The position numbers and the translations under genes were made by a program. Below the pieces are notes generated by a model. The model saw only the letters and a list, made by a program, of their open reading frames with translations, had not been told where the DNA came from and ran no database searches. A DNA stretch of 64,000 nucleotides, from sequence record ON529858.1. One strand, written 5' to 3'. This document shows, one piece after another, positions 1 through 64,000 of the stretch (the first letter of the stretch is position 1; each line of letters opens with the position of its first letter).

Positions 1-39
1 CCCCGTCCGTCCAACCGAACCGAGAGTGGTGATCCCAAC

Positions 40-1878
40 ATGGTCGCAATCTTTGCCGACTCCAACCGCGCGCGTATGCGCTACATCAAGGAATCCGACG
101 TCGCCTGGGGTGTGACCCCCGCGTCGGGCCGTGCGCGCGAACTGCGCTTCACGTCGTCCTCCATCAACGCCCAGAAGAACACCACGGTTTCCGAGGAAAT
201 CCGTGCTGACCGCATGGTGTCGGAAAACGTCGAAGTCGGCGCGAACACGACCGGCGAAGTCGGCATCGAGTTCTCGGCCGGCTCGCACGACGACTTCATG
301 GAGTCGTTCATGTTCGGCGCCTGGACCCGTCCGATGACCTTCGACTCGATCGAAGGCCCGTCGCTCGAATGGGGCGCCGCCGACACCCTCTACGTCAAGG
401 GCAAGGACGTCACCGACCTGTTCGACGCCGGCAAGCGCATCCGCACCCACGGGTTCGGCCTGCCCGCCAACAACGACTATTTCGAGATCGACACGATCAC
501 CTTCAACGCCGGCTCGAACCGGACCGAGATCGTGGTCACCGTCGCCTCGGCTGAACTGGAACGCGGTTCGTCCTACACCGCCCTGTTCGACGCCAACGAC
601 GTCATCGTCCTGAAGAACGAAGACATCCGCGCGGGCACCGCCGGCGCCTCGACGTTCGACTCGAACGGCACGGACGCCTTCGCCGCCGCCATCGCCGCCG
701 GCCAACTGGTCGCCGGTCAAAAGGTCTGGGTCGAAGGCCTGGGCTACGGCGTCGGCACCGTCACGATCACCACCGCTCCGCCCGTCGCCGGCGCTCGCGT
801 CACCGTCTTCGACGGCGTCAAGACCGTGATCTTCCAGTGGGGCGGTTCCGCTCCGCAGAACGTCACGATCGTGCCGATCGGCGCGAACCTGACGGCCTCG
901 GCCGCCAACCTCGCCGCCGCGATCAACACCAAGCGCGTGCGTGGTCTGCTCAACGTCTCGGCCACGTCCGCCGTCGGCGCCGTGACCCTGAAGAACCTGA
1001 ACCGCATCGGCGGCTCGATCGCCGAAACCGTCGCCGACGCCAACGTCGCCGTCGTGACCTTCGCTGATGGCGACGCCACCCTGGGCGGCGTCTACACCAT
1101 CGAGTCCGCGACCGACGACGTCCTCACGGTCTCGCCGGCTCCGGCCACCAACGCCAACGCCGGCACGCTCGGCGTGACCATCAAGGGCTCCATGCTTCGG
1201 AACCCCGGCAACCCGGACGACATCGTCCCGCAGTCGTTCACGATCGAAACGGCTCAGGAAGACGTCGACCAGTTCTTCATCGCCGATGGTCTGCGCGTGG
1301 GCTCCTTCGCCTTCAACGTCGCCGCCAACTCGATCCTGACCGGCTCGTATTCGTTCCAGGGCCGGGCCACCACCCGCCAGGGTTCGACCAAGCTGGGTGA
1401 CGATCTCGCCTACACGACCCTGCCGACGACCGCCACGCCTGTCGCCAACGCGACCGTGAACGTCGGTCAGATCGTCATGAACGGCGAAGAACTGTCGACC
1501 GCCCTCCAGTCGATCACGCTGAACGGCAACAACAACCTGCGCGACCAGAACGCGGTTGGCTACAAGTTCCCCGCCGGCATCGGCGCGGGCCGCATGGAGA
1601 TCACCGGTTCGCTGGTGGCCTACTTCGCCAACGGCGACCTGTGGGACAAGTTCATCGAGCACCAGACGGTGTCGGTGGCCTTCCGCCTCCAGGACGTCAA
1701 GGGTCACCGCTACGAGTTCACGATCCCGGCCGCCAACTTCGGCACCGACACCGTGAACCCCGCCGGCGGCAACCAGGACATCATGGAGAACCTGGAGTTC
1801 ATGGCGAAGCGTGACCCGGTCACGGAATGCCAAATCCAGATCGACCGCTTCTCCTGCGTTCTGCCGACCACCGCCTAA
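40..1878 (+). CDS. Major tail tube protein with internal beta-rich (Ig-like) insertion
   Basis: 612-aa ORF with phage codon bias; N- and C-terminal parts resemble tail tube proteins (ELRFTSSSI...EEIRADRM; GRMEITGSLVAYF); lies directly upstream of the chaperone and tape measure genes. Confidence 0.8.
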   Translation: MVAIFADSNRARMRYIKESDVAWGVTPASGRARELRFTSSSINAQKNTTVSEEIRADRMVSENVEVGANTTGEVGIEFSAGSHDDFMESFMFGAWTRPMTFDSIEGPSLEWGAADTLYVKGKDVTDLFDAGKRIRTHGFGLPANNDYFEIDTITFNAGSNRTEIVVTVASAELERGSSYTALFDANDVIVLKNEDIRAGTAGASTFDSNGTDAFAAAIAAGQLVAGQKVWVEGLGYGVGTVTITTAPPVAGARVTVFDGVKTVIFQWGGSAPQNVTIVPIGANLTASAANLAAAINTKRVRGLLNVSATSAVGAVTLKNLNRIGGSIAETVADANVAVVTFADGDATLGGVYTIESATDDVLTVSPAPATNANAGTLGVTIKGSMLRNPGNPDDIVPQSFTIETAQEDVDQFFIADGLRVGSFAFNVAANSILTGSYSFQGRATTRQGSTKLGDDLAYTTLPTTATPVANATVNVGQIVMNGEELSTALQSITLNGNNNLRDQNAVGYKFPAGIGAGRMEITGSLVAYFANGDLWDKFIEHQTVSVAFRLQDVKGHRYEFTIPAANFGTDTVNPAGGNQDIMENLEFMAKRDPVTECQIQIDRFSCVLPTTA

Positions 1879-2079
1879 GCCTTCCCCGCCTGGGGGCGCG
1901 CCCCCAGGCACCTCTCCCGCTCCGGCGGGGGAGCCCCATTCGCCCGGCGGTCCCCTCCGCCCGGCGCATAAGACCACCCCGACTGCTTTGGGTTTTCCCA
2001 GAGTCTCACCGGTGAGCAGGACGCGCGAGGAGTCGGGGCCTCGCGCGTCCACCCACCCAAACCCCGAAAGAAAATCATC

Positions 2080-2496
2080 ATGAGCACCGACGCTCTCGAC
2101 CTGTTTGAACTGTTCTCCGCCGACAAGGAATCCGAAGAGGAAGGCCGCTGGGTCGACCTCAACGACGTCACCGGCTTCAAGATTCGTGCTTTCGGCGCCA
2201 AGCAGGTCATCGACCTGCGCGAGAAGCTGATGCGCCCCTACGCCAACCTCCAGCGCGCGAACCTGCCGATCCCGGCGGACAAGAACGAAGAGGTCGGTCT
2301 GCGGGTCATCGCCGGCGCCGTCCTGGCCGACTGGAAGGGTGTGAAGATCGACGGTGAACTCGTCGAATACACCCCCGAGAACGCCTACAAGCTGCTGAAG
2401 AGCCTGAACCGTCTGGCGAACTTCATCATCTCGGCGTCCATGGACAGCCAGAACTTCCGGGACGACCTGCGCACGGATGGCGCGGGAAACTCCTAA
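2080..2496 (+). CDS. Tail assembly chaperone (lambda gpG analogue)
   Basis: 138-aa ORF between tail tube and tape measure; ends at a GGGAAAC slippery heptamer. Confidence 0.75.
   Translation: MSTDALDLFELFSADKESEEEGRWVDLNDVTGFKIRAFGAKQVIDLREKLMRPYANLQRANLPIPADKNEEVGLRVIAGAVLADWKGVKIDGELVEYTPENAYKLLKSLNRLANFIISASMDSQNFRDDLRTDGAGNS
2484..2490 (+). other. Programmed -1 ribosomal frameshift site (G GGA AAC)
   Basis: X_XXY_YYZ heptamer in the 0 frame two codons before TAA; the -1 frame is open from 2490 into the 2538..2933 ORF. Confidence 0.72.
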
Positions 2497-2933
2497 AGGC
2501 TCTGGAACACACCCTCGCTAACTCCGGCGGCTCCAAGGTGGAGCAGGACCGGAGGGCTTGGTTGGAAAGCGTAAAGGCGGCCCAGGCCGGAGGTGATACC
2601 TCCGACCTGGACGCCGAACTCGACGAGGAACCGGACGACCCGGAGCCGGCCGGTAACCAGCCCTTCCCAGACTTGATGTGGGCCTGGGACGGCTTTTGGC
2701 GCCTCTCGAACAAGCGACCCCAGGGCTTCAACGGCCCTCTGCGCATCCCCCTTACCGAGATCGAGTCCTTCGCGCGTCTGAAGGGCTGGGATCACGAGAA
2801 GCGCAACGATTTTCTCTTCTACGTCGACAAGCTGGACGAGGCCTACATGGTCCACGTCGCAGCCGAGATCAAGAAGCAGGAAGACGCCACCAAGATCAAC
2901 GCCGGACAGCCGCCCCCGAAGGGACGGCGGTAG
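2490..2933 (+). CDS. Frameshift extension of the tail assembly chaperone (gpGT analogue)
   Basis: Open -1 frame LLKALEHTLANSGGSKVEQDRR... containing WDGFWRLSNKR...RIPLTEIESFARL, typical of gpT-like segments. Confidence 0.7.
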   Translation, partial: LLKALEHTLANSGGSKVEQDRRAWLESVKAAQAGGDTSDLDAELDEEPDDPEPAGNQPFPDLMWAWDGFWRLSNKRPQGFNGPLRIPLTEIESFARLKGWDHEKRNDFLFYVDKLDEAYMVHVAAEIKKQEDATKINAGQPPPKGRR

Positions 2934-2939
2934 GGGACC

Positions 2940-5900
2940 ATGACCGAACAAACCAGCTTCAAGATCGACTCCAAGGGGGCTCAGCGCGACCTAGACGCGC
3001 TGGCCTCCGCACTCGATCGCGCCGCCGGCGCCGCTGGTCGGATGGACCGGGACTTCGCCAAGGCGGCGCAGTCGGCCGACAAGAACCTCAAGACCGCGTC
3101 GCGCGCGATGGAGCGCTACGCCCAGATCGCGACCCTGCTGTCGCGCATCAAGTTCGCCGGCGACGGCGCAGGCCAGATCGCCAAGTTCGGTCAGGCCCTG
3201 GACTCGCTTGGCAAGGCTCGCTCGATCAAGCCTGAAACCATCAAGGGCTTCGTCAACCTCATCGACGTCGCCGCCCGCGCTCAGCGCATCGCCTTCAATC
3301 CCGCTTTCGGCAACTCGATCCGCGACATCGCCTCGGCGATGGACTCGCTCGGCCGCGCGCGCCCGCTGCGCGACGGGACCCTGAAGTCGTTCGTCCAACT
3401 CATCGACGTCACGTCCCGCGCCCAGCGCGTGCGGATCGACCCTGGCTTCGCCGCCGGGATGAAGAACATCGCCGGCGCCATGGACTTTGTCGGCCGCGCC
3501 CGCGCCATCCGCCCGCAGACCCTGAAGTCCTTCGTCGACTTCATCGAGATCGCGGCCCGCTCCCAGCGCCTGAAGTTCGACCCGTCCACGGCCCAGAGCC
3601 TGCGGGCGTTCGGCGCTGCCATCTCGCAACTGAAGCCGCCGGGCAAGGCCGCCATCGAACGTCTGGACAAGATGTTCGTCGTGCTGGCGAACGCCAAGAA
3701 GATTCCGAACGCCGCCGCGATCGCGCGTGACCTGGACATGGTCGCCGCCGCCGCCGGCCGCGCCTCCAACGCCCTCGGCGCCCTGCCCGCTCGTATGCGC
3801 AGCGCTGGCGGCGGTGGCGGCGGACGTGCGTTCCAAGAGACGGCCGCAGGCGCGAACGCCGCGACCAAGGGCTTCTCCAACTACGCCTCCGGCGCCGAGA
3901 AGGCCGGCAAGGGGACCTACACCCTGGGCGAGCGCCTGCGCGGTCTGAACCACCGGTTCTCGATCGCCTATCAGGCCGGCACCCTGTTCACCTCCATGTT
4001 CGCCTCCTTCACGCTGGGCGGGTTCATCAAGGGCATCTTCGATGCCTCGATCAACCTCGCGAAGCTGGAGAAGTCCATGACCTTCGCGACGCGCTCGACG
4101 GAGGCCGGTCACCAAGCGACCATGCGCTTCATCGGCGCCGCCCAGGAAATGGGTCTCAGCCTGAACTCGGTCTCCGAGTCGTTCGGCCGCTTCTCGATCT
4201 CGTCGGGCGCCGCCGGCATGTCGCAGGCTGAGTCGTCGGAAGTCTTCATGTCCGTCGCCCGCTCGCTGCAAGTCGTCGGCGCGTCCGCCCAGCAGACCGA
4301 ATACGCGATGTATGGTCTGACGCAGATGATTCAGAAGGGCAAGGTTTCGTCCGAAGAGTTCAACCGTCAGATCGGTGAACAAATCCCCGGTAACGCCACG
4401 GCCGGCGCCATGGCGATGTCCAAGATTCTCGGCCGCAAGGTCGAACTCGCCGAGTTCTTCGACATGATGCGCAAGGGGCAAATCATGTCGAAGGAGTTCT
4501 CGATCGAGTGGGCGCGCGCCCTGAACTCGATGTTCGCTCCCATGCAGGGGATGCTCCAGAACCGTCCTGACCTCGCCGTCAACCGCCTGAAGAACGCCTT
4601 CACGATCTTCCAGCAGGAGATCGGCAAGAACCGCTTCATGACCGAGATCGGCGTCCAACTGAACCGCCTCGCGGGTCTGTTCGGCAAGGTCGAGAACGGC
4701 GTCTTCAAGCTGCATGACCCGGTCCGGGAACTTGCCAAGCAACTCGGCCACAACCTCGCCAACGGCGTGCGTGTGATCGGTGACGCCCTGGTCTGGGCGT
4801 TCGAGAACATGGACAAGCTGATCCTGGCCGGCAAGGGCATGGCTGCTCTCCTGGTCGGCTCGACCTTCTTCTCCTGGGGCAAGAGCGCGATCGAGGCCGC
4901 CGGCAAGATCATGCTGATGGTCGGCGCCATGCGCGCCGCCAAGGTTGAAGCCGCCGCGACCGCCACGGCGAAGACGGTCCAGGCCGCCGCCACCACGCCC
5001 GGCATCGTCGGCGCGGGTGCGTCGACGGCTGACATCATCGCCCAACGCAACATGCGCGGCATCGCGCCCACGGCGGTCGGCGGCTCTGTGACCACCGCTC
5101 AGAAGTTCGCCTCGAACAACGAATACGGCGTCAACACCTTCGCTCGCCCGACCGGTCCCGACGGCAAGCCCGCCCAAGGCATGGGCGCACGTCAGTTCGG
5201 CCGCCGCGCCCTGTCGCCCGCGCTCGCCAATGCCGGCGCGGCTTCCGCTGCTGCCTCGGGCGCAGGCCAGATCGCATCCGCCGGCACCGCCGCTGCGGGC
5301 GCGGCTCCCAAGGTGAACATGCTGAGCGGCGCCATCCGTGGCCTGGGTCTGGCGTTCGGCGCCTTCTCGCTCCTGGCGATCGCCGCCGTCGCAACCCTGG
5401 CCGTCTTCTCGGACAAGCAGGTCGAAGTCGCCGGCAAGTCCGTCAAGGGCGGAGACATTATGATGGGCTCGCTCGACGTCGTCGGGAAGTCCTTCAAGGA
5501 TTGGGCCAAGACCACCGGCGACAGCATCACCGGCGTGTCGGGTTCGTTCGACTGGCTGGACAAGAACGCCGGCGAACTGATGGTCGGCCTGATGGCGGCT
5601 GTCATCACGATCGGCAAGACCTTCCTGACCGTCTTCACCTCGATCGGCAAGATCATCGGCACCGTCGTCGCCAACATGATCATCCCGGCGATGATGGGTA
5701 TCTCCAAGCTGGCGAAGGGCGACATCATCGGCGCCGCCGAGACCTTCCTGAAGGAATCCTTCACCGGCAACGCCAGCCGCATGATGGAAACCGCCCGCGA
5801 GATCGGTGGAGACTTCGTCGCCGCCGCCGACTACGAAGGCACCGCCACCTCGATTCGCACTGCCGCGATCGGGCGCGCCACCGACCGCAACGCCGCGAAC

Positions 5901-8900
5901 AACGCCAACGACCTCGACCAGCAACGTCAGACCGACGCAGCCCTGCGTCAGCAGGACATCGACGCCGCCAACATGCAGCGCGAAGCCGCCGCGCGTCAGA
6001 TCGACGCCGCGCGCCGGATGCAGGAAGCCATGTCGCCGCCGTCGTGGCAAGCCCTGCGCACGCGCATCGTGGCCCTGGCTACGGGCGAATACGCCGCCTC
6101 GAATCCTGTCCGTGCTCCCGGCTCGGCCGCCACCGCGACCGTTTCGCCCACGGGCGCCACCGCCGGCAACACCCCTGCGGGTGCGACGGCTGCGCGCCCC
6201 ACCGGCGGCAACTCCGTCGAGATGGCGCGCAGCACGATCGCTCGGTTTGAAGGCTTCAGAAACACCGCCTATTGGGACGTCAACGCCCTGCGCGCAGGCT
6301 ATGGCTCGGACACCACCACCGACGCCGCGACCGGCCGCGTCTCGCGCATCACCCGTGGCTCCAACGTCAGCCGCGCCGACGCCGACGCCGACCTGAGCCG
6401 CCGCATCACCACCGAGTTCATGCCCGTCGCTCAGCGCGCGGTCGGAGCCGCCTGGGCGAACCTGGACGCGGCGACGCAAGCCGCCCTGACCTCGGTCACC
6501 TACAACTACGGCAACCTGCCCGGTCGCGTCGCCCGCGTCGTGCGCGCCGGCGGAACCACGGCTGAGATCGCCGATGCGGTCCAGGGCCTGGGCTCGGACA
6601 ACAACGGCGTCAACCGTCGCCGTCGTGCGGCGGAAGCCGGCATGATCCGCTCGGGCACCGGCATCGCAGCCGGCGGCGGGTCGGGAAACCCCGGCTCTGA
6701 CGACGACGTCCAGAAGCAATACGAGCAGGCCATGAACGACTACAAGTCGTTGCAGTCCTTCTCGGCCCAGAGCGGTCCCATGGGTGCTGCTCTGGCCTCC
6801 ATTGCGTCCAAGCTGGAGCCCCTGCGCGACATCATCGAACGCGACGAATCCCGTGTCGCCGGCGGCGCTCAGTCCCTCTTCACGCCTGAAATGGTGGCGC
6901 AGATGGACAGCGCCATGGCTGGCCTCATCAAGGAACTCGCCGACGCCGTCAACCCGTTCGCGGCCCTGGTTCGTAAGATGAACCAGTCCAACGATGTGAC
7001 GGCCATGACGCTTGCCGGCGGAAACGAGTCGAGCGTCGCTTGGCGTCAAGCCCTGAACGACCTGAAGGACCAAGGTTACGACCTGGAAGCCATGGAGGAC
7101 CCCACGGTCCTGCAATCGGCTCTGAACGATCTGCTCGGTGAAGAGCACTCCCTGCGGGTTCAAAATCTGGCCGACGCTCAGGTCGAGTTCGAACTGGCGC
7201 GCCTGCGCGGCAAGAACCTGCAAGCCGAAGTCGACCTGCTGCAAACGCGCAACGCCCTGACCGTCCAGAACATCGTCGACACGGGCTCGCGTCGCGAAGG
7301 CATCTTCGCGAACCTCGTGAACGCTTCGTCCGACGTCGGCTCCTATGAAGACAAGCTGATGGGTCTGACGGCTCAGCAGCGCGCCTCCATGGGCGCCAAC
7401 GCCGCCCTGCAAGACAGCGCCGCCGCGACCGCCGCTGCGCGCGACATCCGCGTGCAACTGTCGGAAATGCTCTCCAACGAGCACCTGACTCAGGCCCAGC
7501 GCAGCTTCCGCGAAACCTACAAGCAGGCCCTGGAGCAACTGACCGGACTGTCCGGCCGGACCCTGGGTCAACTGACCTCGCAAGCGACCGATTCGCAACG
7601 CGCCCTGGCTGACCAATACGCGAAGACCATCGAGCGCCTTGAAAACCCGCCGGGCTTCCAGGCCTGGGTCGACGGCCTGGAGCCGTTCGCCCGTCGCATG
7701 GAGAAGATCAAGACCGACTTCATGGACAACCTGTCCGACGGCATCACCGACTCGCTCATGGGTGAAGAAGTCGACTGGAAGGGTATGCTGAAGAGCATGA
7801 CCCGCGACTACCTGAAGGCTCAGGTCGATGAGCAACTGAAGGGCATCATGGGCTGGTTCGGCATCGGCAAGGGCGCTGAAGAAGCCGCAACGCCGGAGGC
7901 TCAAGCCCTGGTCGACGCCGGGACCAACCTGTCGCAAGTTGCAACGGCTCAAATCACGCCGGCTGCAACTGAACTGTCCACGGCCGGCACGGGCCTGCAA
8001 ACCGCCGCGACGGCGCTGAACGGCGCCGCCCAGGCGATCTCGGTTGCTGCGTCTTCGCAGGGCTCGATCGCGAATACCGCCATCTCCGCCATCTCGTCGG
8101 CGGCGACCGGCTCCATGGACACGCCTCTGGACCTGAACTCGCTGATGGACGGCACGCCTGAGAGCGCGGCTCGCCAGAACGCCATCACCAAGTCGCTGAA
8201 CTCGTCGTCGGCCGGCGTCACGCCGGCCAATGACAACATCCTGAGCGACATGCTCCAAGACATCGGAACGACGTCGTCGAAGAACCCGATGACGGAAGAC
8301 CAGATCACCCGGACCCTGCTGGCGTTCCAGAATGCGCCCTCCACTGAGCAGTTCGACTTCGGCGCGATGCTGTCGAAGATCATGGGCGGCACCGTTTCGG
8401 CTGAGGACAATAACGCCCTGCTGGCCGGCGACGTTAGTTCGCTCGCGGGCACGATCCTCAACCCCGGCGGTGGCGGCGGCCCGCTGCAAGCCCTCATGGG
8501 AATGTTCGGCATGGGCGGCGGCGGCGGCGGCCCGATGCAAGCCCTGATGGGAATGTTCGGCATGGGCGGCGGCGGCGGCGGCGGCGGCCCGATGCAAGCC
8601 ATCATGGGAATGTTCGGCGGCGGCGGCGGCGGTGCAGGCGGCCCCGGCCAAATGCTGTCGTCGCTGTTCGGCGGCGGCTCGGCGGGCAAGGGCGGCGGCC
8701 CGATGCAGATGCTGATGACGCTGGCGTCGCCTATTCTCGGCCAGTTCCTGAACAAGAAGAAGGAGCCCAAGACCGTCCGCGAACTGAATGTCGGCGGTCT
8801 GCTCAACCCCATGGGCGGCGTGACCACCGAGTTCACCGAGGTCGCAGCCCACGCCAACCCGATCGCTCAGATCGCCAACATGGCGCTCAGCGCCTTCACG

Positions 8901-9344
8901 GGCGGCTTCGGCAAGGGCGGCGGCATGTCGTTCGGCAAGACCATGGGGAACATGGGTTCGTCGATGTCGGGCAACTTCGGCAAGATCGGCAAGCTGTTCG
9001 GCGGCTTCCAGGAAGGCGGCATCGCGGGTTCGCCCGTCACCTTCCACTCGGCGGCGAACGTCGACTGGTCCACCGCGCCCCACTACGCAGAGGGCACGGC
9101 GAACACGTCGGGCGGAATGCCGGCGATCCTGCACCCCGAGGAAGCGGTGATCCCGCTGTCGCGCGGTCGCAAGATCGGCGTCGAAATGAAGGGCGGCTCG
9201 ACGGGCGGCATGACGAACGTGAACTCGAACATCACGATCGTCGCCCAGGACCCGAACGCCTTCCGTGCGTCGAAGGCCTCGATCGCTCGCAACCAAGCCC
9301 GCACGCTGAAGCGCGCGGCGGTCCGGAACCTCAACCCGCTCTAG
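2940..9344 (+). CDS. Tape measure protein with embedded lysozyme-like domain
   Basis: 2134-aa Ala/Gly-rich ORF; tape-measure motif GLTQMIQKGKVSSEEFNRQIGEQIPG; lysozyme-like segment IARFEGFRNTAYWD...AALTSVTYNYG; C-terminal PAILHPEEAVIPL. Confidence 0.9.
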   Translation: MTEQTSFKIDSKGAQRDLDALASALDRAAGAAGRMDRDFAKAAQSADKNLKTASRAMERYAQIATLLSRIKFAGDGAGQIAKFGQALDSLGKARSIKPETIKGFVNLIDVAARAQRIAFNPAFGNSIRDIASAMDSLGRARPLRDGTLKSFVQLIDVTSRAQRVRIDPGFAAGMKNIAGAMDFVGRARAIRPQTLKSFVDFIEIAARSQRLKFDPSTAQSLRAFGAAISQLKPPGKAAIERLDKMFVVLANAKKIPNAAAIARDLDMVAAAAGRASNALGALPARMRSAGGGGGGRAFQETAAGANAATKGFSNYASGAEKAGKGTYTLGERLRGLNHRFSIAYQAGTLFTSMFASFTLGGFIKGIFDASINLAKLEKSMTFATRSTEAGHQATMRFIGAAQEMGLSLNSVSESFGRFSISSGAAGMSQAESSEVFMSVARSLQVVGASAQQTEYAMYGLTQMIQKGKVSSEEFNRQIGEQIPGNATAGAMAMSKILGRKVELAEFFDMMRKGQIMSKEFSIEWARALNSMFAPMQGMLQNRPDLAVNRLKNAFTIFQQEIGKNRFMTEIGVQLNRLAGLFGKVENGVFKLHDPVRELAKQLGHNLANGVRVIGDALVWAFENMDKLILAGKGMAALLVGSTFFSWGKSAIEAAGKIMLMVGAMRAAKVEAAATATAKTVQAAATTPGIVGAGASTADIIAQRNMRGIAPTAVGGSVTTAQKFASNNEYGVNTFARPTGPDGKPAQGMGARQFGRRALSPALANAGAASAAASGAGQIASAGTAAAGAAPKVNMLSGAIRGLGLAFGAFSLLAIAAVATLAVFSDKQVEVAGKSVKGGDIMMGSLDVVGKSFKDWAKTTGDSITGVSGSFDWLDKNAGELMVGLMAAVITIGKTFLTVFTSIGKIIGTVVANMIIPAMMGISKLAKGDIIGAAETFLKESFTGNASRMMETAREIGGDFVAAADYEGTATSIRTAAIGRATDRNAANNANDLDQQRQTDAALRQQDIDAANMQREAAARQIDAARRMQEAMSPPSWQALRTRIVALATGEYAASNPVRAPGSAATATVSPTGATAGNTPAGATAARPTGGNSVEMARSTIARFEGFRNTAYWDVNALRAGYGSDTTTDAATGRVSRITRGSNVSRADADADLSRRITTEFMPVAQRAVGAAWANLDAATQAALTSVTYNYGNLPGRVARVVRAGGTTAEIADAVQGLGSDNNGVNRRRRAAEAGMIRSGTGIAAGGGSGNPGSDDDVQKQYEQAMNDYKSLQSFSAQSGPMGAALASIASKLEPLRDIIERDESRVAGGAQSLFTPEMVAQMDSAMAGLIKELADAVNPFAALVRKMNQSNDVTAMTLAGGNESSVAWRQALNDLKDQGYDLEAMEDPTVLQSALNDLLGEEHSLRVQNLADAQVEFELARLRGKNLQAEVDLLQTRNALTVQNIVDTGSRREGIFANLVNASSDVGSYEDKLMGLTAQQRASMGANAALQDSAAATAAARDIRVQLSEMLSNEHLTQAQRSFRETYKQALEQLTGLSGRTLGQLTSQATDSQRALADQYAKTIERLENPPGFQAWVDGLEPFARRMEKIKTDFMDNLSDGITDSLMGEEVDWKGMLKSMTRDYLKAQVDEQLKGIMGWFGIGKGAEEAATPEAQALVDAGTNLSQVATAQITPAATELSTAGTGLQTAATALNGAAQAISVAASSQGSIANTAISAISSAATGSMDTPLDLNSLMDGTPESAARQNAITKSLNSSSAGVTPANDNILSDMLQDIGTTSSKNPMTEDQITRTLLAFQNAPSTEQFDFGAMLSKIMGGTVSAEDNNALLAGDVSSLAGTILNPGGGGGPLQALMGMFGMGGGGGGPMQALMGMFGMGGGGGGGGPMQAIMGMFGGGGGGAGGPGQMLSSLFGGGSAGKGGGPMQMLMTLASPILGQFLNKKKEPKTVRELNVGGLLNPMGGVTTEFTEVAAHANPIAQIANMALSAFTGGFGKGGGMSFGKTMGNMGSSMSGNFGKIGKLFGGFQEGGIAGSPVTFHSAANVDWSTAPHYAEGTANTSGGMPAILHPEEAVIPLSRGRKIGVEMKGGSTGGMTNVNSNITIVAQDPNAFRASKASIARNQARTLKRAAVRNLNPL
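8466..8720 (+). repeat. Gly/Met-rich tandem peptide repeats (GGGGP-M/L-QA-L/I-MGMFG) in the tape measure
   Basis: Three near-identical DNA units plus two degenerate ones. Confidence 0.9.
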
Positions 9345-9787
9345 TAGCCGGGCGAGCCTGGGCCGTCGTCGCGGGCGAGCAGGATGTAGTTGCTGCGATC
9401 GCAGCCGGCGGCGCGCCAGTCCCTGATCTCCTGGGGCTGGGTGCTTCTGATCTGGGGTTCGATCAACAGGTCAGGCGCCGAGCGCATGATGAAGGACACC
9501 CACGGTCCGTTGTTGTATTTCACCGTGCCGCAGTAGGTCGTGCCGGCGCCGGGGCGAGTGAACAGGGCGACGTCGCGCACCTCGGTCGCGGCGCCCGTCA
9601 CATGGCTCAGGTCGCGTTCCATGTTGTCCAACAGGACATCGGCGCGCTGATCCCGGATTTCGCCAGACGAGTAGCCCAGCGGCCCACCCAGGTAGGTCTC
9701 CCTCGCCTGGGAGTTGGCGGCGTCGGCGCAGGCGGTCACGGCGATCGCGAGGCTGGCGACTGCGAGAAGTCTCGTGGTGCGGTTCAT
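9341..9787 (-). CDS. Lipoprotein encoded antisense within the tail operon
   Basis: Signal peptide and lipobox MNRTTRLLAVASLAIAVTA-C; RBS GAAGGAG; stop codon overlaps the tape measure stop. Confidence 0.72.
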   Translation of the reverse strand: MNRTTRLLAVASLAIAVTACADAANSQARETYLGGPLGYSSGEIRDQRADVLLDNMERDLSHVTGAATEVRDVALFTRPGAGTTYCGTVKYNNGPWVSFIMRSAPDLLIEPQIRSTQPQEIRDWRAAGCDRSNYILLARDDGPGSPGY

Positions 9788-9826
9788 GGGGGCTCCTTCC
9801 GTTAAGGGGTTGTCAATACTCTCACG

Positions 9827-9855
9827 CCAATACGATCCCTTTTTCTCCCTGTCAA
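9827..9855 (-). promoter_or_regulatory. Putative sigma70 promoter of the lipoprotein gene
   Basis: TTGACA-N17-TATTGG on the minus strand. Confidence 0.5.
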
Positions 9856-9861
9856 CTCTTT

Positions 9862-9887
9862 TGACGTTGAACGTCGTCGATCTTGAC
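9862..9887 (+). promoter_or_regulatory. Phage operator/promoter motif copy
   Basis: TGACG-TTGAA-CGTCG-TCGATC-TTGAC upstream of the DUF2460 gene. Confidence 0.7.
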
Positions 9888-9935
9888 GTTAACCACGATC
9901 TCTGTCATCCAAGGACCTCCCCAGCCGGACCCCTA

Positions 9936-12668
9936 ATGAGCGACTTCCACGAAATCCTGTTCCCGCCGACGATCTCCTATGGGTCGTCGGGCGGACCCCG
10001 GTTCAAGACCACGCTGTTCACCACGGACGCGGGCTATGAGCAGCGCAATATCGACTGGACGGAAGTCAGGCACGAATACGACGTGGCCCACGCCATGCGC
10101 GAGTTCGACGGCACGCTGAACGTCGCCGGCATCCACCAGCTTCACGCCTTCTTCATGGCGCGCGCCGGCCGGTCGCACGGCTTCCGCTTCAAGGACTGGA
10201 ACGACCACCGCGTCGACGACGGGCAGGTTCTGGGCTCCGGCGATGGCGGCACGACCTCCTTCCAGATCATCAAGACCTACTACGAGAAGCAGAACGAAAA
10301 CCAGTGGGAGTCGATCTTCGACCGCCGCATCACGAAGGTCGATTGGGACTCCGTGATCACCGTCCGCCTGGACGATGAGATCATCAATCCGATGTATTGG
10401 ACCCTCGACTACAACACCGGCATCCTGACCTTCCTCACGGCCCCGCCGGTCGGCGCTTCCGTCACCATCGACGGCGTCCTGTTCCACGTCCCGGTCCGTT
10501 TCGACACCGACTATTGCGACGTCACGGTCGAGTTCTGGAACGGCGGCTCCTGGCCGTCGATCCCGCTGATTGAACTGCGCCAGCCCAACGACGCCTACAA
10601 GATCAAGAGCCTGACGCTCAACGACACGATCCATGAGGTCCTGTTCCCCGTCGGTGTCTCCTGGGGCGCCTCGGGCGGACCGAAGTTCAAGACCGCGATC
10701 TATACGATCGACTCGGGCTACGAGGCCAACGTCCGCGACTGGACCCGCACGCGGGCGGAATACGAGTGCTCGCACGAGGTCAAGCACCCCGAGCAGATGA
10801 AGACCCTGACCGAGTTCTTCATGAACCGGCGCGGGATGGCCTACGGCTTCCGCTACAAGGACTGGTCCGACTACCGGCTCAAGCAGGAGAAGATCGAAGG
10901 CAAGGGCAACCACGCCCAGAAGATTTTCCAGATCACGAAGACCTACCGCAGCCACCGCGAAGGCGCGGAGCCGACGACCTACGTCCGCCGCATCACGAAG
11001 CTGGCCTGGAACACCATCGCCGGCGTCACCGTCGGCGGCGTCGTCGCCCGCCAGTCCAATGAAGGCGATTGGGGCGACATCACGGACTTCACCAAGCCCT
11101 GGTATCACGTCGACGTCGACAAGGGGAAGATCGAGTTCTACGAGGCCCCGGCCGGCCGCCGCTACGAAGGCGTGACCGACCGCACGCCGCTGACGCTGAT
11201 CACCACCGGCGGACTGTTCACGAACTCGGTTGCGACCAACATTGGCGGCCGGTATGTCTACGCCGATCCCGACGCCGGCTACATCTACATGCTGGGCGGC
11301 GGCGGCGGGCAGAACGGCATTCGGCGCGTCCGGATGTCTGACGGCGTCGAGGACTTCCAGGTGCGGTCCGAGACGATCGGCTTCCCCCTGACCAACGTCT
11401 CCTATGACGACCGCAAGATCAGTTCGTTCGTGGCGGCCGGCAACGGCTTCATCTACGTCATGGTCGGCGGCTTCAACACCCAGGTCCTCTATAAGATCGA
11501 CCTGAGCGACTTCAGCATCGCCGCGTCGCGCGGGACGGCCGCCGGCGGCCTCCCGTCCGGATCGCAGACTTCCGCCGCCCTCGCACCCGGCGCCGTCTCC
11601 AAGGACGGCACGCGGGTCATCCACCTGGGACAACTCGGCGGCGAAGACGCCGTCAACGTCTTCACCACCGAAGACCTGACCCCGGTGCGGACCTGCGACG
11701 TGGGCGGCTTCATCCCGATCGCGAACAACCCCCTGCGCGCCGCCTGCCCGCTCTACGAGGTCAACTTCGGCATCCTCCTGTCCTGGGACGTCAACTCCGA
11801 CAAGGGCGCCCTGGTCGAGCTGTGGGACGACGCCGGGCACAAGCTGCTTCAGTTCGAAGGCGTGGGCGACTGGATCGCTCGCGACGACGGGGCCACGCCC
11901 ACCGACGCCGGCGTCCTGGTCGGCTGGCACGACGCCGACGGCGTCTACATCTCCAAGTATTCCGAGGCCGAGCAGAAGGAAGTCTGGCGCGCCACTGTGC
12001 CCGTCCAGGGCGCGGTGTCCCCGCAGTCGCGCGTCGCCGGGCACATGGCCTATGCGGCGGATGACGTGATCATCCACATCGACACCACCACCGGCGAGGT
12101 GATCACCCGCGCCAGCGAGGTCGACAACTTCTCGTCGGCGCAGTTCTACGACCGCATCACCGACCGCATCTACGGCGTGCCCCAGATCAACGAGGTCGAC
12201 GGCTATCTGGACACCAGCGTCGAGGGGCTTCAGGTCCTGGATGCGGCTGAAATCGTCATCGGCACGGCCGAGTTCCACGTTCCGGTCCGCTTCGACAGCG
12301 ACCAACTGGACGTGACCCAGGACCACTTCAACGTCTCGTCGTGGCCGTCCATCAGCCTCGTCGAAATCCGCGATTGGGTCGAACTCGGGATCAGCGAGCC
12401 GCCGGCGCCGCGCGGCGTCAAGAGCCCCCACACCATCACGCCGGGCAAGCGCTGGCAGACCGTGCTCGCGAGCGGCGGCGTCGGCGCAGTCGCCTATTAT
12501 CCGACGGCCTACGCGGCGTGCCGCCGCCAGTGGGAAGAGTTCGCCAACACCGAGCGCACCGAGTTCATCGGCGCCACCGTGCTCGATAGCGGCAACGCCG
12601 TGTGCATGTGGTCCTACATCCCGGCCGATCCGCTGCCGGCCATCGTTTCTCTAGTTGACGACGTCTGA
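9936..12668 (+). CDS. DUF2460-family tail-tip protein, two DUF2460 units, the second split by a beta-propeller-like insert
   Basis: FHEILFPPTISYGSSGGPRFKT and IHEVLFPVGVSWGASGGPKFKT; two VPVRFD motifs; ATG at 9936 downstream of the promoter motif. Confidence 0.85.
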   Translation: MSDFHEILFPPTISYGSSGGPRFKTTLFTTDAGYEQRNIDWTEVRHEYDVAHAMREFDGTLNVAGIHQLHAFFMARAGRSHGFRFKDWNDHRVDDGQVLGSGDGGTTSFQIIKTYYEKQNENQWESIFDRRITKVDWDSVITVRLDDEIINPMYWTLDYNTGILTFLTAPPVGASVTIDGVLFHVPVRFDTDYCDVTVEFWNGGSWPSIPLIELRQPNDAYKIKSLTLNDTIHEVLFPVGVSWGASGGPKFKTAIYTIDSGYEANVRDWTRTRAEYECSHEVKHPEQMKTLTEFFMNRRGMAYGFRYKDWSDYRLKQEKIEGKGNHAQKIFQITKTYRSHREGAEPTTYVRRITKLAWNTIAGVTVGGVVARQSNEGDWGDITDFTKPWYHVDVDKGKIEFYEAPAGRRYEGVTDRTPLTLITTGGLFTNSVATNIGGRYVYADPDAGYIYMLGGGGGQNGIRRVRMSDGVEDFQVRSETIGFPLTNVSYDDRKISSFVAAGNGFIYVMVGGFNTQVLYKIDLSDFSIAASRGTAAGGLPSGSQTSAALAPGAVSKDGTRVIHLGQLGGEDAVNVFTTEDLTPVRTCDVGGFIPIANNPLRAACPLYEVNFGILLSWDVNSDKGALVELWDDAGHKLLQFEGVGDWIARDDGATPTDAGVLVGWHDADGVYISKYSEAEQKEVWRATVPVQGAVSPQSRVAGHMAYAADDVIIHIDTTTGEVITRASEVDNFSSAQFYDRITDRIYGVPQINEVDGYLDTSVEGLQVLDAAEIVIGTAEFHVPVRFDSDQLDVTQDHFNVSSWPSISLVEIRDWVELGISEPPAPRGVKSPHTITPGKRWQTVLASGGVGAVAYYPTAYAACRRQWEEFANTERTEFIGATVLDSGNAVCMWSYIPADPLPAIVSLVDDV

Positions 12669-14293
12669 TGAAGAATCTTTCCAAGCAAATGCTCGGCCGT
12701 CTGCGGCGTGGGGTCACCACGCTCTGCACCTGCATGACCATCCGCCGTCGCGACGGCAAGGTGCTGACCTTCACCGACCACGACCAGCCTGTCGATGTGG
12801 CCGGAACCCTCTTCCTGCCCTACCACTCCTTCTCGCGGACCTCGGTGTCCTCGACGCTGGAACTGGACGTCGACGGCCTGGAACTGATCGGCATCCTGAA
12901 CTCGACCGCCGTCTCGCGCGAGGACATCGCGGCCGGCGACTTCGACGGCGCCGACGTCGAGGTCTTCGTCGTGGACTACGAGATGCCGGAGATCGGCAAG
13001 GTCATCCTGCGCATTGGCACGATCGGCGAGATCGTGGCGAACGAAGACGGCACGTTCGAAGCGGAAGTGCGCGGCCTGAGCCAAGTCTACACCTTCCGGA
13101 TCGGCGAAAGCTACACGCCCGAATGCCGCGCCAACCTGGGCGATCGCCGCTGCAAGGTTCCGATCGAGCCCCCGCGCTGGCGCCCCGGCACGGCCTATCG
13201 CCGTGGCGACGCCGTCAAGGGCATCGTCAACCCGGCCTCCAACTACGAGAACCTGGGCTTCACCAACGGTTCGTTCGAGGACAGCGACGTCAACGAGCCC
13301 CTGCGCTCGATCCCTGGCTGGAAGACCTACGGCTCGGTCAACGGCCGCTGGGAGCCGCGCACCACGCTCGACGATCTGAACGGCGCGATCTCGGGCTCCT
13401 ACTTCATCGCCCACCGCAACCCGAGCGGCGACAGCGCCGACCTGGGCCTCACCCAGACCCTCTACTTCCAGGGGCAGGGCGTGGACCAGACCGCCATCGA
13501 CACCGGCCTGTCGCGCCTCACCTCTTCCGTCTGGATGGGCTGCACCAACCGCGACGCCAAGGGTCGGTTCCGTGTATCCGCAATCATCAACGGCGTCGCT
13601 GACGCGGTGATCTACGATTCTGGGGTCAAGGTAGGCCCGGTGGATCAGTGGTTCGTGGAGAACGGCTGCAAGGACGTCATCATCCCCATGGGGACGATCG
13701 GCCTGAAGTTCGACATCTACGCCACCAAGAAGGCCAACGACGAGACCGGCATGTGCTTCGACTTCGTCCAGGCCGCCGTCAACTACCCCAACGGCAACTA
13801 CGGCGGCAACGACCAGTTCGGCGACGTCGTCTTCCGGGCTCAGTCGAGCGGCACGACCGGAGCGACCGAACCGGACTTCTCCAACCTGATCGGCTCCGAG
13901 GTCAACGACAACGGCATCGTCTGGGCCGCGCAACAGGCCTGGACCCGCACGGCGACCGTCGAGGCTCCGGCTGTCGACAACCGCTCCTTCCTGGCCGAAG
14001 GCATCACCCAGCCTCCCGGCTACTATGATGGCGGGCTGCTGACCTGGGAGACCGGCTCCAACGCCGGTCATAGCCAGGAGGTCAAGTCCTGGAAGGGCGG
14101 AAGCGTCGTCTTCTTCCAGCGCCCCTATCACGCGATGCGTAGCGGCGATCGCTACACCATCCGCCCCGGTTGCGACAAGCGCCGGACCACCTGCGTCGAG
14201 AAGTTCTCGAACATCCTGAACTTCCGGGGCGAGCCCGACGTGCCCGGCCAGGACGAATACTACAAGACCCCCAACGCGACGGCGGAAGCATGA
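12668..14293 (+). CDS. DUF2163/BR0599-family tail hub protein with inserted beta-sandwich domain
   Basis: TTLCTCMTIRRRDGKVLTFTDHD, CRANLGDRRC, PGCDK...C..KFSNILNFRGEPDVPG. Confidence 0.85.
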   Translation: MKNLSKQMLGRLRRGVTTLCTCMTIRRRDGKVLTFTDHDQPVDVAGTLFLPYHSFSRTSVSSTLELDVDGLELIGILNSTAVSREDIAAGDFDGADVEVFVVDYEMPEIGKVILRIGTIGEIVANEDGTFEAEVRGLSQVYTFRIGESYTPECRANLGDRRCKVPIEPPRWRPGTAYRRGDAVKGIVNPASNYENLGFTNGSFEDSDVNEPLRSIPGWKTYGSVNGRWEPRTTLDDLNGAISGSYFIAHRNPSGDSADLGLTQTLYFQGQGVDQTAIDTGLSRLTSSVWMGCTNRDAKGRFRVSAIINGVADAVIYDSGVKVGPVDQWFVENGCKDVIIPMGTIGLKFDIYATKKANDETGMCFDFVQAAVNYPNGNYGGNDQFGDVVFRAQSSGTTGATEPDFSNLIGSEVNDNGIVWAAQQAWTRTATVEAPAVDNRSFLAEGITQPPGYYDGGLLTWETGSNAGHSQEVKSWKGGSVVFFQRPYHAMRSGDRYTIRPGCDKRRTTCVEKFSNILNFRGEPDVPGQDEYYKTPNATAEA

Positions 14294-14706
14294 CCCGAGA
14301 CGAGATCGTAAACGAAGCCCGGTCCTACCTCGGCAAGCCGTGGCGCCATCGCGGCCGGCTGCGGTCCGGGCTGGATTGCGCGGGGCTGCTGGTGCTCGTG
14401 TCCAACACGGTCGGCCACGAGGTCGAAGACGTCGAGGCCTATTCGCGCCTGCCCGACAAGGAGCGTTTCGTCGATCACCTGAAGGCGCAGTTCCAGCCGG
14501 CCTCGCTGCCGCTGAAGCCGGGCATGATCGTGGTCCTGCGCGACGGCATCCTGCCCTGCCACACGGGCATCCTGGGGTGGAAGCACGACCGCCTCACCCT
14601 CATCCACGCTTCGGCGACTAAGCGCATGGTCGTGGAGGAAGTCTGGGAACAGTTCTGGACCTCCAAGTTCCGTTGCGCGCTCGATTTTCCTGGTGTTGAA
14701 GACTAA
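14290..14706 (+). CDS. NlpC/P60-family tail peptidase
   Basis: IVNEARSYLGKPWRHRGR...GLDCAGL with downstream His residues; ATGA overlap with the upstream gene. Confidence 0.85.
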   Translation: MTRDEIVNEARSYLGKPWRHRGRLRSGLDCAGLLVLVSNTVGHEVEDVEAYSRLPDKERFVDHLKAQFQPASLPLKPGMIVVLRDGILPCHTGILGWKHDRLTLIHASATKRMVVEEVWEQFWTSKFRCALDFPGVED

Positions 14707-17700
14707 TGGCTGATCCTTTTTCCTTCGCAATCGCGACCGTCGCCCAGATCGGGATCGGCTACCTCTTCCCGTCTGAAGGCCCTCGCCTGAAGGACCTGAA
14801 GGTGTCGGCGTCGACCTATGGCGCCGCGATCCCCGAGGTCTTCGGGACCTGCCGCGTGGGCGCGAACATGATCTGGTCCGCGCCGATCGAAGAGCGCAAG
14901 CGCAAGCGGTCCGGCAAGGGCGGCGGCGCCTACAACGAATACACCTACTACTGCTCCTTCGCCATGGCGCTCTGCAAGGGTCCCGTCTCGATGGTCCGTC
15001 GCCTGTGGGCGGACGGCAAGCTGATCTATGACGCGACCGGCGCGTCGGAGGGCTTGCAGTCGGGCAAGATTCGCCTGCGTATCTACAACGGCACCGAAGA
15101 CCAGATGCCCGACGCGCTGATCGAGCGCCTGAGCGCCGGCGGCAAGCAGAACCAACTCATCCCGGCCCCGCCCGGCGACCAGATCACCCTCTACAAGAAC
15201 GGCAACTACGGCTCCAAGGCGCTGACCTACAGCACGTCGATCGCCGACATGAACAAGACCGGCCAGGGCCTGAACGACGGCGCCTCGTCGATCAAGACGG
15301 TCGGCCCGTGGGAGGTGTTCGAACACGCGGACTTCAAGGGCGCGTCGACGGTCATCAACGGCGACGTGCCGGACCTGGGCGCGATCGGCTTCAACGACAA
15401 GATTTCCTCCTTCCGTCCGGCCAACGACTACGCCGCCAGCGGCAACGTCCCCGCCTATCGCGACCTCTGCTATGTCGTGTTCGAGGACATGCCGCTGGCG
15501 GACTTCGGCGGCCGTCTACCGCAGATCGCCGCAGAGGTCTTCGCTGACGCCACCGGCGGCGGCACGCAAGGCGTTCCCACGACGATCGAAGTGGCCTCCA
15601 AGGACGAAGCGCACCCGCTCGACGGTTATCAGTCGGACTTCCTGGCTGACAACGACCGGGGCTACATCTACGTCCGCTCCACGAGCCCGGACGGCCTGCG
15701 CCGCATTCGAATGTCGGACGGCACCGAGGACCGGCAGGTGCTGGCCTCGCAGATGGGCTTCAGCCTGGACCCGACCAACGTCTACGACAGGGCGACGGTG
15801 GGTCCGCTCCTGTGCGTCACGCAGGACGGCTCCATCCTGGCCTTCAAGGGCGGCTCGAACAACTACAACGCCGTCGTCAAGATCGACCCGATCTCGCTCC
15901 AGGTCGTCGGTCAATACTCCCGCAACCACCCCTTCAGCGGCGGTCCTGCGCTGAACGGCCGCTACAGCGCCGCGTCCGGACCCTACGTCGCCTTCTACGG
16001 ACGGGTCGGCTACGGCCCTGGTCAGGTCCACATCCTGGATGAGAACCTGGGCCTTCAAGGTCCGCCCTTCACGGCGGACCTCGGCTCGCCCGCCGGCATC
16101 GTGGGTCGCAACGACGGCACGCCCGTCTTCTACGCCTTCGACAACGCCGAAGCCACCTCGACCACGGGCGCGACCGGCCTGCGGATCGTGAGGCTGGACC
16201 CGACCAAGAGCGAGTTGAGCGAACTCGTCTCCTTCACGCCCGATGACTTCGGCATCCCCACCCCGACGATGATGTGCCAGAGCGCGCACTACGATCCGTC
16301 GGATGGCGGTGTGCTGCTGCACCTGCGGGCAGGCTCCGGCTTTGGCGCGTCGTATCTGGCGAAGTTCTCCTTCGACACGATGAGCCTGACCTGGACCGGG
16401 GCTTACCCGGTCTCGCTCAACACCCGCTTCGTCTCGCCGCGCATTCTCAGTGGTGAGTTCGCCTGGGTCAACGACGACACCCTCTACGCCATCTCGACGA
16501 TCTCGGGCGCCTTCATCGACCGCGACGCCGACCTCTATGTCGACCCCGAGGACGACGCGAACGACCCGGCCTTCGACGACGGCGCGGCGGGCGTGCCGAT
16601 CGACGGCATCAATGGCGTCGCCGTCTCCTACGAGTCCTACGACAGCCTGCGCAACTCCGTGATCTGCTTTGGATCGGGAACGCCGGCGATCATCCGCACA
16701 GGCGCCGCCGCTACGCCGGGCACGACGCTCGGCTGGGTGGTCGAACAGATGCTGCGCAAGGGCGGCCTGACGAACAAGAACTTCGACCTCACCGCCCTCT
16801 ACACGATCCCGATCCGGGGTTACGGCTGGGCGTCAGGCACCGACATCAAGTCGATCCTGGACGAACTGTCTCGGGTCTTCCTGTTCGACCTGTTCGAGTC
16901 GAACGGCAAGCTGAAGGCCCGACTGCGCGGCGACGAGACGGTCACCGTCTTCTCGCAGGACATCACCGAGATCAGCCAGGACCTGCTTGGGTCGACCAGC
17001 GCGGAGACGATGGACTTCTGGAAGGAGACCCGCATGTCGGAGCAGGACCTGCCCGAGCGCGTGTCGATGACCTACATGAACGTCGACGACGACTTCGAAG
17101 TGTCGACGGCTCAGTCCCAGCGCATCTCCGAGCCCATCCCGACGATGTTCTCGCGACAGCAGGTCTCGATGCAGATCAACCTCGTGCTCACGCCCACCGA
17201 GGCGAAGAACATGGTCAATCGGATGCTCTACTCGCAGTGGAGCGAACGGACCAAGCACGAGACCCGTCTGCCCTGGGCCTATCTGAACCTGGACCCGGCT
17301 GATCTGATCAAGGTCAAGCTGAACGACGGCCGGGCCTATGTCGAGCGTATCCACCAAACGGAGTTCGGCGCCAACTTCTCGATCGAGGCCGAGACCTATG
17401 GACAGGACTCGGGCTCCTACGAGAGCGAGGCTGTCGGCGAAGGCGGTGGCTCCGGCCGGGTCGACGTCATCTACCTGACCAAGCCCGCCCAGGCCTTCGT
17501 CCTCAACACGCCTCTGCTGCGCGACCAGGACGACTCGGGCGGCGGCTTCTCGCGCTACTACACCGCCGTCGGCACGGCCGCGCCGGGCGTCTTCCAGGGC
17601 GCCGGCGTGTTCCGCTCGATCACCGGGCAGGACTACGACGAACTCTACGCCGAGACCACCGAAGTCGAATGGGGCGTTCTGGCCGGTGCGCTGCCGCCGG

Positions 17701-18482
17701 CGCCGCATGGGGCCTTCGCGCTCGATTGGGAGTCGACGGTCAAGCTGTTCCCTGGTTCCGGGGGCTTCGAACTGGAGTCCATCACCGACGACGAACTCTG
17801 GGCCGGCGGCAACCTCTGCGTCATCGGCGACGAGGTCATCCAGTTCCGCGACGCTCAGCAGGAGGAAGACGGCTCCTGGACCCTGCGCACCCTGGCGCGC
17901 GCCCGGCGTGGGACGGAATACGCTCACGACAAGCACAAGAACGGCGAGCGCTTCATCTTCCTGTCCTCGGAGACTGTCGAGAGCCAGGGCGATCTCGTCG
18001 ACTCGCGTGGTCAGGATCGCTACTTCAAGGCGGTCGGCACGGGCCGGACGGTCAGCGACGCCCAGGCGCTCAAGATCAACTACGAGCCCCGCGACCTGAT
18101 GCCCTACGCCATCACGGACCTGCGCCGCACGATCGACACGGTCACGCCGGCGATCACCTTCACCTGGGCGCGCCGCACGCGCCTGGGCGGGAACCTGCTC
18201 GACGAGACGGGCGACGTGCCGCTCAACGAAGCGTTCGAGCGCTACGAGGTCTACGTCCTCAACGAGCCCTTCAGCGGCGACGCCTCTCGCGGCCGAGCCC
18301 CCGACAGCTACAAGCGGATGACCGTCGTCGAGGGTCCGACCTGGACCTACAGCGCAGCAGATATGACGACGGACAACGTCGCCATTCTTGACACTCTGCA
18401 CGTTGTGGTCTATCAAATCAGTGCAGCCGTCGGGCGTGGATTCCCGACCGCACGCACGATCGAGCCCTGGCGCGAGTGGTGA
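14706..18482 (+). CDS. Central tail / host-specificity protein (GTA-type) with beta-gamma-crystallin and propeller-like inserts
   Basis: STYGAAIPEVFGTCRVGANMIW, VPAYRDLCYVVFEDMPLADFGGRLPQI, LARARRGTE motifs. Confidence 0.85.
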   Translation: MADPFSFAIATVAQIGIGYLFPSEGPRLKDLKVSASTYGAAIPEVFGTCRVGANMIWSAPIEERKRKRSGKGGGAYNEYTYYCSFAMALCKGPVSMVRRLWADGKLIYDATGASEGLQSGKIRLRIYNGTEDQMPDALIERLSAGGKQNQLIPAPPGDQITLYKNGNYGSKALTYSTSIADMNKTGQGLNDGASSIKTVGPWEVFEHADFKGASTVINGDVPDLGAIGFNDKISSFRPANDYAASGNVPAYRDLCYVVFEDMPLADFGGRLPQIAAEVFADATGGGTQGVPTTIEVASKDEAHPLDGYQSDFLADNDRGYIYVRSTSPDGLRRIRMSDGTEDRQVLASQMGFSLDPTNVYDRATVGPLLCVTQDGSILAFKGGSNNYNAVVKIDPISLQVVGQYSRNHPFSGGPALNGRYSAASGPYVAFYGRVGYGPGQVHILDENLGLQGPPFTADLGSPAGIVGRNDGTPVFYAFDNAEATSTTGATGLRIVRLDPTKSELSELVSFTPDDFGIPTPTMMCQSAHYDPSDGGVLLHLRAGSGFGASYLAKFSFDTMSLTWTGAYPVSLNTRFVSPRILSGEFAWVNDDTLYAISTISGAFIDRDADLYVDPEDDANDPAFDDGAAGVPIDGINGVAVSYESYDSLRNSVICFGSGTPAIIRTGAAATPGTTLGWVVEQMLRKGGLTNKNFDLTALYTIPIRGYGWASGTDIKSILDELSRVFLFDLFESNGKLKARLRGDETVTVFSQDITEISQDLLGSTSAETMDFWKETRMSEQDLPERVSMTYMNVDDDFEVSTAQSQRISEPIPTMFSRQQVSMQINLVLTPTEAKNMVNRMLYSQWSERTKHETRLPWAYLNLDPADLIKVKLNDGRAYVERIHQTEFGANFSIEAETYGQDSGSYESEAVGEGGGSGRVDVIYLTKPAQAFVLNTPLLRDQDDSGGGFSRYYTAVGTAAPGVFQGAGVFRSITGQDYDELYAETTEVEWGVLAGALPPAPHGAFALDWESTVKLFPGSGGFELESITDDELWAGGNLCVIGDEVIQFRDAQQEEDGSWTLRTLARARRGTEYAHDKHKNGERFIFLSSETVESQGDLVDSRGQDRYFKAVGTGRTVSDAQALKINYEPRDLMPYAITDLRRTIDTVTPAITFTWARRTRLGGNLLDETGDVPLNEAFERYEVYVLNEPFSGDASRGRAPDSYKRMTVVEGPTWTYSAADMTTDNVAILDTLHVVVYQISAAVGRGFPTARTIEPWREW

Positions 18483-18561
18483 TCCACCCACACCGCGCCT
18501 GACGCCTCCTGCCCTTCCTCCAGCCTTCCACAAGCGTGTGCTGCCACGCGAAAGAGACTCC

Positions 18562-20844
18562 ATGGCCGATACCCCCATCCTCAAGCTGCCGCAAGTCGCT
18601 CCTGGTCAGAACCAGAAGGAGTTGACGATCAACACCGCTCTGGCGATCCTGGAAGCGGCGATGAACGACAGCCTTGTCCACACGGGCAAGACGGCGAACT
18701 TCACGTTGAATGAGGATCAGTGGACCCGCTACTTCCTGCACCGGGTCTCGGGCAACACCACCGCCATCACCATGACCGTCCCGGCGCGGGAGCGCCTGTT
18801 CGTCGTTTCCAACGAAGGCACGGCGGCTCTGACGATCACGCCGGCCGGCGGCAGTGCCGGCAACTCGGCGGAAGTCCCGTTCGGCAAGATCGTCCTGTTG
18901 GTCAACGACGGCGTCAACATCTACGCCATTTCGTCCGGAGTCGGCCGCCTCCAGGACCTGTCCGACGTGGATGGCACGGGCGCCGTGGATGGGATGATCC
19001 TGTCCTATGAGTCGACGGGAGAGAAGTGGGTTCCGGTCACCGTCGCCAACCTCTTCAACCTCGCCTTCACCGGCCTGAGCGACACCCCGAACAACTACAC
19101 TGGTGCGGCCAAGAAGTTCGTGCGCGTCAACGCCGCCGCGAACGCCCTGGAGTTTTTCGTCCCCTCGCTGACCTCCCTGTCCGACGTCAATGAGACCCTG
19201 GCGCCCGATGACGGCGAGGTCCTGACCTTCCTGGACGGGAAGTGGATTTCGGCTCCCGTCGGCGCCGCCACCATCAAGTTCACCGATCTCAATGATGCGC
19301 CCGACAGCTTCACCGGGCAGGGTGGCAAGGCCGTCGTCGTCAAGGAAAGCGAAGACGGAGTCGAGTTCGTCGAGGTCGGCGGCAAGATCACCGTCCAGAA
19401 CGAAGGCACCGAGATCGCCGCAGAGGCTGCGGTCGTCGACTTCGTCGGGACCGGCGTCAACGCGACCTTCGCCGGCGGCAAGGTCACCGTCACCGTCAAT
19501 CCGACAGCGCTGACCGCCGCCCCTGATGTGCCCGACGCCCTCACCGGGCAGGCGGGCAAGGCCCTCATCGTCAAGGATACTGAGGACGGGTTCGAGTTCG
19601 GCGACACCGCCGGCACCTTCCTGGCGCTGACCGACACCCCCGCCGCCTATACGGGTCAAGCCGGCAAGGCCGCCGTGGTCAACGACGCCGAAACCGGCCT
19701 GGAGTTCGGCGACATCGCCGGCGTCATCGCGGTTCAGGAAGAAGACGCCCTGGTCCAGGCCGCCGTCACCACCCTCAACTTCGAAGGCGACGGCGTCTCC
19801 GTGTCCGATGACGGCGCCGGCAAGGTGACCATCACGGTCGGCCCCGGCGGCGCCGGCGTCGGCCCCTTCGGCGAGCACGCCTACTGGCGCGTCTTCTGCA
19901 CCTCCAGCCACGGCAACAACTGGTTCTCGACGAAGGAACTGGACTTCTATTCCGAACCCGGCGGCGCGGTCCTCAACACGGGAGGCACCCCGGTCGAAGG
20001 CGGGCACTACAGCGCTCAGGTCGCCGCCAATGCGTTCGACAACGACACGGCGACCGAATGGACCGCCCCGACCAACGGGACGAACACGGGAACGGCATGG
20101 ATCGGCTATCACTTCGCCGCCCCCGTCTCCGTCGTCGAGGTCAAGCTGCAAGCCTCCAACTCGCCGACGACTGAGTCCTTCAAGACGGGCTCGGTGCAGT
20201 ATTCCGACAACGGCGTCGACTGGACCGAGGCCTGGGATGTCGCGGATCAACCGAACTGGACGACCAATGAAATCCGGACGTTCAACTACCTGAGCGCGCC
20301 GACCGGCTTCGTCTCCCTGGGCGACACGCCGACCTCCTACCTCGGCCAAGCCGACAAGAAGGTTCGCGTCAAGACCGCTGAGTCCGGCCTGGAGTTCGTC
20401 GCCGACACCTTCCTGTCGCAGATCGACACGCCTTCGACCTACTCGGGCCAGGGCGGCAAGACCGTGCGCGTAAACAGCGCGGCGAGCGGCCTGGAGTTCG
20501 TTCTGGACACCCAGGCGGCAAACGTCGTTTCGTCCAAGACGGCGGCCTACACGCCGGTGCTGGCCGACGCCCAAGAGCGGACCGGGGTGATCCCGGTCAA
20601 CGTCGCCTCCACGGTCGATGTGACGATCCCGACCAACACGGCGGTCCCCTATCCGGTCGGCACTCAGATTTCGATCCTGCAAATCGGCGCCGCCAAGGTC
20701 GGCATCGTCGGCGCCGCCGGCGTCACGGTCAACAAGCCCGCCGCCTTCAACGCCAAGACCCGTGAACAGAACTCCCTCGTGATGGCGCTGAAGATCGCGA
20801 CCGACACCTGGGTTCTGCTGGGCGATATGGAAGTCGCACCCTAA
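18562..20844 (+). CDS. Tail fibre protein (DUF2793-like N-terminus, ~30-aa fibre repeats, discoidin/F5-8-like domain)
   Basis: MADTPILKLPQVAPGQNQKELTINTALAILE; six L.DTP..Y.GQ.GK.V.V...E.GLEF repeats; AANAFDNDTATEW...WIGYHFAAPVSVVEVKL. Confidence 0.8.
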   Translation: MADTPILKLPQVAPGQNQKELTINTALAILEAAMNDSLVHTGKTANFTLNEDQWTRYFLHRVSGNTTAITMTVPARERLFVVSNEGTAALTITPAGGSAGNSAEVPFGKIVLLVNDGVNIYAISSGVGRLQDLSDVDGTGAVDGMILSYESTGEKWVPVTVANLFNLAFTGLSDTPNNYTGAAKKFVRVNAAANALEFFVPSLTSLSDVNETLAPDDGEVLTFLDGKWISAPVGAATIKFTDLNDAPDSFTGQGGKAVVVKESEDGVEFVEVGGKITVQNEGTEIAAEAAVVDFVGTGVNATFAGGKVTVTVNPTALTAAPDVPDALTGQAGKALIVKDTEDGFEFGDTAGTFLALTDTPAAYTGQAGKAAVVNDAETGLEFGDIAGVIAVQEEDALVQAAVTTLNFEGDGVSVSDDGAGKVTITVGPGGAGVGPFGEHAYWRVFCTSSHGNNWFSTKELDFYSEPGGAVLNTGGTPVEGGHYSAQVAANAFDNDTATEWTAPTNGTNTGTAWIGYHFAAPVSVVEVKLQASNSPTTESFKTGSVQYSDNGVDWTEAWDVADQPNWTTNEIRTFNYLSAPTGFVSLGDTPTSYLGQADKKVRVKTAESGLEFVADTFLSQIDTPSTYSGQGGKTVRVNSAASGLEFVLDTQAANVVSSKTAAYTPVLADAQERTGVIPVNVASTVDVTIPTNTAVPYPVGTQISILQIGAAKVGIVGAAGVTVNKPAAFNAKTREQNSLVMALKIATDTWVLLGDMEVAP

Positions 20845-23486
20845 TGCTGCTGCTCGGAGCCACGGCCGCGTCCGGCCGACGTGTTACCTCGACCGGTCCT
20901 GGCGGCGGCGGCGGCGGGTCTGCGCTTCCCGTCCCGATGTTCGCGACGGGGCCTAAGCAGAACCCCGACGCCACCCTGAACGCGGCGAGCGCGACCCGCT
21001 ACTTCAGCCCCAACGGCTCCTTCACCGGCTACGCCAGCGGCGCGACGCAATGGAAGACCGCCGAAGGGACGTGGCGCCCGCGCATCCACGCGGCCGGCAT
21101 CCTGTCGAACTTCAGCCTCTACATCGGCACCAACGCGCGCACGACCCCGACGGTCTACACGCTCATGGTCAACGGCGTCGCCACCTCCGTCACCGCCACC
21201 GTCGCCGGCGGCGTGACCGGCTATGTCGACTTCACGGGCACCGCCGCCGTCGCCCAGGGCGACCTCATCTCCATGCGGGTCGTGACCGGCACGGGCACGC
21301 AGAACATCGTCCTGAGCGCGCTCATGGGCGTCTTCACCGCGACCGGGGCCGATACGGTCAACCACCTGTTCTGCGCGGGCGACTACCACTACTCCCAGCC
21401 GACCGAAACCGGCCAAGCCGTTTCCTCGGTCCACGGCTCCAACGACTCCAACACGTTCGGCACGGGCTGGTCCTTCGTCTCCGGGGGCGCATCGTCCGTC
21501 CAAAAGGGCGCCAACGTGATCGGGACGGCCGGCGTCATCAGCCGCTTGCAGGTCGACATCCCGGTCAACACCAGCACCTCGACCTATCGGATCGAGATGT
21601 ATAAGAACGGCTTGGCGACGGGCCTGTTCGTTCAGGTCGCTCCCGGCGCGACGGGCGTGTTCACTGACGACACCCACACCGTCACGGTCGCAGCGGGCGA
21701 CAACATCGAATACCGCCGCAATGCCCTGGCGAGCGGGACCGGCACGATCCAGATTGGCAATATGTGCTGCGGTCTGGTGACCACCGGCGGCTTCGACATC
21801 ATGTCGGCGCGCGGCACGGGTTCGACGCTCCAGGGCTATGCCGGCGTCAACAACTACCTCGGTCTCTCCCGGTTCGCCCCGGTCAACAACGACCCCGAGT
21901 TGATCGGATCGCGCCGGCACCGGATGCCGAAGCGCGCCAAGGCGACGAAGTTCATCGTCGACGCCAACTCCCAGAGCGCGACGGTGGCTTGGCCTGTGAC
22001 GCTGATCCAGAACGGCGTCGACACCGAACTGAGCGTGTCCGTCCCGCAGCCTGACAACCGCTATGAACTGAGCGACACCGGCGCGGTCCAGGTCGCGGCC
22101 AACGATCGCTTGAACGTGAAGTTCAACACCAGCGGCTTTTCGTCGACCCCCCACGCCTTCACGATCTCTTTCGTCGATCCGGGCATCGAGCAGTTGAAGA
22201 CCCCGATGTGGTCGACGACCCCCAATGCGTCGGTCAGCAGCGTCACCTTCCAGGCCGTCGCGCCCGGCTCGCGCTACTTCCGGCTGGGCGGCGCCCTGGC
22301 GCCCTACGCCGACTTCGCGTCGGTCCCCTACACCTCCGAGGGCGACTGGCGCTCGGCCGCCGGCGCGGCGGGCTCGATCTCGGGCCTGGGCGTGTTCGTC
22401 AGCCAGAACAACCGCACCGAAGCCTCCACCTTGACCCTGATGGTCAACGGCGTGGCCTCGACGACCCAGACGATCAGCATTCCCGCCAACGGCACGGGCT
22501 GGTTCTCGGTCGCCGTCGACACGGCGCAGGCGGTCGCCAAGGACGATCTGCTGTCCGTCCGCCTGTCCTACGCGACCGGAGACTTCGGCACGATCGGCAT
22601 CAACGCCCTGGAGGCCGCCTTCCTGGCGACCGACGGCACGGTGGCGCATCACTACCTCCACGGCGACTACAACTCCGGCTCTGCCGCCCGCATTGCAGTG
22701 GCGTCGTCACAGGCGGGCGCCCCTGTCTCGGGCTCGGTGGCGGGCAACAGCTTCTCGGCGGGCTGGGGCTCGGTCGTCACCCCGTCTGCGGCCTCCTTCT
22801 TCGCCTCGCAGTTCTACACGCCGGGTGAAATCGGAGCCCTGCGGGCGCACGTCTTCTCCAATACGGCGACGCAACGGACGCTCCTGACGCTCTACAAGAA
22901 TGGCGCCGCCACGGGGTTGAAGGTCGAAGTCCCCGCCGGCGCCACCGGCTTCTTCACCGACAGCATCAACCAGATCACGATCGCCACCGGCGACAAGTTG
23001 GAATGGCGCGTGCAGTTCCCGGACTTCGTCTCGGGCGACACGGGCGGCATCCAGTTCGGCAACATCCAGACCGTCGTCAAGACGGCGGTGGCCGCCTACG
23101 ACATCGTGGCGGGCCGGTTCGGCGAGCAGTTGGGTTCGGACACCGTCGACAAGTGGCACGGCCCATCGCGGATGCACCAGCGTGACGCCGACAACGTCTA
23201 TATGACCAACCTGCGGATGCCGGCGGCGGGCAAGGTCAAGCGGCTCTTCGGGTCCGCGAACAACTACTCGGCCGGCACCGCCCCCTGGAACACCACCCTG
23301 GTCAAGAACGGAACCGACACGGCGCTCAGCATGATCCGGCCGGCGACGGGCGACATTGCCTTCATGCTGGCGGACTCCGTCGAGGTCGCATTCGCCAAGA
23401 GCGATCGCTTCAACGTCCGCTACCGCACCAACGCCCCGGTCCAGGAACTGATGTCGTGGGGCATGACGATCGGGTCGGCCGAATAG
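20844..23486 (+). CDS. Second tail fibre / receptor-binding protein with a large internal duplication
   Basis: 880-aa beta-rich ORF; RYF...TLMVNGVA...LY/MYKNG.ATGL..VP.GATG.FTD occurs twice. Confidence 0.65.
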   Translation: MLLLGATAASGRRVTSTGPGGGGGGSALPVPMFATGPKQNPDATLNAASATRYFSPNGSFTGYASGATQWKTAEGTWRPRIHAAGILSNFSLYIGTNARTTPTVYTLMVNGVATSVTATVAGGVTGYVDFTGTAAVAQGDLISMRVVTGTGTQNIVLSALMGVFTATGADTVNHLFCAGDYHYSQPTETGQAVSSVHGSNDSNTFGTGWSFVSGGASSVQKGANVIGTAGVISRLQVDIPVNTSTSTYRIEMYKNGLATGLFVQVAPGATGVFTDDTHTVTVAAGDNIEYRRNALASGTGTIQIGNMCCGLVTTGGFDIMSARGTGSTLQGYAGVNNYLGLSRFAPVNNDPELIGSRRHRMPKRAKATKFIVDANSQSATVAWPVTLIQNGVDTELSVSVPQPDNRYELSDTGAVQVAANDRLNVKFNTSGFSSTPHAFTISFVDPGIEQLKTPMWSTTPNASVSSVTFQAVAPGSRYFRLGGALAPYADFASVPYTSEGDWRSAAGAAGSISGLGVFVSQNNRTEASTLTLMVNGVASTTQTISIPANGTGWFSVAVDTAQAVAKDDLLSVRLSYATGDFGTIGINALEAAFLATDGTVAHHYLHGDYNSGSAARIAVASSQAGAPVSGSVAGNSFSAGWGSVVTPSAASFFASQFYTPGEIGALRAHVFSNTATQRTLLTLYKNGAATGLKVEVPAGATGFFTDSINQITIATGDKLEWRVQFPDFVSGDTGGIQFGNIQTVVKTAVAAYDIVAGRFGEQLGSDTVDKWHGPSRMHQRDADNVYMTNLRMPAAGKVKRLFGSANNYSAGTAPWNTTLVKNGTDTALSMIRPATGDIAFMLADSVEVAFAKSDRFNVRYRTNAPVQELMSWGMTIGSAE

Positions 23487-23501
23487 GTCGTGAATCTTGA
23501 C
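23486..23501 (+). promoter_or_regulatory. Phage promoter motif copy upstream of the lysis cassette
   Basis: GGTCG-TGAATC-TTGAC. Confidence 0.7.
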
Positions 23502-23556
23502 GTTAACCCCGATTCGTGCCATGGTTCCGGGCTTTTCGAAAAGAGTCAATCCCCTC

Positions 23557-24198
23557 ATGCAAGTTTCCGCCAACGGCCTCAAGCTGATCCAGGCCTGGGA
23601 AGGCATCGAAGATGGCAACCCCGCCACCGTCGATCTCGAACCCTACATCTGCCCGGCCAAGGTCTACACCGTGGGCTGGGGTCACGTCCTGACGACGCCG
23701 GCCGGCGCCCAGATCGACGTTGACGTCTTCAAGCCGACCCGCGCGCGCCAACTGGCGGCGGAAGCGATGATCCGCACCTTCGGCAAGCCGGCGATCACCA
23801 TGGCCGAGGCCGAAGCGCTTCTGCGCCGCGACGTCGCCAAGTTCGAGCGCTACGTCGAGACCGCGATCGGCGCGAACAACGCCACGCCGGCGCAGTTCGA
23901 CGCCATGGTCTCCTTCACCTTCAACTGCGGACCGGCGAACTTCAACGCTTCGTCCATCAAGCGCCTGCACCTCCAGGGCAAGCGCACCGTCGGCGACGTC
24001 TCGCTGTCGACGATGTGCCGCGAGTCCAAGGCCAAGGCCGCGACCAACACCATCCCCCGCGCCTTCTGCGCGTGGTCGAACGCGAACAAGAAGTGGATGC
24101 TGGGCCTGTTCCGGCGCCGCGTCTCCGAACTGCTGATCTACGGCGGCCATGACGCCGCCACGGCGCTGCGCACGGCCCAGAACTTCAAGGGCTGCTAA
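23557..24198 (+). CDS. Endolysin, GH24 phage lysozyme
   Basis: NGLKLIQAWEG...PYICPAKVYTVGWGH...AQFDAMVSFTFNCG...GLFRRRVSE. Confidence 0.9.
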   Translation: MQVSANGLKLIQAWEGIEDGNPATVDLEPYICPAKVYTVGWGHVLTTPAGAQIDVDVFKPTRARQLAAEAMIRTFGKPAITMAEAEALLRRDVAKFERYVETAIGANNATPAQFDAMVSFTFNCGPANFNASSIKRLHLQGKRTVGDVSLSTMCRESKAKAATNTIPRAFCAWSNANKKWMLGLFRRRVSELLIYGGHDAATALRTAQNFKGC

Positions 24199-24202
24199 GC
24201 CC

Positions 24203-24709
24203 ATGGGGACCAGCTTCAAGCAGGGCATGTCGAAGATCGGGAAGTGGATCGCACGCACGGTCGACACCCTCTGCGACCGCCCGGATCACCTTCAACGTCT
24301 GTCGATCATCGGTTCGGGGATTTCGATCTTCCCGATGATCGCGTCGATGGTCGCCCTGCTGGTCTTCTTTGGCCTGCGGACCGACGTGCTCGCCGAGATG
24401 GTCGTGCCGATCCTGGGCTACGTCACCTATGGGATGCTGATGCTGTTCGCCCTGGCGCAGATCGCGCTCCTGGGGATCATCCGGGGCTTCCGGGTCAACG
24501 GCCCTGGCGGCTTCGGGGTCGAGATCGAGACCACGTCCGGTGATGACGACGACGCGCCAACGACCACGACGAAGGTCACCGTGCCGGTCGCCATTCCTGA
24601 GCCTATCCCTGCCCCCGTCACCCCGCGCGGCCGGCGTGAGGCGGAGGCGGCTGAAGACGCCACCTTCGATCGCACCGCCGAAGACCGCCTGCCGGAGATC
24701 AAGCCGTGA
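24203..24709 (+). CDS. Putative holin
   Basis: Two hydrophobic helices and a charged C-tail; lies between endolysin and spanins. Confidence 0.55.
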   Translation: MGTSFKQGMSKIGKWIARTVDTLCDRPDHLQRLSIIGSGISIFPMIASMVALLVFFGLRTDVLAEMVVPILGYVTYGMLMLFALAQIALLGIIRGFRVNGPGGFGVEIETTSGDDDDAPTTTTKVTVPVAIPEPIPAPVTPRGRREAEAAEDATFDRTAEDRLPEIKP

Positions 24710-25182
24710 TGCACCTGCTCTTCACCCTACTCTTCAACCCGGCGTCGCTGATCGTCTACGCCCTGGTGGCGGCGGCGTTCGTCGCCGTCTGGTTCATCCT
24801 GGGTCCGGTCCGGTTCTGGCTCATCGCCAAGAACTGGAAGACCTGGGCGCTGATCCTGGGCGCCTGCGCGATCGTCTCCTACTCGAACATGGCCGCCCGC
24901 GTCGACAAGGCCGAGGACAAGGTCGAGCAGGTCGAGATCATCGACGAGGCCAAGGACGACAACGCCGTCATCACCGCAAACCGCAACACCCAGCGCCAGA
25001 CCCGAAACACTGAGCGCGCCCGACAGCAAGAGGCCATCACCAATGCCGCACCCGGACAAGAACTCGACGACCTACTCGATGAGATCGCTCGCCAAGAAGG
25101 CCGCACCGCTCCTGGCGGCGGGAAGCCTGCTCCTGAGCCTGAGCGCGTGCGCGACGGCCCCGACGGGGTGGTTCTCCCCTGA
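24706..25182 (+). CDS. Putative inner-membrane spanin (Rz-like)
   Basis: N-terminal transmembrane segments followed by a coiled-coil-like region. Confidence 0.65.
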   Translation: MMHLLFTLLFNPASLIVYALVAAAFVAVWFILGPVRFWLIAKNWKTWALILGACAIVSYSNMAARVDKAEDKVEQVEIIDEAKDDNAVITANRNTQRQTRNTERARQQEAITNAAPGQELDDLLDEIARQEGRTAPGGGKPAPEPERVRDGPDGVVLP

Positions 25183-25447
25183 CGATCTCTATCCTGACGC
25201 GATCACCTCGTGCCAGGACCTGCCGACTGTCCCTGAGCGCCCCGCGCCCGGCGTCGCCCGCCCGCCCGAGGTCCAGGCCAACTACGTCGCCGATCTGCAC
25301 GGCACGGCCGTCGACTGCAAGGACACCGTGGGCGCCACGGCTGACCGCAAGCAGGCCTACGCCCGCCGCTACGAGCAGCACAACTACAACCTCGCTCAGC
25401 GCTGGTGGCGCCGGGCGACGGGTTCCGCAACCACCAACCAGGAGTAG
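25079..25447 (+). CDS. Putative outer-membrane lipoprotein spanin (Rz1-like)
   Basis: Lipobox LLLSLSA-C and Pro-rich body; overlaps the 3' end of the i-spanin in another frame. Confidence 0.7.
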   Translation: MRSLAKKAAPLLAAGSLLLSLSACATAPTGWFSPDDLYPDAITSCQDLPTVPERPAPGVARPPEVQANYVADLHGTAVDCKDTVGATADRKQAYARRYEQHNYNLAQRWWRRATGSATTNQE

Positions 25448-25451
25448 GCCC

Positions 25452-25643
25452 ATGGCCGGCGACAACGACATCATCACCCGCGAGGGCTGGGGCGGCAACG
25501 GCATCGGCGACGGTGGCGGCGGCTGCATCTCCCCGACCACCGGCGGCATCGGCGACGGCGGCACTACCTGCATCGGCGACGGCGGCACTACCTGCATCGG
25601 CGACGGTGGCACGGGCTGCGTGTCGCCGATCAAGGACGACTGA
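25452..25643 (+). CDS. 63-aa Gly/Cys/Asp repeat peptide
   Basis: RBS GGAG before ATG; phage codon bias; IGDGGxxC octapeptide repeats. Confidence 0.65.
   Translation: MAGDNDIITREGWGGNGIGDGGGGCISPTTGGIGDGGTTCIGDGGTTCIGDGGTGCVSPIKDD
25546..25617 (+). repeat. 24-bp tandem repeat x3 (GCATCGGCGACGGCGGCACTACCT)
   Basis: Two exact copies and one variant, plus a related copy at 25501. Confidence 0.9.
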
Positions 25644-25674
25644 CCTTTCCCACCTGCTTTTCCCTGAGCGCGCT

Positions 25675-25926
25675 ATGACCGACACCACGAAGCCGCGCGA
25701 TCCCCGCAGAGCCGAGACCCTAGACGAAGCGGCCCGCAACGCCGACGGCTCCTACAACGGGGCCGCGATGCTGTCGTGGCTCAGCGAATGCCTCCAGCCT
25801 GGGAACGGGTTGACCGAGACGGAGATCAGAGAGATTTTCGACGAGGTCCAGACCGGACAGGAACTGCTCACGCAGCAGTTCTACGTCAACCCCGTGCCGA
25901 TGAGCCGACGCAACACCGGCGGATAA
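25675..25926 (+). CDS. Hypothetical protein
   Basis: 83-aa ORF with phage-like codon usage. Confidence 0.5.
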   Translation: MTDTTKPRDPRRAETLDEAARNADGSYNGAAMLSWLSECLQPGNGLTETEIREIFDEVQTGQELLTQQFYVNPVPMSRRNTGG

Positions 25927-25930
25927 TCAG

Positions 25931-25956
25931 CGACGCATAGCGTCGTCGATCTTGAC
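25931..25956 (+). promoter_or_regulatory. Phage operator/promoter motif copy
   Basis: CGACG-CATAG-CGTCG-TCGATC-TTGAC. Confidence 0.75.
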
Positions 25957-25984
25957 AGCGAGCCCTTTTTAGTGTAGGCCTCAT

Positions 25985-26375
25985 CCTCTTGCTGGGGACC
26001 AACCTCTCCAGACACCGACAGGATGGCTCGTGCTCGTGCTTCGCAGGCGGGTTGCGACCAAAGCGGTAACCGGCAATCTGAAGCCGGCCACACGCGGGAC
26101 CCCGACTGGAACGTCGGGCAACCACATTTGAACAGGTCACTACGCCCCCAAGGGGCCTGTGTCTGCGGCGCTCCTGGAGTAGGCTCGGGGCTGTCCGCTA
26201 GAGGGAACTGAACGCTTGAGCGGCGCCGGCCGCGATAGTCCCTCGCCGCCCCAGACGTGGGGTTCACGCGCGATGCGGGATAAGGCACGGAAACTGCCAA
26301 AGTGTGAAGCGTGCCATCGTTGAGGGTTTCCCCCATACGATGAGGCCCGCCCGGTTCGCCGGGCGGGCCTTCTTT
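25985..26375 (+). ncRNA. Candidate ~390-nt structured RNA
   Basis: Bounded by the promoter motif and a + strand intrinsic terminator; no codon-biased ORF; several hairpins. Confidence 0.4.
26343..26375 (+). terminator. Intrinsic terminator
   Basis: AGGCCCGCCCGG-TTCG-CCGGGCGGGCCT followed by TCTTT. Confidence 0.8.
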
Positions 26376-26402
26376 CGTTCTGACAGCCGCGTTTCGTGAC
26401 TC

Positions 26403-27230
26403 TCAGCAGATGCCTATCTTGCCGATCACCGCGCCGAGGATGTTGATCTCGCCGGGCTCGACCTCGACAAAGGACCTGTCGGCCGAGTAGACCTTGTAGG
26501 GTCCGCCGCGCGCCGGACGGGAGACGTTCGCCGCCATCAACTGATCATTCCAGCCGAAGACGAACTCGGCCGCGCCGCGCCCAGGCTCTTCCTCGCGCCT
26601 GATGACCGCCATGTCGCCGGGCTTCAGGGTGGGAGAGAAGTCGTCGACCTGGGCCAGGACGATCTCGTGCGGCGCCGCGTCGAAACGCTCCTTCAGGAAG
26701 GCCGGATCGAACGACCACAGGCTCTTGCGATCGAAGTGGTCGAGGTTCGGCGTGCGCTTGGCGGCGTCGTCGGCGTCGACCGGCTCGAACGTGTCGACCT
26801 TGGGGTTGTAGGTGACCTGCTCGATCGGGTGCGGCTCGCCCTCGCCGGCGGCGATGTAACCGACGGTGGACTTGAGGGTTTTGGCGATCTGTGCGATGAC
26901 TGGAATGGTCGGTTTGACCTGATCAATCTCATACATGTTGTAAGCTGGCCGCGACAGACGAGTGGTCTGACCCTCGCGCTTGCCGCTCTTGTGCTCAAGC
27001 GTCACCGTCTTGGCGACGTCGTCGCTCTTGAGGCCCAGGGCCAGTCGAAGGGCGGTGATGCGCTGTCCGACGGTCTGCGGGTTCTCCAGAGCGGAGCCCT
27101 TGACGATCATGGACCCGACGCGGTGTGGCGTCTTCGTGGGCGGCGACATTGGCGGCTCCGACTTCCGGGAGCGGGTCGGCGCCTTGGCGCGGGCTCGCTT
27201 GGTGTTCGTTTCTTCAGCAGCTTGCATCAT
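26403..27230 (-). CDS. XRE-family HTH regulator with a degenerate S24/CI-like C-terminal domain
   Basis: VGQRITALRLALGL...YNMYEIDQVKPTIPVIAQIAKTL; C-terminal VDDFSPTLKPGDMAVI...ILGAVIG. Confidence 0.75.
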   Translation of the reverse strand: MMQAAEETNTKRARAKAPTRSRKSEPPMSPPTKTPHRVGSMIVKGSALENPQTVGQRITALRLALGLKSDDVAKTVTLEHKSGKREGQTTRLSRPAYNMYEIDQVKPTIPVIAQIAKTLKSTVGYIAAGEGEPHPIEQVTYNPKVDTFEPVDADDAAKRTPNLDHFDRKSLWSFDPAFLKERFDAAPHEIVLAQVDDFSPTLKPGDMAVIRREEEPGRGAAEFVFGWNDQLMAANVSRPARGGPYKVYSADRSFVEVEPGEINILGAVIGKIGIC

Positions 27231-27436
27231 GTCTATATACCCCTTTGCTCAGGCCGCCCACAACGTCAAGAAAACTACGCTCTCGACTGCCGGTTCCGAT
27301 CCTGTGTCAATAAAACTGTCAGAGCGGTATGTAGCCGATCCTTGGCAACACATCAAGGCCAAGGGCAAGAAAAAGTGCAGACCGACGTGAAAAAGGCGTT
27401 GACACGATGCCAACGCCTTGATTTCAAACGAAAAGA

Positions 27437-27457
27437 AAATCCACAGTCTGTGGATAA
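27437..27457. promoter_or_regulatory. Inverted pair of DnaA-box-like sites
   Basis: AAATCCACA (2 mismatches) and perfect TGTGGATAA in an AT-richer intergenic region. Confidence 0.5.
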
Positions 27458-27517
27458 CCGGCATACCGACGGTGCGTGTAACGGCGTTCTAACCCGTATG
27501 GGGGAGGTTCGGAGCGC

Positions 27518-28156
27518 CTACGATCCTGTCGAGCCGAACCCGCCCTGACCACGCTCGGTCGTGTCAAGCGCCGCGACCTCATCGGGTTCAGCGATGACGC
27601 ACTGCTCGAAAATGATCTGAGCGACGCGGTCGCCGGGCTGGATGACGAAGACCTCGTCGCGGGTGCCCGACACCAGGACGACCCTGATCTCGCCGGTGTA
27701 GTCGGCGTCGACCACACCGCCGATGACGTCCAGGCCCTGCTTGGCGGCGAGCCCGGACCGGCCGGCGATGCGCCCGTAGCAGCCCTCGGGCGGCGTCATG
27801 GCGATCCCGGTGGGGATGATGTGGCGCGAGCCGGAGTAGAACTCCAGCGGCGTGTCGCCGTCATAGTGCAGGTCCAGGCCGGCGGAGTTCGGCGAGCCCC
27901 GCGTCGGGATGGTCGCGGACGGCCGCACCTTCATGACCGAGAACTTGACCTTGCGCTCGTGTGGAATCATGGCGTCAATGGCCTCCCAGGTGAAGACGGC
28001 GACACTGCCGTCGATCTGGGCTACACCGACGCGGTCCTCGGCGCCATACAGAACCTCGACCGTGCCGTAGCCGGCCTCCCTCATCCGCTTGGCGAGACGG
28101 TGGGCGCGCTCCTGGTGGTCGATCCGCTTGAACGTGACGTAGCTGTTGGTCGCCAT
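27518..28156 (-). CDS. dut: Trimeric dUTPase with ~65-aa N-terminal extension
   Basis: SAGLDL, GRIAGRSGLA, GVVDADYTGEI, GDRVAQII, RGQGGFGSTG. Confidence 0.92.
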   Translation of the reverse strand: MATNSYVTFKRIDHQERAHRLAKRMREAGYGTVEVLYGAEDRVGVAQIDGSVAVFTWEAIDAMIPHERKVKFSVMKVRPSATIPTRGSPNSAGLDLHYDGDTPLEFYSGSRHIIPTGIAMTPPEGCYGRIAGRSGLAAKQGLDVIGGVVDADYTGEIRVVLVSGTRDEVFVIQPGDRVAQIIFEQCVIAEPDEVAALDTTERGQGGFGSTGS

Positions 28157-29460
28157 CAGGCGGCTCCGTTGACTTCTTGGGTGAAGGCGTCGGCGCCGCC
28201 AACGAACCGGATCACATCTCCGGACACGCTGTCGATCTCGAACACCATGGGAAACGTCTTCCAGCCGTCGTAGGCCTTCTTGATCTCTTCCCGCTTCAGG
28301 CGGTCGTCGATCTGGATGACCTCGTGCCGCAGGCCCTTGTCCGAGGCGAGCGCCTTGGCGCGAACGCAGTGCGGGCAGTCCGGCATCGTCAGGATGCGGT
28401 AGGTCGTCGCCACGCTCTTCTCGGTCGTGGTCCGCGTCAGCTTCTCGATCAGCAGGGCCTTGGAGCGATCGTGGTCCATGAAGGCGAAGGCCTTGTCCCA
28501 GCCCTTGACGCCGCCCTTGCCGTATTCGGTCGAGCGGCCTTCGAAGAAGTTGGTGTGCGTCGGCGCGTTCATGATCCAGTCGAGCCAGGGGAAGGGGTTT
28601 TCCTTCTGGCCGTAGTTCGGCTTCAGGCCGAGTTGGATCAGGCGGCGGTCGGCGATGTAGCGAATGTATTCCTTGGCTTGACCGATGGTGACGCCCATCA
28701 TGGTCTTCTCGCCCGACGCATCCACCTCGGCGAAGGTGTAGGCTTGGTCGATGAAGGCGTCTTCCAGCGTGACCATGTCGCGGCAGGCTTGGTAGATGCG
28801 CTTCTTGGTCTCGTCGTTCCAGGTGCGCGGGTGCTCCTTGACCACCGCGTGCATCAGCTTGATCATCGACGCGACGTGGTGCGACTCGTCGCGGATCGAC
28901 CACTCGACGATCGTGGTCATGCCCTTCATCAGGCCCTGGCGCTGGAAGTTCATCAGCAGCGCGAAGCTGGAGAACAACTGCATCCCTTCGCCGAAGGCCG
29001 AGAAGACGGCGATGTCGACGACCAGATCGGCGATCGACTTGCCGGTCTCGCGCTCCGCCATATACTCGTGCTTCTCGCGCATCGCTTCATAGGCCTGGAA
29101 GGCCTGATATTCGCTTTCCGGGATGCCGAGCGTGTCGATCAGGGTGGAGTAGGCGTGGATGTGGTTCGCCTCGGCCGTGGCGAAGGACGACAGCATCATG
29201 CGCAGTTCGGGGTGCTTGAACCGGGGCAGATACTTCTCGATGTATGCCGCCGCCACATCAACGTCAGCTTGTGTGAAGAACCTGAACAACTGAGTCAAGA
29301 ACTCGCGCTGAGCGACCGTCAGCTTCGTGTTCCAGTCCAGCAGGTCGTCAGCCATCGGGCTCTCGTGCGGGAGCCAGTGCATCGCCTGCATGACCTCGTA
29401 GGCCTCGAACGCCCACGGGTAGGAGAAGGGCTTGTAGAAGTCGCGGGATTCGAGAATCAT
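28156..29460 (-). CDS. nrdB: Class Ia ribonucleotide reductase beta subunit with C-terminal glutaredoxin fusion
   Basis: FFTQAD, EANHIHAY, EGMQLFSSF, RDESHH di-metal and Tyr motifs; C-terminal CPHC...TFPMVF glutaredoxin. Confidence 0.93.
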   Translation of the reverse strand: MILESRDFYKPFSYPWAFEAYEVMQAMHWLPHESPMADDLLDWNTKLTVAQREFLTQLFRFFTQADVDVAAAYIEKYLPRFKHPELRMMLSSFATAEANHIHAYSTLIDTLGIPESEYQAFQAYEAMREKHEYMAERETGKSIADLVVDIAVFSAFGEGMQLFSSFALLMNFQRQGLMKGMTTIVEWSIRDESHHVASMIKLMHAVVKEHPRTWNDETKKRIYQACRDMVTLEDAFIDQAYTFAEVDASGEKTMMGVTIGQAKEYIRYIADRRLIQLGLKPNYGQKENPFPWLDWIMNAPTHTNFFEGRSTEYGKGGVKGWDKAFAFMDHDRSKALLIEKLTRTTTEKSVATTYRILTMPDCPHCVRAKALASDKGLRHEVIQIDDRLKREEIKKAYDGWKTFPMVFEIDSVSGDVIRFVGGADAFTQEVNGAA

Positions 29461-29711
29461 GGTGTCGTTGTTGCCTTGGCGAGACCTGCACGCCGGCGCC
29501 GGCGGAGGTTATGGATGTGGAAGCCGCCGATGATGAATCCCTGAGCCAGGAGGAACCAGGAGTGGGTCATCAGCGCGAAGATGGTCCAGGGGATGATCGA
29601 ACCGAGGTTCAGCCAGAGCCCTAGACGTTGCTGCTCGCCGTCGCGGCCCAGGAGCCATAGTGACGTGATCACCATGACCGACCCGACCGCTTCGGCGATG
29701 TGGACAAGCAT
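29457..29711 (-). CDS. Small membrane protein between nrdA and nrdB
   Basis: 84 aa, three hydrophobic segments, overlaps both neighbours. Confidence 0.55.
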   Translation of the reverse strand: MLVHIAEAVGSVMVITSLWLLGRDGEQQRLGLWLNLGSIIPWTIFALMTHSWFLLAQGFIIGGFHIHNLRRRRRAGLAKATTTP

Positions 29712-32527
29712 CAGCCTTCGCAGTCGATGCAGGTGGCGTCGGCCATGGGGCTGAGAGCCAGTTGACGGGCTTCGTCCGAAGCCTGATCCGAGGCCTGGGA
29801 GGCGTCGGAGACGATCGTCTTGCGAGCGATCTTGGTGTTGGTGTTCTCGGCGCGCTTGGGCGTCGTCGAGCGCAGGTAGTAGAGGCTCTTCAGGCCGAGT
29901 TCCCAGGCCATCCAGTGGATTTCGGACAGGTAGGCGGCTTCGACCGAACCGTCGCCCGGCAGGAAGATGTTGATCGACTGCGCCTGACAGATTTCGGGAC
30001 CCCGGTCGGCCGCCAGGATGATGATCGCGCGCTGGTCCAGTTCCATCGCGGTCTTGAAGACCTTCTCGACGTGCGCCCAGACCACCGGATCGACGGTGAC
30101 GCCGATCTGCTCGAACGGGGAGGGGACGTCGTCGCCGTCTTCGTCGACGGTCGGCGTGTTCAGGCCGGCGACCGAGCCGTCGTTGCCGACGATCAGCTTC
30201 CAGACTTCCTCGGTGTCGATGCCGAGTTGAGCCAGCTTGGCCTTCAGGTAGATGTTGCGGACCGGGAAGGAGCCCGACAGCGTCTTGTGCAGGTAGGCGT
30301 TGGCGCGGTGAGGCTCGACGGACGGCGAGGTGCCGCCGCAGAGGATCGACGACGAGGCGTTCGGCGCGATCGCCAGCTTGTGGGCGAAGCGCTCGCCCGT
30401 GCCTTCCATGTCCGGGGCTTCACCACGCTCGGCGCCCAGCTTCAGCGAGGCGGCGTCGGCGTGCTGACGCAGGTGACGGAAGATCGCCTTGTTGACGACG
30501 CGGGCGTGCTCGCTCTCGAACGGGATGTCGTGCTTCTGGAGGTAGGCTTGGAAGCCCAGCAGGCCCAGGCCGATCGAGCGCTCGCGCATCGCCGAATAGA
30601 TGGCGTCCTTCATCTGCTCGGGCGCCGTGTCGATGAACACCTGGAGGGCGTTGTCGAGCATCCGCATCAGGTCTTCGATGAAGCGGGGGTCGTCCTTCCA
30701 CTCGTCGAACTTCTCGCCATTGGTGGACGACAGGCAGCAGACGGCGGTGCGCTTGTTGCCGAGATGATCCCGGCCGGTCGGCAGGGTGATCTCGGTGCAG
30801 TTGCCGGTCAGGTAGCCGTTGAAGACGATGCGGTTGCGGCCTTGCTCGGTTCCGCAGTAGGTGGCGGTCTTCCAGGGCAGGGGATGCAGGTCGGCGACCA
30901 CCGGCGACTTGAAGGGACGCTCGGCGCCGGGCGTGCGGACCTGGGTCAGGACGCAGCCAGCTTCGATCAGGGTGTTGACGTCCCAGGCGGGCAGGGCGAA
31001 GCCGTTCAGGGTGTCGGTCAGGCGGATGCGCGGCGTGAGGCCCACTTCCAGCGCCAGACGACGCATCTCGCGGATCAGGTCGCGATTGGTCGAGCCCAGG
31101 CTGAGCCACTTCACGCCGTCGATGTCGATCCAGTCGGCGCCGGCGTCCAGCGCGCCCGCCAGCCACATGCGGCGCGTGGCGTAGCTGAACTCGAACGGGA
31201 CATGGCCGGAGGCGATCGTCGTGGGCTCGTAGCGCACGGTCGTCAGGGCGTCGTCAGCCTCGGCGTCGACCGAGTGCGTGAACAGGCGCTTGAACAGGGC
31301 CTCGGGCGAGCCTTCGGCGATCGTGACCGCCAGACGGTTGCGGTCCTCGAACCCGGCCAGGGTGGCGTAGCCGGCGGTGTAGGCCTGCTCATCCGTGGGC
31401 TGGGCGTAGCCTTCGACCGACAGGGGCAGGTTGGGCGCCTCCAGTTCCAGGCCGATCGGCAGGGCGCCGGCGCGGTGCTCGACGCCGTCCTTGTCGTAGA
31501 ACTTGTGCTCGGGGGTGCAGTCCAGGAAGTCGCCGTCCTCGAACCAGACGCGGACCAGATCGGCGCTGTCGGCCGTCTTGACGATCTCGACGGGGCTCCA
31601 GTCCTGACCATTCCACAGGTCATGCGTCGAGCCGGCCAGGGCGCCGATCGGCATGTGACCGTTGCGGGTCAGGACTTCGGTGTCGCCGGTGACGCAGAGG
31701 TTGGACTGCTTGACCTTCAGGCCGAGACGCTTCTGGGCCTCGGGCAGCGCAGCGTTCGAATGATCGACGAAGTGCATATAGGGCTCGCCCGTCTGCATCC
31801 GGGTTTCGAGCATCAGGCGCCACAGGTCGCGGGCGCGCACGGTCTTGATGACCTCGCGGGTCTTGGGCGAGCGCAGGTGGAACGGGCTGTCCGAGCGCAC
31901 GGCGCGCATGAACTCGTCGGTGATGTTGACCGCGTTGTGCAGGTTCTCGATCTTGCGGTTCCGATCGCCGCCGGTCGACTTGCGGGCGACGATGAACTCT
32001 TCGATCTCGGGGTGGTCGATGTCGAGGTAGTTCGCCATGGAGCCACGGCGCGTGCCGCCCTGGGAGACGGCGAGGATCAGGCGGTCGTCGACGGCCTGGA
32101 AGGGCATCACGCCGGTGGACGACGAACCCTTGGAGGTCTTCTCGCCGGCCGAGCGCAGTTCGCCCCAATAGGAGCCGATGCCGCCGCCCATGGAGGACAG
32201 CCAGATCACTTCGTCGTAGTGGGCCGAGATCGACTCGCGGCTGTCCTCGACGGCCGTCAGGAAGCAGGAGATGGGAAGGCCGCGCCCGGTCCCGCCGTTG
32301 GACAGCAGGGGCGTGGCGAACATGAACCAGCCCTTGGAGACATAGTCATACAGACGCTGGGCGTGCGCTTCGTCGTCCGCGAAGGCGGCCGATGCACGAG
32401 CGAAGGCTTCCTGGGGCGACTTTTCGTCGCCGACAAGGTAGCGTTCCTTCAGGGTCTGGAGAGTGAAATCACTCAGAGCGTCGTCGCGCGAGAGGTCGAT
32501 GGTGATGGCGCGAGGGCTCACAGGCAT
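29711..32527 (-). CDS. nrdA: Class Ia ribonucleotide reductase alpha subunit, intein-containing, no ATP cone
   Basis: FATPLLSNGGT, PISCF, GGTRRG, QSNL/CTEI, APNASSS, LKSLYYLR, C-terminal CIDC. Confidence 0.95.
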   Translation of the reverse strand: MPVSPRAITIDLSRDDALSDFTLQTLKERYLVGDEKSPQEAFARASAAFADDEAHAQRLYDYVSKGWFMFATPLLSNGGTGRGLPISCFLTAVEDSRESISAHYDEVIWLSSMGGGIGSYWGELRSAGEKTSKGSSSTGVMPFQAVDDRLILAVSQGGTRRGSMANYLDIDHPEIEEFIVARKSTGGDRNRKIENLHNAVNITDEFMRAVRSDSPFHLRSPKTREVIKTVRARDLWRLMLETRMQTGEPYMHFVDHSNAALPEAQKRLGLKVKQSNLCVTGDTEVLTRNGHMPIGALAGSTHDLWNGQDWSPVEIVKTADSADLVRVWFEDGDFLDCTPEHKFYDKDGVEHRAGALPIGLELEAPNLPLSVEGYAQPTDEQAYTAGYATLAGFEDRNRLAVTIAEGSPEALFKRLFTHSVDAEADDALTTVRYEPTTIASGHVPFEFSYATRRMWLAGALDAGADWIDIDGVKWLSLGSTNRDLIREMRRLALEVGLTPRIRLTDTLNGFALPAWDVNTLIEAGCVLTQVRTPGAERPFKSPVVADLHPLPWKTATYCGTEQGRNRIVFNGYLTGNCTEITLPTGRDHLGNKRTAVCCLSSTNGEKFDEWKDDPRFIEDLMRMLDNALQVFIDTAPEQMKDAIYSAMRERSIGLGLLGFQAYLQKHDIPFESEHARVVNKAIFRHLRQHADAASLKLGAERGEAPDMEGTGERFAHKLAIAPNASSSILCGGTSPSVEPHRANAYLHKTLSGSFPVRNIYLKAKLAQLGIDTEEVWKLIVGNDGSVAGLNTPTVDEDGDDVPSPFEQIGVTVDPVVWAHVEKVFKTAMELDQRAIIILAADRGPEICQAQSINIFLPGDGSVEAAYLSEIHWMAWELGLKSLYYLRSTTPKRAENTNTKIARKTIVSDASQASDQASDEARQLALSPMADATCIDCEG
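30800..31696 (-). mobile_element. Intein (299 aa) inserted immediately before the thiyl-radical Cys of NrdA
   Basis: Begins CVTGDTEVLT and ends FNGYLTGN followed by C; removal restores QSNL-CTEI; LAGLIDADG-like remnant WLAGALDAG. Confidence 0.92.
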
Positions 32528-32616
32528 GTCAGGGATGTCCGAAGAAAAAGCCCTGAATAATCAGGGCTCTAGGGGAGGGTCAAAGGACGGTAACCATACC
32601 TAAGACGCGGCGGAAA

Positions 32617-32642
32617 GTCAAGATTCACGACGTCCAACGTCG
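32617..32642 (-). promoter_or_regulatory. Phage operator/promoter motif copy driving nrdA
   Basis: Minus strand CGACG-TTGGA-CGTCG-TGAATC-TTGACT-N17-TATGGT. Confidence 0.75.
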
Positions 32643-32667
32643 TGAGATATTGTTCTTGACGAGGGTC

Positions 32668-32916
32668 TTAGCGACCCTCGTCTGCGAACTTCATCCCGGC
32701 CGCAGCGAGGATGTCTTTGGTGTTGCAGGGCTTTCCGTCGAGACGGAAGCCTAGCTTAGTTTCGACGACCCGACCTTCCAGGGCGAGCAGGGCTCGCTCC
32801 AGAACGGTCAGGCCGTCACCCAGCGGGGCGATGATGGCGCCAGTCTCTCGGGGGAGCCGCTGCGCAAGGTTGGGGTTCTTCGGCGCCTTTGCCGGCTTCT
32901 GCTTAGGTGCGGACAA
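32668..32916 (-). CDS. Hypothetical protein
   Basis: 82-aa ORF overlapping the upstream gene. Confidence 0.55.
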   Translation of the reverse strand: MSAPKQKPAKAPKNPNLAQRLPRETGAIIAPLGDGLTVLERALLALEGRVVETKLGFRLDGKPCNTKDILAAAGMKFADEGR

Positions 32917-33253
32917 GGCCGGCGACCCCCGTGACGGCCTGGAACTTGGCGAGGGCTTCGTCGACAGCCTCGCCTTCGGCCAGGGCGGTGCTCAGATCGG
33001 AGATGGCCGCGTTGACCTTGTCGAGTTCTTCCTTGAAGAAGTCCGGCATCTCGCGCAGGATGTTGACCAGGGCCAGGATCACGACGTCGGTGACCGGCAG
33101 GCGCATTCCGCCGTCGCCCGAAGACGAGAAGGAGGCCAGGGACAGGCCGATGGTGAAGCCGCCGGCGTTGCCTTCTTGCTCGGTGAGCGAGAGGATCGAG
33201 TTGGCGAGCGCCGGGGTGTCGGCGACGATGGTGGGCTCAGACGGGTTGGACAT
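32903..33253 (-). CDS. Hypothetical protein
   Basis: 116-aa ORF with phage codon bias. Confidence 0.6.
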   Translation of the reverse strand: MSNPSEPTIVADTPALANSILSLTEQEGNAGGFTIGLSLASFSSSGDGGMRLPVTDVVILALVNILREMPDFFKEELDKVNAAISDLSTALAEGEAVDEALAKFQAVTGVAGLVRT

Positions 33254-33587
33254 TTTGCTCTTCTTGCAGCAGGAGGGTGATGCGGTTGTGGGCGTCGACC
33301 TCGGAGATCGGACCTTCGGCGAGCATCGCCTGGACCGTGTCGTTGAGGGTGCCCTGTTGGTCGAGAACCAGGATGGCGAGCCCGACCAGCAGCGCCATGG
33401 AGGCGTGCTTCTTGATGTCGGGCGGCCCCTGGAGGGAGACGATCATGTCGCAGTCGCCGCGATCGCCGCCGTCGGTCGGGTCGCCGGGAAAGCAAGCCAA
33501 CTGGAAGTCTGGGGCGTCGATGTCCGGCACGCCCTGGGGCGGGGTCTCGATGATCTTTTGGGGGTGGTCGTCGTGTTGGAGGGACAT
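33237..33587 (-). CDS. Hypothetical protein (start uncertain)
   Basis: Codon-biased 3' part of the 33237..34055 track ORF. Confidence 0.55.
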   Translation of the reverse strand: MSLQHDDHPQKIIETPPQGVPDIDAPDFQLACFPGDPTDGGDRGDCDMIVSLQGPPDIKKHASMALLVGLAILVLDQQGTLNDTVQAMLAEGPISEVDAHNRITLLLQEEQNVQPV

Positions 33588-33667
33588 CGGAACTCTGTCA
33601 CTAGGGGTGTCGGCTACGTCGCCGCTGTTGACGTTCGTGACAGGATTCACGACGTTCGTCAACATGG

Positions 33668-34603
33668 TTAATCGGCGGAAATGCGCTCGTGGGGGATGAA
33701 CTTGCGGAACTGCTCGAACCCGACCAGATTGCCGCAATAGGGCGAGCCGGCGTAGACCTGGGGCCGGCCCTGATGCTCGAACGGCGAGGCGTGGATCGGC
33801 TTGGAGCCCAGCTTCAGGAAGGTGCCGATGTCCTTCTCGATCGTCGCCTTCTTGCCGTCGAAGTTGTTGTAGGACGTCCGGGCGCAGCGGGCGGCCGAGC
33901 GCACCAGCAGCAGGCGGGTGACGGCGTCCAGGAACTGAAGGTTCTCGAACGCGAAGCCCGTCGCCGCCATCACCGCCCGGTTCTCTTCCGGCTGCTCGCG
34001 CACGAAGCGCGCGCTCTCGACGCGGTCTTCGTCCTTGATGAAGGGCAGATGCCATTCGCCGTAGGGCAGATGCTGGGGCACGGCGCCGGAGAGTTGAGCC
34101 CGGATCGCCTGGGCCTGCCAGATGATCTCATCCTGGGCGTCGTCATGGTCCCGCAGGCCCATGTAGTTCGTCCAGTCGGTGGAGGTGACGACCACGGTGA
34201 TGTAGCCGAACCACTCCAGCATCCGGTTCGTCCACTGCTTGTGAATGTTCAGGCCGTTCTTGTCCGCCAGGGTCCGGGCGGTCCGCTGGCAGTAGTCGGC
34301 GGCGTCGAGCCATAGCTTGGCGGCGATCTGCTGCTCTTCGGGCGTCAGGTATTCGCCCGGCTGCATCCCGGCCTTGTTCTTGCGGAAGGTGGGCGTGTAG
34401 GGGTCGTCCGCCAGGAGCGTGACCGACGGCATGGCGCGGCTCGACGACCCGTTGCGCGAGAAGACGCGGTGGGTCATGAAGTCGGCATGGACCATGCGTG
34501 GGTAGCGCGCCTTGACGGTGTCGATACGGGCGCCGGCCGACGTGATGGACGACGCGATCGACTCGGCCGTAACGGCGATGTGGCTGGGGGTGAAGTGAGG
34601 CAC
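33668..34603 (-). CDS. thyX: Flavin-dependent thymidylate synthase
   Basis: FMTHRVFSRNGSSSRAMP ThyX-type signature, HKQWTNRMLE, LRDHDDAQDEI, HASPFEHQ. Confidence 0.85.
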   Translation of the reverse strand: MPHFTPSHIAVTAESIASSITSAGARIDTVKARYPRMVHADFMTHRVFSRNGSSSRAMPSVTLLADDPYTPTFRKNKAGMQPGEYLTPEEQQIAAKLWLDAADYCQRTARTLADKNGLNIHKQWTNRMLEWFGYITVVVTSTDWTNYMGLRDHDDAQDEIIWQAQAIRAQLSGAVPQHLPYGEWHLPFIKDEDRVESARFVREQPEENRAVMAATGFAFENLQFLDAVTRLLLVRSAARCARTSYNNFDGKKATIEKDIGTFLKLGSKPIHASPFEHQGRPQVYAGSPYCGNLVGFEQFRKFIPHERISAD

Positions 34604-34604
34604 G

Positions 34605-35195
34605 TCAGTGGGCTCCCGTGATCTCGCGCACGATGGCGTGCAGGGCGGGGATCGTGCCGCCGTTGATGATGGTATGGTCCGGCTCGATCTTGTCGATCTC
34701 GGTTTCGCTGGCGTGCTGGGACGCGACGTCGTGCAGATCGACGTGCGGGTTCACGATCTTGATGATGGTGACCTCCGCCTCGGCGAAGAGTTCGCCCTGG
34801 GCCGGCGGCTCCGCCATCTCGCGCAGGGCGTCGGCTTCGTTGGGGAAGCGCAGGTCCGAGCACACGATGTGGCTGTATTCCTGGGCCTCGCGTTCGAAGC
34901 ACTTGACCCAGGTCTCATCGAGCGGCTTGCCGTCGTTGAACTTGGTCTTGCGGAACATATCGGTGCCGACGATCTGCATCAGTTCGCGCGGGCTCTTGAA
35001 CGGCCAGCGGTTCAGCACCTGCTCCTTCAGCACCGGGTCCAGCATCTCGTGCATCGAGACGCCGTAGACGATCTCGACGACCTGACGGACGGGGTCGCCG
35101 AAGGCGATGTTGCGATAGCCCAGCGCCTCTAGGGCGTCGGAGGCCGTGGACTTGCCGTGTCCGCGCTTGCCAGTGATGGCGACGATCTTCTTCAT
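34605..35195 (-). CDS. Deoxynucleoside monophosphate kinase
   Basis: AITGKRGHGKST, FGDPVR, PRELMQIVGTD, SDLRFPNEA, HASE. Confidence 0.88.
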   Translation of the reverse strand: MKKIVAITGKRGHGKSTASDALEALGYRNIAFGDPVRQVVEIVYGVSMHEMLDPVLKEQVLNRWPFKSPRELMQIVGTDMFRKTKFNDGKPLDETWVKCFEREAQEYSHIVCSDLRFPNEADALREMAEPPAQGELFAEAEVTIIKIVNPHVDLHDVASQHASETEIDKIEPDHTIINGGTIPALHAIVREITGAH

Positions 35196-35204
35196 CTCGG
35201 GCTC

Positions 35205-36536
35205 CTAGATCAGGACGGTGAGGGTCTTGGCGGCACGGGTGACGCCGGTGTAGAGGTGGTTGTCGGCGTCCTGTCGGAAGACGCTGGACTCGTCGATCAG
35301 CACGACGTCATCCCACTGCGACCCCTGGCTCTTGTGGACTGTGATGGCGTAGGCCCAATCAATCTCGATCGAGTTCTTGCGCGCGCGCCACGCCGTCGCC
35401 TGGGGCGCCGTGAAGCCCTTCGGCCCGTGGAAGTGCTCTTCGAACAGGCCCTGGAACACGCGCTTGTCGCGATACTCGATGCCGCCGTCGTCCTCGAACG
35501 ACAGTTGCAGCGTCGAGTCGCCGTCCACGAGGTCGGCGTTGGACGTCGCGATGCACTCGGTCCCGTTCACGAGATCGGGGTTGTCGCGGTTGTTCTTGCA
35601 GACGATCAGCTTCTCGCCGACCTGGGGTCCGATCTTCTGACCCGCGCGATCGACGATGCCGAACTCTTCGCGCAGCTTCTGATTGACCGACCACCGGGTC
35701 TTGTTGCGGCCGACCAGGAACTGCGGCGCGTCCTCGCGGTCGAAGACGTCCTCGTAGTCCTTGCGGCGCTGGACCTTGACGCCGTTGCCGTAGTCGGCGA
35801 TCGGCAGGTCCTTGCCCTGACGCGCCAGCGTCGAGAGGTGGATGATCGGGTTGTCGGCCGCCTGACGGTGGATTTCCGACAGGAAGAAGTCGGGGTCGCC
35901 GGCGAGCAGGCCGGGCTCATCCTCGACCGGCTTCAACTGACCGGGATCGCCCATGGCGAAGATCGGCACGCCGAAGTCTTCCAGATCGGTCCGCATCCGC
36001 ATACCGACCATGGAGGCTTCGTCGACCACGATCAGGTTCGCCAGCTTGATCGAAGAGTCGGGGTTGAGTTGGAAGTTGACCTTGTCCTCGCGGTAGGCCT
36101 GATTCAGTTCGTGCTTCAGGCGCAGGACCAGCTTGTGCAGCTTCATGACCATGCTGTCGGTCAGCGGGTCGCCGCCCTCGGACCGGCAGATCATCGTCGC
36201 CTCGGCCAGGGCCTCTTCGTTGTTGAACAGGTCGTCCTCAAGCGTCGCGATCGGCGCCGGCTTGGCGCGGTAGATCGCGCTATGGATCGTTCCCGCCATG
36301 GGGTTCGGGTAGCCCTGGTCCTTCAGCTTCTGGCGCATGACCTTGGCCGCCTTGCCCGTGGGCGCGACGAAGGCAATGGTCTCGGGTTGCCAGCCGAGCG
36401 AGTCGAGGATCGAGGGCAGGATGGTGGACTTGCCGGAGCCGGCGAACCCGGTCAGGGTCGTCAACGGCTGGCCGTCCTTGATGCACCGGATGATCTGGGT
36501 CCGGGCCTTCTCTTGTTGCGCGCTGAGCGTAGTCAT
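35205..36536 (-). CDS. RecD/Dda-like SF1B helicase
   Basis: TGFAGSGKST, APTGKAA, TIHSAIY, VVDEASMV, GDPGQL, YAITVHKSQGSQW. Confidence 0.9.
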   Translation of the reverse strand: MTTLSAQQEKARTQIIRCIKDGQPLTTLTGFAGSGKSTILPSILDSLGWQPETIAFVAPTGKAAKVMRQKLKDQGYPNPMAGTIHSAIYRAKPAPIATLEDDLFNNEEALAEATMICRSEGGDPLTDSMVMKLHKLVLRLKHELNQAYREDKVNFQLNPDSSIKLANLIVVDEASMVGMRMRTDLEDFGVPIFAMGDPGQLKPVEDEPGLLAGDPDFFLSEIHRQAADNPIIHLSTLARQGKDLPIADYGNGVKVQRRKDYEDVFDREDAPQFLVGRNKTRWSVNQKLREEFGIVDRAGQKIGPQVGEKLIVCKNNRDNPDLVNGTECIATSNADLVDGDSTLQLSFEDDGGIEYRDKRVFQGLFEEHFHGPKGFTAPQATAWRARKNSIEIDWAYAITVHKSQGSQWDDVVLIDESSVFRQDADNHLYTGVTRAAKTLTVLI

Positions 36537-36613
36537 GCGGGTGCCTGGACGGGGGTGAAGAAGGTCCCGCCCGCCGTGCGGACACGGCGGGCGGGCTCAG
36601 GCGTCAACGGTGC

Positions 36614-37774
36614 TTAGAAGCGACCGCGTCCGCGCGCCGGGGCAGCATCGCCGCCCGCGTCGTCGTCACGGCTCGAACGACGGGCCGGGCGTTCGTCTTC
36701 CGACGGCGCCGGACGGTCATCACGATCGTCACGCTCCGCCCGGCGAGCCGGGCGTTCTTCTTCATCACGCGAGGACCGGCTGTCGCGGTCATCGCGGTCG
36801 TCACGCGCCGGGCGACGGTCGTCATCCCGGTCGTCGCGAGCCGGACGACGGTCGTCATCGCGGTCATCGCGGGCCGGACGACGGTCGTCATCGCGGCTGG
36901 AGCGGTCGTCGCGGTCGTCGCGAGCCGGACGACGGTCGTCATCGCGGTCATCACGAGCAGCCGGGCGGCGCTCTTCACGGTCGTCACGCGCGGGGCGGCG
37001 ATCGTCTTCGCGGTCGTCACGGGCCGCCGGGCGGCGGTCGTCACGGTCATCGCGGGCGGCCGGACGACGGTCGTCATCGCGGCTGCGGTCCTCCAGAGCG
37101 GGAGCGCTCCGGCGGTCGTCATCGTAGGCTTCCTTGGAGTCGCCGACCAGAGCGGCCAGCTTTTCCTCGGATTCCCAGCGCACGATCTTGAACTCGGGCG
37201 CATACTTGGTGACCTTGCGGCCACCCTCGGTCTTGCCTTCGAACTCGCGCGCGGTCAGGCGCACGACCGGGACCTTGCCGGGGTTGGAGCGGAAGCCGTT
37301 GCCGAAGTCCTTCAGCAGGGCGGCGAGCGCCCGGCGCTTGGAGACGTTGTTGGCCTGGAAGACCATCTCGACGTGCGGCTCTTCCATCAGACGGAAGTCG
37401 ATCGTGTATTGCTCGACCGGGCCGTCCTCCTTGCCGTAGGGACCCTTATCGGGCAGGGCGCTCTTGGACGGCTGCGGGCCATCCTCCAGCTTCACCATCT
37501 CTTCGTGAACGACCTCGGAGTTCACCCAGATCACCCAGCCGCGCGCATAGGAGCGCGGGTTCATGGCGAACTCGGTGCCCGACCGGGCGTCGGTGTCCAG
37601 CGGATTGTCTTCGGCGCCGTAGGAGGCGGAGCCGTCGTTGCCGTCGAACTTCATGAAGGCCTTGCCGTCACCACCGCCCTTGAGGCCGGCAGCTTCCGAC
37701 GCCAGGGCGGCGAAGTAGTCATCGTTGGTGGACAGGTAGTTCCCGCCCGTGGTAGCCAGTTCGCGATTGCTCAT
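36614..37774 (-). CDS. Putative ssDNA-binding/annealing protein with a long Arg/Asp repeat tail
   Basis: Folded-looking N-terminal ~220 aa in the replication cluster, then ~150 aa of RDD/RRPA repeats ending RGRGRF; function inferred from position only. Confidence 0.55.
   Translation of the reverse strand: MSNRELATTGGNYLSTNDDYFAALASEAAGLKGGGDGKAFMKFDGNDGSASYGAEDNPLDTDARSGTEFAMNPRSYARGWVIWVNSEVVHEEMVKLEDGPQPSKSALPDKGPYGKEDGPVEQYTIDFRLMEEPHVEMVFQANNVSKRRALAALLKDFGNGFRSNPGKVPVVRLTAREFEGKTEGGRKVTKYAPEFKIVRWESEEKLAALVGDSKEAYDDDRRSAPALEDRSRDDDRRPAARDDRDDRRPAARDDREDDRRPARDDREERRPAARDDRDDDRRPARDDRDDRSSRDDDRRPARDDRDDDRRPARDDRDDDRRPARDDRDDRDSRSSRDEEERPARRAERDDRDDRPAPSEDERPARRSSRDDDAGGDAAPARGRGRF
36680..37110 (-). 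repeat. Imperfect tandem repeats encoding (RDDRDDDRRPA)n
   Basis: Visible in both DNA and translation. Confidence 0.9.
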
Positions 37775-37928
37775 CTGATCTAGGTCTTTTCTGTTTCTAG
37801 GACTGTTGGGTAGGCACGTCTTGCTTTCTCCCGGCGTCCTCGCGAGACGCCGGGAACCTAGCTAGGCTTCGTTCTGGTCTAAGCTGCTGCTGTCACTGTC
37901 ACTGTCTGACGGCTCCAGTCTGGTCGGC

Positions 37929-39044
37929 TCAGTCCGCGTCCGCTTTGGCTGGTCCTCTCTCCGAGATCGCCAGCCGGTCGTGGCCTTCGCCATCCTTCAT
38001 GAAGTCGTCCACTGGAATGCCGGCCTCGCGCATCGCCGGAACATCCAGCGTTTTGCGACCCTTGATCCAGGAGATGGAGGCCTTGATCATTCCGTCCGAA
38101 GACTTCGCGCTCTTGACCCCCGTGTCGCGGAACCACTGCTTCAGCTTCTCAGCCGTCGCTTTCTTTTCCGCTTCGGCCGCCTTCGCAGCAGACGCAGCGA
38201 CCCGCTCCGCCACCACGAGACGTTCGAACTCTGCCAGAAGGGGCGACGGCGTCGTCTTGGAGTTCGCCTCGCCCTTGGTGGGCGTCGCCTTCTGGTTTGT
38301 CTTGGCGCACACCACCTTGAAGGGGCAGTAGGTGCAGGTGCCGTCGATCTTCCCCTCGGCCATGATCGTAGCCGGGTCCTTGATCTCGAACACCGCTTCC
38401 GCGCGTTGTTGAGCGACGACGAACTCATCGTGGTTGTAGGGAACCACGAAGACTTCGATGTCGTCGAAGAAGGAACAGTCGATGTAGATGATGACCGCGT
38501 AGTTCGGCTTCCACGAGGTTTGCTTCCTCATGAGGCCCATCTGCACGATCGTCTGGCCCCTATGCACGCTCTTCTCTTCCTTGAGATTCACGCGAGGGTC
38601 GATCGACTTGATTTCGAACGCGAAGCACGCGCTCGGGTGATCCGGGTCGCCCTTGGTGCCGAGCGACGGGATGCCGTATTCCATCAGTGCGTCGTCGTCG
38701 GCGTAGATGACCAGACCATCGGGCGTCGCCGACAGGCGGCCGTCGATGAGGGTCTTCTGGTTGTCACCGCCCCAGATGAGCATCGCGTCCTTGGTCGTGT
38801 GCTCCAGGAACCACTTCGTCGCGGGCTCGACGAAGTGCTGCTCGATCAGGTCCCCGCGTTGCAAGGCGCCCCAGGACTGCTCATAGTCCGGGTCCTTCTC
38901 GGCGCCGTTCTTCTCGAACCACGCCTTGCGCAGACAGCCGAAGGCCGACGACGCACCGAGGCTCTGGGAGCGATCGTGCGCCCAAACCTTCTGATGGTTC
39001 GCGACGTATTCGTCGAAGCCGCGACGGAAGTTGATGGAGGCCAT
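37929..39044 (-). CDS. Cas4-like PD-(D/E)XK exonuclease
   Basis: CLRKAWF, TPDG, FEIKS, Q..VQMG, CTYCPFKVVC (four-Cys Fe-S staple). Confidence 0.82.
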   Translation of the reverse strand: MASINFRRGFDEYVANHQKVWAHDRSQSLGASSAFGCLRKAWFEKNGAEKDPDYEQSWGALQRGDLIEQHFVEPATKWFLEHTTKDAMLIWGGDNQKTLIDGRLSATPDGLVIYADDDALMEYGIPSLGTKGDPDHPSACFAFEIKSIDPRVNLKEEKSVHRGQTIVQMGLMRKQTSWKPNYAVIIYIDCSFFDDIEVFVVPYNHDEFVVAQQRAEAVFEIKDPATIMAEGKIDGTCTYCPFKVVCAKTNQKATPTKGEANSKTTPSPLLAEFERLVVAERVAASAAKAAEAEKKATAEKLKQWFRDTGVKSAKSSDGMIKASISWIKGRKTLDVPAMREAGIPVDDFMKDGEGHDRLAISERGPAKADAD

Positions 39045-39078
39045 TCAGGCGAACTCGGGGGCGGGGGTGGTCGGAGGG

Positions 39079-39231
39079 TTAGGCGGCGGCAGGGTTGTCG
39101 TCATCGCCGCCGGGCGGACCGGCGAGGAAGAGGATCACAAGCAGGAAGATGATGATCTCCCAGAAGACCCAGATGGCGGTCTTGATCTCAGCGGCGTGCC
39201 ACTGGCCCCAGAAGTCGATCTGCTCCCACAT
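39079..39231 (-). CDS. 50-aa single-pass membrane protein (not in ORF track)
   Basis: MWEQIDFWGQWHAAEIKTAIWVFWEIIIFLLVILFLAGPPGGDDDNPAAA*; start overlaps the upstream stop. Confidence 0.55.
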   Translation of the reverse strand: MWEQIDFWGQWHAAEIKTAIWVFWEIIIFLLVILFLAGPPGGDDDNPAAA

Positions 39232-39827
39232 CAGGCGGCGTGGGGGCGGCGGCCGGCGACGATGTCCTGGAGGGCATAGAAGCAGCGGCGGGTGGCGAGG
39301 ACATCGGAGATGGCGGTGTGAGCGCCGTCGAACTCTTCTCCGGTGAGATGCTGGTGCAGGGTCATCAGCTTGACCTTGCCTTGCGGGCGGCGCATCAGCG
39401 CGGCGCCGTTCGGCATGGTGTCGAAGATCGACTTGCCCTCGAACGGATCGAGGGTCGGCCGGCCCAGGACACGGCGCACGTTGGCGCGGACCATGTCGTT
39501 GTCGAAGCCCTTGATGTTGTGGCCGACGATCATGTCGGCGACCGCGACCATGTCGAGGAAGGCTTCAAGGGCGATCACCTCGGTCATGCCGACGCGGTCG
39601 GAGTGGGCCTTGGTGATGCCGTGGAACTTGGCGGCGCCGTCCCAGCCGTCGAGCACGACCTGGGGCAGGTCCGGGTGACGGATGATGACGTCGAGACGCA
39701 TGATCTCTTTGCCATCGGCGTCGTCGAGGACGGCGCCAAGCTGGACGATCCGGGCCTGATCTTCGTGATCAAGCGGCAGCTTCTTGTTCAGGAAGCCGGT
39801 CGTCTCGGTGTCGTAGGTGAGGATCAT
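39231..39827 (-). CDS. DEDDh 3'-5' exonuclease (DnaQ-like)
   Basis: YDTETTG, VGHNIKGFD, AHTAISDV. Confidence 0.88.
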   Translation of the reverse strand: MILTYDTETTGFLNKKLPLDHEDQARIVQLGAVLDDADGKEIMRLDVIIRHPDLPQVVLDGWDGAAKFHGITKAHSDRVGMTEVIALEAFLDMVAVADMIVGHNIKGFDNDMVRANVRRVLGRPTLDPFEGKSIFDTMPNGAALMRRPQGKVKLMTLHQHLTGEEFDGAHTAISDVLATRRCFYALQDIVAGRRPHAA

Positions 39828-39876
39828 CGGGGGCTTTCGGTCGGGGCTGATCTTGGTAACCAATCCCGTTAACTAT

Positions 39877-39902
39877 GTCAAGATTGGCGACGTAGAATGT
39901 CG
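39877..39902 (-). promoter_or_regulatory. Phage operator/promoter motif copy
   Basis: Minus strand CGACA-TTCTA-CGTCG-CCAATC-TTGACA-N17-TACCAA. Confidence 0.72.
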
Positions 39903-39910
39903 CGAAAAAC

Positions 39911-40192
39911 TTACGCCTCGGCGCAGATTTGCGAGATGCGCTGGCGGGAGACGCCATAGTCGGCGGCGATGTCGACCTGGGCGTCGCCGGCGATGAAGAA
40001 GCGCTGGCGAATGGTCTCCTTGGTCGCCTTCTTCCACGCCTTGCGAGCGACGGCGGCCTGGGGGTAGTGCAGGCGGATCATCTGGCGGAAGCCGCTCTCG
40101 GAGAGGTTGGCGACCTTGGCGCAGGCGGCGGCGTCGGTGCCGGTGGCGAAGAGTTCGGCCGCCTGATCGCGGATGGACGGGATGTCGGTCAT
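39911..40192 (-). CDS. Small HTH DNA-binding protein
   Basis: QVDIAADYGVSRQRISQI HTH and a second HTH-like N-terminal segment. Confidence 0.65.
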   Translation of the reverse strand: MTDIPSIRDQAAELFATGTDAAACAKVANLSESGFRQMIRLHYPQAAVARKAWKKATKETIRQRFFIAGDAQVDIAADYGVSRQRISQICAEA

Positions 40193-40234
40193 AGGAAGTC
40201 CTTCGCGGCACGACGGCCGCGTCACAGGGGTGGA

Positions 40235-42487
40235 TTAGTGGGTGTCGGACCAGCGCTGGCCGAACTTGACGGTCACATCGACGGGCAGGCGGAAGTCGAA
40301 GCGCTCGCCAGCGAGGCGGGCGGCCTCTTCCATGTTCTTCGAACAGATCATCCGGACGCGCGGGTCGTCGCGGACGGCGACCTGCATTTCGTCGTGGACC
40401 CACGCCAGGACCGCGAAGTCGCCGTCCCAGCCGCTCTTCAGGCCGTCTTCTTCGCAGAGTTGTTCGAACAGGACGCACCACGCCTTGGCGATCGTCGCGC
40501 CGGCGCCTTGCAGCAGCGTGTTCAGCGCCGAGTGCTTGGCCCGGACGTAGAGTTCGCGACCGTCGAGACCCAGGACGTAGCCGTGCTTCGCCATACGCTG
40601 CACGGCCTTGATGACCTGTTGCAGCGCGGGAATGCGCGTCATGATCCGGCGGCGCATTTCGGCGCCGAGAGCCTTGGCCTTCTGCGGGTAGAGCGAGACC
40701 GACGGATCGACGGTGCAGCCCAGCTTGTAGTCCTGGGCGCCGTAGATCATGGCGTAGATGAAGGTCTTGGCGAGGTCCCGGCTTTCCAGTTCCATCGCCT
40801 GCTGGTGGACGGCGTGGATGTCGCCGTTCAGCACGATCTCCCCGTAGGCGCCGCCGTCGAACTCCGCCATGAAGTGCGCCAGACAGCGCAGTTCGATACC
40901 GGCTTGGTCGGCGCCCATGAGCACCCAGCCCTCCGGCACATAGAACAGGTTCCGGCAGTCCCAGCCGTGGTCGCCCTCGCGGCCCTTCATCAGGACCTTC
41001 TTGGTCTTGACCTTGCCTTCGTCGTCCAGGATGAACTCGCCGGTCTCGGGGTCGCGGACCGGCTTGCCGAAGATTTGCTCGCCGTTCGGGCCAAGCAGCG
41101 GCGTGCCGTCCTCGTTGAACTGAGCCGGGCTCTTGAAGACGACGCGCGGGACCTGGGCGATGTTCGGGTTGGAGTGCGAGGCGCGGTTCGTGACCGTGCC
41201 GCCGACGACGATCCGGCCGTGAATCTTGCCGTCGCCGTTCCACTCTTCGCACTTGACCAGCCAGCCGTTCTTGCCGTCGACAAGCTGGCCGAGACGCTTC
41301 TTGAAGTAGAAGATTTCGGCGAGGTCTTCGCAGATCGGGATGACCAGACGGTTCGAGCCTTCCTCGCGCACCTGGGCGAGGTCGCGCAGGACCTCATCGT
41401 TCACCGACGGCGATCCGGCCTCGGTGAACTCCTGGGGCTCCCAGCCGTAGACCTTCTTCAGACGGTCGATGATCTGGGGGCGGGAGTTCGGGTTGAACTC
41501 GATCTTCTTGATGGCCGTGTAGGCGCAGCCGGCGGTGCGGTCGCCCCCGGAGACCTTGTTGTCCTTGTAGCGGATGTTCTTGGGCGGGACGGTGACCTCG
41601 CCCCAGAACTCGCGGCTCCCGTTCTCGCCGAACTCGGCACGCGGCCGGAAGCCCGGCTGGTCCTTCTCTTCCTTGCCGGTCTCGGGGTTCGTGTAGGTGG
41701 TCGAGTCGTTGACCTTCTTCCACTTCATGGGGACCCACCACGAGCCGAAGTGCTCGATGGCGGCCTCGGACAGCGCGTCCAGCGACGTCCGCAGGCTGGT
41801 CTCCAGGACGCGCGCCTGATCGCGGTCGAACGGGAAACCGTTGACCTGCACGCGCTCCATCATGTCGTGAACAAGGTGCTCCAGCTTGGTCGCGGTCTCG
41901 GACCACGGCTTCTGCTCGATCTTCGTCCAAAGCGCCTCGGTGACGGTGACGTCATTCTCGGCGTAGTCGTCCATCTCCTGATTCCACGTCGCCCAGACGT
42001 AGGTCATGATCTCTTCTTTGTCGGTCAGCCCGCGCGACTTGGCTTCCTCGATCTTGACGTCTGAATAGTCGCCCTTGGGGAAGCCGAGACGTTCGCCCCA
42101 GGCGCCGAGTTCGTGGGAGCCGATGTAGCCGCCGTAAAGCTGGCCGCGCTTCCACATCTTGAAGTCATTTTCCTTGATGTCTGCGAACAGCATCCGGGCC
42201 ATGACCATCGTGTCGCGCACGACGCCGCGCGGGTCGAAGTAGGACCCGTAGACCTTCCAGAGCGCCGGCATGTCGAAGCCGACGATGTTGTGGCCGACGA
42301 TCAGTTCGGCCTCGTTGAGCATGTCGATGCCGTCACGGATCGTGTCTTCACGATCGTTGCGACGGAAGCGCCAGACCTGACGGGTGTCGATGTCCTTGAT
42401 GACGATGATGTGGACGCGGGTCAGCTTGAGCAGCAGACCGTTCGTTTCGATGTCCCAAAGGAGGCGCCGGCCGCGAGGAATGATCAT
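40235..42487 (-). CDS. polA: Family A DNA polymerase, T7-type (3'-5' exo, thioredoxin-binding loop, Tyr at the 762-equivalent position)
   Basis: WDIETNG, GHNIVGFD, GADQAGIELR, AKTFIYAMIYGA, LNTLLQGAGA, WVHDE. Confidence 0.93.
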   Translation of the reverse strand: MIIPRGRRLLWDIETNGLLLKLTRVHIIVIKDIDTRQVWRFRRNDREDTIRDGIDMLNEAELIVGHNIVGFDMPALWKVYGSYFDPRGVVRDTMVMARMLFADIKENDFKMWKRGQLYGGYIGSHELGAWGERLGFPKGDYSDVKIEEAKSRGLTDKEEIMTYVWATWNQEMDDYAENDVTVTEALWTKIEQKPWSETATKLEHLVHDMMERVQVNGFPFDRDQARVLETSLRTSLDALSEAAIEHFGSWWVPMKWKKVNDSTTYTNPETGKEEKDQPGFRPRAEFGENGSREFWGEVTVPPKNIRYKDNKVSGGDRTAGCAYTAIKKIEFNPNSRPQIIDRLKKVYGWEPQEFTEAGSPSVNDEVLRDLAQVREEGSNRLVIPICEDLAEIFYFKKRLGQLVDGKNGWLVKCEEWNGDGKIHGRIVVGGTVTNRASHSNPNIAQVPRVVFKSPAQFNEDGTPLLGPNGEQIFGKPVRDPETGEFILDDEGKVKTKKVLMKGREGDHGWDCRNLFYVPEGWVLMGADQAGIELRCLAHFMAEFDGGAYGEIVLNGDIHAVHQQAMELESRDLAKTFIYAMIYGAQDYKLGCTVDPSVSLYPQKAKALGAEMRRRIMTRIPALQQVIKAVQRMAKHGYVLGLDGRELYVRAKHSALNTLLQGAGATIAKAWCVLFEQLCEEDGLKSGWDGDFAVLAWVHDEMQVAVRDDPRVRMICSKNMEEAARLAGERFDFRLPVDVTVKFGQRWSDTH

Positions 42488-43479
42488 GCCAGGGCCTCCT
42501 TGATGCGGGCGCCGATCCACGCCACCATCGGCACGGCCAGGGAGTTGCCGATCGCGTCATAGCGCTGCGTCGCCGACGCGCCGGGGATCAGGGTGTGGTT
42601 GTCGGGCATCCCCTGGAGGCGTTCGCACTCCAGCGGGCTCAGCTTGCGCAGGTCGCCCTCGGGGGTCAGGACCAGTCCGATCGAGCCGCCGCCGCCGGCG
42701 GTGCGCAGGCAGTTGGCGATGTCGTTGCCGACCTCGATCTGCTGGCCGCTGAAGTCGTTGATCGTGCGGCCTCGGATCGCTACACGAAGGGCGAGAGCGC
42801 CTTCTTCATCCGCGCCGATAGCGTTCGCCCGGCGCTGAGCGCGTTGCTCAAGAGAGTCGCCTTCCGCGTGTCCTTCATGAAGGATGTCGCGGGGATCGAC
42901 GCCCGAGGTTCGAGGACATGCGACAAGGACGACTCGCTTGCGAGATTGGGGGACACCGAAGTGTTGCGCGTCCAGGAGGCGCCAAGCGATGGTCCGTCGG
43001 GGGCCAGACACATAACCTGCGTCCGTCCACCCAGACCTTGGCGGCTCAAGAGGTCCGAACTCTCCGCAGAGCGCTCCCAGGAGATACCCGAAGGCGTTGT
43101 GATCATCGGTCAGTAGTCCTTCGACGTTCTCGTAGCAGAAGACCTTCGGGTCGATCTCGTCGACCAGACGGAGGCCGCCCAGGGTGAGGGCGCCGTTGGC
43201 GCCCATGATGGAGGCTTGCTTGCCCGCGACGGAGAAGTCCTGGCACGGGAAGGAGGCCCAGAAGACGTCGACCTTGTCGGCCCAGACCGTCCCGTCGATG
43301 CGGGTCAGGTCGCCGAGGTTCGGGACGTCAGGCCAGTGATGCTTGAGCACCGCGTTCGGGAAGGCCTCGATCTCGCTGTAGAAGATGGGTTCGAAGCCTT
43401 GGGGCTCCCAGGCGAGGGAGACCGCTTCGACGCCCGAGCAGACAGTGGCGAAGCGGATGGGGGCGGTGATGTCGGGCAT
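42484..43479 (-). CDS. C5-cytosine DNA methyltransferase
   Basis: VCSGVEA, FPCQDFS, YENVEG, AQHFGVPQSRKRV, ECERLQG, GNS. Confidence 0.9.
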   Translation of the reverse strand: MPDITAPIRFATVCSGVEAVSLAWEPQGFEPIFYSEIEAFPNAVLKHHWPDVPNLGDLTRIDGTVWADKVDVFWASFPCQDFSVAGKQASIMGANGALTLGGLRLVDEIDPKVFCYENVEGLLTDDHNAFGYLLGALCGEFGPLEPPRSGWTDAGYVSGPRRTIAWRLLDAQHFGVPQSRKRVVLVACPRTSGVDPRDILHEGHAEGDSLEQRAQRRANAIGADEEGALALRVAIRGRTINDFSGQQIEVGNDIANCLRTAGGGGSIGLVLTPEGDLRKLSPLECERLQGMPDNHTLIPGASATQRYDAIGNSLAVPMVAWIGARIKEALA

Positions 43480-43485
43480 GAATCT

Positions 43486-43514
43486 TGGTTAACCTACGTC
43501 GTGAATCCTGTCAA
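43486..43514 (-). promoter_or_regulatory. sigma70-type promoter with a motif half-site in the spacer; predicts a leaderless mRNA
   Basis: TTGACA-N17-TAACCA with ATG 7 nt downstream. Confidence 0.6.
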
Positions 43515-43535
43515 GAAATGTCGTCAGAGACGACG

Positions 43536-44282
43536 TCAGGGACGTTGCAGGTTCTTGCGTTCAGCCGCCGTCAGGACACGCGGGCAGGGCAGATCGCCCT
43601 TCCAGACCTTGTCGGCCAGACGCACGAGTTCCTTCGCCAGGAGGCGCTTGCCCTCGGGTCCGACCCAGGCGTTCAGTTCGGACGGCCAGCGGGCGGGGCG
43701 GCCGAAGAAGTGGATCGCCTGCGGGTTGGTCCACAGGTCGGTCGCGAACTCGGCGGCGTATTGTTGGTTGATCGCATAGGCGTGGTCGCCAAGCTGGCCG
43801 GCGCCTTCATGATCGTGGTAGCCCAGGCCGATCCTGATCTTGTTGATGCCGCTGTCGTAGGCGAGCCAGAACAGTCGGCCGTCGCCCAGGGACGCGATCT
43901 TGATGTCCCAATCCATCGGGTGGCCCCAGGCTTCGAAGTGCATGGCGCGCAGGGCTTCAGCGACCTTCTGGGCGATCTGGGGGCTCTGCTCGATCACGGC
44001 GCCCAAGACCTTTTCCTGGGCCGCGAAGGTCAGCGTCTCGCAATCCAGGAAGAGGGCTGCGAGGCGTCCGGTCTTGACGGCGAAGCCCGACATCTCGATC
44101 CCGTCCGCCATCTCGTCGCAGACCAGTTGATGGACCTTGGCGCCGTCGACGTGGGTCAACTGGAGGCCATTGGCGCTCTCGTGGCCGACCCCGATCTGGA
44201 TGTAGTTCGCGGCGTCCGGGTGCATCAGGTAGATGAAGGCGCCGGACGGTTGGGACTGGATGGGGATGCGCTTGTAGAGCAT
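43536..44282 (-). CDS. Hypothetical protein
   Basis: 248-aa ORF with phage codon bias. Confidence 0.65.
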   Translation of the reverse strand: MLYKRIPIQSQPSGAFIYLMHPDAANYIQIGVGHESANGLQLTHVDGAKVHQLVCDEMADGIEMSGFAVKTGRLAALFLDCETLTFAAQEKVLGAVIEQSPQIAQKVAEALRAMHFEAWGHPMDWDIKIASLGDGRLFWLAYDSGINKIRIGLGYHDHEGAGQLGDHAYAINQQYAAEFATDLWTNPQAIHFFGRPARWPSELNAWVGPEGKRLLAKELVRLADKVWKGDLPCPRVLTAAERKNLQRP

Positions 44283-44338
44283 GGGTCTCTTCGGACGGGG
44301 GTGACGGGCCGCACCCGGTGATGCGGCCCGGAAGGCGC

Positions 44339-44662
44339 TTAGGCTTGAGCGGCGGAACGGGCCTGCTCGGCGAGCGCGGCGGCGGCTTCGTCGCCCTTGA
44401 CGCTCAGGATCGTCACGCCCAGGCCGCGCAGGGCGTCGGCGCGACGTGCGGCAGCACGGAGCGTGGCGCGGATGGTTTCGAGTTCGGTGGCGGCGGCCGT
44501 GCCGATCTCACCACGCACGGCGGTGTGCTTCTTGTCGGCGGCCTGGACGCTGATCTCGTGGTCGGCGTCGGCCGCCGTCTTCAGGGCGATCAGCTTCTCG
44601 GCGGTGGTGCGCGGCTGGAACTTGTTGGCGAGCCGGGCGGCGACGGTGCGGGGCGTGAACAT
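44339..44662 (-). CDS. Hypothetical Ala-rich helical protein
   Basis: MFTPRTVAARLANKF...; RBS GGA upstream. Confidence 0.6.
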   Translation of the reverse strand: MFTPRTVAARLANKFQPRTTAEKLIALKTAADADHEISVQAADKKHTAVRGEIGTAAATELETIRATLRAAARRADALRGLGVTILSVKGDEAAAALAEQARSAAQA

Positions 44663-44697
44663 CGGGGGTTTCCTTGTTGATGTCGGGTGGGAGAGGC

Positions 44698-46386
44698 TTA
44701 GGCGGGGAAGCGCTGGTCGAGACGCCAGCGCCCGTTGCTGATGGTGATCAGCACACGTTGGCCGTTGGGGTATTGGCCGACGTGGGTGTGGGACCAGGAG
44801 GACGGCCCCGAGTTGTATCCGAGGTCCATCAGCGACGTGGTCCCGGAGGCGTAGACGCCGTCCTGGATCGCGCAGGAGTGGACGTGACCCATGGTGACCT
44901 TGGGTCCGATCTTGGTCATGCCGACCACCGAGCCGCGCGCGCCGTTGGGGCCACGGTGACCGTGGTTGGCGTGCTCGACGTTGCCGATGACCAGCGACTC
45001 GTCTTCCTGGAGGAAGCGGACGCCTTCGCACTTCCAGTCGGGGAACTGCTCGGTCAGCGCCCACTCGAACACCGAGAAGTCCTCGCCGCGACGGATGGCG
45101 CGGTAGATGCGCTTCTGGGCCGCCAGGAAGAACTCGGCGTTGACCGGGTCCTCACGGTAGTCGGAGGTCTTCAGCCACTTCAGCAGGGCTTGGTCGTGGT
45201 TCGACTCGACCACCACGACGTTCATGTGCGGGCGCCGGCGGGCGACCTGCGTCAGGAACATCGCCACTTCCTTCAGTTCGTTGAAGACGCTCTCCACGCC
45301 GTTGACGTGGTGGCGGAAGCGGGTGTGCGGGTCCTTGATCTCGTGGTGGTTCCGAGCCCGGAAGTCCGAGACGTCGTGGATGAACAGGTTCTCCGGCGCC
45401 AGGGCCTCGACGATCGAGGTGGTCAGCGCGTGCTCCCACTTCCGCTCGCCGTTCTTGCTCTTGTCCTTGGTCGGCGAGATGCCGAAGGTCATCGCGCAAA
45501 TCTCCGGGTCGACCTGGGCGACGTGGACATCGCCCGGCGTCAGGGCCGTCAGGGCGTGGCCGCGCGTGACCTTGCCGTCCTTGACGTAGGCGTCCAGGTC
45601 GTAGAAGGAGCCGTCGTCGTCATCGCCCAGCAGGTGCCGGGTGAAGAAGGTCCCATCCTCGTCGACCTCGACCAGGACGGCGCCGTAGACGTGGTGGAAC
45701 GCGGCCTTGATGCCGGCCTTCTTGGGGACGTAGTTCGGCTTGGTGACGCAGCCGGTGGTCATGATCTGCTTGGCCGGCGTGTGCTTCATCGTCGGCACGC
45801 TGACCAGTTGGACCTTGGCGTGCGGGAAGACGCCCCAGCGCTGGCGGGTGTAGGTGTGGAAGCCCGACAGCGGGTTCTCGGCCGTCGGCAAGGTGTTCAT
45901 CTCGCCGCAGAAGTCGAGCCTGTCCGCGATCCGGATGCGCTCGTTGGTCAGGTAGGGCACGATGCGGTCGTCGTAGATGATCTTCGACGACGTCTTGGAG
46001 TGCTCTTCGAACAGGCGCTTGGAGTAGGTGAACCCGGCGATCATGATCTCGCACGGGCAGTCCTCGGCCAGATAGTCCCGGTAGGCCTCCAGGTTGGCGA
46101 GGAAGGTATCGTGTATGCGGGACCCGTCCTGGGCCGACGAGAGGATGAAACGGCGCCGGCCCTCACCCTCGACCATCACCTCGCGCGCCTGCGGTGCAGG
46201 GCGATGGGTGAAGGGGTCCTTGCGCATGGCGTAGAGACGGTTCTGAAGCGTCGTGCGCTTCACGCCGTGCTTGCGGCTGAAGGCCCGCTGGCCCCCGGCG
46301 CGCTTGACAAGCCGCAGCAGTTCCTCGGGCTCGACCGCATAGAGGTCGAACGGCTCGGGCGCCGGCTTGGCGGTGGTGTCGGTCAT
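44698..46386 (-). CDS. N-terminal HTH plus calcineurin-like metallophosphoesterase
   Basis: FSRKHGVKRTTLQNRL; PGDVH, HDVSD, ESNHD, HGH, GHVHS. Confidence 0.75.
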   Translation of the reverse strand: MTDTTAKPAPEPFDLYAVEPEELLRLVKRAGGQRAFSRKHGVKRTTLQNRLYAMRKDPFTHRPAPQAREVMVEGEGRRRFILSSAQDGSRIHDTFLANLEAYRDYLAEDCPCEIMIAGFTYSKRLFEEHSKTSSKIIYDDRIVPYLTNERIRIADRLDFCGEMNTLPTAENPLSGFHTYTRQRWGVFPHAKVQLVSVPTMKHTPAKQIMTTGCVTKPNYVPKKAGIKAAFHHVYGAVLVEVDEDGTFFTRHLLGDDDDGSFYDLDAYVKDGKVTRGHALTALTPGDVHVAQVDPEICAMTFGISPTKDKSKNGERKWEHALTTSIVEALAPENLFIHDVSDFRARNHHEIKDPHTRFRHHVNGVESVFNELKEVAMFLTQVARRRPHMNVVVVESNHDQALLKWLKTSDYREDPVNAEFFLAAQKRIYRAIRRGEDFSVFEWALTEQFPDWKCEGVRFLQEDESLVIGNVEHANHGHRGPNGARGSVVGMTKIGPKVTMGHVHSCAIQDGVYASGTTSLMDLGYNSGPSSWSHTHVGQYPNGQRVLITISNGRWRLDQRFPA

Positions 46387-46424
46387 GGGTTAGTCCGGGG
46401 CAGTTGACGGGACGCTGACGGGGA

Positions 46425-47174
46425 TCAGCGGGCGTAGCGAAGTTCGGGCGCGATGACGGAGATGCCGGTAGCCGGATCGACCTTGGCCCAATCCCAGACG
46501 AACCAAGCGTAGGGGAACCGGGGCGAGCCGCTGCTGTCGGCGATCCAGCGCGGGCGATGCCGCAGCGTGATCTTCATGGCGAAGGCCGGGTGGTCGAAGA
46601 GGTCGGACCGGCTCTTGGCGCAGTCCCATTCGTGGCGGCAGAGCACGGCCACGAGACCGGCCTGGGGCTGCATCAGGTGCAGCGCGTGCCGGGTGATCGC
46701 CTCGGCGTCCTTGCCGTAGGGCGGGTTGGTGATGATCGCCGACGGCAGTTCGCCGTTGTTGCCGGGGCGGAGCGCGGCGAACTCGCTCAGGGTGATGGGA
46801 AATGCGCCGGCGGTCTCGACGTCGACGTTGTCGACGGCCCACTGGAGAAAGGCTTCGTCGCAGGCGGCGGTGTCGTCGTCGCGATAGATGCGCAGGAAGT
46901 CGATCAGCTTGTCCGAAACGAACCCATTCTGGGAGACGATGTCCGACGTGTAGACATCGCGCACCAACTCGCGCAGGGGCTCCGACACCGCACCGTCGCC
47001 GACGCAGGGCTCCCAGGCGATGTAGCCGGCGAGGTCGTCGCCGATGATCTGGAACAGACCGTCCAGCGCCGGGCGCGGGGTGGCGTAGAAGTCGTTGGCG
47101 ATGCGCTCGTAACCGGAGGTGCCGAGAGCGGACGGGTCCTTGCGGGGCGCGTCGGAGAGGGGTGCGGGGTTCAT
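46425..47174 (-). CDS. Amino (N6-adenine/N4-cytosine) DNA methyltransferase
   Basis: DFYATP, WEPCVGDG, IITNPPY. Confidence 0.82.
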   Translation of the reverse strand: MNPAPLSDAPRKDPSALGTSGYERIANDFYATPRPALDGLFQIIGDDLAGYIAWEPCVGDGAVSEPLRELVRDVYTSDIVSQNGFVSDKLIDFLRIYRDDDTAACDEAFLQWAVDNVDVETAGAFPITLSEFAALRPGNNGELPSAIITNPPYGKDAEAITRHALHLMQPQAGLVAVLCRHEWDCAKSRSDLFDHPAFAMKITLRHRPRWIADSSGSPRFPYAWFVWDWAKVDPATGISVIAPELRYAR

Positions 47175-47206
47175 GGTTAACGTCTGTCTCACACTCGGAG
47201 AAGGAC

Positions 47207-47222
47207 GTCAAGATTCACGACG
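47207..47222 (-). promoter_or_regulatory. Phage promoter motif copy
   Basis: Minus strand CGTCG-TGAATC-TTGAC. Confidence 0.72.
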
Positions 47223-47243
47223 TTCGAGGTCAAGAATCCTGCA

Positions 47244-47272
47244 TTGACGGCGTGAAACGCCCGATCTATAAG
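47244..47272 (+). promoter_or_regulatory. sigma70 promoter of the + strand RNA
   Basis: TTGACG-N17-TATAAG. Confidence 0.75.
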
Positions 47273-47277
47273 GGTGG

Positions 47278-47755
47278 CTCGAACCAGGGCGGTCCTGCTT
47301 CGCCATCCCCCAGCAGCGCAGCGCCGGGGTGGATCATCCGCCCTGGGGGAGACTGCCGACGGCGTCTAGCAGGACGTTGGGAGCGACAACAGGCTACGTC
47401 CGGAACCCCGCTGCGCCGTTGGGGGTGACCTTCCAAGCCGAAGTAGGAGTGGAGCAAAGCCTGGACCGGCCCTCCACGGTCGTCGCACGGGGCGGGGCCT
47501 ACAGACCGTGATGAGGCGAACGCCGGCCGAGACTAGGCAACCAGGGCGTGACAGCAGGCAGAGACCGCGCTATCCTTCATCGTTCGCAGAACGCTAGGCG
47601 TAGACACCGGACGGTGTCGGTAGCAGATCGGTGGTGGAGACGTCCGCTCCCACCGGCAACCCATCCCGAGGGTGGCAACGAGACGGATGACGCGGCGCCG
47701 GCCGAGAGAAGACGATGGCGATGAGAGCCCTGCTGGCGCGCCGGCAGGGCTTTTT
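47278..47755 (+). ncRNA. Candidate ~480-nt pseudoknotted structured RNA
   Basis: Promoter-to-terminator unit with no codon-biased ORF; several perfect interleaved helices. Confidence 0.7.
47726..47755 (+). terminator. Intrinsic terminator
   Basis: AGCCCTGCTGG-CGCG-CCGGCAGGGCT then TTTT. Confidence 0.8.
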
Positions 47756-47760
47756 CATGG

Positions 47761-47798
47761 AAAAGGCCATTTTCACCGCACAGTGAAAATGGCCTTTT
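47761..47798. terminator. Perfect 16-bp inverted repeat between convergent RNA units
   Basis: AAAAGGCCATTTTCAC-CGCACA-GTGAAAATGGCCTTTT. Confidence 0.7.
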
Positions 47799-47807
47799 GA
47801 GTGAAAC

Positions 47808-47894
47808 TGGAGGAATGTGGCGGAATCGAACCGCCGGGTCTCTCGACCATCACAGATTTGCAGTCTGTGGCCTTACCACTCGGTCCAACATCCC
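47808..47894 (-). tRNA. tRNA with GCA (Cys) anticodon and long variable arm
   Basis: GGGAUGU/ACAUUCC acceptor, ACAGA-CUGCAAA-UCUGU, GGCGG-UUCGAUU-CCGCC, U73, encoded CCA. Confidence 0.88.
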
Positions 47895-47897
47895 GAC

Positions 47898-47931
47898 CAA
47901 AAAGCCCGCTCGGCCGAAGCTGAGCGGGCTG
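47898..47931 (-). terminator. Intrinsic terminator closing the large minus-strand RNA
   Basis: AGCCCGCTCAG-CTTCGG-CCGAGCGGGCT-TTTT. Confidence 0.75.
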
Positions 47932-48096
47932 TTCCGGTAACCAGGGGAGTGCCGTAGCTGTCCCAAGGTGCTGAGCGACTTGTGCGAGGGCGATCCGCCA
48001 ACCTCACCAGACCCCGGCGCCGGGTTCTGGACCTCACGTCGGCCACCTCGAACTCCGAAGAGGGGGAAGCCGATGAGGGCATGTGGGTCCCAGGGT

Positions 48097-48165
48097 CCTC
48101 TCCCGCGCTATCAACCCGGTCGGTTCCCTGGTCAGGCCCTCTCCCGCGCTATGAACCCGGTCGGT
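48097..48165 (-). repeat. Two 28-nt direct repeats (1 mismatch) 13 nt apart inside the large RNA
   Basis: ACCGACCGGGTT(C/G)ATAGCGCGGGAGAGG at 48138-48165 and 48097-48124. Confidence 0.9.
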
Positions 48166-49025
48166 GCCTTCATAAATAGGAAACGCCGCCGAACCCGAGG
48201 GCGCGGCGGCGTGTCTTTCGATGCCCTGAGACGAAGCGGGCTATCCAGAGAGGCTTCCGGGATTATCGTTTCCCCAGGTCGTCCAGAAGGCTTTCACCTC
48301 CCTACCCCTCGAATGACGCTTTGTTTAACCGGGTGTCCCCGGAGGAAGTTGCTGCGCTCCCTGTCGTATTGGACCACTCACCTGCGTCCCCTTCCGAATA
48401 CAGCCGCTAAGCCGCACAAGGAAGTCTGTTCAAGCGGACCGTGCGCCTTGCAGGGCTAACACGGCGACCTTACGTCCGAAGACCAAGGCCAGGAGTCATC
48501 TGTCGTCCAACACCGGCAAGACTTTTGCTTCTTGACAAAAATGCCTGTTTGACACGGGCTACCTACCCGTCGAGGTTTATTCCAAGGACACGCTTACCTG
48601 GAGGTCCATCGGCTTTTGACCGACAAAATGCTCCGCGCCCCAATGTGAACCGAACAGCCCACGGTCTACAGGACGCCGCCGAGTTTGACCCCGACTTAAC
48701 CCTGGAGACTGGACGCCGCACTTAACCCATGTCGTGGGTCTCGCACTAAACGCCCTACGCCTTGGACCTCGATGGTTCTCTCGGAGGATTCCGGCAGCGG
48801 GAGCATCCCTGCTCTCACCTGAACCCATGGTGTTGCCATGAGCCTTGACCGGCCGAGGTAGCCCCTATCCCCCATACGCCTCCATCTCTGGAGCCATCTG
48901 AGGGACACCCTGGTAGGGTGGGTCCCGACGCTTGCTTCGAATGACCGACTTGCGCCGGCGCCGGACTGGAAAGTTCCGACTTCACCACCGGTTGCCCGGC
49001 GGCCTCGCTCCGAAGCGATGAGTGA

Positions 49026-49054
49026 GGTTTAGCGACGTCATTCGTCGCGGTCAA
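49026..49054 (-). promoter_or_regulatory. sigma70 promoter of the large RNA with the operator palindrome in its spacer
   Basis: TTGACC-N17-TAAACC; CGACG-N5-CGTCG at 49033-49047. Confidence 0.7.
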
Positions 49055-49084
49055 CAACATTTTTCGAGGGACCCGCCGCGAAGC

Positions 49085-49093
49085 TGTGGATAA
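49085..49093. promoter_or_regulatory. Perfect DnaA box between divergent RNA promoters
   Basis: TGTGGATAA. Confidence 0.5.
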
Positions 49094-49122
49094 CTTTTCT
49101 TGCTGCCTGGGTGTCAGGATTC

Positions 49123-49151
49123 TTGACACAGGGTGTCAACGAGCATATAGG
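49123..49151 (+). promoter_or_regulatory. sigma70 promoter of the tmRNA-tRNA operon
   Basis: TTGACA-N17-TATAGG. Confidence 0.8.
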
Positions 49152-49156
49152 GGAGA

Positions 49157-49570
49157 GATCGAGCAGATGCCTTCGGGCTGAAAACTGTGACATGAAAGAC
49201 GGGCCGGACTCGGGTGCGATTCCCGACGGCTCCACCAAAAGCGCCCATCCGGCATGTCAGACCTTCGGGTCGGTGTCAGGGGATGAGGCTAGTCCCCGGC
49301 GAAGAGGTGTCGTAGAACGCGCCCTCTACCGAAAGCCAGGGTGGACGCTTTTGTTGGGGCCGACCAGATTCGACGGGCGTTGGTAGTGAAGTGGGTTCGA
49401 TGGGTGGCTCCCCCAGCCAAGCACTGACAAATGTCGCTGCAAATGACAACGCTCCGTTCGCGGTGCGTGAAGCCATCGCCGCCTAATAAGCGGTAGAGGG
49501 GTGTCCGGAGGGGCGCCTGTCACAAAAAGCCACTCGCCTCCGGGCCGGTGGTTCCCTCCACCACCAGTTT
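49157..49570 (+). ncRNA. ssrA: Circularly permuted two-piece tmRNA (3' boundary approximate)
   Basis: Acceptor piece ending CUCGGG-UGCGAUU-CCCGA-CGGCUCC-A-CCA (49237) precedes the coding piece starting GGGGCCG (49356); G3-U70 pair; tag ORF ANDNAPFAVREAIAA* at 49439-49486; inter-piece pairing UGUGACA/UGUCACA. Confidence 0.93.
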
Positions 49571-49663
49571 CCAAAGGTGGGCTGCAACCTCCTACGTCGT
49601 GCTTCTCGGAGGCGACGGGTGGACCGCACCAAGCGCGGTCCTGACAAAGCGCAGCACATTTAT

Positions 49664-49742
49664 CGCGGGATAGAGGAGTCCGGTTGTCCTCGTCTGCCTC
49701 ATAAGCAGAAGATCGGGGGTTCAAATCCCCCTCCCGCATCCA
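49664..49742 (+). tRNA. tRNA-CAU, initiator-like (C1:A72, A11-U24) but lacking the three G-C anticodon-stem pairs
   Basis: CGCGGGA/UCCCGCA, UCUGC-CUCAUAA-GCAGA, GGGGG-UUCAAAU-CCCCC, U73-CCA. Confidence 0.92.
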
Positions 49743-49876
49743 TTCTCCTGACCCTCTCATCCGGTGCAACTCCGGGCGGGCGCAACCCGTGGGGGTATGG
49801 AGTGAAGCCCAGGAGCCGGAGCGATCCGTCCGCTGGGCTGGGCCGGTCCTGCGGGGCCGGCCCCGACTTTCTTAGG

Positions 49877-49961
49877 CGTGCGATGGCCGAGTGGTCTATG
49901 GCGGCGGGCTCATAACTCGCTGGAGCAATCCGCGTTGGTTCGAATCCAACTCGCACGTCCA
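49877..49961 (+). tRNA. tRNA-CAU with class II long variable arm
   Basis: CGUGCGA/UCGCACG, GCGGG-CUCAUAA-CUCGC, V-arm UGGAGCAAUCCGC, GUUGG-UUCGAAU-CCAAC, U73-CCA. Confidence 0.9.
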
Positions 49962-49970
49962 AGCCTTCCG

Positions 49971-50003
49971 AACCCCCGGCGCCGCATAGGCTCCGGGGGT
50001 TTT
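49971..50003 (+). terminator. Intrinsic terminator of the tmRNA-tRNA operon
   Basis: AACCCCCGG...CCGGGGGTTTT. Confidence 0.75.
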
Positions 50004-50008
50004 GCGTA

Positions 50009-50374
50009 TCAGGCTCGGCGGTCCGCCTGGGCGAGCCGGGCTTCAGCGCGCTCGTGCGAGCGTTGCTCGGCGGCGTAGCGGCTCATGTCCTTCAGGTGGG
50101 CGATCGCCACGGAGTCGGGCGCGCCGACGGCCCGGAACGGGACCTTGGGCGCCATCTCGACATAGCGATGCAGGAGAGGTTGGAAGGGGACCTTGTGCTC
50201 GATCGCGACGCGGGCCAGGGCGGCGGCGACGATGGCGACGATGATGGTCTCAGGCGTCCGGGTCGGTTCTATGTTCCACAGACCAGGAACCGACTGTCCT
50301 GGGTGCTGCGTCTGTCTCGATACGTCGTCTGCGGCGTAGCGGAACAGGTTCTCATAGGCAGTGCCCTGTAGCAT
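50009..50374 (-). CDS. Hypothetical protein
   Basis: ~121-aa ORF with GGA RBS. Confidence 0.55.
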   Translation of the reverse strand: MLQGTAYENLFRYAADDVSRQTQHPGQSVPGLWNIEPTRTPETIIVAIVAAALARVAIEHKVPFQPLLHRYVEMAPKVPFRAVGAPDSVAIAHLKDMSRYAAEQRSHERAEARLAQADRRA

Positions 50375-50436
50375 CAGCGGTCCTTGTCGTGTGTGGGTTG
50401 ACAAGGGGTAGCACTGTTTATGCTACGCTTCTAGCC

Positions 50437-50835
50437 CTAAAGTCGACCCGAGTTGTATTCGGCCCAGCGATCCGACCAGTATTCCTCGTAGTCCTCGGCG
50501 CAGTCCGTGCAGAGCCAGACCTTGTTCGGGTCGGGCTCGCCGCTCTTGGGGTCCCAGACGTAGCAGGTCATCGACCCAGGCTGATGCACGCCGTAGAAGG
50601 AGCCGCAGTTCTCGCAGCCGCCGAGCGCGGCGCCCTGCTCGGCGAAGTGACCGTTGATGGCCCAGCGCAGGCGGTTGAAGTTACCCCAGATCAGGTGCTT
50701 GAAGGCGTTCCGCAGGAACCACGTCCTGGTGCCGTATCGCACGGTCCAGCGCATCGGCTCCCAGGTGAAGACCTTGACCTTCTCGATCGTGACCGGGCCG
50801 ATCACGACCTTCTCAGGTGTCCATGATAGCGTCAA
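50437..50835 (-). CDS. Hypothetical Cys-rich (possible Zn-binding) protein; start uncertain
   Basis: CENC...C...CTDC pattern; Trp-rich. Confidence 0.55.
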   Translation of the reverse strand: MTLSWTPEKVVIGPVTIEKVKVFTWEPMRWTVRYGTRTWFLRNAFKHLIWGNFNRLRWAINGHFAEQGAALGGCENCGSFYGVHQPGSMTCYVWDPKSGEPDPNKVWLCTDCAEDYEEYWSDRWAEYNSGRL

Positions 50836-52711
50836 TGTTGTCCGCCTTTTCTTTCGAGGCTTGAGCGATCCGGGCGTCGAGCGACCCGTCCGCCATGAGG
50901 AAGAAGACCATGATCTTGAAGGCCGTCTGGCCGATTCTGCACGCCCGGTCCTCACATTGTTCCATGAGGGTCGGAGTCCAGTCTGCTTCCAGGAAGCACA
51001 CGTCAGACGCGCGTGTCAGCGTAAATCCAACCCCGGCGGCTTGCAGGTTGCCGATGAAGACGCGGCAGGATTCGTCCTCCTGGAAGCGGTCGACCTCGGG
51101 CTGACGCTTCTTCAAGGGCGTGCCACCGTAGACCACCGCCGGATTGTATTCGGCCAGGGCCTCCTTGACGGCGAGCACGACGTCGGAGTGGTAGGCGAAG
51201 ATCAGCAGCTTTTCGCCGCCCTCCAGGAAGTTCTTCAGCCAGGGGATGGCGGCCGACAGCTTGGCGAGGCCCAGGTCGCGGCGGACCTGGGCGATCTCTT
51301 CGAACATGACCTGGACCATGGGCTCGGACAGGCCGAGCACGGCGGCGGCGTAGGGCAGGTTGATGGCGCGGCTATTCGGCCGATCGGGGTCCCCGTCTTG
51401 ACCGACGGCGCGGTCGAAGCCCATCTTGAAGGCGTTGTCCATCGCCGACAGTCCCATGCGGATGTCGCGCTCTTCGGGCGTCTCATCCGCCGGCGCCAGG
51501 ACCGTCGACTCATAGAGCCGCATGGCCTGGGCGATCTCATCCTCGCGGGCGACGAGTTCCCTGATCTCGGGGCTGTCCAGGAGCACGACCTGACGGAACT
51601 TGTCGGGCAGTTCGGGCAGCACCTCCTTCTTCTGGCGCCGCACCATGAACATCTCGCGCAGCCGGGCGCCCAACTCTTCACGGTTCGACGACCCGGTGAA
51701 GTCGTAGGAGCCGCGCGGGCCGCGCATGGGGTCGAACCAGCCGTTGCAGTAGCGGTAGCCGAACTCCAGATAGTCGGAGCCCAGGCCGTCGGGATCGAAG
51801 GCCTTGACCATCGGCCACAGTTCGATCGGCCGGTTCATCATCGGGGTCCCCGACAGGAACAGCCGGCGCTTGGCGTCGATGGCGTTGAACCACTTCACAC
51901 CCTTCTTCTTGCGGGCCTTGCGTCGCGCGCCGGCGTCGCACTGAGCATCGCCCAGGACGAACAGGGTCCGGCCGCTGTCGGGCGTCTTCAGGACGTGGCA
52001 TTCGTCGCAGATCAGAATATCCCAGACGCGGTCCGCGATCGGGGTGCTGAAGCGCTCCAGGATGTCGTAGTTGATGATCACGACTTCGGTGTCAGGCCAC
52101 CACGTCTTATGCACCTCGGTCCGGAACTTGGGCTTGCCCTTGTTCTTGCCGGACTTGATCAGGCCGTCGGGAATCTTCTCGCGGTGCTGGGTCTCGGCGA
52201 TGCCGACCGACAGGCCCTTGGCGTCCCACTTCTCCCACTCGCGCTTCCAGTTGACCTTCAGCGAGGCCGGCACGACGACCAGGATTTGGCGGGCGCGGCG
52301 CAGGGCGTTCGCCACGCCGATCGCCTGGATTGTCTTACCCAACCCTGGCGGGTCTCCGAAGAGGGTGTCCTTGCGTCCAGGTTGTGTCGCGTAGTCGATC
52401 CCCGCCTTCTGGAACGGCTTGTAGTCGATCCCCATGTCGAGCAGCGCCTGGGGGATCGGCGGGTTGTAGGTGGTCGAGGCCTTGTAGGAGAGGTCGCGGC
52501 TGATCTCGGCGTTGCGCAGCCGATCCTCGATCTGCTGGATCGCGCGCTCGCTCCAGGTCGCGCCCTTGACGGCCTGCGCATCCTTCTGGCGCTGGGTGAT
52601 CCAGGCCTTGCGCCGGCTGCTGTAGGTGAAGCCGGCGCCCTTGAAGAGGTCGCGGTCCTCCCACGCACCGATGCCGTAGAAGAAGCCGTCGCTATAGTCG
52701 ATATGCGCCAA
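50813..52711 (-). CDS. SNF2/HARP-like SF2 helicase
   Basis: GDPPGLGKTIQ, DECH, SGTP, AAGVGFTLT, QCEDRACRIGQ. Confidence 0.92.
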   Translation of the reverse strand: MAHIDYSDGFFYGIGAWEDRDLFKGAGFTYSSRRKAWITQRQKDAQAVKGATWSERAIQQIEDRLRNAEISRDLSYKASTTYNPPIPQALLDMGIDYKPFQKAGIDYATQPGRKDTLFGDPPGLGKTIQAIGVANALRRARQILVVVPASLKVNWKREWEKWDAKGLSVGIAETQHREKIPDGLIKSGKNKGKPKFRTEVHKTWWPDTEVVIINYDILERFSTPIADRVWDILICDECHVLKTPDSGRTLFVLGDAQCDAGARRKARKKKGVKWFNAIDAKRRLFLSGTPMMNRPIELWPMVKAFDPDGLGSDYLEFGYRYCNGWFDPMRGPRGSYDFTGSSNREELGARLREMFMVRRQKKEVLPELPDKFRQVVLLDSPEIRELVAREDEIAQAMRLYESTVLAPADETPEERDIRMGLSAMDNAFKMGFDRAVGQDGDPDRPNSRAINLPYAAAVLGLSEPMVQVMFEEIAQVRRDLGLAKLSAAIPWLKNFLEGGEKLLIFAYHSDVVLAVKEALAEYNPAVVYGGTPLKKRQPEVDRFQEDESCRVFIGNLQAAGVGFTLTRASDVCFLEADWTPTLMEQCEDRACRIGQTAFKIMVFFLMADGSLDARIAQASKEKADNIDAIMDT

Positions 52712-52769
52712 GCGCTCAGTCCAGACGGCCGTTAACCATCCGGACTATGTCGCCTATCGCGACGTCTCT

Positions 52770-52785
52770 GTCAAGATTCGCGACG
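52770..52785 (-). promoter_or_regulatory. Phage promoter motif copy upstream of the helicase
   Basis: Minus strand CGTCG-CGAATC-TTGAC. Confidence 0.7.
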
Positions 52786-52992
52786 TTCCAGGATCACGCC
52801 GCCGGGCACGAACCGGATGCCCTCATGCGTCAGCGCCACCAGGATCGACGCCATCACGGCGCGGATCGGCTCACGGGCGCCGCGTTCGAAGTCGGCCAGG
52901 GTCGACAGACCGACGTTGGCGGCCTGCGCGAGGTCCGCCTGGGTCCAGTCCAGCAGCGCGCGCGCCGCCTTGATCTGGAGGCGGCCCGTCAC
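52771..52992 (-). CDS. Small XRE-family HTH protein
   Basis: QIKAARALLDWTQADLAQAANVGLSTLADFERG; GTGA overlap with the thioredoxin stop. Confidence 0.82.
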   Translation of the reverse strand: MTGRLQIKAARALLDWTQADLAQAANVGLSTLADFERGAREPIRAVMASILVALTHEGIRFVPGGVILERRES

Positions 52993-53324
52993 AGGCGAGC
53001 GGGGAACTTGGCTTCGCGGAGCCATTCGTCGAGGATTTCGCGCGTGGGCGCCCCGACCTTCGACGCGACCATCTGGCCGTTCCGGTAGAAGACGCAGGTC
53101 GGCAGACCCTTCACGCCCTGTTCCTCGGGCACGACCGGGCTGGCCTCGACGTCGATCTTGGCGACCTTGACGCGCCCGCGCAGATCGTAGGCGAGGTCTT
53201 CCAGGATCGGCAGCGCCATGCGCGCCGGGCCGCTCCAGTCCGCCATGAAGAAGGCGATCGTCGGCACGTCCGACTTCAGGACCTGCTTGTCGAAGCTGTC
53301 GTCGTTGACAATGATCGCGCGCAT
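52989..53324 (-). CDS. Thioredoxin-fold protein lacking both active-site cysteines (WSGPA)
   Basis: NDDSFDKQVLKSDVP...FMADWSGPARM...VKVAKIDV...GVKGLPT...SKVGA aligns by eye with TrxA. Confidence 0.88.
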   Translation of the reverse strand: MRAIIVNDDSFDKQVLKSDVPTIAFFMADWSGPARMALPILEDLAYDLRGRVKVAKIDVEASPVVPEEQGVKGLPTCVFYRNGQMVASKVGAPTREILDEWLREAKFPARL

Positions 53325-53752
53325 CAGTCGCCCCTTCTCAGTCCAAAATACGCCCACCAGTTCCGCTTGCGCTGGGCGGGCACAAACGAGGTCATCTGCG
53401 GTCCATTGGTGACCGGGTCAAGACCTTCCTTCTCCCAATGCGCCTTGTAGCGCTCGACCTGGGGCAGGGGATCGAAGGGCACGCCCCGGATCGCGGCGAA
53501 GACGCCGGCGGTCAGGATGCCCGAGATGTCGTCGGCATGGCCCAGGCCGAACCGCTCGCGGAAGTGCTTGACGATGGGCGAGTTGTCGTCCCACAGGCTC
53601 AGGTCGTTGCGGATCGACGTGCCGTAGCCGTGATGGACCGAGACGTGCGTGGTGATCTCGCGCTGCTTGATCATCATGCGCGAGGTCTCGGGCATCTCGA
53701 CCACCAGCATGTCGATGGCGTCTTCCATCGTCGTCGGAATCTTGGTGGTCAA
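53324..53752 (-). CDS. Hypothetical protein (resembles DUF6794)
   Basis: HHGYGTSIRNDLSLW...GHADDISGIL; recalled similarity, not searched. Confidence 0.55.
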   Translation of the reverse strand: MTTKIPTTMEDAIDMLVVEMPETSRMMIKQREITTHVSVHHGYGTSIRNDLSLWDDNSPIVKHFRERFGLGHADDISGILTAGVFAAIRGVPFDPLPQVERYKAHWEKEGLDPVTNGPQMTSFVPAQRKRNWWAYFGLRRGD

Positions 53753-54057
53753 GGCAGCGGTCCCTTGTGCTGGAAGTCCCAGGCGTCCATCTCATCGAGC
53801 AGCGCCAGCATGTGGGCGCGGTGGTTCGTCATCGCCGCCTTCAGCATCCGGTCGGCCCGGTCGCTGATCCCCCAGGTCCCAGGGTGCGCGTTCTGCGCCA
53901 GCCGCAGAGACTCGGCGGCATACTCGGCGTCGCCGGGGTCCAGCTTGCGGGCACGGGCCTCGCGCACCAGTTCGGAGAAGCCGATGCGGGCGTTCTCGAT
54001 CCGGCGGCGGAGCGCGCCGTCGCCGGGCGCCTTCAGGGTGTAGCGGACAAGGTTCAC
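53749..54057 (-). CDS. Hypothetical protein
   Basis: 102-aa coupled ORF. Confidence 0.6.
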   Translation of the reverse strand: MNLVRYTLKAPGDGALRRRIENARIGFSELVREARARKLDPGDAEYAAESLRLAQNAHPGTWGISDRADRMLKAAMTNHRAHMLALLDEMDAWDFQHKGPLP

Positions 54058-54551
54058 GCGGCCTCCTTGAACTTCGACGCCCGCAGCAGGCCCTCGGCCG
54101 TGATGCGGTAGCCCTGGGAGACGTGGTTCTCCGGAGCATAGTTCTGACGGTTGCCGTCGAGGAAGCCATGGACCTCGACGACCTGTTTGCGTTCCGCCAG
54201 ATAGTGCATCGGCGAGCCCCAGAACTTGCCCTCCACCTGGAAGAACTTCGCGGGCTCCGCCGCCATCTCCAGCAGCAGGGCCTTGCGCGGCGCCTCTTCG
54301 CAGTTGCGGCAGATGATCTCGGAGCCTTCCAGCTTCTCCGCCTCCGCCAGGGCGGCGGCGCGGGCGGAGCGGTGAACTTCCAGCACCGTCTTGACCGAGC
54401 CGTCCTCATTCTTGTTGAACGGGTTCTCGGTCTGCTCGACCGTCGCCTTGCGCTTGAAGGTCTTCTTGCAGCCGATGCAGGTGCAGGTATAGGGCGCGGT
54501 CTCCCGGCAGACCCGGAAGGTGTGGCGCGTGACGCGGCTGTAGCCTCTCAT
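54054..54551 (-). CDS. Hypothetical Zn-finger-like protein
   Basis: CTCIGC and CRNC motifs. Confidence 0.6.
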   Translation of the reverse strand: MRGYSRVTRHTFRVCRETAPYTCTCIGCKKTFKRKATVEQTENPFNKNEDGSVKTVLEVHRSARAAALAEAEKLEGSEIICRNCEEAPRKALLLEMAAEPAKFFQVEGKFWGSPMHYLAERKQVVEVHGFLDGNRQNYAPENHVSQGYRITAEGLLRASKFKEAA

Positions 54552-54614
54552 TCAGGACGCTCCCGCACGCTCGAACGCGCGCTTGTAGTGGTCGTCCTGC
54601 TTCTGGTCGGCCAT
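54552..54614 (-). CDS. Putative 20-aa micro-ORF (MADQKQDDHYKRAFERAGAS)
   Basis: Exactly fills the gap between two genes; TGATG overlap upstream, stop abuts the next ATG. Confidence 0.45.
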   Translation of the reverse strand: MADQKQDDHYKRAFERAGAS

Positions 54615-55063
54615 CAGATGTGCTCCTTCGCCATCTCGAACGCGCCCTTGACGTCGCCCTTGTCGAAGAGACGGCCGACCCGGATCAGGGCCGTCAGCTT
54701 GTCTTCGATATAGGTCATGGTCGTCGGCGCCCGCTTCGGCAGTTCCGAGATGCCCGTGCCGATCCCGTCGGTCGGCCAGATCAGGATGCCGCCGGCCTTG
54801 ACGTGCTCGAACGCCTTCTTGAAGTCCTGGTCGATGATCGCCTTCTGGGCGACGATGCCCTCGGGGCTCTCGTCGAAGTAGTCGATCTCGTCGTGCTCGG
54901 GCGAGCGCTTGGTGGCGATGCCGAGCGCGTTGGGCTCATTGCGCATCTCGGCCGCCTGCCCGCCCATGCCCCGGCGCATGATGTTGTCGCCGAAGATGTA
55001 GACCACGCCCCGGTTGCGGATCAGGTCTTCACGCTTGATGAACTTCTGGAAGAGAACCGGCAT
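54614..55063 (-). CDS. Conserved-looking phage protein (FGDN...GMGGQA motif, possibly macro-like)
   Basis: VYIFGDNIMRRGMGGQAAEMRNEPNALGIATK; fold assignment is inference. Confidence 0.6.
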   Translation of the reverse strand: MPVLFQKFIKREDLIRNRGVVYIFGDNIMRRGMGGQAAEMRNEPNALGIATKRSPEHDEIDYFDESPEGIVAQKAIIDQDFKKAFEHVKAGGILIWPTDGIGTGISELPKRAPTTMTYIEDKLTALIRVGRLFDKGDVKGAFEMAKEHI

Positions 55064-56559
55064 CAGTCGTTTTCCTCGGCGAAGCGCTTGCTGTAGCCGG
55101 TGGTGAAGCCCTGCTTGTAGAAGCTGTCGAACTCCGACGGGCAATCGCCCCATTCGTCGCCCTCGGACGGGTCGCAGTCGAACACGGTATCGCCGGCGGC
55201 GTAGGCGTAGCCGTCAGCCTCGCCGACGGTCCGGGCGCTCTCGGCGTCCCAGGCGCGGTCGGCCTCTTCCTCCGGCGCGGGGGCGTCATCCTCGTCGGCC
55301 TCGACCTCGGTGGCGTCCCAGCCCTCCTTGTAGGCGGCGACGAAGGCCACGACGTAGGCGTTGACGTCTTCGGCGGCGTCCAGGCCCTCATATTGCACGA
55401 GGTCGTAGGAGGGGTCGAAATCGTAGTCGAGGCGCTTGTCGTTGGCGCCCGCCTCCAGGCCGTCGGTGCGGCCCTTCTCGGTCCAGTCGATCGGCGCGAC
55501 GACGACCTCGCCGAAGCGAACGCGCATCGTGTCGGGGGCCAGCTTGTTCATTTCCTCGACATAGACCTGGGCCGAGTCGAGGTCGAAGCAGGCGTGACCG
55601 TAGACGGTCTGCCAGACGTTGTTGAGGAAGGCTTCGATGATGAAGGTGTTGGCCTCCAGGCTGTCGTCTGCGACATGCGCCTTGAACGGCTCCGCCTTGG
55701 GCTCGGGGGCGAACAGGCCCTTGAAGTAGCTGTCGGCCTCGCTCTCGGGGATGACGTTCATGACGTGCATCTTGGAGGTCCGCAGCTTGGCCTCGTGGTC
55801 GTAGGGGAAGGCCGTCAGTTCGGCGGGGTCGATCTTGACGTGGACGATCGTGCCGCGACCGTTGTGGAAGGTGCGCAGGTAGTCGAAGCCACAGGCGTGC
55901 AGGCCGACCGAGCAGGCCGATTGGCGCGACGGATCACACAGGTCGCGGGGCATCGAGACCCAGCCGCCGATCGGGTGCGGAATGCGGCCGGTGACTTCGA
56001 TCGTGAAGCCGTCCACCACATCCACGGCGCCCTCGCGCAGGGCCTCGGGGATGGCGTCGAGCGTCGGGTAGAAGACGGTGCAGGGCTCGCGGCCGGACGT
56101 GAAGGACCGGAAGTCCTCGTCGACCCGCTTGTAGAGGTGCAGCCAGCCCTCGTCGTCGATCGTGATGTTGTTCTTGCCGACGAAGTTGTAGAGGTCGTTG
56201 ACCAGTTCCTGGTTCGGGTTCAGGGCCACGCGCTCGATGAAGGCGACATAGCGCGCCATGTCGTGACCTTCCCTCCACAGGCGGATGAAGATCGGCGCCG
56301 AGATGTAGTTGATCACCTCGCCGTCGAGCCTGATCTGGTCCTTGTCGTCGAGCACGACGCGGCCGAAGGTCTGCTGCGCCATCCAGGCCGTGATGTCGGC
56401 GATCTTCCTGATCTCGTCGATGTCCTGGGGCTTGCGCTTGACGGCCTGGACCAGACGCTTGCCCGTCTCGGTGTTCACGTCGAAGGCGCGGTAGCGGCCG
56501 TCGAGCGTGATGGAGATGCGGTTGCCGCTGATCATGGCGGAGACGGAGGACTTGGTCAT
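55063..56559 (-). CDS. rIIB: rIIB-like protein
   Basis: LYNFV...ITIDDEGWLHLYKRV; MPR...D....CSVGLH; VKIDP; downstream of rIIA. Confidence 0.82.
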   Translation of the reverse strand: MTKSSVSAMISGNRISITLDGRYRAFDVNTETGKRLVQAVKRKPQDIDEIRKIADITAWMAQQTFGRVVLDDKDQIRLDGEVINYISAPIFIRLWREGHDMARYVAFIERVALNPNQELVNDLYNFVGKNNITIDDEGWLHLYKRVDEDFRSFTSGREPCTVFYPTLDAIPEALREGAVDVVDGFTIEVTGRIPHPIGGWVSMPRDLCDPSRQSACSVGLHACGFDYLRTFHNGRGTIVHVKIDPAELTAFPYDHEAKLRTSKMHVMNVIPESEADSYFKGLFAPEPKAEPFKAHVADDSLEANTFIIEAFLNNVWQTVYGHACFDLDSAQVYVEEMNKLAPDTMRVRFGEVVVAPIDWTEKGRTDGLEAGANDKRLDYDFDPSYDLVQYEGLDAAEDVNAYVVAFVAAYKEGWDATEVEADEDDAPAPEEEADRAWDAESARTVGEADGYAYAAGDTVFDCDPSEGDEWGDCPSEFDSFYKQGFTTGYSKRFAEEND

Positions 56560-56570
56560 GTGGGCTGGAC

Positions 56571-58685
56571 CTATTTGAACTTCATGGTGATGGGGACCAT
56601 CTTGGCGACAGTCATGAGGCATTCGACGGAGGCGATCAGGGCGTCCGTGTTGTCGATGTATTCGAGCCCGTTGATGAACCGGGTCAAGGGGTGCTGGTAG
56701 GCGTTCTTGATGGTGTCGTGGGCCTTGTCCCAGGCCTTGAAACGCTCGGTCTTCGGCGGCAGCTTGACGTAGTGCTCGTTGAGCGGCGTGTCGAGCAGGT
56801 CCATGACCTTCTTCTCGGGTTCCGAGAAGGTGCTGAAGCCCCCGGCGTGCATCGGGCGCAGCGCCTTCGCCATGGCGCCGACGGGCGACTTGGTCCTCTC
56901 CAGCTTGTCGTAGAGTTCGGGCGCCTTGGCTTGCAGCTTGGCGGTCATCGGCCCCAGCCCGCTCGACGTCGCCATGTTGCCCTTGAAGTGCTGGAGATCG
57001 GCCCAGGTCAGGCCCATCTCCCGCGCATGGGCGTCGATCGCCTCGCGCAGGTGCAGCACGCCGGCCTGGGTCACGATCGGCACGGCCGTGGGCGACGACA
57101 GGTAGAGCCGGGTGATGCCGAACCGCTTGGCGAAGGCGAAGACGTCGGACGGCCGCTTGCGGTAGTGATCGCTCTCGATCCAGGCGGCGTCGGCGAGATC
57201 GCCCGAGACCTGGGTCACCGGCGACTGGTCACCGGCCTTCAGGGCGAGCCCCAGGCCCCGGATCGGCGGCAGGCTGTCCTCGGAGAGCACCGGCTGGAGG
57301 CGCTTGGGCGCCGCGTCGCGCAGGTCGTCATAGCTGATCTTGACCCGCTTCACGTCGGTGAAGACGGCGCTCCAGACATCGTCGGAGAAGCCCTCGCCGA
57401 ACATGAAGAAGGCGTTGTTGCGGCCCTTCTTCTCCAGGAAGGCGCGGGTCAGGCGCGAGACGCGGCGCAGTTCGCTCTTGGAGAACTCGTTGAGCGAGAC
57501 CTTGTCGCGCGTGGCGTCCAGCAGGCCCTCGTAGTCCTCGATCCAGTAGACCTCGGTGACCGGCTTCCAGGTCTTGGCGTCGATCGTCGAGGCCTGCTTG
57601 AAGACCCAGCGGCTGCGGCTGGTCTCGAACGCGGCGTGGAACTGCTGCGCGTTGGACTTCAGGCGGATGTGCGTGCTGTTCAGGCCGGTGAAGGGGTGGA
57701 TGACCTCGCCCGTCATCCAGTTCGGCTTGATCTTCTCGTAGGTGGTGAAGAACTCGACCAGGGACTCGATGTCCTTGACCTGATCCCAGACCTGCGTCTT
57801 GACCTCTTCTTTCAAGGCGTTGATGCGGCCGTTCAGGTAGTCGACCACCTGCGGCGTATATTGGATCGACTCTCGCGAACCGATGACAGCGATCTGGCCG
57901 ATCTCAGCTTCGATCAGCCACTTCCGATCTCCGCTGTCGGACGGGACGTTGACCGGGTGCTTGATGGGGTAGATGACCGAACCCTGACGGACGCTCCACT
58001 GCTGCGGCAGCGAACTCTTGGTGTAGGCGGCCCAGCCCTCACCTTCGAACGCGATCTCGCCGCGCGAGTTCGTCAGGGGGATGTTGCTTTCGAACGTGGG
58101 GGTGACGTGCGCCAAAGAGGCGTTGTGGATGGCGGTGGCGAAGGCGGCGAAGTCCTTCTGCTCGACGGCGACCGTGACCCGCACGCCGCGCGGTTCGTCG
58201 TTGGGCTCCGTCCCCATCAGGACGACACGGGGCCGGCCCGAGGCCGTGATGCCGCAGCCATAGTGCCGCACGGTCTCGCCGTCATAGCAGGAGAGGGAGA
58301 ACTGATCGGAGTAGGCCAGCGGGGTCGCCTTGCCGAGCCCGAAGGCGCCGGTCAGGTCGTTGGTCTCATCCTTGTCGCTCTCGAACAAGGTGCGATAGAG
58401 CGTCATCACCTTGTGGTGATCCATGCCCGTGCCGTAGTCACGGACGAAGAACTCCGGCCTGATCTCGGTCGGCGCGTGAACAAAGAAGGGCTGGGTGTTG
58501 CCGGCGACGATGTGGCTGTCGGAGGCGTTCGACGAGATTTCGCGCACCGGCGCGCCGACCTTGTCGGAATACATGCCGTCGATCAGCATCCGGAACGCCT
58601 TGCCGGATGGATTGATGATGAAGTCCGCCTCTTCCAGAGCGTCGCCGATGGTCTCAAAGTGGATTTTCTCGGGGGCGAGTTTCAT
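56571..58685 (-). CDS. rIIA: rIIA-like protein with N-terminal GHKL ATPase
   Basis: YSDKVGAPVREISSNASDSH, VRDYGTG, TGAFGLG, GVRVTV. Confidence 0.88.
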   Translation of the reverse strand: MKLAPEKIHFETIGDALEEADFIINPSGKAFRMLIDGMYSDKVGAPVREISSNASDSHIVAGNTQPFFVHAPTEIRPEFFVRDYGTGMDHHKVMTLYRTLFESDKDETNDLTGAFGLGKATPLAYSDQFSLSCYDGETVRHYGCGITASGRPRVVLMGTEPNDEPRGVRVTVAVEQKDFAAFATAIHNASLAHVTPTFESNIPLTNSRGEIAFEGEGWAAYTKSSLPQQWSVRQGSVIYPIKHPVNVPSDSGDRKWLIEAEIGQIAVIGSRESIQYTPQVVDYLNGRINALKEEVKTQVWDQVKDIESLVEFFTTYEKIKPNWMTGEVIHPFTGLNSTHIRLKSNAQQFHAAFETSRSRWVFKQASTIDAKTWKPVTEVYWIEDYEGLLDATRDKVSLNEFSKSELRRVSRLTRAFLEKKGRNNAFFMFGEGFSDDVWSAVFTDVKRVKISYDDLRDAAPKRLQPVLSEDSLPPIRGLGLALKAGDQSPVTQVSGDLADAAWIESDHYRKRPSDVFAFAKRFGITRLYLSSPTAVPIVTQAGVLHLREAIDAHAREMGLTWADLQHFKGNMATSSGLGPMTAKLQAKAPELYDKLERTKSPVGAMAKALRPMHAGGFSTFSEPEKKVMDLLDTPLNEHYVKLPPKTERFKAWDKAHDTIKNAYQHPLTRFINGLEYIDNTDALIASVECLMTVAKMVPITMKFK

Positions 58686-58772
58686 CGGGGCTCCATCGTT
58701 TCGAACGTCGTTGGAAACAGCATCTAGCCGTCCTGACACCCGCCGTCAACACACAACGTCCAGTATCCACAA

Positions 58773-58788
58773 CGTCGTGAATCTTGAC
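58773..58788 (+). promoter_or_regulatory. Phage promoter motif copy at the strand switch
   Basis: CGTCG-TGAATC-TTGAC, immediately preceded by GTATCCACA (DnaA box with 1 mismatch). Confidence 0.72.
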
Positions 58789-58818
58789 GTTCAGGGCTGT
58801 TCATGCCATGTGTCGAGG

Positions 58819-59061
58819 ATGCGCAACGTCACCGAGGACTGTCCCCCGCCGAAGTTTGGCAAGGCCGATCTTTCGATGATGCCTGAGCGCGGCGTCGAGG
58901 GCTGCATCTGCCGCGAGCCCGGCGCCGACAAGCGGCGCGATTTCATCCTCCTGGCCGACCGGCGGGGGGAGATTGTTTGGTATGCGAGGAATACATGCCT
59001 GATCCACGGCCTAACGGCGACCGACCTGCCGGACAACAGCGGGGAGCCCTCCACGACCTGA
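58819..59061 (+). CDS. Hypothetical protein
   Basis: 80-aa ORF directly after the promoter. Confidence 0.5.
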   Translation: MRNVTEDCPPPKFGKADLSMMPERGVEGCICREPGADKRRDFILLADRRGEIVWYARNTCLIHGLTATDLPDNSGEPSTT

Positions 59062-59063
59062 TC

Positions 59064-59414
59064 GTGCGGGCGACGGCGCTGGACCCCCGCTACGAGCAGG
59101 AGGTCTCCAACGCCACCAAGGTTACCTACATCTGCGGCTGCATCGGCTATCCTGAGCCGGCCTTCGACCTGGAGACGCCCTTCCCGGTCGACGACTGGCT
59201 GATGAGCGAGGACAAGGGCCTCCTGTGCGCCGGCCTGTATCTGAACGACATGCGCGAGCAGTTCTACGCCCTGACGCTGAAGCGTGAGCCCGAGCGCCGC
59301 GTCGAACTGTTCGGCAAGCAGGGCGAGGCCGAGTTCTGGCGCCAGTCCTTCCACGTCCGGCTGACCCGGCGCGAGCGCGGCGTGGTGATTCCTGACTCGC
59401 GGGTCCTCCACTAG
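59064..59414 (+). CDS. Hypothetical protein (start uncertain)
   Basis: Codon-biased part of track ORF 58977..59414. Confidence 0.55.
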   Translation: MRATALDPRYEQEVSNATKVTYICGCIGYPEPAFDLETPFPVDDWLMSEDKGLLCAGLYLNDMREQFYALTLKREPERRVELFGKQGEAEFWRQSFHVRLTRRERGVVIPDSRVLH

Positions 59415-59795
59415 GTGAGCGACCGCATCCCTCTCTATGACGGCGCCCTGAAGGGCAATCGGGTCTCGTCGGTGGTCAAGGCCGGGCTGACGTTCGACTT
59501 CATCAAGCCGGGCTTCGACGCCCAGGGCCGCCGCCGCACGACCTGGACCCAGGTGGTCCACGCCGGCGTCCCCATCTATGAGGTGCGCGTCAACACCGCC
59601 CTCGACAACGTCCTGGACCGGTTCGACGCCGAGTGGGACAAGGTCATGGGCGACGACCGCGCCTTCATCGACAAGGCCCTGGCCTCGGTCAAGCGCGAGC
59701 GGCTGTCGAAGTTCATGGATGGCAAGAGCGGCGTCGAGCCGGCGCCCTCCCTGAGAGACGGCAAGGTCGCCTCTCCAAAAAAGATGCCCGCTTAG
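59415..59795 (+). CDS. Hypothetical protein
   Basis: 126-aa ORF abutting the upstream stop. Confidence 0.6.
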   Translation: MSDRIPLYDGALKGNRVSSVVKAGLTFDFIKPGFDAQGRRRTTWTQVVHAGVPIYEVRVNTALDNVLDRFDAEWDKVMGDDRAFIDKALASVKRERLSKFMDGKSGVEPAPSLRDGKVASPKKMPA

Positions 59796-59863
59796 ACGCT
59801 AAGTGTTGACAAGCATCCTATCGTGACATAATCAGGCTCCGACGACATCGAAAGGAGCCCGAT

Positions 59864-60514
59864 ATGCCGACCAACAGCAAGGCCGTGAAGGGGAAGCGCA
59901 CGCTTCTGATCACCAAGGCCAAGACCGTGAGCGCCGAGGACTTCGAAATGGTCCTGGCCGCCGCCAAGCGTGGTCCGCACGGGCTGCGCGACGAGGTCAT
60001 GCTGCTGCTCAGCTTCTATGCTGGGCTGCGTCCCCAGGAGATCGCCGGTCTGAAATGGAAGCGCAACGTCCTCGACGCGCGCGGCCGTCTGACCGATCAC
60101 GTTTTCGTGGACCGTGGCATCGCCAAGCGCACCGTCGAGCGGACGATCGAGATGCACCCGCGTCTGAAGGATGCCCTGTCGCGCCTGCGTGCTCAGCGTC
60201 CCAAGGACAAGTTCATCGTCTACCCGCTGGCCGCCCGCCGCGCCGACATCCCCGGCGTCGACCCCGAACAGGTCGCGCCGAACACGCTGGTGCAATACTT
60301 CGGGCGGCTGTATGATCTGCACGGTCTGGACGGCTGCACCAGCTACTCCGGCCGGCGATCGTTCATCACGCACCTGAGCCGGACCTGCAACCTCGCCGGC
60401 GCCTCGATCTATGACGTGGCGCGGGTGGCTGGTCACAAGTCGATCCAGACCACGCAAGGGTATCTGGAAGAGCAGCCTGACAAGGCCGCCCTGGTTGGGA
60501 TGATGTTCGCATGA
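59864..60514 (+). CDS. Tyrosine recombinase, catalytic domain only
   Basis: GLRPQEI, TSYSGRRSF, AGHKSIQTTQGY; own TTGACA promoter at 59806. Confidence 0.88.
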   Translation: MPTNSKAVKGKRTLLITKAKTVSAEDFEMVLAAAKRGPHGLRDEVMLLLSFYAGLRPQEIAGLKWKRNVLDARGRLTDHVFVDRGIAKRTVERTIEMHPRLKDALSRLRAQRPKDKFIVYPLAARRADIPGVDPEQVAPNTLVQYFGRLYDLHGLDGCTSYSGRRSFITHLSRTCNLAGASIYDVARVAGHKSIQTTQGYLEEQPDKAALVGMMFA

Positions 60515-60924
60515 CCGACGACAACGTGACCTTCATCACGAACTCGGCCGCCGTCGATCTGGAGGGCGCCGCTGAAGTTCTGGCCGGGACCCTTCGCAAG
60601 CGCAAGTTCAAGCTGGCGAAGGGGACCTGCCGGTGGTGCAAGGAGCCCAAGACCTCGCGGCGTGAGAACGCCAACTTCTGCTCGGACAAGTGCCGGACGG
60701 CGGCCCACAACCACTCCAAGAAGCAGGGCTACTCGGTCATCGCGATCGCGAAGCGCTGGAGACGCTACCGCCGGCCGGGGGACTTCGCTCTGTTCTCCAA
60801 GATGCTCGGCGAACTGATCCAGGAAGACAAGAACCTCGGGATCGACCACTACCCCGATCCACCGACCTCCGCCTACACGAAGGTCATCTGCAACAACGCG
60901 ACCGGCCGCAAGCGCGCGGCGTAA
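60511..60924 (+). CDS. Zn-finger (CxxC...FCSxxC) protein coupled to the recombinase
   Basis: CRWC...FCSDKC; ATGA overlap. Confidence 0.7.
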   Translation: MTDDNVTFITNSAAVDLEGAAEVLAGTLRKRKFKLAKGTCRWCKEPKTSRRENANFCSDKCRTAAHNHSKKQGYSVIAIAKRWRRYRRPGDFALFSKMLGELIQEDKNLGIDHYPDPPTSAYTKVICNNATGRKRAA

Positions 60925-60937
60925 CGAAGGAGATTTC

Positions 60938-61225
60938 ATGACGAATCAAGCCAAGACCACCGACGATCGCGGCACGCTGATTGTTGACCAGACCCGCGAC
61001 GGTCACCGCCTGCAAGTCTTCCAGACCCAGAACGACCAAGACGCCAGCATCACCGCCTGCGTCGGCTACTTCGACGGCCAGCGCTCGGTCACGGGCACGC
61101 GCCCCGACATCGTCGCGAACGCCCTGGTCAAGAAGCACCTGACGGCCATCCCGCCCAAGGATCGCGGCGTGGTGATCGACTTCGCCACCGCTCGTGCCCT
61201 GCGCAAGGGCGGCTATATGAACTAG
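60938..61225 (+). CDS. Hypothetical protein
   Basis: 95 aa, RBS AAGGAG. Confidence 0.65.
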   Translation: MTNQAKTTDDRGTLIVDQTRDGHRLQVFQTQNDQDASITACVGYFDGQRSVTGTRPDIVANALVKKHLTAIPPKDRGVVIDFATARALRKGGYMN

Positions 61226-61236
61226 GGGAGAATCGG

Positions 61237-61262
61237 CGACGTCCTACGTCGCCGATCTTGAC
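61237..61262 (+). promoter_or_regulatory. Phage operator/promoter motif copy upstream of the primase
   Basis: CGACG-TCCTA-CGTCG-CCGATC-TTGACA-N17-GATTGT. Confidence 0.75.
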
Positions 61263-61324
61263 AAAGGGGTGGGCTTGGGGGATTGTTCCCGTCGCCCAGA
61301 CCACCCCCGCCCCCACAAGGCTTC

Positions 61325-64000
61325 ATGTCCCAAAAGTTCGATCTCTTGGCCGCGCTGTTCGCGGCACACTCCGGTGATGTCCATTTCGAGACCGCCGATG
61401 GCAAGTCCCGCGTCACCCGCGATCGGGACTTTATCGAACTGGACGCCACCCACGTCAGCCCGCAACTCCCCGACCGGGACGTCGTGTTCGTCTTCGGCGT
61501 CGCCGAGGACGTGGCCGAAGACGACTATCTTTCCTTCCGCCTGAAGCCGACCACCGTCCTCTACAAGGACGGGATCATGCTGTCGGCCTGGGCCTTCGAA
61601 CAGCCCGTGTCCGAGGTCGCCGTCGCTGGGCTGGCGGGCAGTCTCGGGATGCAGTCGCTGGATGAGCCCATGCCGCTCCCGAGCGCCGCCGGCTGGCAAC
61701 TGGTCCACTTCGACGATCAGACCTTCTACACCCTGCCTGAGATGATCCGTGTATATGGAGAAGCGCAGGCCGTCGCTGGGCGCGAAGAGAGCCCGCCGTG
61801 GGACGAAGACGTCCCGGCCGCGCCCGAGCCCTCGCTGGACACCTATGGCGACGCCAAGGTCATCACGCCCTTCTTCGAGTCGAACCCCGTGCTGGCGCAG
61901 GAGATGGTCATCTCCCTGGGCGCCAACAAGGAGTCGCAGAAGTGGAAGCCCGCGACCCTGCCGATCGGCGCCTTCATGGCGAAGCTGGCGCGGCACGAGG
62001 TCGGCAACAAGGACGGCGCCTCCTACGTCCTGGGCGACATGGTCCCCGGCCGCCGGCTGAAGACGGCCGTCAAGGCGCTCTACGCCGTCGGGCTCGACGT
62101 CGACGTCGGCACGTCCACCGCCCAGATCGACGCCGCCCTGAAGAAGCTGGGCTGCATGGCGATCCGCTATTCGACCCACTCCCACCTCAAGTCGACCACC
62201 GAGTTCAAGCGCGACCGCCTGACGAAGTGGGCCGAGAAGGAAGCCAACGGCGACGACTTCGAACAGGAAGAGGTGCTGCACCGGTTCCTGCTGGAGGCCG
62301 AGAAGTGGGACCCCGAGATCGTCGCCTCCGCCACCTACAAGGGCGATGAGCACCAAGACCGGGGCATCATGGCGATCGTCGAGCACCGGGCCATGCCGAA
62401 GCACCGGATCGTGCTTCCGTTCGCCAAGCCGTTCGTCATCTCCGAGCAGACCGGCACGCAGGCCGAAGCGATGAAGAAGTGGGGCAAGGTCCCCACCGCG
62501 CTCGCGCTCGACCTGGGCGTGCCGCTCGACGAGTCCTGCCTGGACCCCTCGCGCCTGTTCTACTTCCCCCGTCACGCCAAGGGCAGGCCCTTCGACGCCT
62601 CCATCTTCGGCGGCCCTCTGTTCGACTGGACCTCGCTGGTTCTGGAGGACCCGTTCGAGGCCGAGATCGCCAAGCTGACCAAGGGCACGTCGAAGTCGCA
62701 GACCAACGAAGGTCGCGACCTGGGCCGCTGGTCGATGAAGCGCGCCCACGGCTTCCAGATCGTCCAGGCGCTGGAAGACAACTGCCCCGACAAGATGCGC
62801 AATCAGACCGGCTCCGGCTGGGAGATCGAATGCCCCTTCGACGAAGAGCACTCGAACCCCGGCGACCCGGACGACCGCGCCTGCATGGCGGTCAACGCCG
62901 GCGACGGCCCGTCGGACTGGTTCTCGGTCCGATGCCTGCACGAGACCTGCAAGTCGAAGACCAATCTCGACATGGTCGGCAAGATGGTCGCGGACGGCTG
63001 GTTCGCCCGCGAGGTTCTGGACGACGAGACCTACAACGCCGTCCTCGACAGCGACAACGCCCCGAACCCCGAGATCACCAAGAAGATCGAGGACCAGGAC
63101 AACGCCCGCGAGGCCTATGAGCAGGCGATCGAAGACCTGCCGCCGCGCGCCACCCAGAAGCAGATCGACGAGGTCCTGCGGGTCATCGCCGACGCCAGCC
63201 TGGGCGCCGTCGCCGAAGACTACGCCATGGGCCTGCTGAAGACCAAGCTGAAGTCGACCCTGGTCACCATCAAGAAGGCCATGAAGGCGGTCAAGATGGA
63301 GATCGCCCGCGAGCAGAACGAAGGCGGAGCCATCAAGGACCCGCACGGCCGGGCTGTCTTCTCCTACCAGGGCGAATACAACTTCGACGAAGCCTCGGAC
63401 ATCTGCAACCGCGCGCTGCTGGCCGCCAACCGGATCGAGGAAGAGCCGCTGTTCTCCTGCGCCGGCGACAAGCCCGTGCGCCTGACGCGCGACAAGTCCG
63501 GCCGGATCACCTTCGCCGAGATGTCGACCTCTCGCGCCATGTGGTCGGAACTGAACAACCGCGTCACCTTCATGCGTCGCGGCGACCAAGGCGACGGCGC
63601 CCGTGGCAAGGTCCCCGAGGAAGTGGCGAACCACGTCTATGAGCAGGCCTATCAGACCCTGCCGGTGACGCCCGAGATCATCTACACGCCGCTCTACACC
63701 TCGGAAGGCAAGCTGCTGCGCAAGCCCGGCTACTACCCGGACACGGAGATGCTGGTCGCCGACATCGGCTTCGACGTGCCGAAGGTCTACGCCGATCCGA
63801 CGTGGGAAGAGGTCGAGAAGGCCGTCGCGCTGCTGCGTGACGAAGTCCTGGGCGACTTCCCCTTCCTGGACTACGACCTGAAGGGCGTCGAGCGCCGCGA
63901 GCCGTCGCTGGCGAACGCCATGGCGATGCTGATCACCCCGTTCATGCGCCGCATGATCGACTCCTGCACGCCCGTCTTCTTCATCTCCAAGCCCGCCCCC
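61325..64000 (+). CDS. Primase (AEP/prim-pol type) with Zn finger, probably primase-helicase; truncated by the window end
   Basis: Open frame to 64000 (not in track); GLDVD, YSTHSH, KHRIVLP, DPSRLFYFP, CPFDEEH...CLHETC. Confidence 0.78.
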   Translation, partial: MSQKFDLLAALFAAHSGDVHFETADGKSRVTRDRDFIELDATHVSPQLPDRDVVFVFGVAEDVAEDDYLSFRLKPTTVLYKDGIMLSAWAFEQPVSEVAVAGLAGSLGMQSLDEPMPLPSAAGWQLVHFDDQTFYTLPEMIRVYGEAQAVAGREESPPWDEDVPAAPEPSLDTYGDAKVITPFFESNPVLAQEMVISLGANKESQKWKPATLPIGAFMAKLARHEVGNKDGASYVLGDMVPGRRLKTAVKALYAVGLDVDVGTSTAQIDAALKKLGCMAIRYSTHSHLKSTTEFKRDRLTKWAEKEANGDDFEQEEVLHRFLLEAEKWDPEIVASATYKGDEHQDRGIMAIVEHRAMPKHRIVLPFAKPFVISEQTGTQAEAMKKWGKVPTALALDLGVPLDESCLDPSRLFYFPRHAKGRPFDASIFGGPLFDWTSLVLEDPFEAEIAKLTKGTSKSQTNEGRDLGRWSMKRAHGFQIVQALEDNCPDKMRNQTGSGWEIECPFDEEHSNPGDPDDRACMAVNAGDGPSDWFSVRCLHETCKSKTNLDMVGKMVADGWFAREVLDDETYNAVLDSDNAPNPEITKKIEDQDNAREAYEQAIEDLPPRATQKQIDEVLRVIADASLGAVAEDYAMGLLKTKLKSTLVTIKKAMKAVKMEIAREQNEGGAIKDPHGRAVFSYQGEYNFDEASDICNRALLAANRIEEEPLFSCAGDKPVRLTRDKSGRITFAEMSTSRAMWSELNNRVTFMRRGDQGDGARGKVPEEVANHVYEQAYQTLPVTPEIIYTPLYTSEGKLLRKPGYYPDTEMLVADIGFDVPKVYADPTWEEVEKAVALLRDEVLGDFPFLDYDLKGVERREPSLANAMAMLITPFMRRMIDSCTPVFFISKPAP

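Follow-up and report, generated by a model that had tools for sequence, protein, structure and literature searches.

A phage-encoded thioredoxin without active-site cysteines as a candidate non-redox subunit of the T7-type DNA polymerase of Brevundimonas phage vB_BgoS-Bajun

The role that a thioredoxin (Trx) may play once both cysteines of its active site have been replaced is the question raised by the gene BAJUN_03190, which is located in a window of 64,000 nucleotides, the whole stretch of DNA analysed here. A 6-kb segment of this window (positions 50000-56000) matches, with 100% identity, the end of the record ON529858.1, which corresponds to Brevundimonas phage vB_BgoS-Bajun (Bajun in the following), a giant phage of 207 kb that belongs to the Dolichocephalovirinae, phiCbK group. 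Window positions are obtained by subtracting 143261 from record positions. A preliminary description, made from the sequence alone, had proposed that the phage has turned thioredoxin into an oxidation-proof, private processivity factor of its DNA polymerase that is independent of the host TrxA. To our knowledge, the use of a host thioredoxin as clamp substitute by phage T7 is a textbook oddity represented by essentially one system.

The thioredoxin gene and the loss of its chemistry

The features of the locus are collected in Table 1. The ATG of the Trx gene (53324-53322) overlaps the stop codon of the DUF6794 gene in the sequence TGATG, and the Trx stop codon overlaps in turn the GTG start codon of the XRE-type HTH gene in the sequence GTGA. 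The start of the 111-aa protein, MRAIIVNDDSFDKQVLKSDVPTIAFFMADWSGPARMALPILEDLAYDLRGRVKVAKIDVEASPVVPEEQGVKGLPTCVFYRNGQMVASKVGAPTREILDEWLREAKFPARL, is supported by the Shine-Dalgarno sequence that precedes its ATG. Homologues of the HTH protein, which has been named XRE TF homologue (bioRxiv 10.1101/2023.08.20.554034), are found at a different locus in phiCbK-like phages. The region that separates the helicase from rIIB, where the Trx gene lies, is variable, and the distance of the Trx gene to the polymerase gene is 10.5 kb, in agreement with the 10 kb previously indicated.

Table 1. Features of the Bajun window related to the Cys-less thioredoxin (window positions)
Feature	Position	Strand	Basis
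Cys-less thioredoxin gene BAJUN_03190, 111 aa	52989..53324	-	ORF, Pfam PF00085, PDB matches, AF2
WSGPA motif, Trx residues 30-34, replacing WCGPC	53223..53237	-	sequence
Shine-Dalgarno GAAGGGG, 5 nt upstream of the Trx ATG	53331..53337	-	sequence read directly
DUF6794 gene, 142 aa, upstream of Trx	53324..53752	-	Pfam PF20594, E 4.6e-12
XRE-type HTH gene, downstream of Trx	52771..52992	-	Pfam HTH_3; GenBank annotation
SNF2-family helicase, next downstream in the minus-strand replication block	50813..52711	-	Pfam SNF2-rel_dom, Helicase_C
T7 gp5-like family A DNA polymerase, 750 aa	40235..42487	-	phmmer vs PDB; GenBank 'DNA polymerase'
Polymerase thumb loop, residues 244-330, 87 aa, homologous to T7 loop 258-333	41498..41758	-	alignment
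Polymerase residue 324 (Thr), equivalent to T7 T327	41516-41518	-	alignment
RNR beta subunit with C-terminal glutaredoxin domain	28156..29460	-	Pfam Ribonuc_red_sm, Glutaredoxin

The thioredoxin nature of the BAJUN_03190 product was established by several approaches, and its GenBank label "exonuclease" is wrong. The protein matches the Pfam family Thioredoxin (PF00085) with an E value of 9.8e-20 over profile positions 3-102 of 103, and a phmmer search retrieved PDB thioredoxins with E values down to 2e-26. The AF2 model (pLDDT 95.6) displays the element order b-a-b-a-b-a-b-b-a, and its comparison with Foldseek gave a TM score of 0.92 and a deviation of 0.7 Å to Caulobacter Trx1 (6esx), and a deviation of 1.0 Å to the T7-bound E. 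coli Trx (1t7p_B). A Pfam scan of the 111-aa single domain yielded PF00085 alone and no TPR domain. CnoX/YbbN-type chaperedoxins consist of a Trx domain with an SxxC site followed by a C-terminal TPR domain. No match was found in PHROGs for either Bajun Trx or the DUF6794 protein.

The replacement of both active-site cysteines, as claimed in the preliminary description, was confirmed, since the active site reads FFMADWSGPAR and carries the changes C32S and C35A (E. coli numbering). In addition, the buried Asp26 is replaced by Phe and Trp28 by Met, and thus the protein lacks the CxxC pair as well as the D26/W28 pair. The buried Asp26 of thioredoxins is a proton shuttle. The single cysteine left in Bajun Trx (PTCVF) varies among its orthologues. 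The partner-binding surfaces described previously are all present, including W-x-G-P and the loops of cis-Pro76 and Gly92 (GVKGLPT and KVGA), and the residues P75 and G91 are invariant across the set of phage thioredoxins. Bajun Trx is, therefore, a well-folded thioredoxin incapable of dithiol chemistry that retains the partner groove, which is made up of three loops, WxGP, the cis-Pro G-[LV]-P-T and K-[VL]-G-A.

A ribonucleotide reductase (RNR) with its own glutaredoxin had also been assigned to this window, and this assignment holds, the glutaredoxin domain being fused to the beta subunit with its CPHC motif intact (residues 362-365). The phage therefore retains working thiol chemistry where it is needed. 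The redox-active CxxC of an RNR hydrogen donor is absent from Bajun Trx, and the RNR-fused glutaredoxin has CPHC instead.

The polymerase loop and its contact residues

A phmmer search against the PDB aligned the Bajun polymerase end-to-end with T7 gp5 (E 3e-107), with the thioredoxin-binding loop included in the alignment, so the presence in the same window of a T7-type polymerase with this loop, another element of the preliminary description, was substantiated. The loop occupies the T7 position and comprises 87 aa compared to 76 aa in T7, with the motifs FGSWW, P-x-TGK and AG-x-x-Y-T in common, as deduced from the alignment only. A loop of 67-96 aa is found at the T7 thioredoxin-binding position in all the aligned polymerases of the clade (13/13). 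Between Bajun and phiCbK the loop shows 60% identity and the remainder of the polymerase 74%, which is the usual gap between loop and core, with no jump in divergence. The loop of the phiCbK polymerase was noted by Gill et al. 2012 (PMC3556154), who proposed a partner for it.

The closest known system is the complex of E. coli TrxA with T7 gp5 (PDB 1T7P, followed by structures of the replisome), which resembles the Bajun pair in the thioredoxin fold, the polymerase family and the homologous thumb loop, and in which the role of thioredoxin is redox-free. However, the T7 thioredoxin is host-encoded, whereas Bajun Trx is phage-encoded and lacks the catalytic cysteines, Asp26 and Trp28; furthermore, the Bajun loop is 11 aa longer and one T7 salt bridge is lost. 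The statement that T7 processivity does not need Trx redox chemistry agrees with the work of Huber, Russel, Model and Richardson 1986, which, according to the citing passage of PMC3997047, described Cys32/Cys35-substituted E. coli Trx that still stimulates T7 polymerase. Bajun Trx is the natural counterpart of these laboratory mutants, with further changes at positions 26 and 28 and time to co-adapt. The binding of the laboratory mutants to gp5 is reportedly weaker than that of wild-type Trx.

Molecular dynamics of the T7 complex identified the hydrogen bond between Trx I75 and polymerase T327 as the most persistent one, with further Trx-polymerase contacts R73-V329/E330, K90-E319, A93-P325 and I72-Y265 (PMC5984650). 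At the positions I72, R73, I75, K90 and A93 Bajun Trx has V, K, L, K and A, respectively, residues that are also conserved in ordinary thioredoxins, and at Y265, E319, P325, T327, V329 and E330 the Bajun polymerase has W, D, A, T, I and K. Judged from the aligned residues, the contact substitutions appear mostly conservative except for E330K, so that the T7 salt bridge E330-R73 would be a K-K pair in Bajun.

The residue equivalent to T327 is Cys, within the motif [YF]-C-P-[VI], in 8/8 Dolichocephalovirinae-type polymerases from Trx-less sources (phiCbK, Karma, Rogue, CcrBL9, Colossus, Gurke, Kabachok and the metagenomic UViG L171), and it is Thr in Bajun, the only subfamily member with its own Cys-less Trx, a co-variation to which no probability can be attached because it is a single change (one evolutionary event) in the subfamily. 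In clade members that encode their own crippled Trx, this residue is Val or Thr. The change from Cys to Thr falls on a residue that abuts the Trx active site in T7 and would fit a direct interface. The cysteine of the Trx-less relatives raises the possibility that they engage the host Trx1 through a thiol. In T7, a disulfide between an engineered T327C and Cys32 has reportedly been made, and this result is not counted as evidence here.

No thioredoxin was found in the syntenic region of phiCbK-like phages, and the tblastn organism counts indicated that at most a handful of about 40 Caulobacter-phage records could hold one. Since at least eight relatives carry no phage Trx in spite of a loop of equal length, this polymerase type can do without such a factor or is sufficiently served by the host thioredoxin.

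Cys-less orthologues and crippled thioredoxins in the polymerase clade

No relative of Bajun Trx above 47% identity was revealed when 1.84 billion representatives were searched exhaustively with HMMER. Among the best single-domain HMMER matches, both cysteines were absent in only two proteins, P0036 (WSGPA) and P0139 (WSGPS). The protein P0036 is encoded in a 1.8-kb metagenome contig (L003) with the same gene order as Bajun, namely a hypothetical gene, DUF6794, Trx, a small ORF and the SNF2 helicase. P0139 was considered as a third orthologue and rejected, given its bacterial chromosomal context beside an MDR-type oxidoreductase gene, and it has been treated as an independent case. A search with the adjacent DUF6794 as query provided two further Bajun-like contigs (L052 and L053), both with the Trx gene after DUF6794 and the site WAGPS. 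The three metagenomic orthologues are all intact, Cys-less ORFs, and the adjacency of DUF6794 and Trx is found in 4/4 Bajun-like contigs.

The thioredoxins of these four lineages are 38-55% identical and keep the G-P pair with its flanking residues, and the replacements of the two cysteines differ (S/A versus A/S). The DUF6794 proteins of the same contigs show a higher identity (55-63%). The longest invariant blocks between Bajun Trx and the L003 orthologue, ADWSGPAR, KG-x-PT and K-x-GAPT, are the three groove loops. A dN/dS ratio of 0.21 was calculated for the closest pair, the only unsaturated one, and the values of 0.6-1.1 obtained for the deep pairs are uninformative because GC bias distorts their dS, which is also saturated. 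Bajun-type Trx is thus a maintained non-redox thioredoxin under purifying selection and not a decaying gene.

Other searches added little to this set. With Bajun Trx alone as query, a word-indexed search of 5.8 billion proteins returned only the self-match, and a three-sequence profile in this search retrieved nothing beyond the same three ADWSGP sequences and one protein with an SxxC site. The 22 loci recovered in a scan of metagenome contigs were all ordinary WCGPC thioredoxins, matched via the N-terminal pattern. Scans of IMG/VR with F[MT]ADWSG and with a DNA pattern for F-x-A-D-W-S-G-P-[AS] gave one chance match, one short WCGPS protein and nothing relevant.

The polymerase clade of Bajun occurs in large siphophages of Alphaproteobacteria. 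The identity to the Bajun polymerase is 56-73% in the phiCbK group, 49% in jumbo Brevundimonas phages, and 40-43% in Microcystis phage Mwe-JY26, Citromicrobium phage RXM, Mesorhizobium phage Cp1R7A-A1, the DSS3-phi-8 group, Erythrobacter phage XM05 and Sphingobium phage Lacusarx. All the thioredoxins retrieved from phages of this clade or from Bajun-like metagenomic relatives (12/12, which represent three or four lineages and not twelve independent events) have an incomplete CxxC. Their active sites are WSGPA (Bajun and L003), WAGPS (L052 and L053), FCGPS (Erythrobacter L02), FCGPT (Erythrobacter XM05), WCAPS (Lacusarx) and WAGPC (RcXuper, RpAliso, DSS3P8, MAL1 and MD18). Asp26 and Trp28 are absent in all these crippled phage thioredoxins, with hydrophobic and variable residues in their place. 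At least two groups are unable to reduce disulfides, because AxxC lacks the nucleophilic Cys and SxxA lacks both cysteines. The DSS3-phi-8-like roseophages, the Erythrobacter CbK-like phages and Lacusarx share the polymerase clade with Bajun (polymerases 40-41% identical), and their thioredoxins keep one cysteine (AxxC, CxxS or CxxT), unlike those of the Bajun group, which keep none.

As controls, six phage thioredoxins from outside the clade (FLC9, JWAlpha, BDU-MI-1, Motura, BRock and BcepSauron) were analysed, and the CxxC is kept in 6/6. It is also kept in 81/81 viral thioredoxin domains from 80 IMG/VR loci, for whose selection an N-terminal pattern that does not involve the active site was used; the D and W residues are kept in 80/81 domains, and no T7-like polymerase was found within 10 kb of the 80 control loci. 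The co-occurrence check proposed in the preliminary description, on Cys-less thioredoxins and loop-bearing polymerases, turned out in its favour, as incomplete CxxC sites were seen only in clade phages; Cys-less thioredoxins did not prove to be common in phages lacking the loop, the controls outside the clade being all CxxC.

A possible helper function for a T7-like polymerase was suggested for the DSS3-phi-8 thioredoxin by Zhan et al. 2016 (PMC4961962), and in the paper on the Erythrobacter phage its thioredoxin gene was labelled as an RNR hydrogen donor; otherwise these genes were described as ordinary thioredoxins. Neither the degeneration of the active sites nor any phage thioredoxin devoid of cysteines is mentioned in the literature searched, a partial coverage that amounts to absence of evidence only.

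Regarding the origin of the gene, the nearest cellular relatives of Bajun Trx are Brevundimonas TrxA (43% identity) and Caulobacter Trx1 (41%), the latter with the EWL-x-EA C-terminus in common. This similarity is compatible with a capture from the host lineage, as far as the sequences tell. In the free tree, the Bajun group and the Erythrobacter/Lacusarx group were joined with supports of 96/88 and long branches. The AU tests rejected neither the monophyly of all the crippled phage thioredoxins (p 0.30) nor a clade of Bajun Trx with the Caulobacterales Trx1 (p 0.145); an older origin common to the crippled phage thioredoxins is likewise compatible with the tree and these tests.

A processivity factor or another role

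Taken as a whole, these results make it somewhat more probable than an even chance that Bajun Trx is a dedicated non-redox subunit, the processivity factor, of the T7-type polymerase of the phage. This explanation is the best supported because of the Cys-less orthologues, the crippled thioredoxins throughout the clade, the CxxC of the controls, the shared loop and the co-variation at the Thr327 position. Another point in its favour is that the alternative redox client, RNR, is already served by its own glutaredoxin. According to the proposed mechanism, Bajun Trx would attach to the phage polymerase at its long thumb loop, in a non-covalent manner, and would order this loop over the duplex, resulting in higher processivity. 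Because the subunit would be phage-supplied and un-oxidisable, replication would be independent of the level and the redox state of the host Trx1. We infer that Bajun Trx may bind the polymerase physically, stimulate it and confer a selective advantage; the oxidation-proof, host-independent rationale is a plausible proposal.

A phage-encoded thioredoxin need not be a processivity factor, as illustrated by the Syn5 phage thioredoxin, which also comes from a phage with a T7-like polymerase, has a canonical site, is redox-active, raises genome replication and has been proposed to serve RNR; in AF3 predictions it does not bind its own polymerase, whereas the host thioredoxin does (bioRxiv 10.1101/2025.10.05.680603). 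Bajun differs from Syn5 because the redox route is closed in Bajun Trx, which cannot serve RNR.

Against the processivity factor stand the relatives that have the loop and no phage Trx, the ordinary divergence of the Bajun loop, the distance between the two genes, the K-K pair and the single event behind the co-variation. The Trx gene is also translationally coupled to the genes of DUF6794 and the XRE regulator and not to the polymerase gene, and the surface that is conserved is the generic groove, common to all thioredoxin interactions. These last two features would suit a structural or chaperone subunit of some other partner, with DUF6794 as the prime candidate and a host protein as a further possibility, a proposal that is also consistent with the start/stop overlap and the constant adjacency of the two genes in the Bajun-like contigs. 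TrxA stabilises some toxins and response regulators in the absence of redox reactions. Redox-independent chaperone roles are documented for TrxA, and the active-site groove of its reduced form binds a partner segment in a redox-free manner, e.g. in the case of the TreX ADP-ribosyltransferase toxin (PMC11606950), but in such cases a normal, redox-competent host TrxA moonlights, whereas the Bajun protein is dedicated and Cys-less. An association with DUF6794 is made unlikely by the distribution of this family, which is found with no accompanying thioredoxin in the contig L054, in Bertelyvirus phages and in a jumbo phage that is uncultured, and which has no match near the Trx genes of the Erythrobacter, Lacusarx and DSS3P8 groups, where the common feature is the polymerase. 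No Pfam family is common to the genes located upstream of Trx in L02, Lacusarx, RcXuper and BDU-MI-1. The AF2 model of the DUF6794 protein (pLDDT 90) is all-alpha and found no PDB match with an E value below 4.9, so that its fold does not favour DUF6794 as the partner.

A decoy or dominant-negative thioredoxin that occupies the host thioredoxin reductase or the Trx1 clients with no turnover, host redox processes being rewired or shut down during infection, would take advantage of the retained groove and of the similarity to the TrxA and Trx1 proteins of the host lineage, and the active thioredoxin of phage Syn5 has been reported to be harmful to its host (bioRxiv 10.1101/2025.10.05.680603). 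Nevertheless, no covalent trapping of partners is possible without Cys32, so the decoy would have to beat an abundant host protein by affinity alone, and neither the confinement of crippled thioredoxins to this polymerase type nor the replacement of Cys by Thr at the contact position of the polymerase would be explained, which leaves this role improbable. Even less credit is given to a remnant without function, derived from a host thioredoxin gene once captured and now drifting to loss. The fast evolution of Trx relative to DUF6794, the high dN/dS of the deep pairs (with the saturated, GC-distorted dS indicated above) and the absence of the gene from most relatives would be expected of such a remnant; however, the ORFs are intact in four lineages, with a strong Shine-Dalgarno sequence and coupled translation, the closest pair has a low dN/dS, the AF2 model is confident, the groove loops are the best-conserved blocks, and crippled thioredoxins are maintained in three other phage groups.

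Returning to the polymerase subunit, its extension to the whole clade is tentative and, at present, doubtful. Thioredoxin may have been domesticated as a dedicated non-redox replisome subunit of alphaproteobacterial siphophages, its site being inactivated by three or more chemically distinct routes (SxxA/AxxS, CxxS/T and AxxC). The Trx-less relatives would use the host Trx1, perhaps captured by a mixed disulfide via the polymerase Cys, and the Bajun lineage would have eliminated thiol chemistry at the interface in the thioredoxin as well as in the polymerase.

In several GenBank records such genes appear as ordinary thioredoxins, as RNR donors or, in the case of Bajun, under the erroneous name already mentioned. 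Thioredoxin-type processivity factors with no need for a reductant are also possible reagents. If the proposed role is true, the pair formed by Bajun Trx and its polymerase would be nature's version of the Cys-to-Ser experiment, in which the structural role alone is selectable. Three kinds of crippled site, together with Trx-less relatives that have a Cys at the docking residue, constitute a comparative series that could address how the interfaces of polymerase accessories evolve, whether the redox state of the host thioredoxin limits phage replication, and which protein is the processivity factor of phiCbK, the Caulobacter model phage, a question dating from 2012.

Genomic context of the Bajun thioredoxin gene

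The thioredoxin (Trx) gene BAJUN_03190 (window 52989-53324) is named 'exonuclease' in GenBank record ON529858.1, a label without any support in its sequence. Trx is encoded between a DUF6794 gene and an XRE-type HTH gene. The AF2 model of the DUF6794 protein is confident (pLDDT 90) and corresponds to an all-alpha fold, for which no structural match was found in the PDB. The residues H40, R48-N49, W54 and D74-D75, the last pair inside a near-invariant HADD motif, are invariant in DUF6794, and this invariance suggests a functional site at these positions. DUF6794 is also present without Trx in Bertelyvirus phages and in many metagenome contigs. The XRE-type HTH gene is homologous to XRE transcription factors that Caulobacter and phiCbK have in common. 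These factors modulate the development of adhesins and the production of phage, as described in a preprint in which Bajun is named (bioRxiv 10.1101/2023.08.20.554034). In phiCbK-like phages the homologue is located at a very different genome position from that of Bajun.

Other features of the window are a tmRNA with the tag peptide VAANDNAPFAVREAIAA, flanked by one tRNA-Cys and two tRNA-Met genes, and an RNR beta-glutaredoxin fusion, in which Bajun keeps the architecture reported for phiCbK in 2012.

Features of the Bajun window and of the compared genomes and contigs
Feature	Source	Position	Remarks
RNR beta fused to glutaredoxin domain	window	28156-29460	CPHC
Second polymerase insertion	window	about 40930-41140	polymerase residues about 450-518
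tRNA genes flanking tmRNA	window	47808-47894, 49664-49742, 49877-49961	annotated in GenBank
tmRNA, permuted (two-piece)	window	49145-49577	annotated in GenBank
XRE-type HTH gene	window	52771-52992	overlaps Trx stop
DUF6794 gene	window	53324-53752	142 aa; translationally coupled to Trx
WSGPS thioredoxin	L004, high-GC metagenome contig	834-1172	bacterial chromosomal
Thioredoxin-like ORF	L030, IMG/VR UViG_3300037628_000218	2865-2890	short (about 80 aa); monothiol WCGPS site
188-aa ORF	L031, Erythrobacter phage L02	2438-3004	overlaps CxxS thioredoxin start
Acb1 anti-CBASS phosphodiesterase gene	L032, Rhodobacter phage RcXuper	3330-3779	Pfam E 6e-34
188-aa ORF	L047, Sphingobium phage Lacusarx	22102-22668	overlaps CxxS thioredoxin start

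Crippled thioredoxins in other genomes

The L004 thioredoxin, adjoined by an MDR-type oxidoreductase gene, has no catalytic Cys and has likewise lost Asp26 and Trp28 (E. coli numbering); therefore, Cys-less thioredoxins arise in bacteria too. The 188-aa ORF of L02 and Lacusarx has no Pfam match, and together with the CxxS thioredoxin it may constitute a conserved pairing in this phage group, distinct from DUF6794. In RcXuper, the Acb1 gene, annotated as 'hypothetical', lies directly downstream of a crippled thioredoxin (WAGPC). The viral contig carrying the WCGPS ORF has 94 kb and 42% GC.

Polymerase insertion and the Thr327 position

A second insertion, placed between the motifs PNIAQVPRV and GADQAGIELR, was found in all polymerases of the Bajun clade and is absent from T7. 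In CcrBL9 and Gurke it has well over 100 aa, compared with about 50-70 aa in Bajun and phiCbK. Thr327 of T7 gp5 touches thioredoxin beside the thioredoxin active site. The equivalent residue is Cys in every Dolichocephalovirinae-type polymerase examined from phages without their own thioredoxin gene (thumb loops of L040, L041, L042, L059, L086, L087, L169 and L171), which hints that in these relatives the polymerase could interact with host Trx1 through a thiol-mediated contact.
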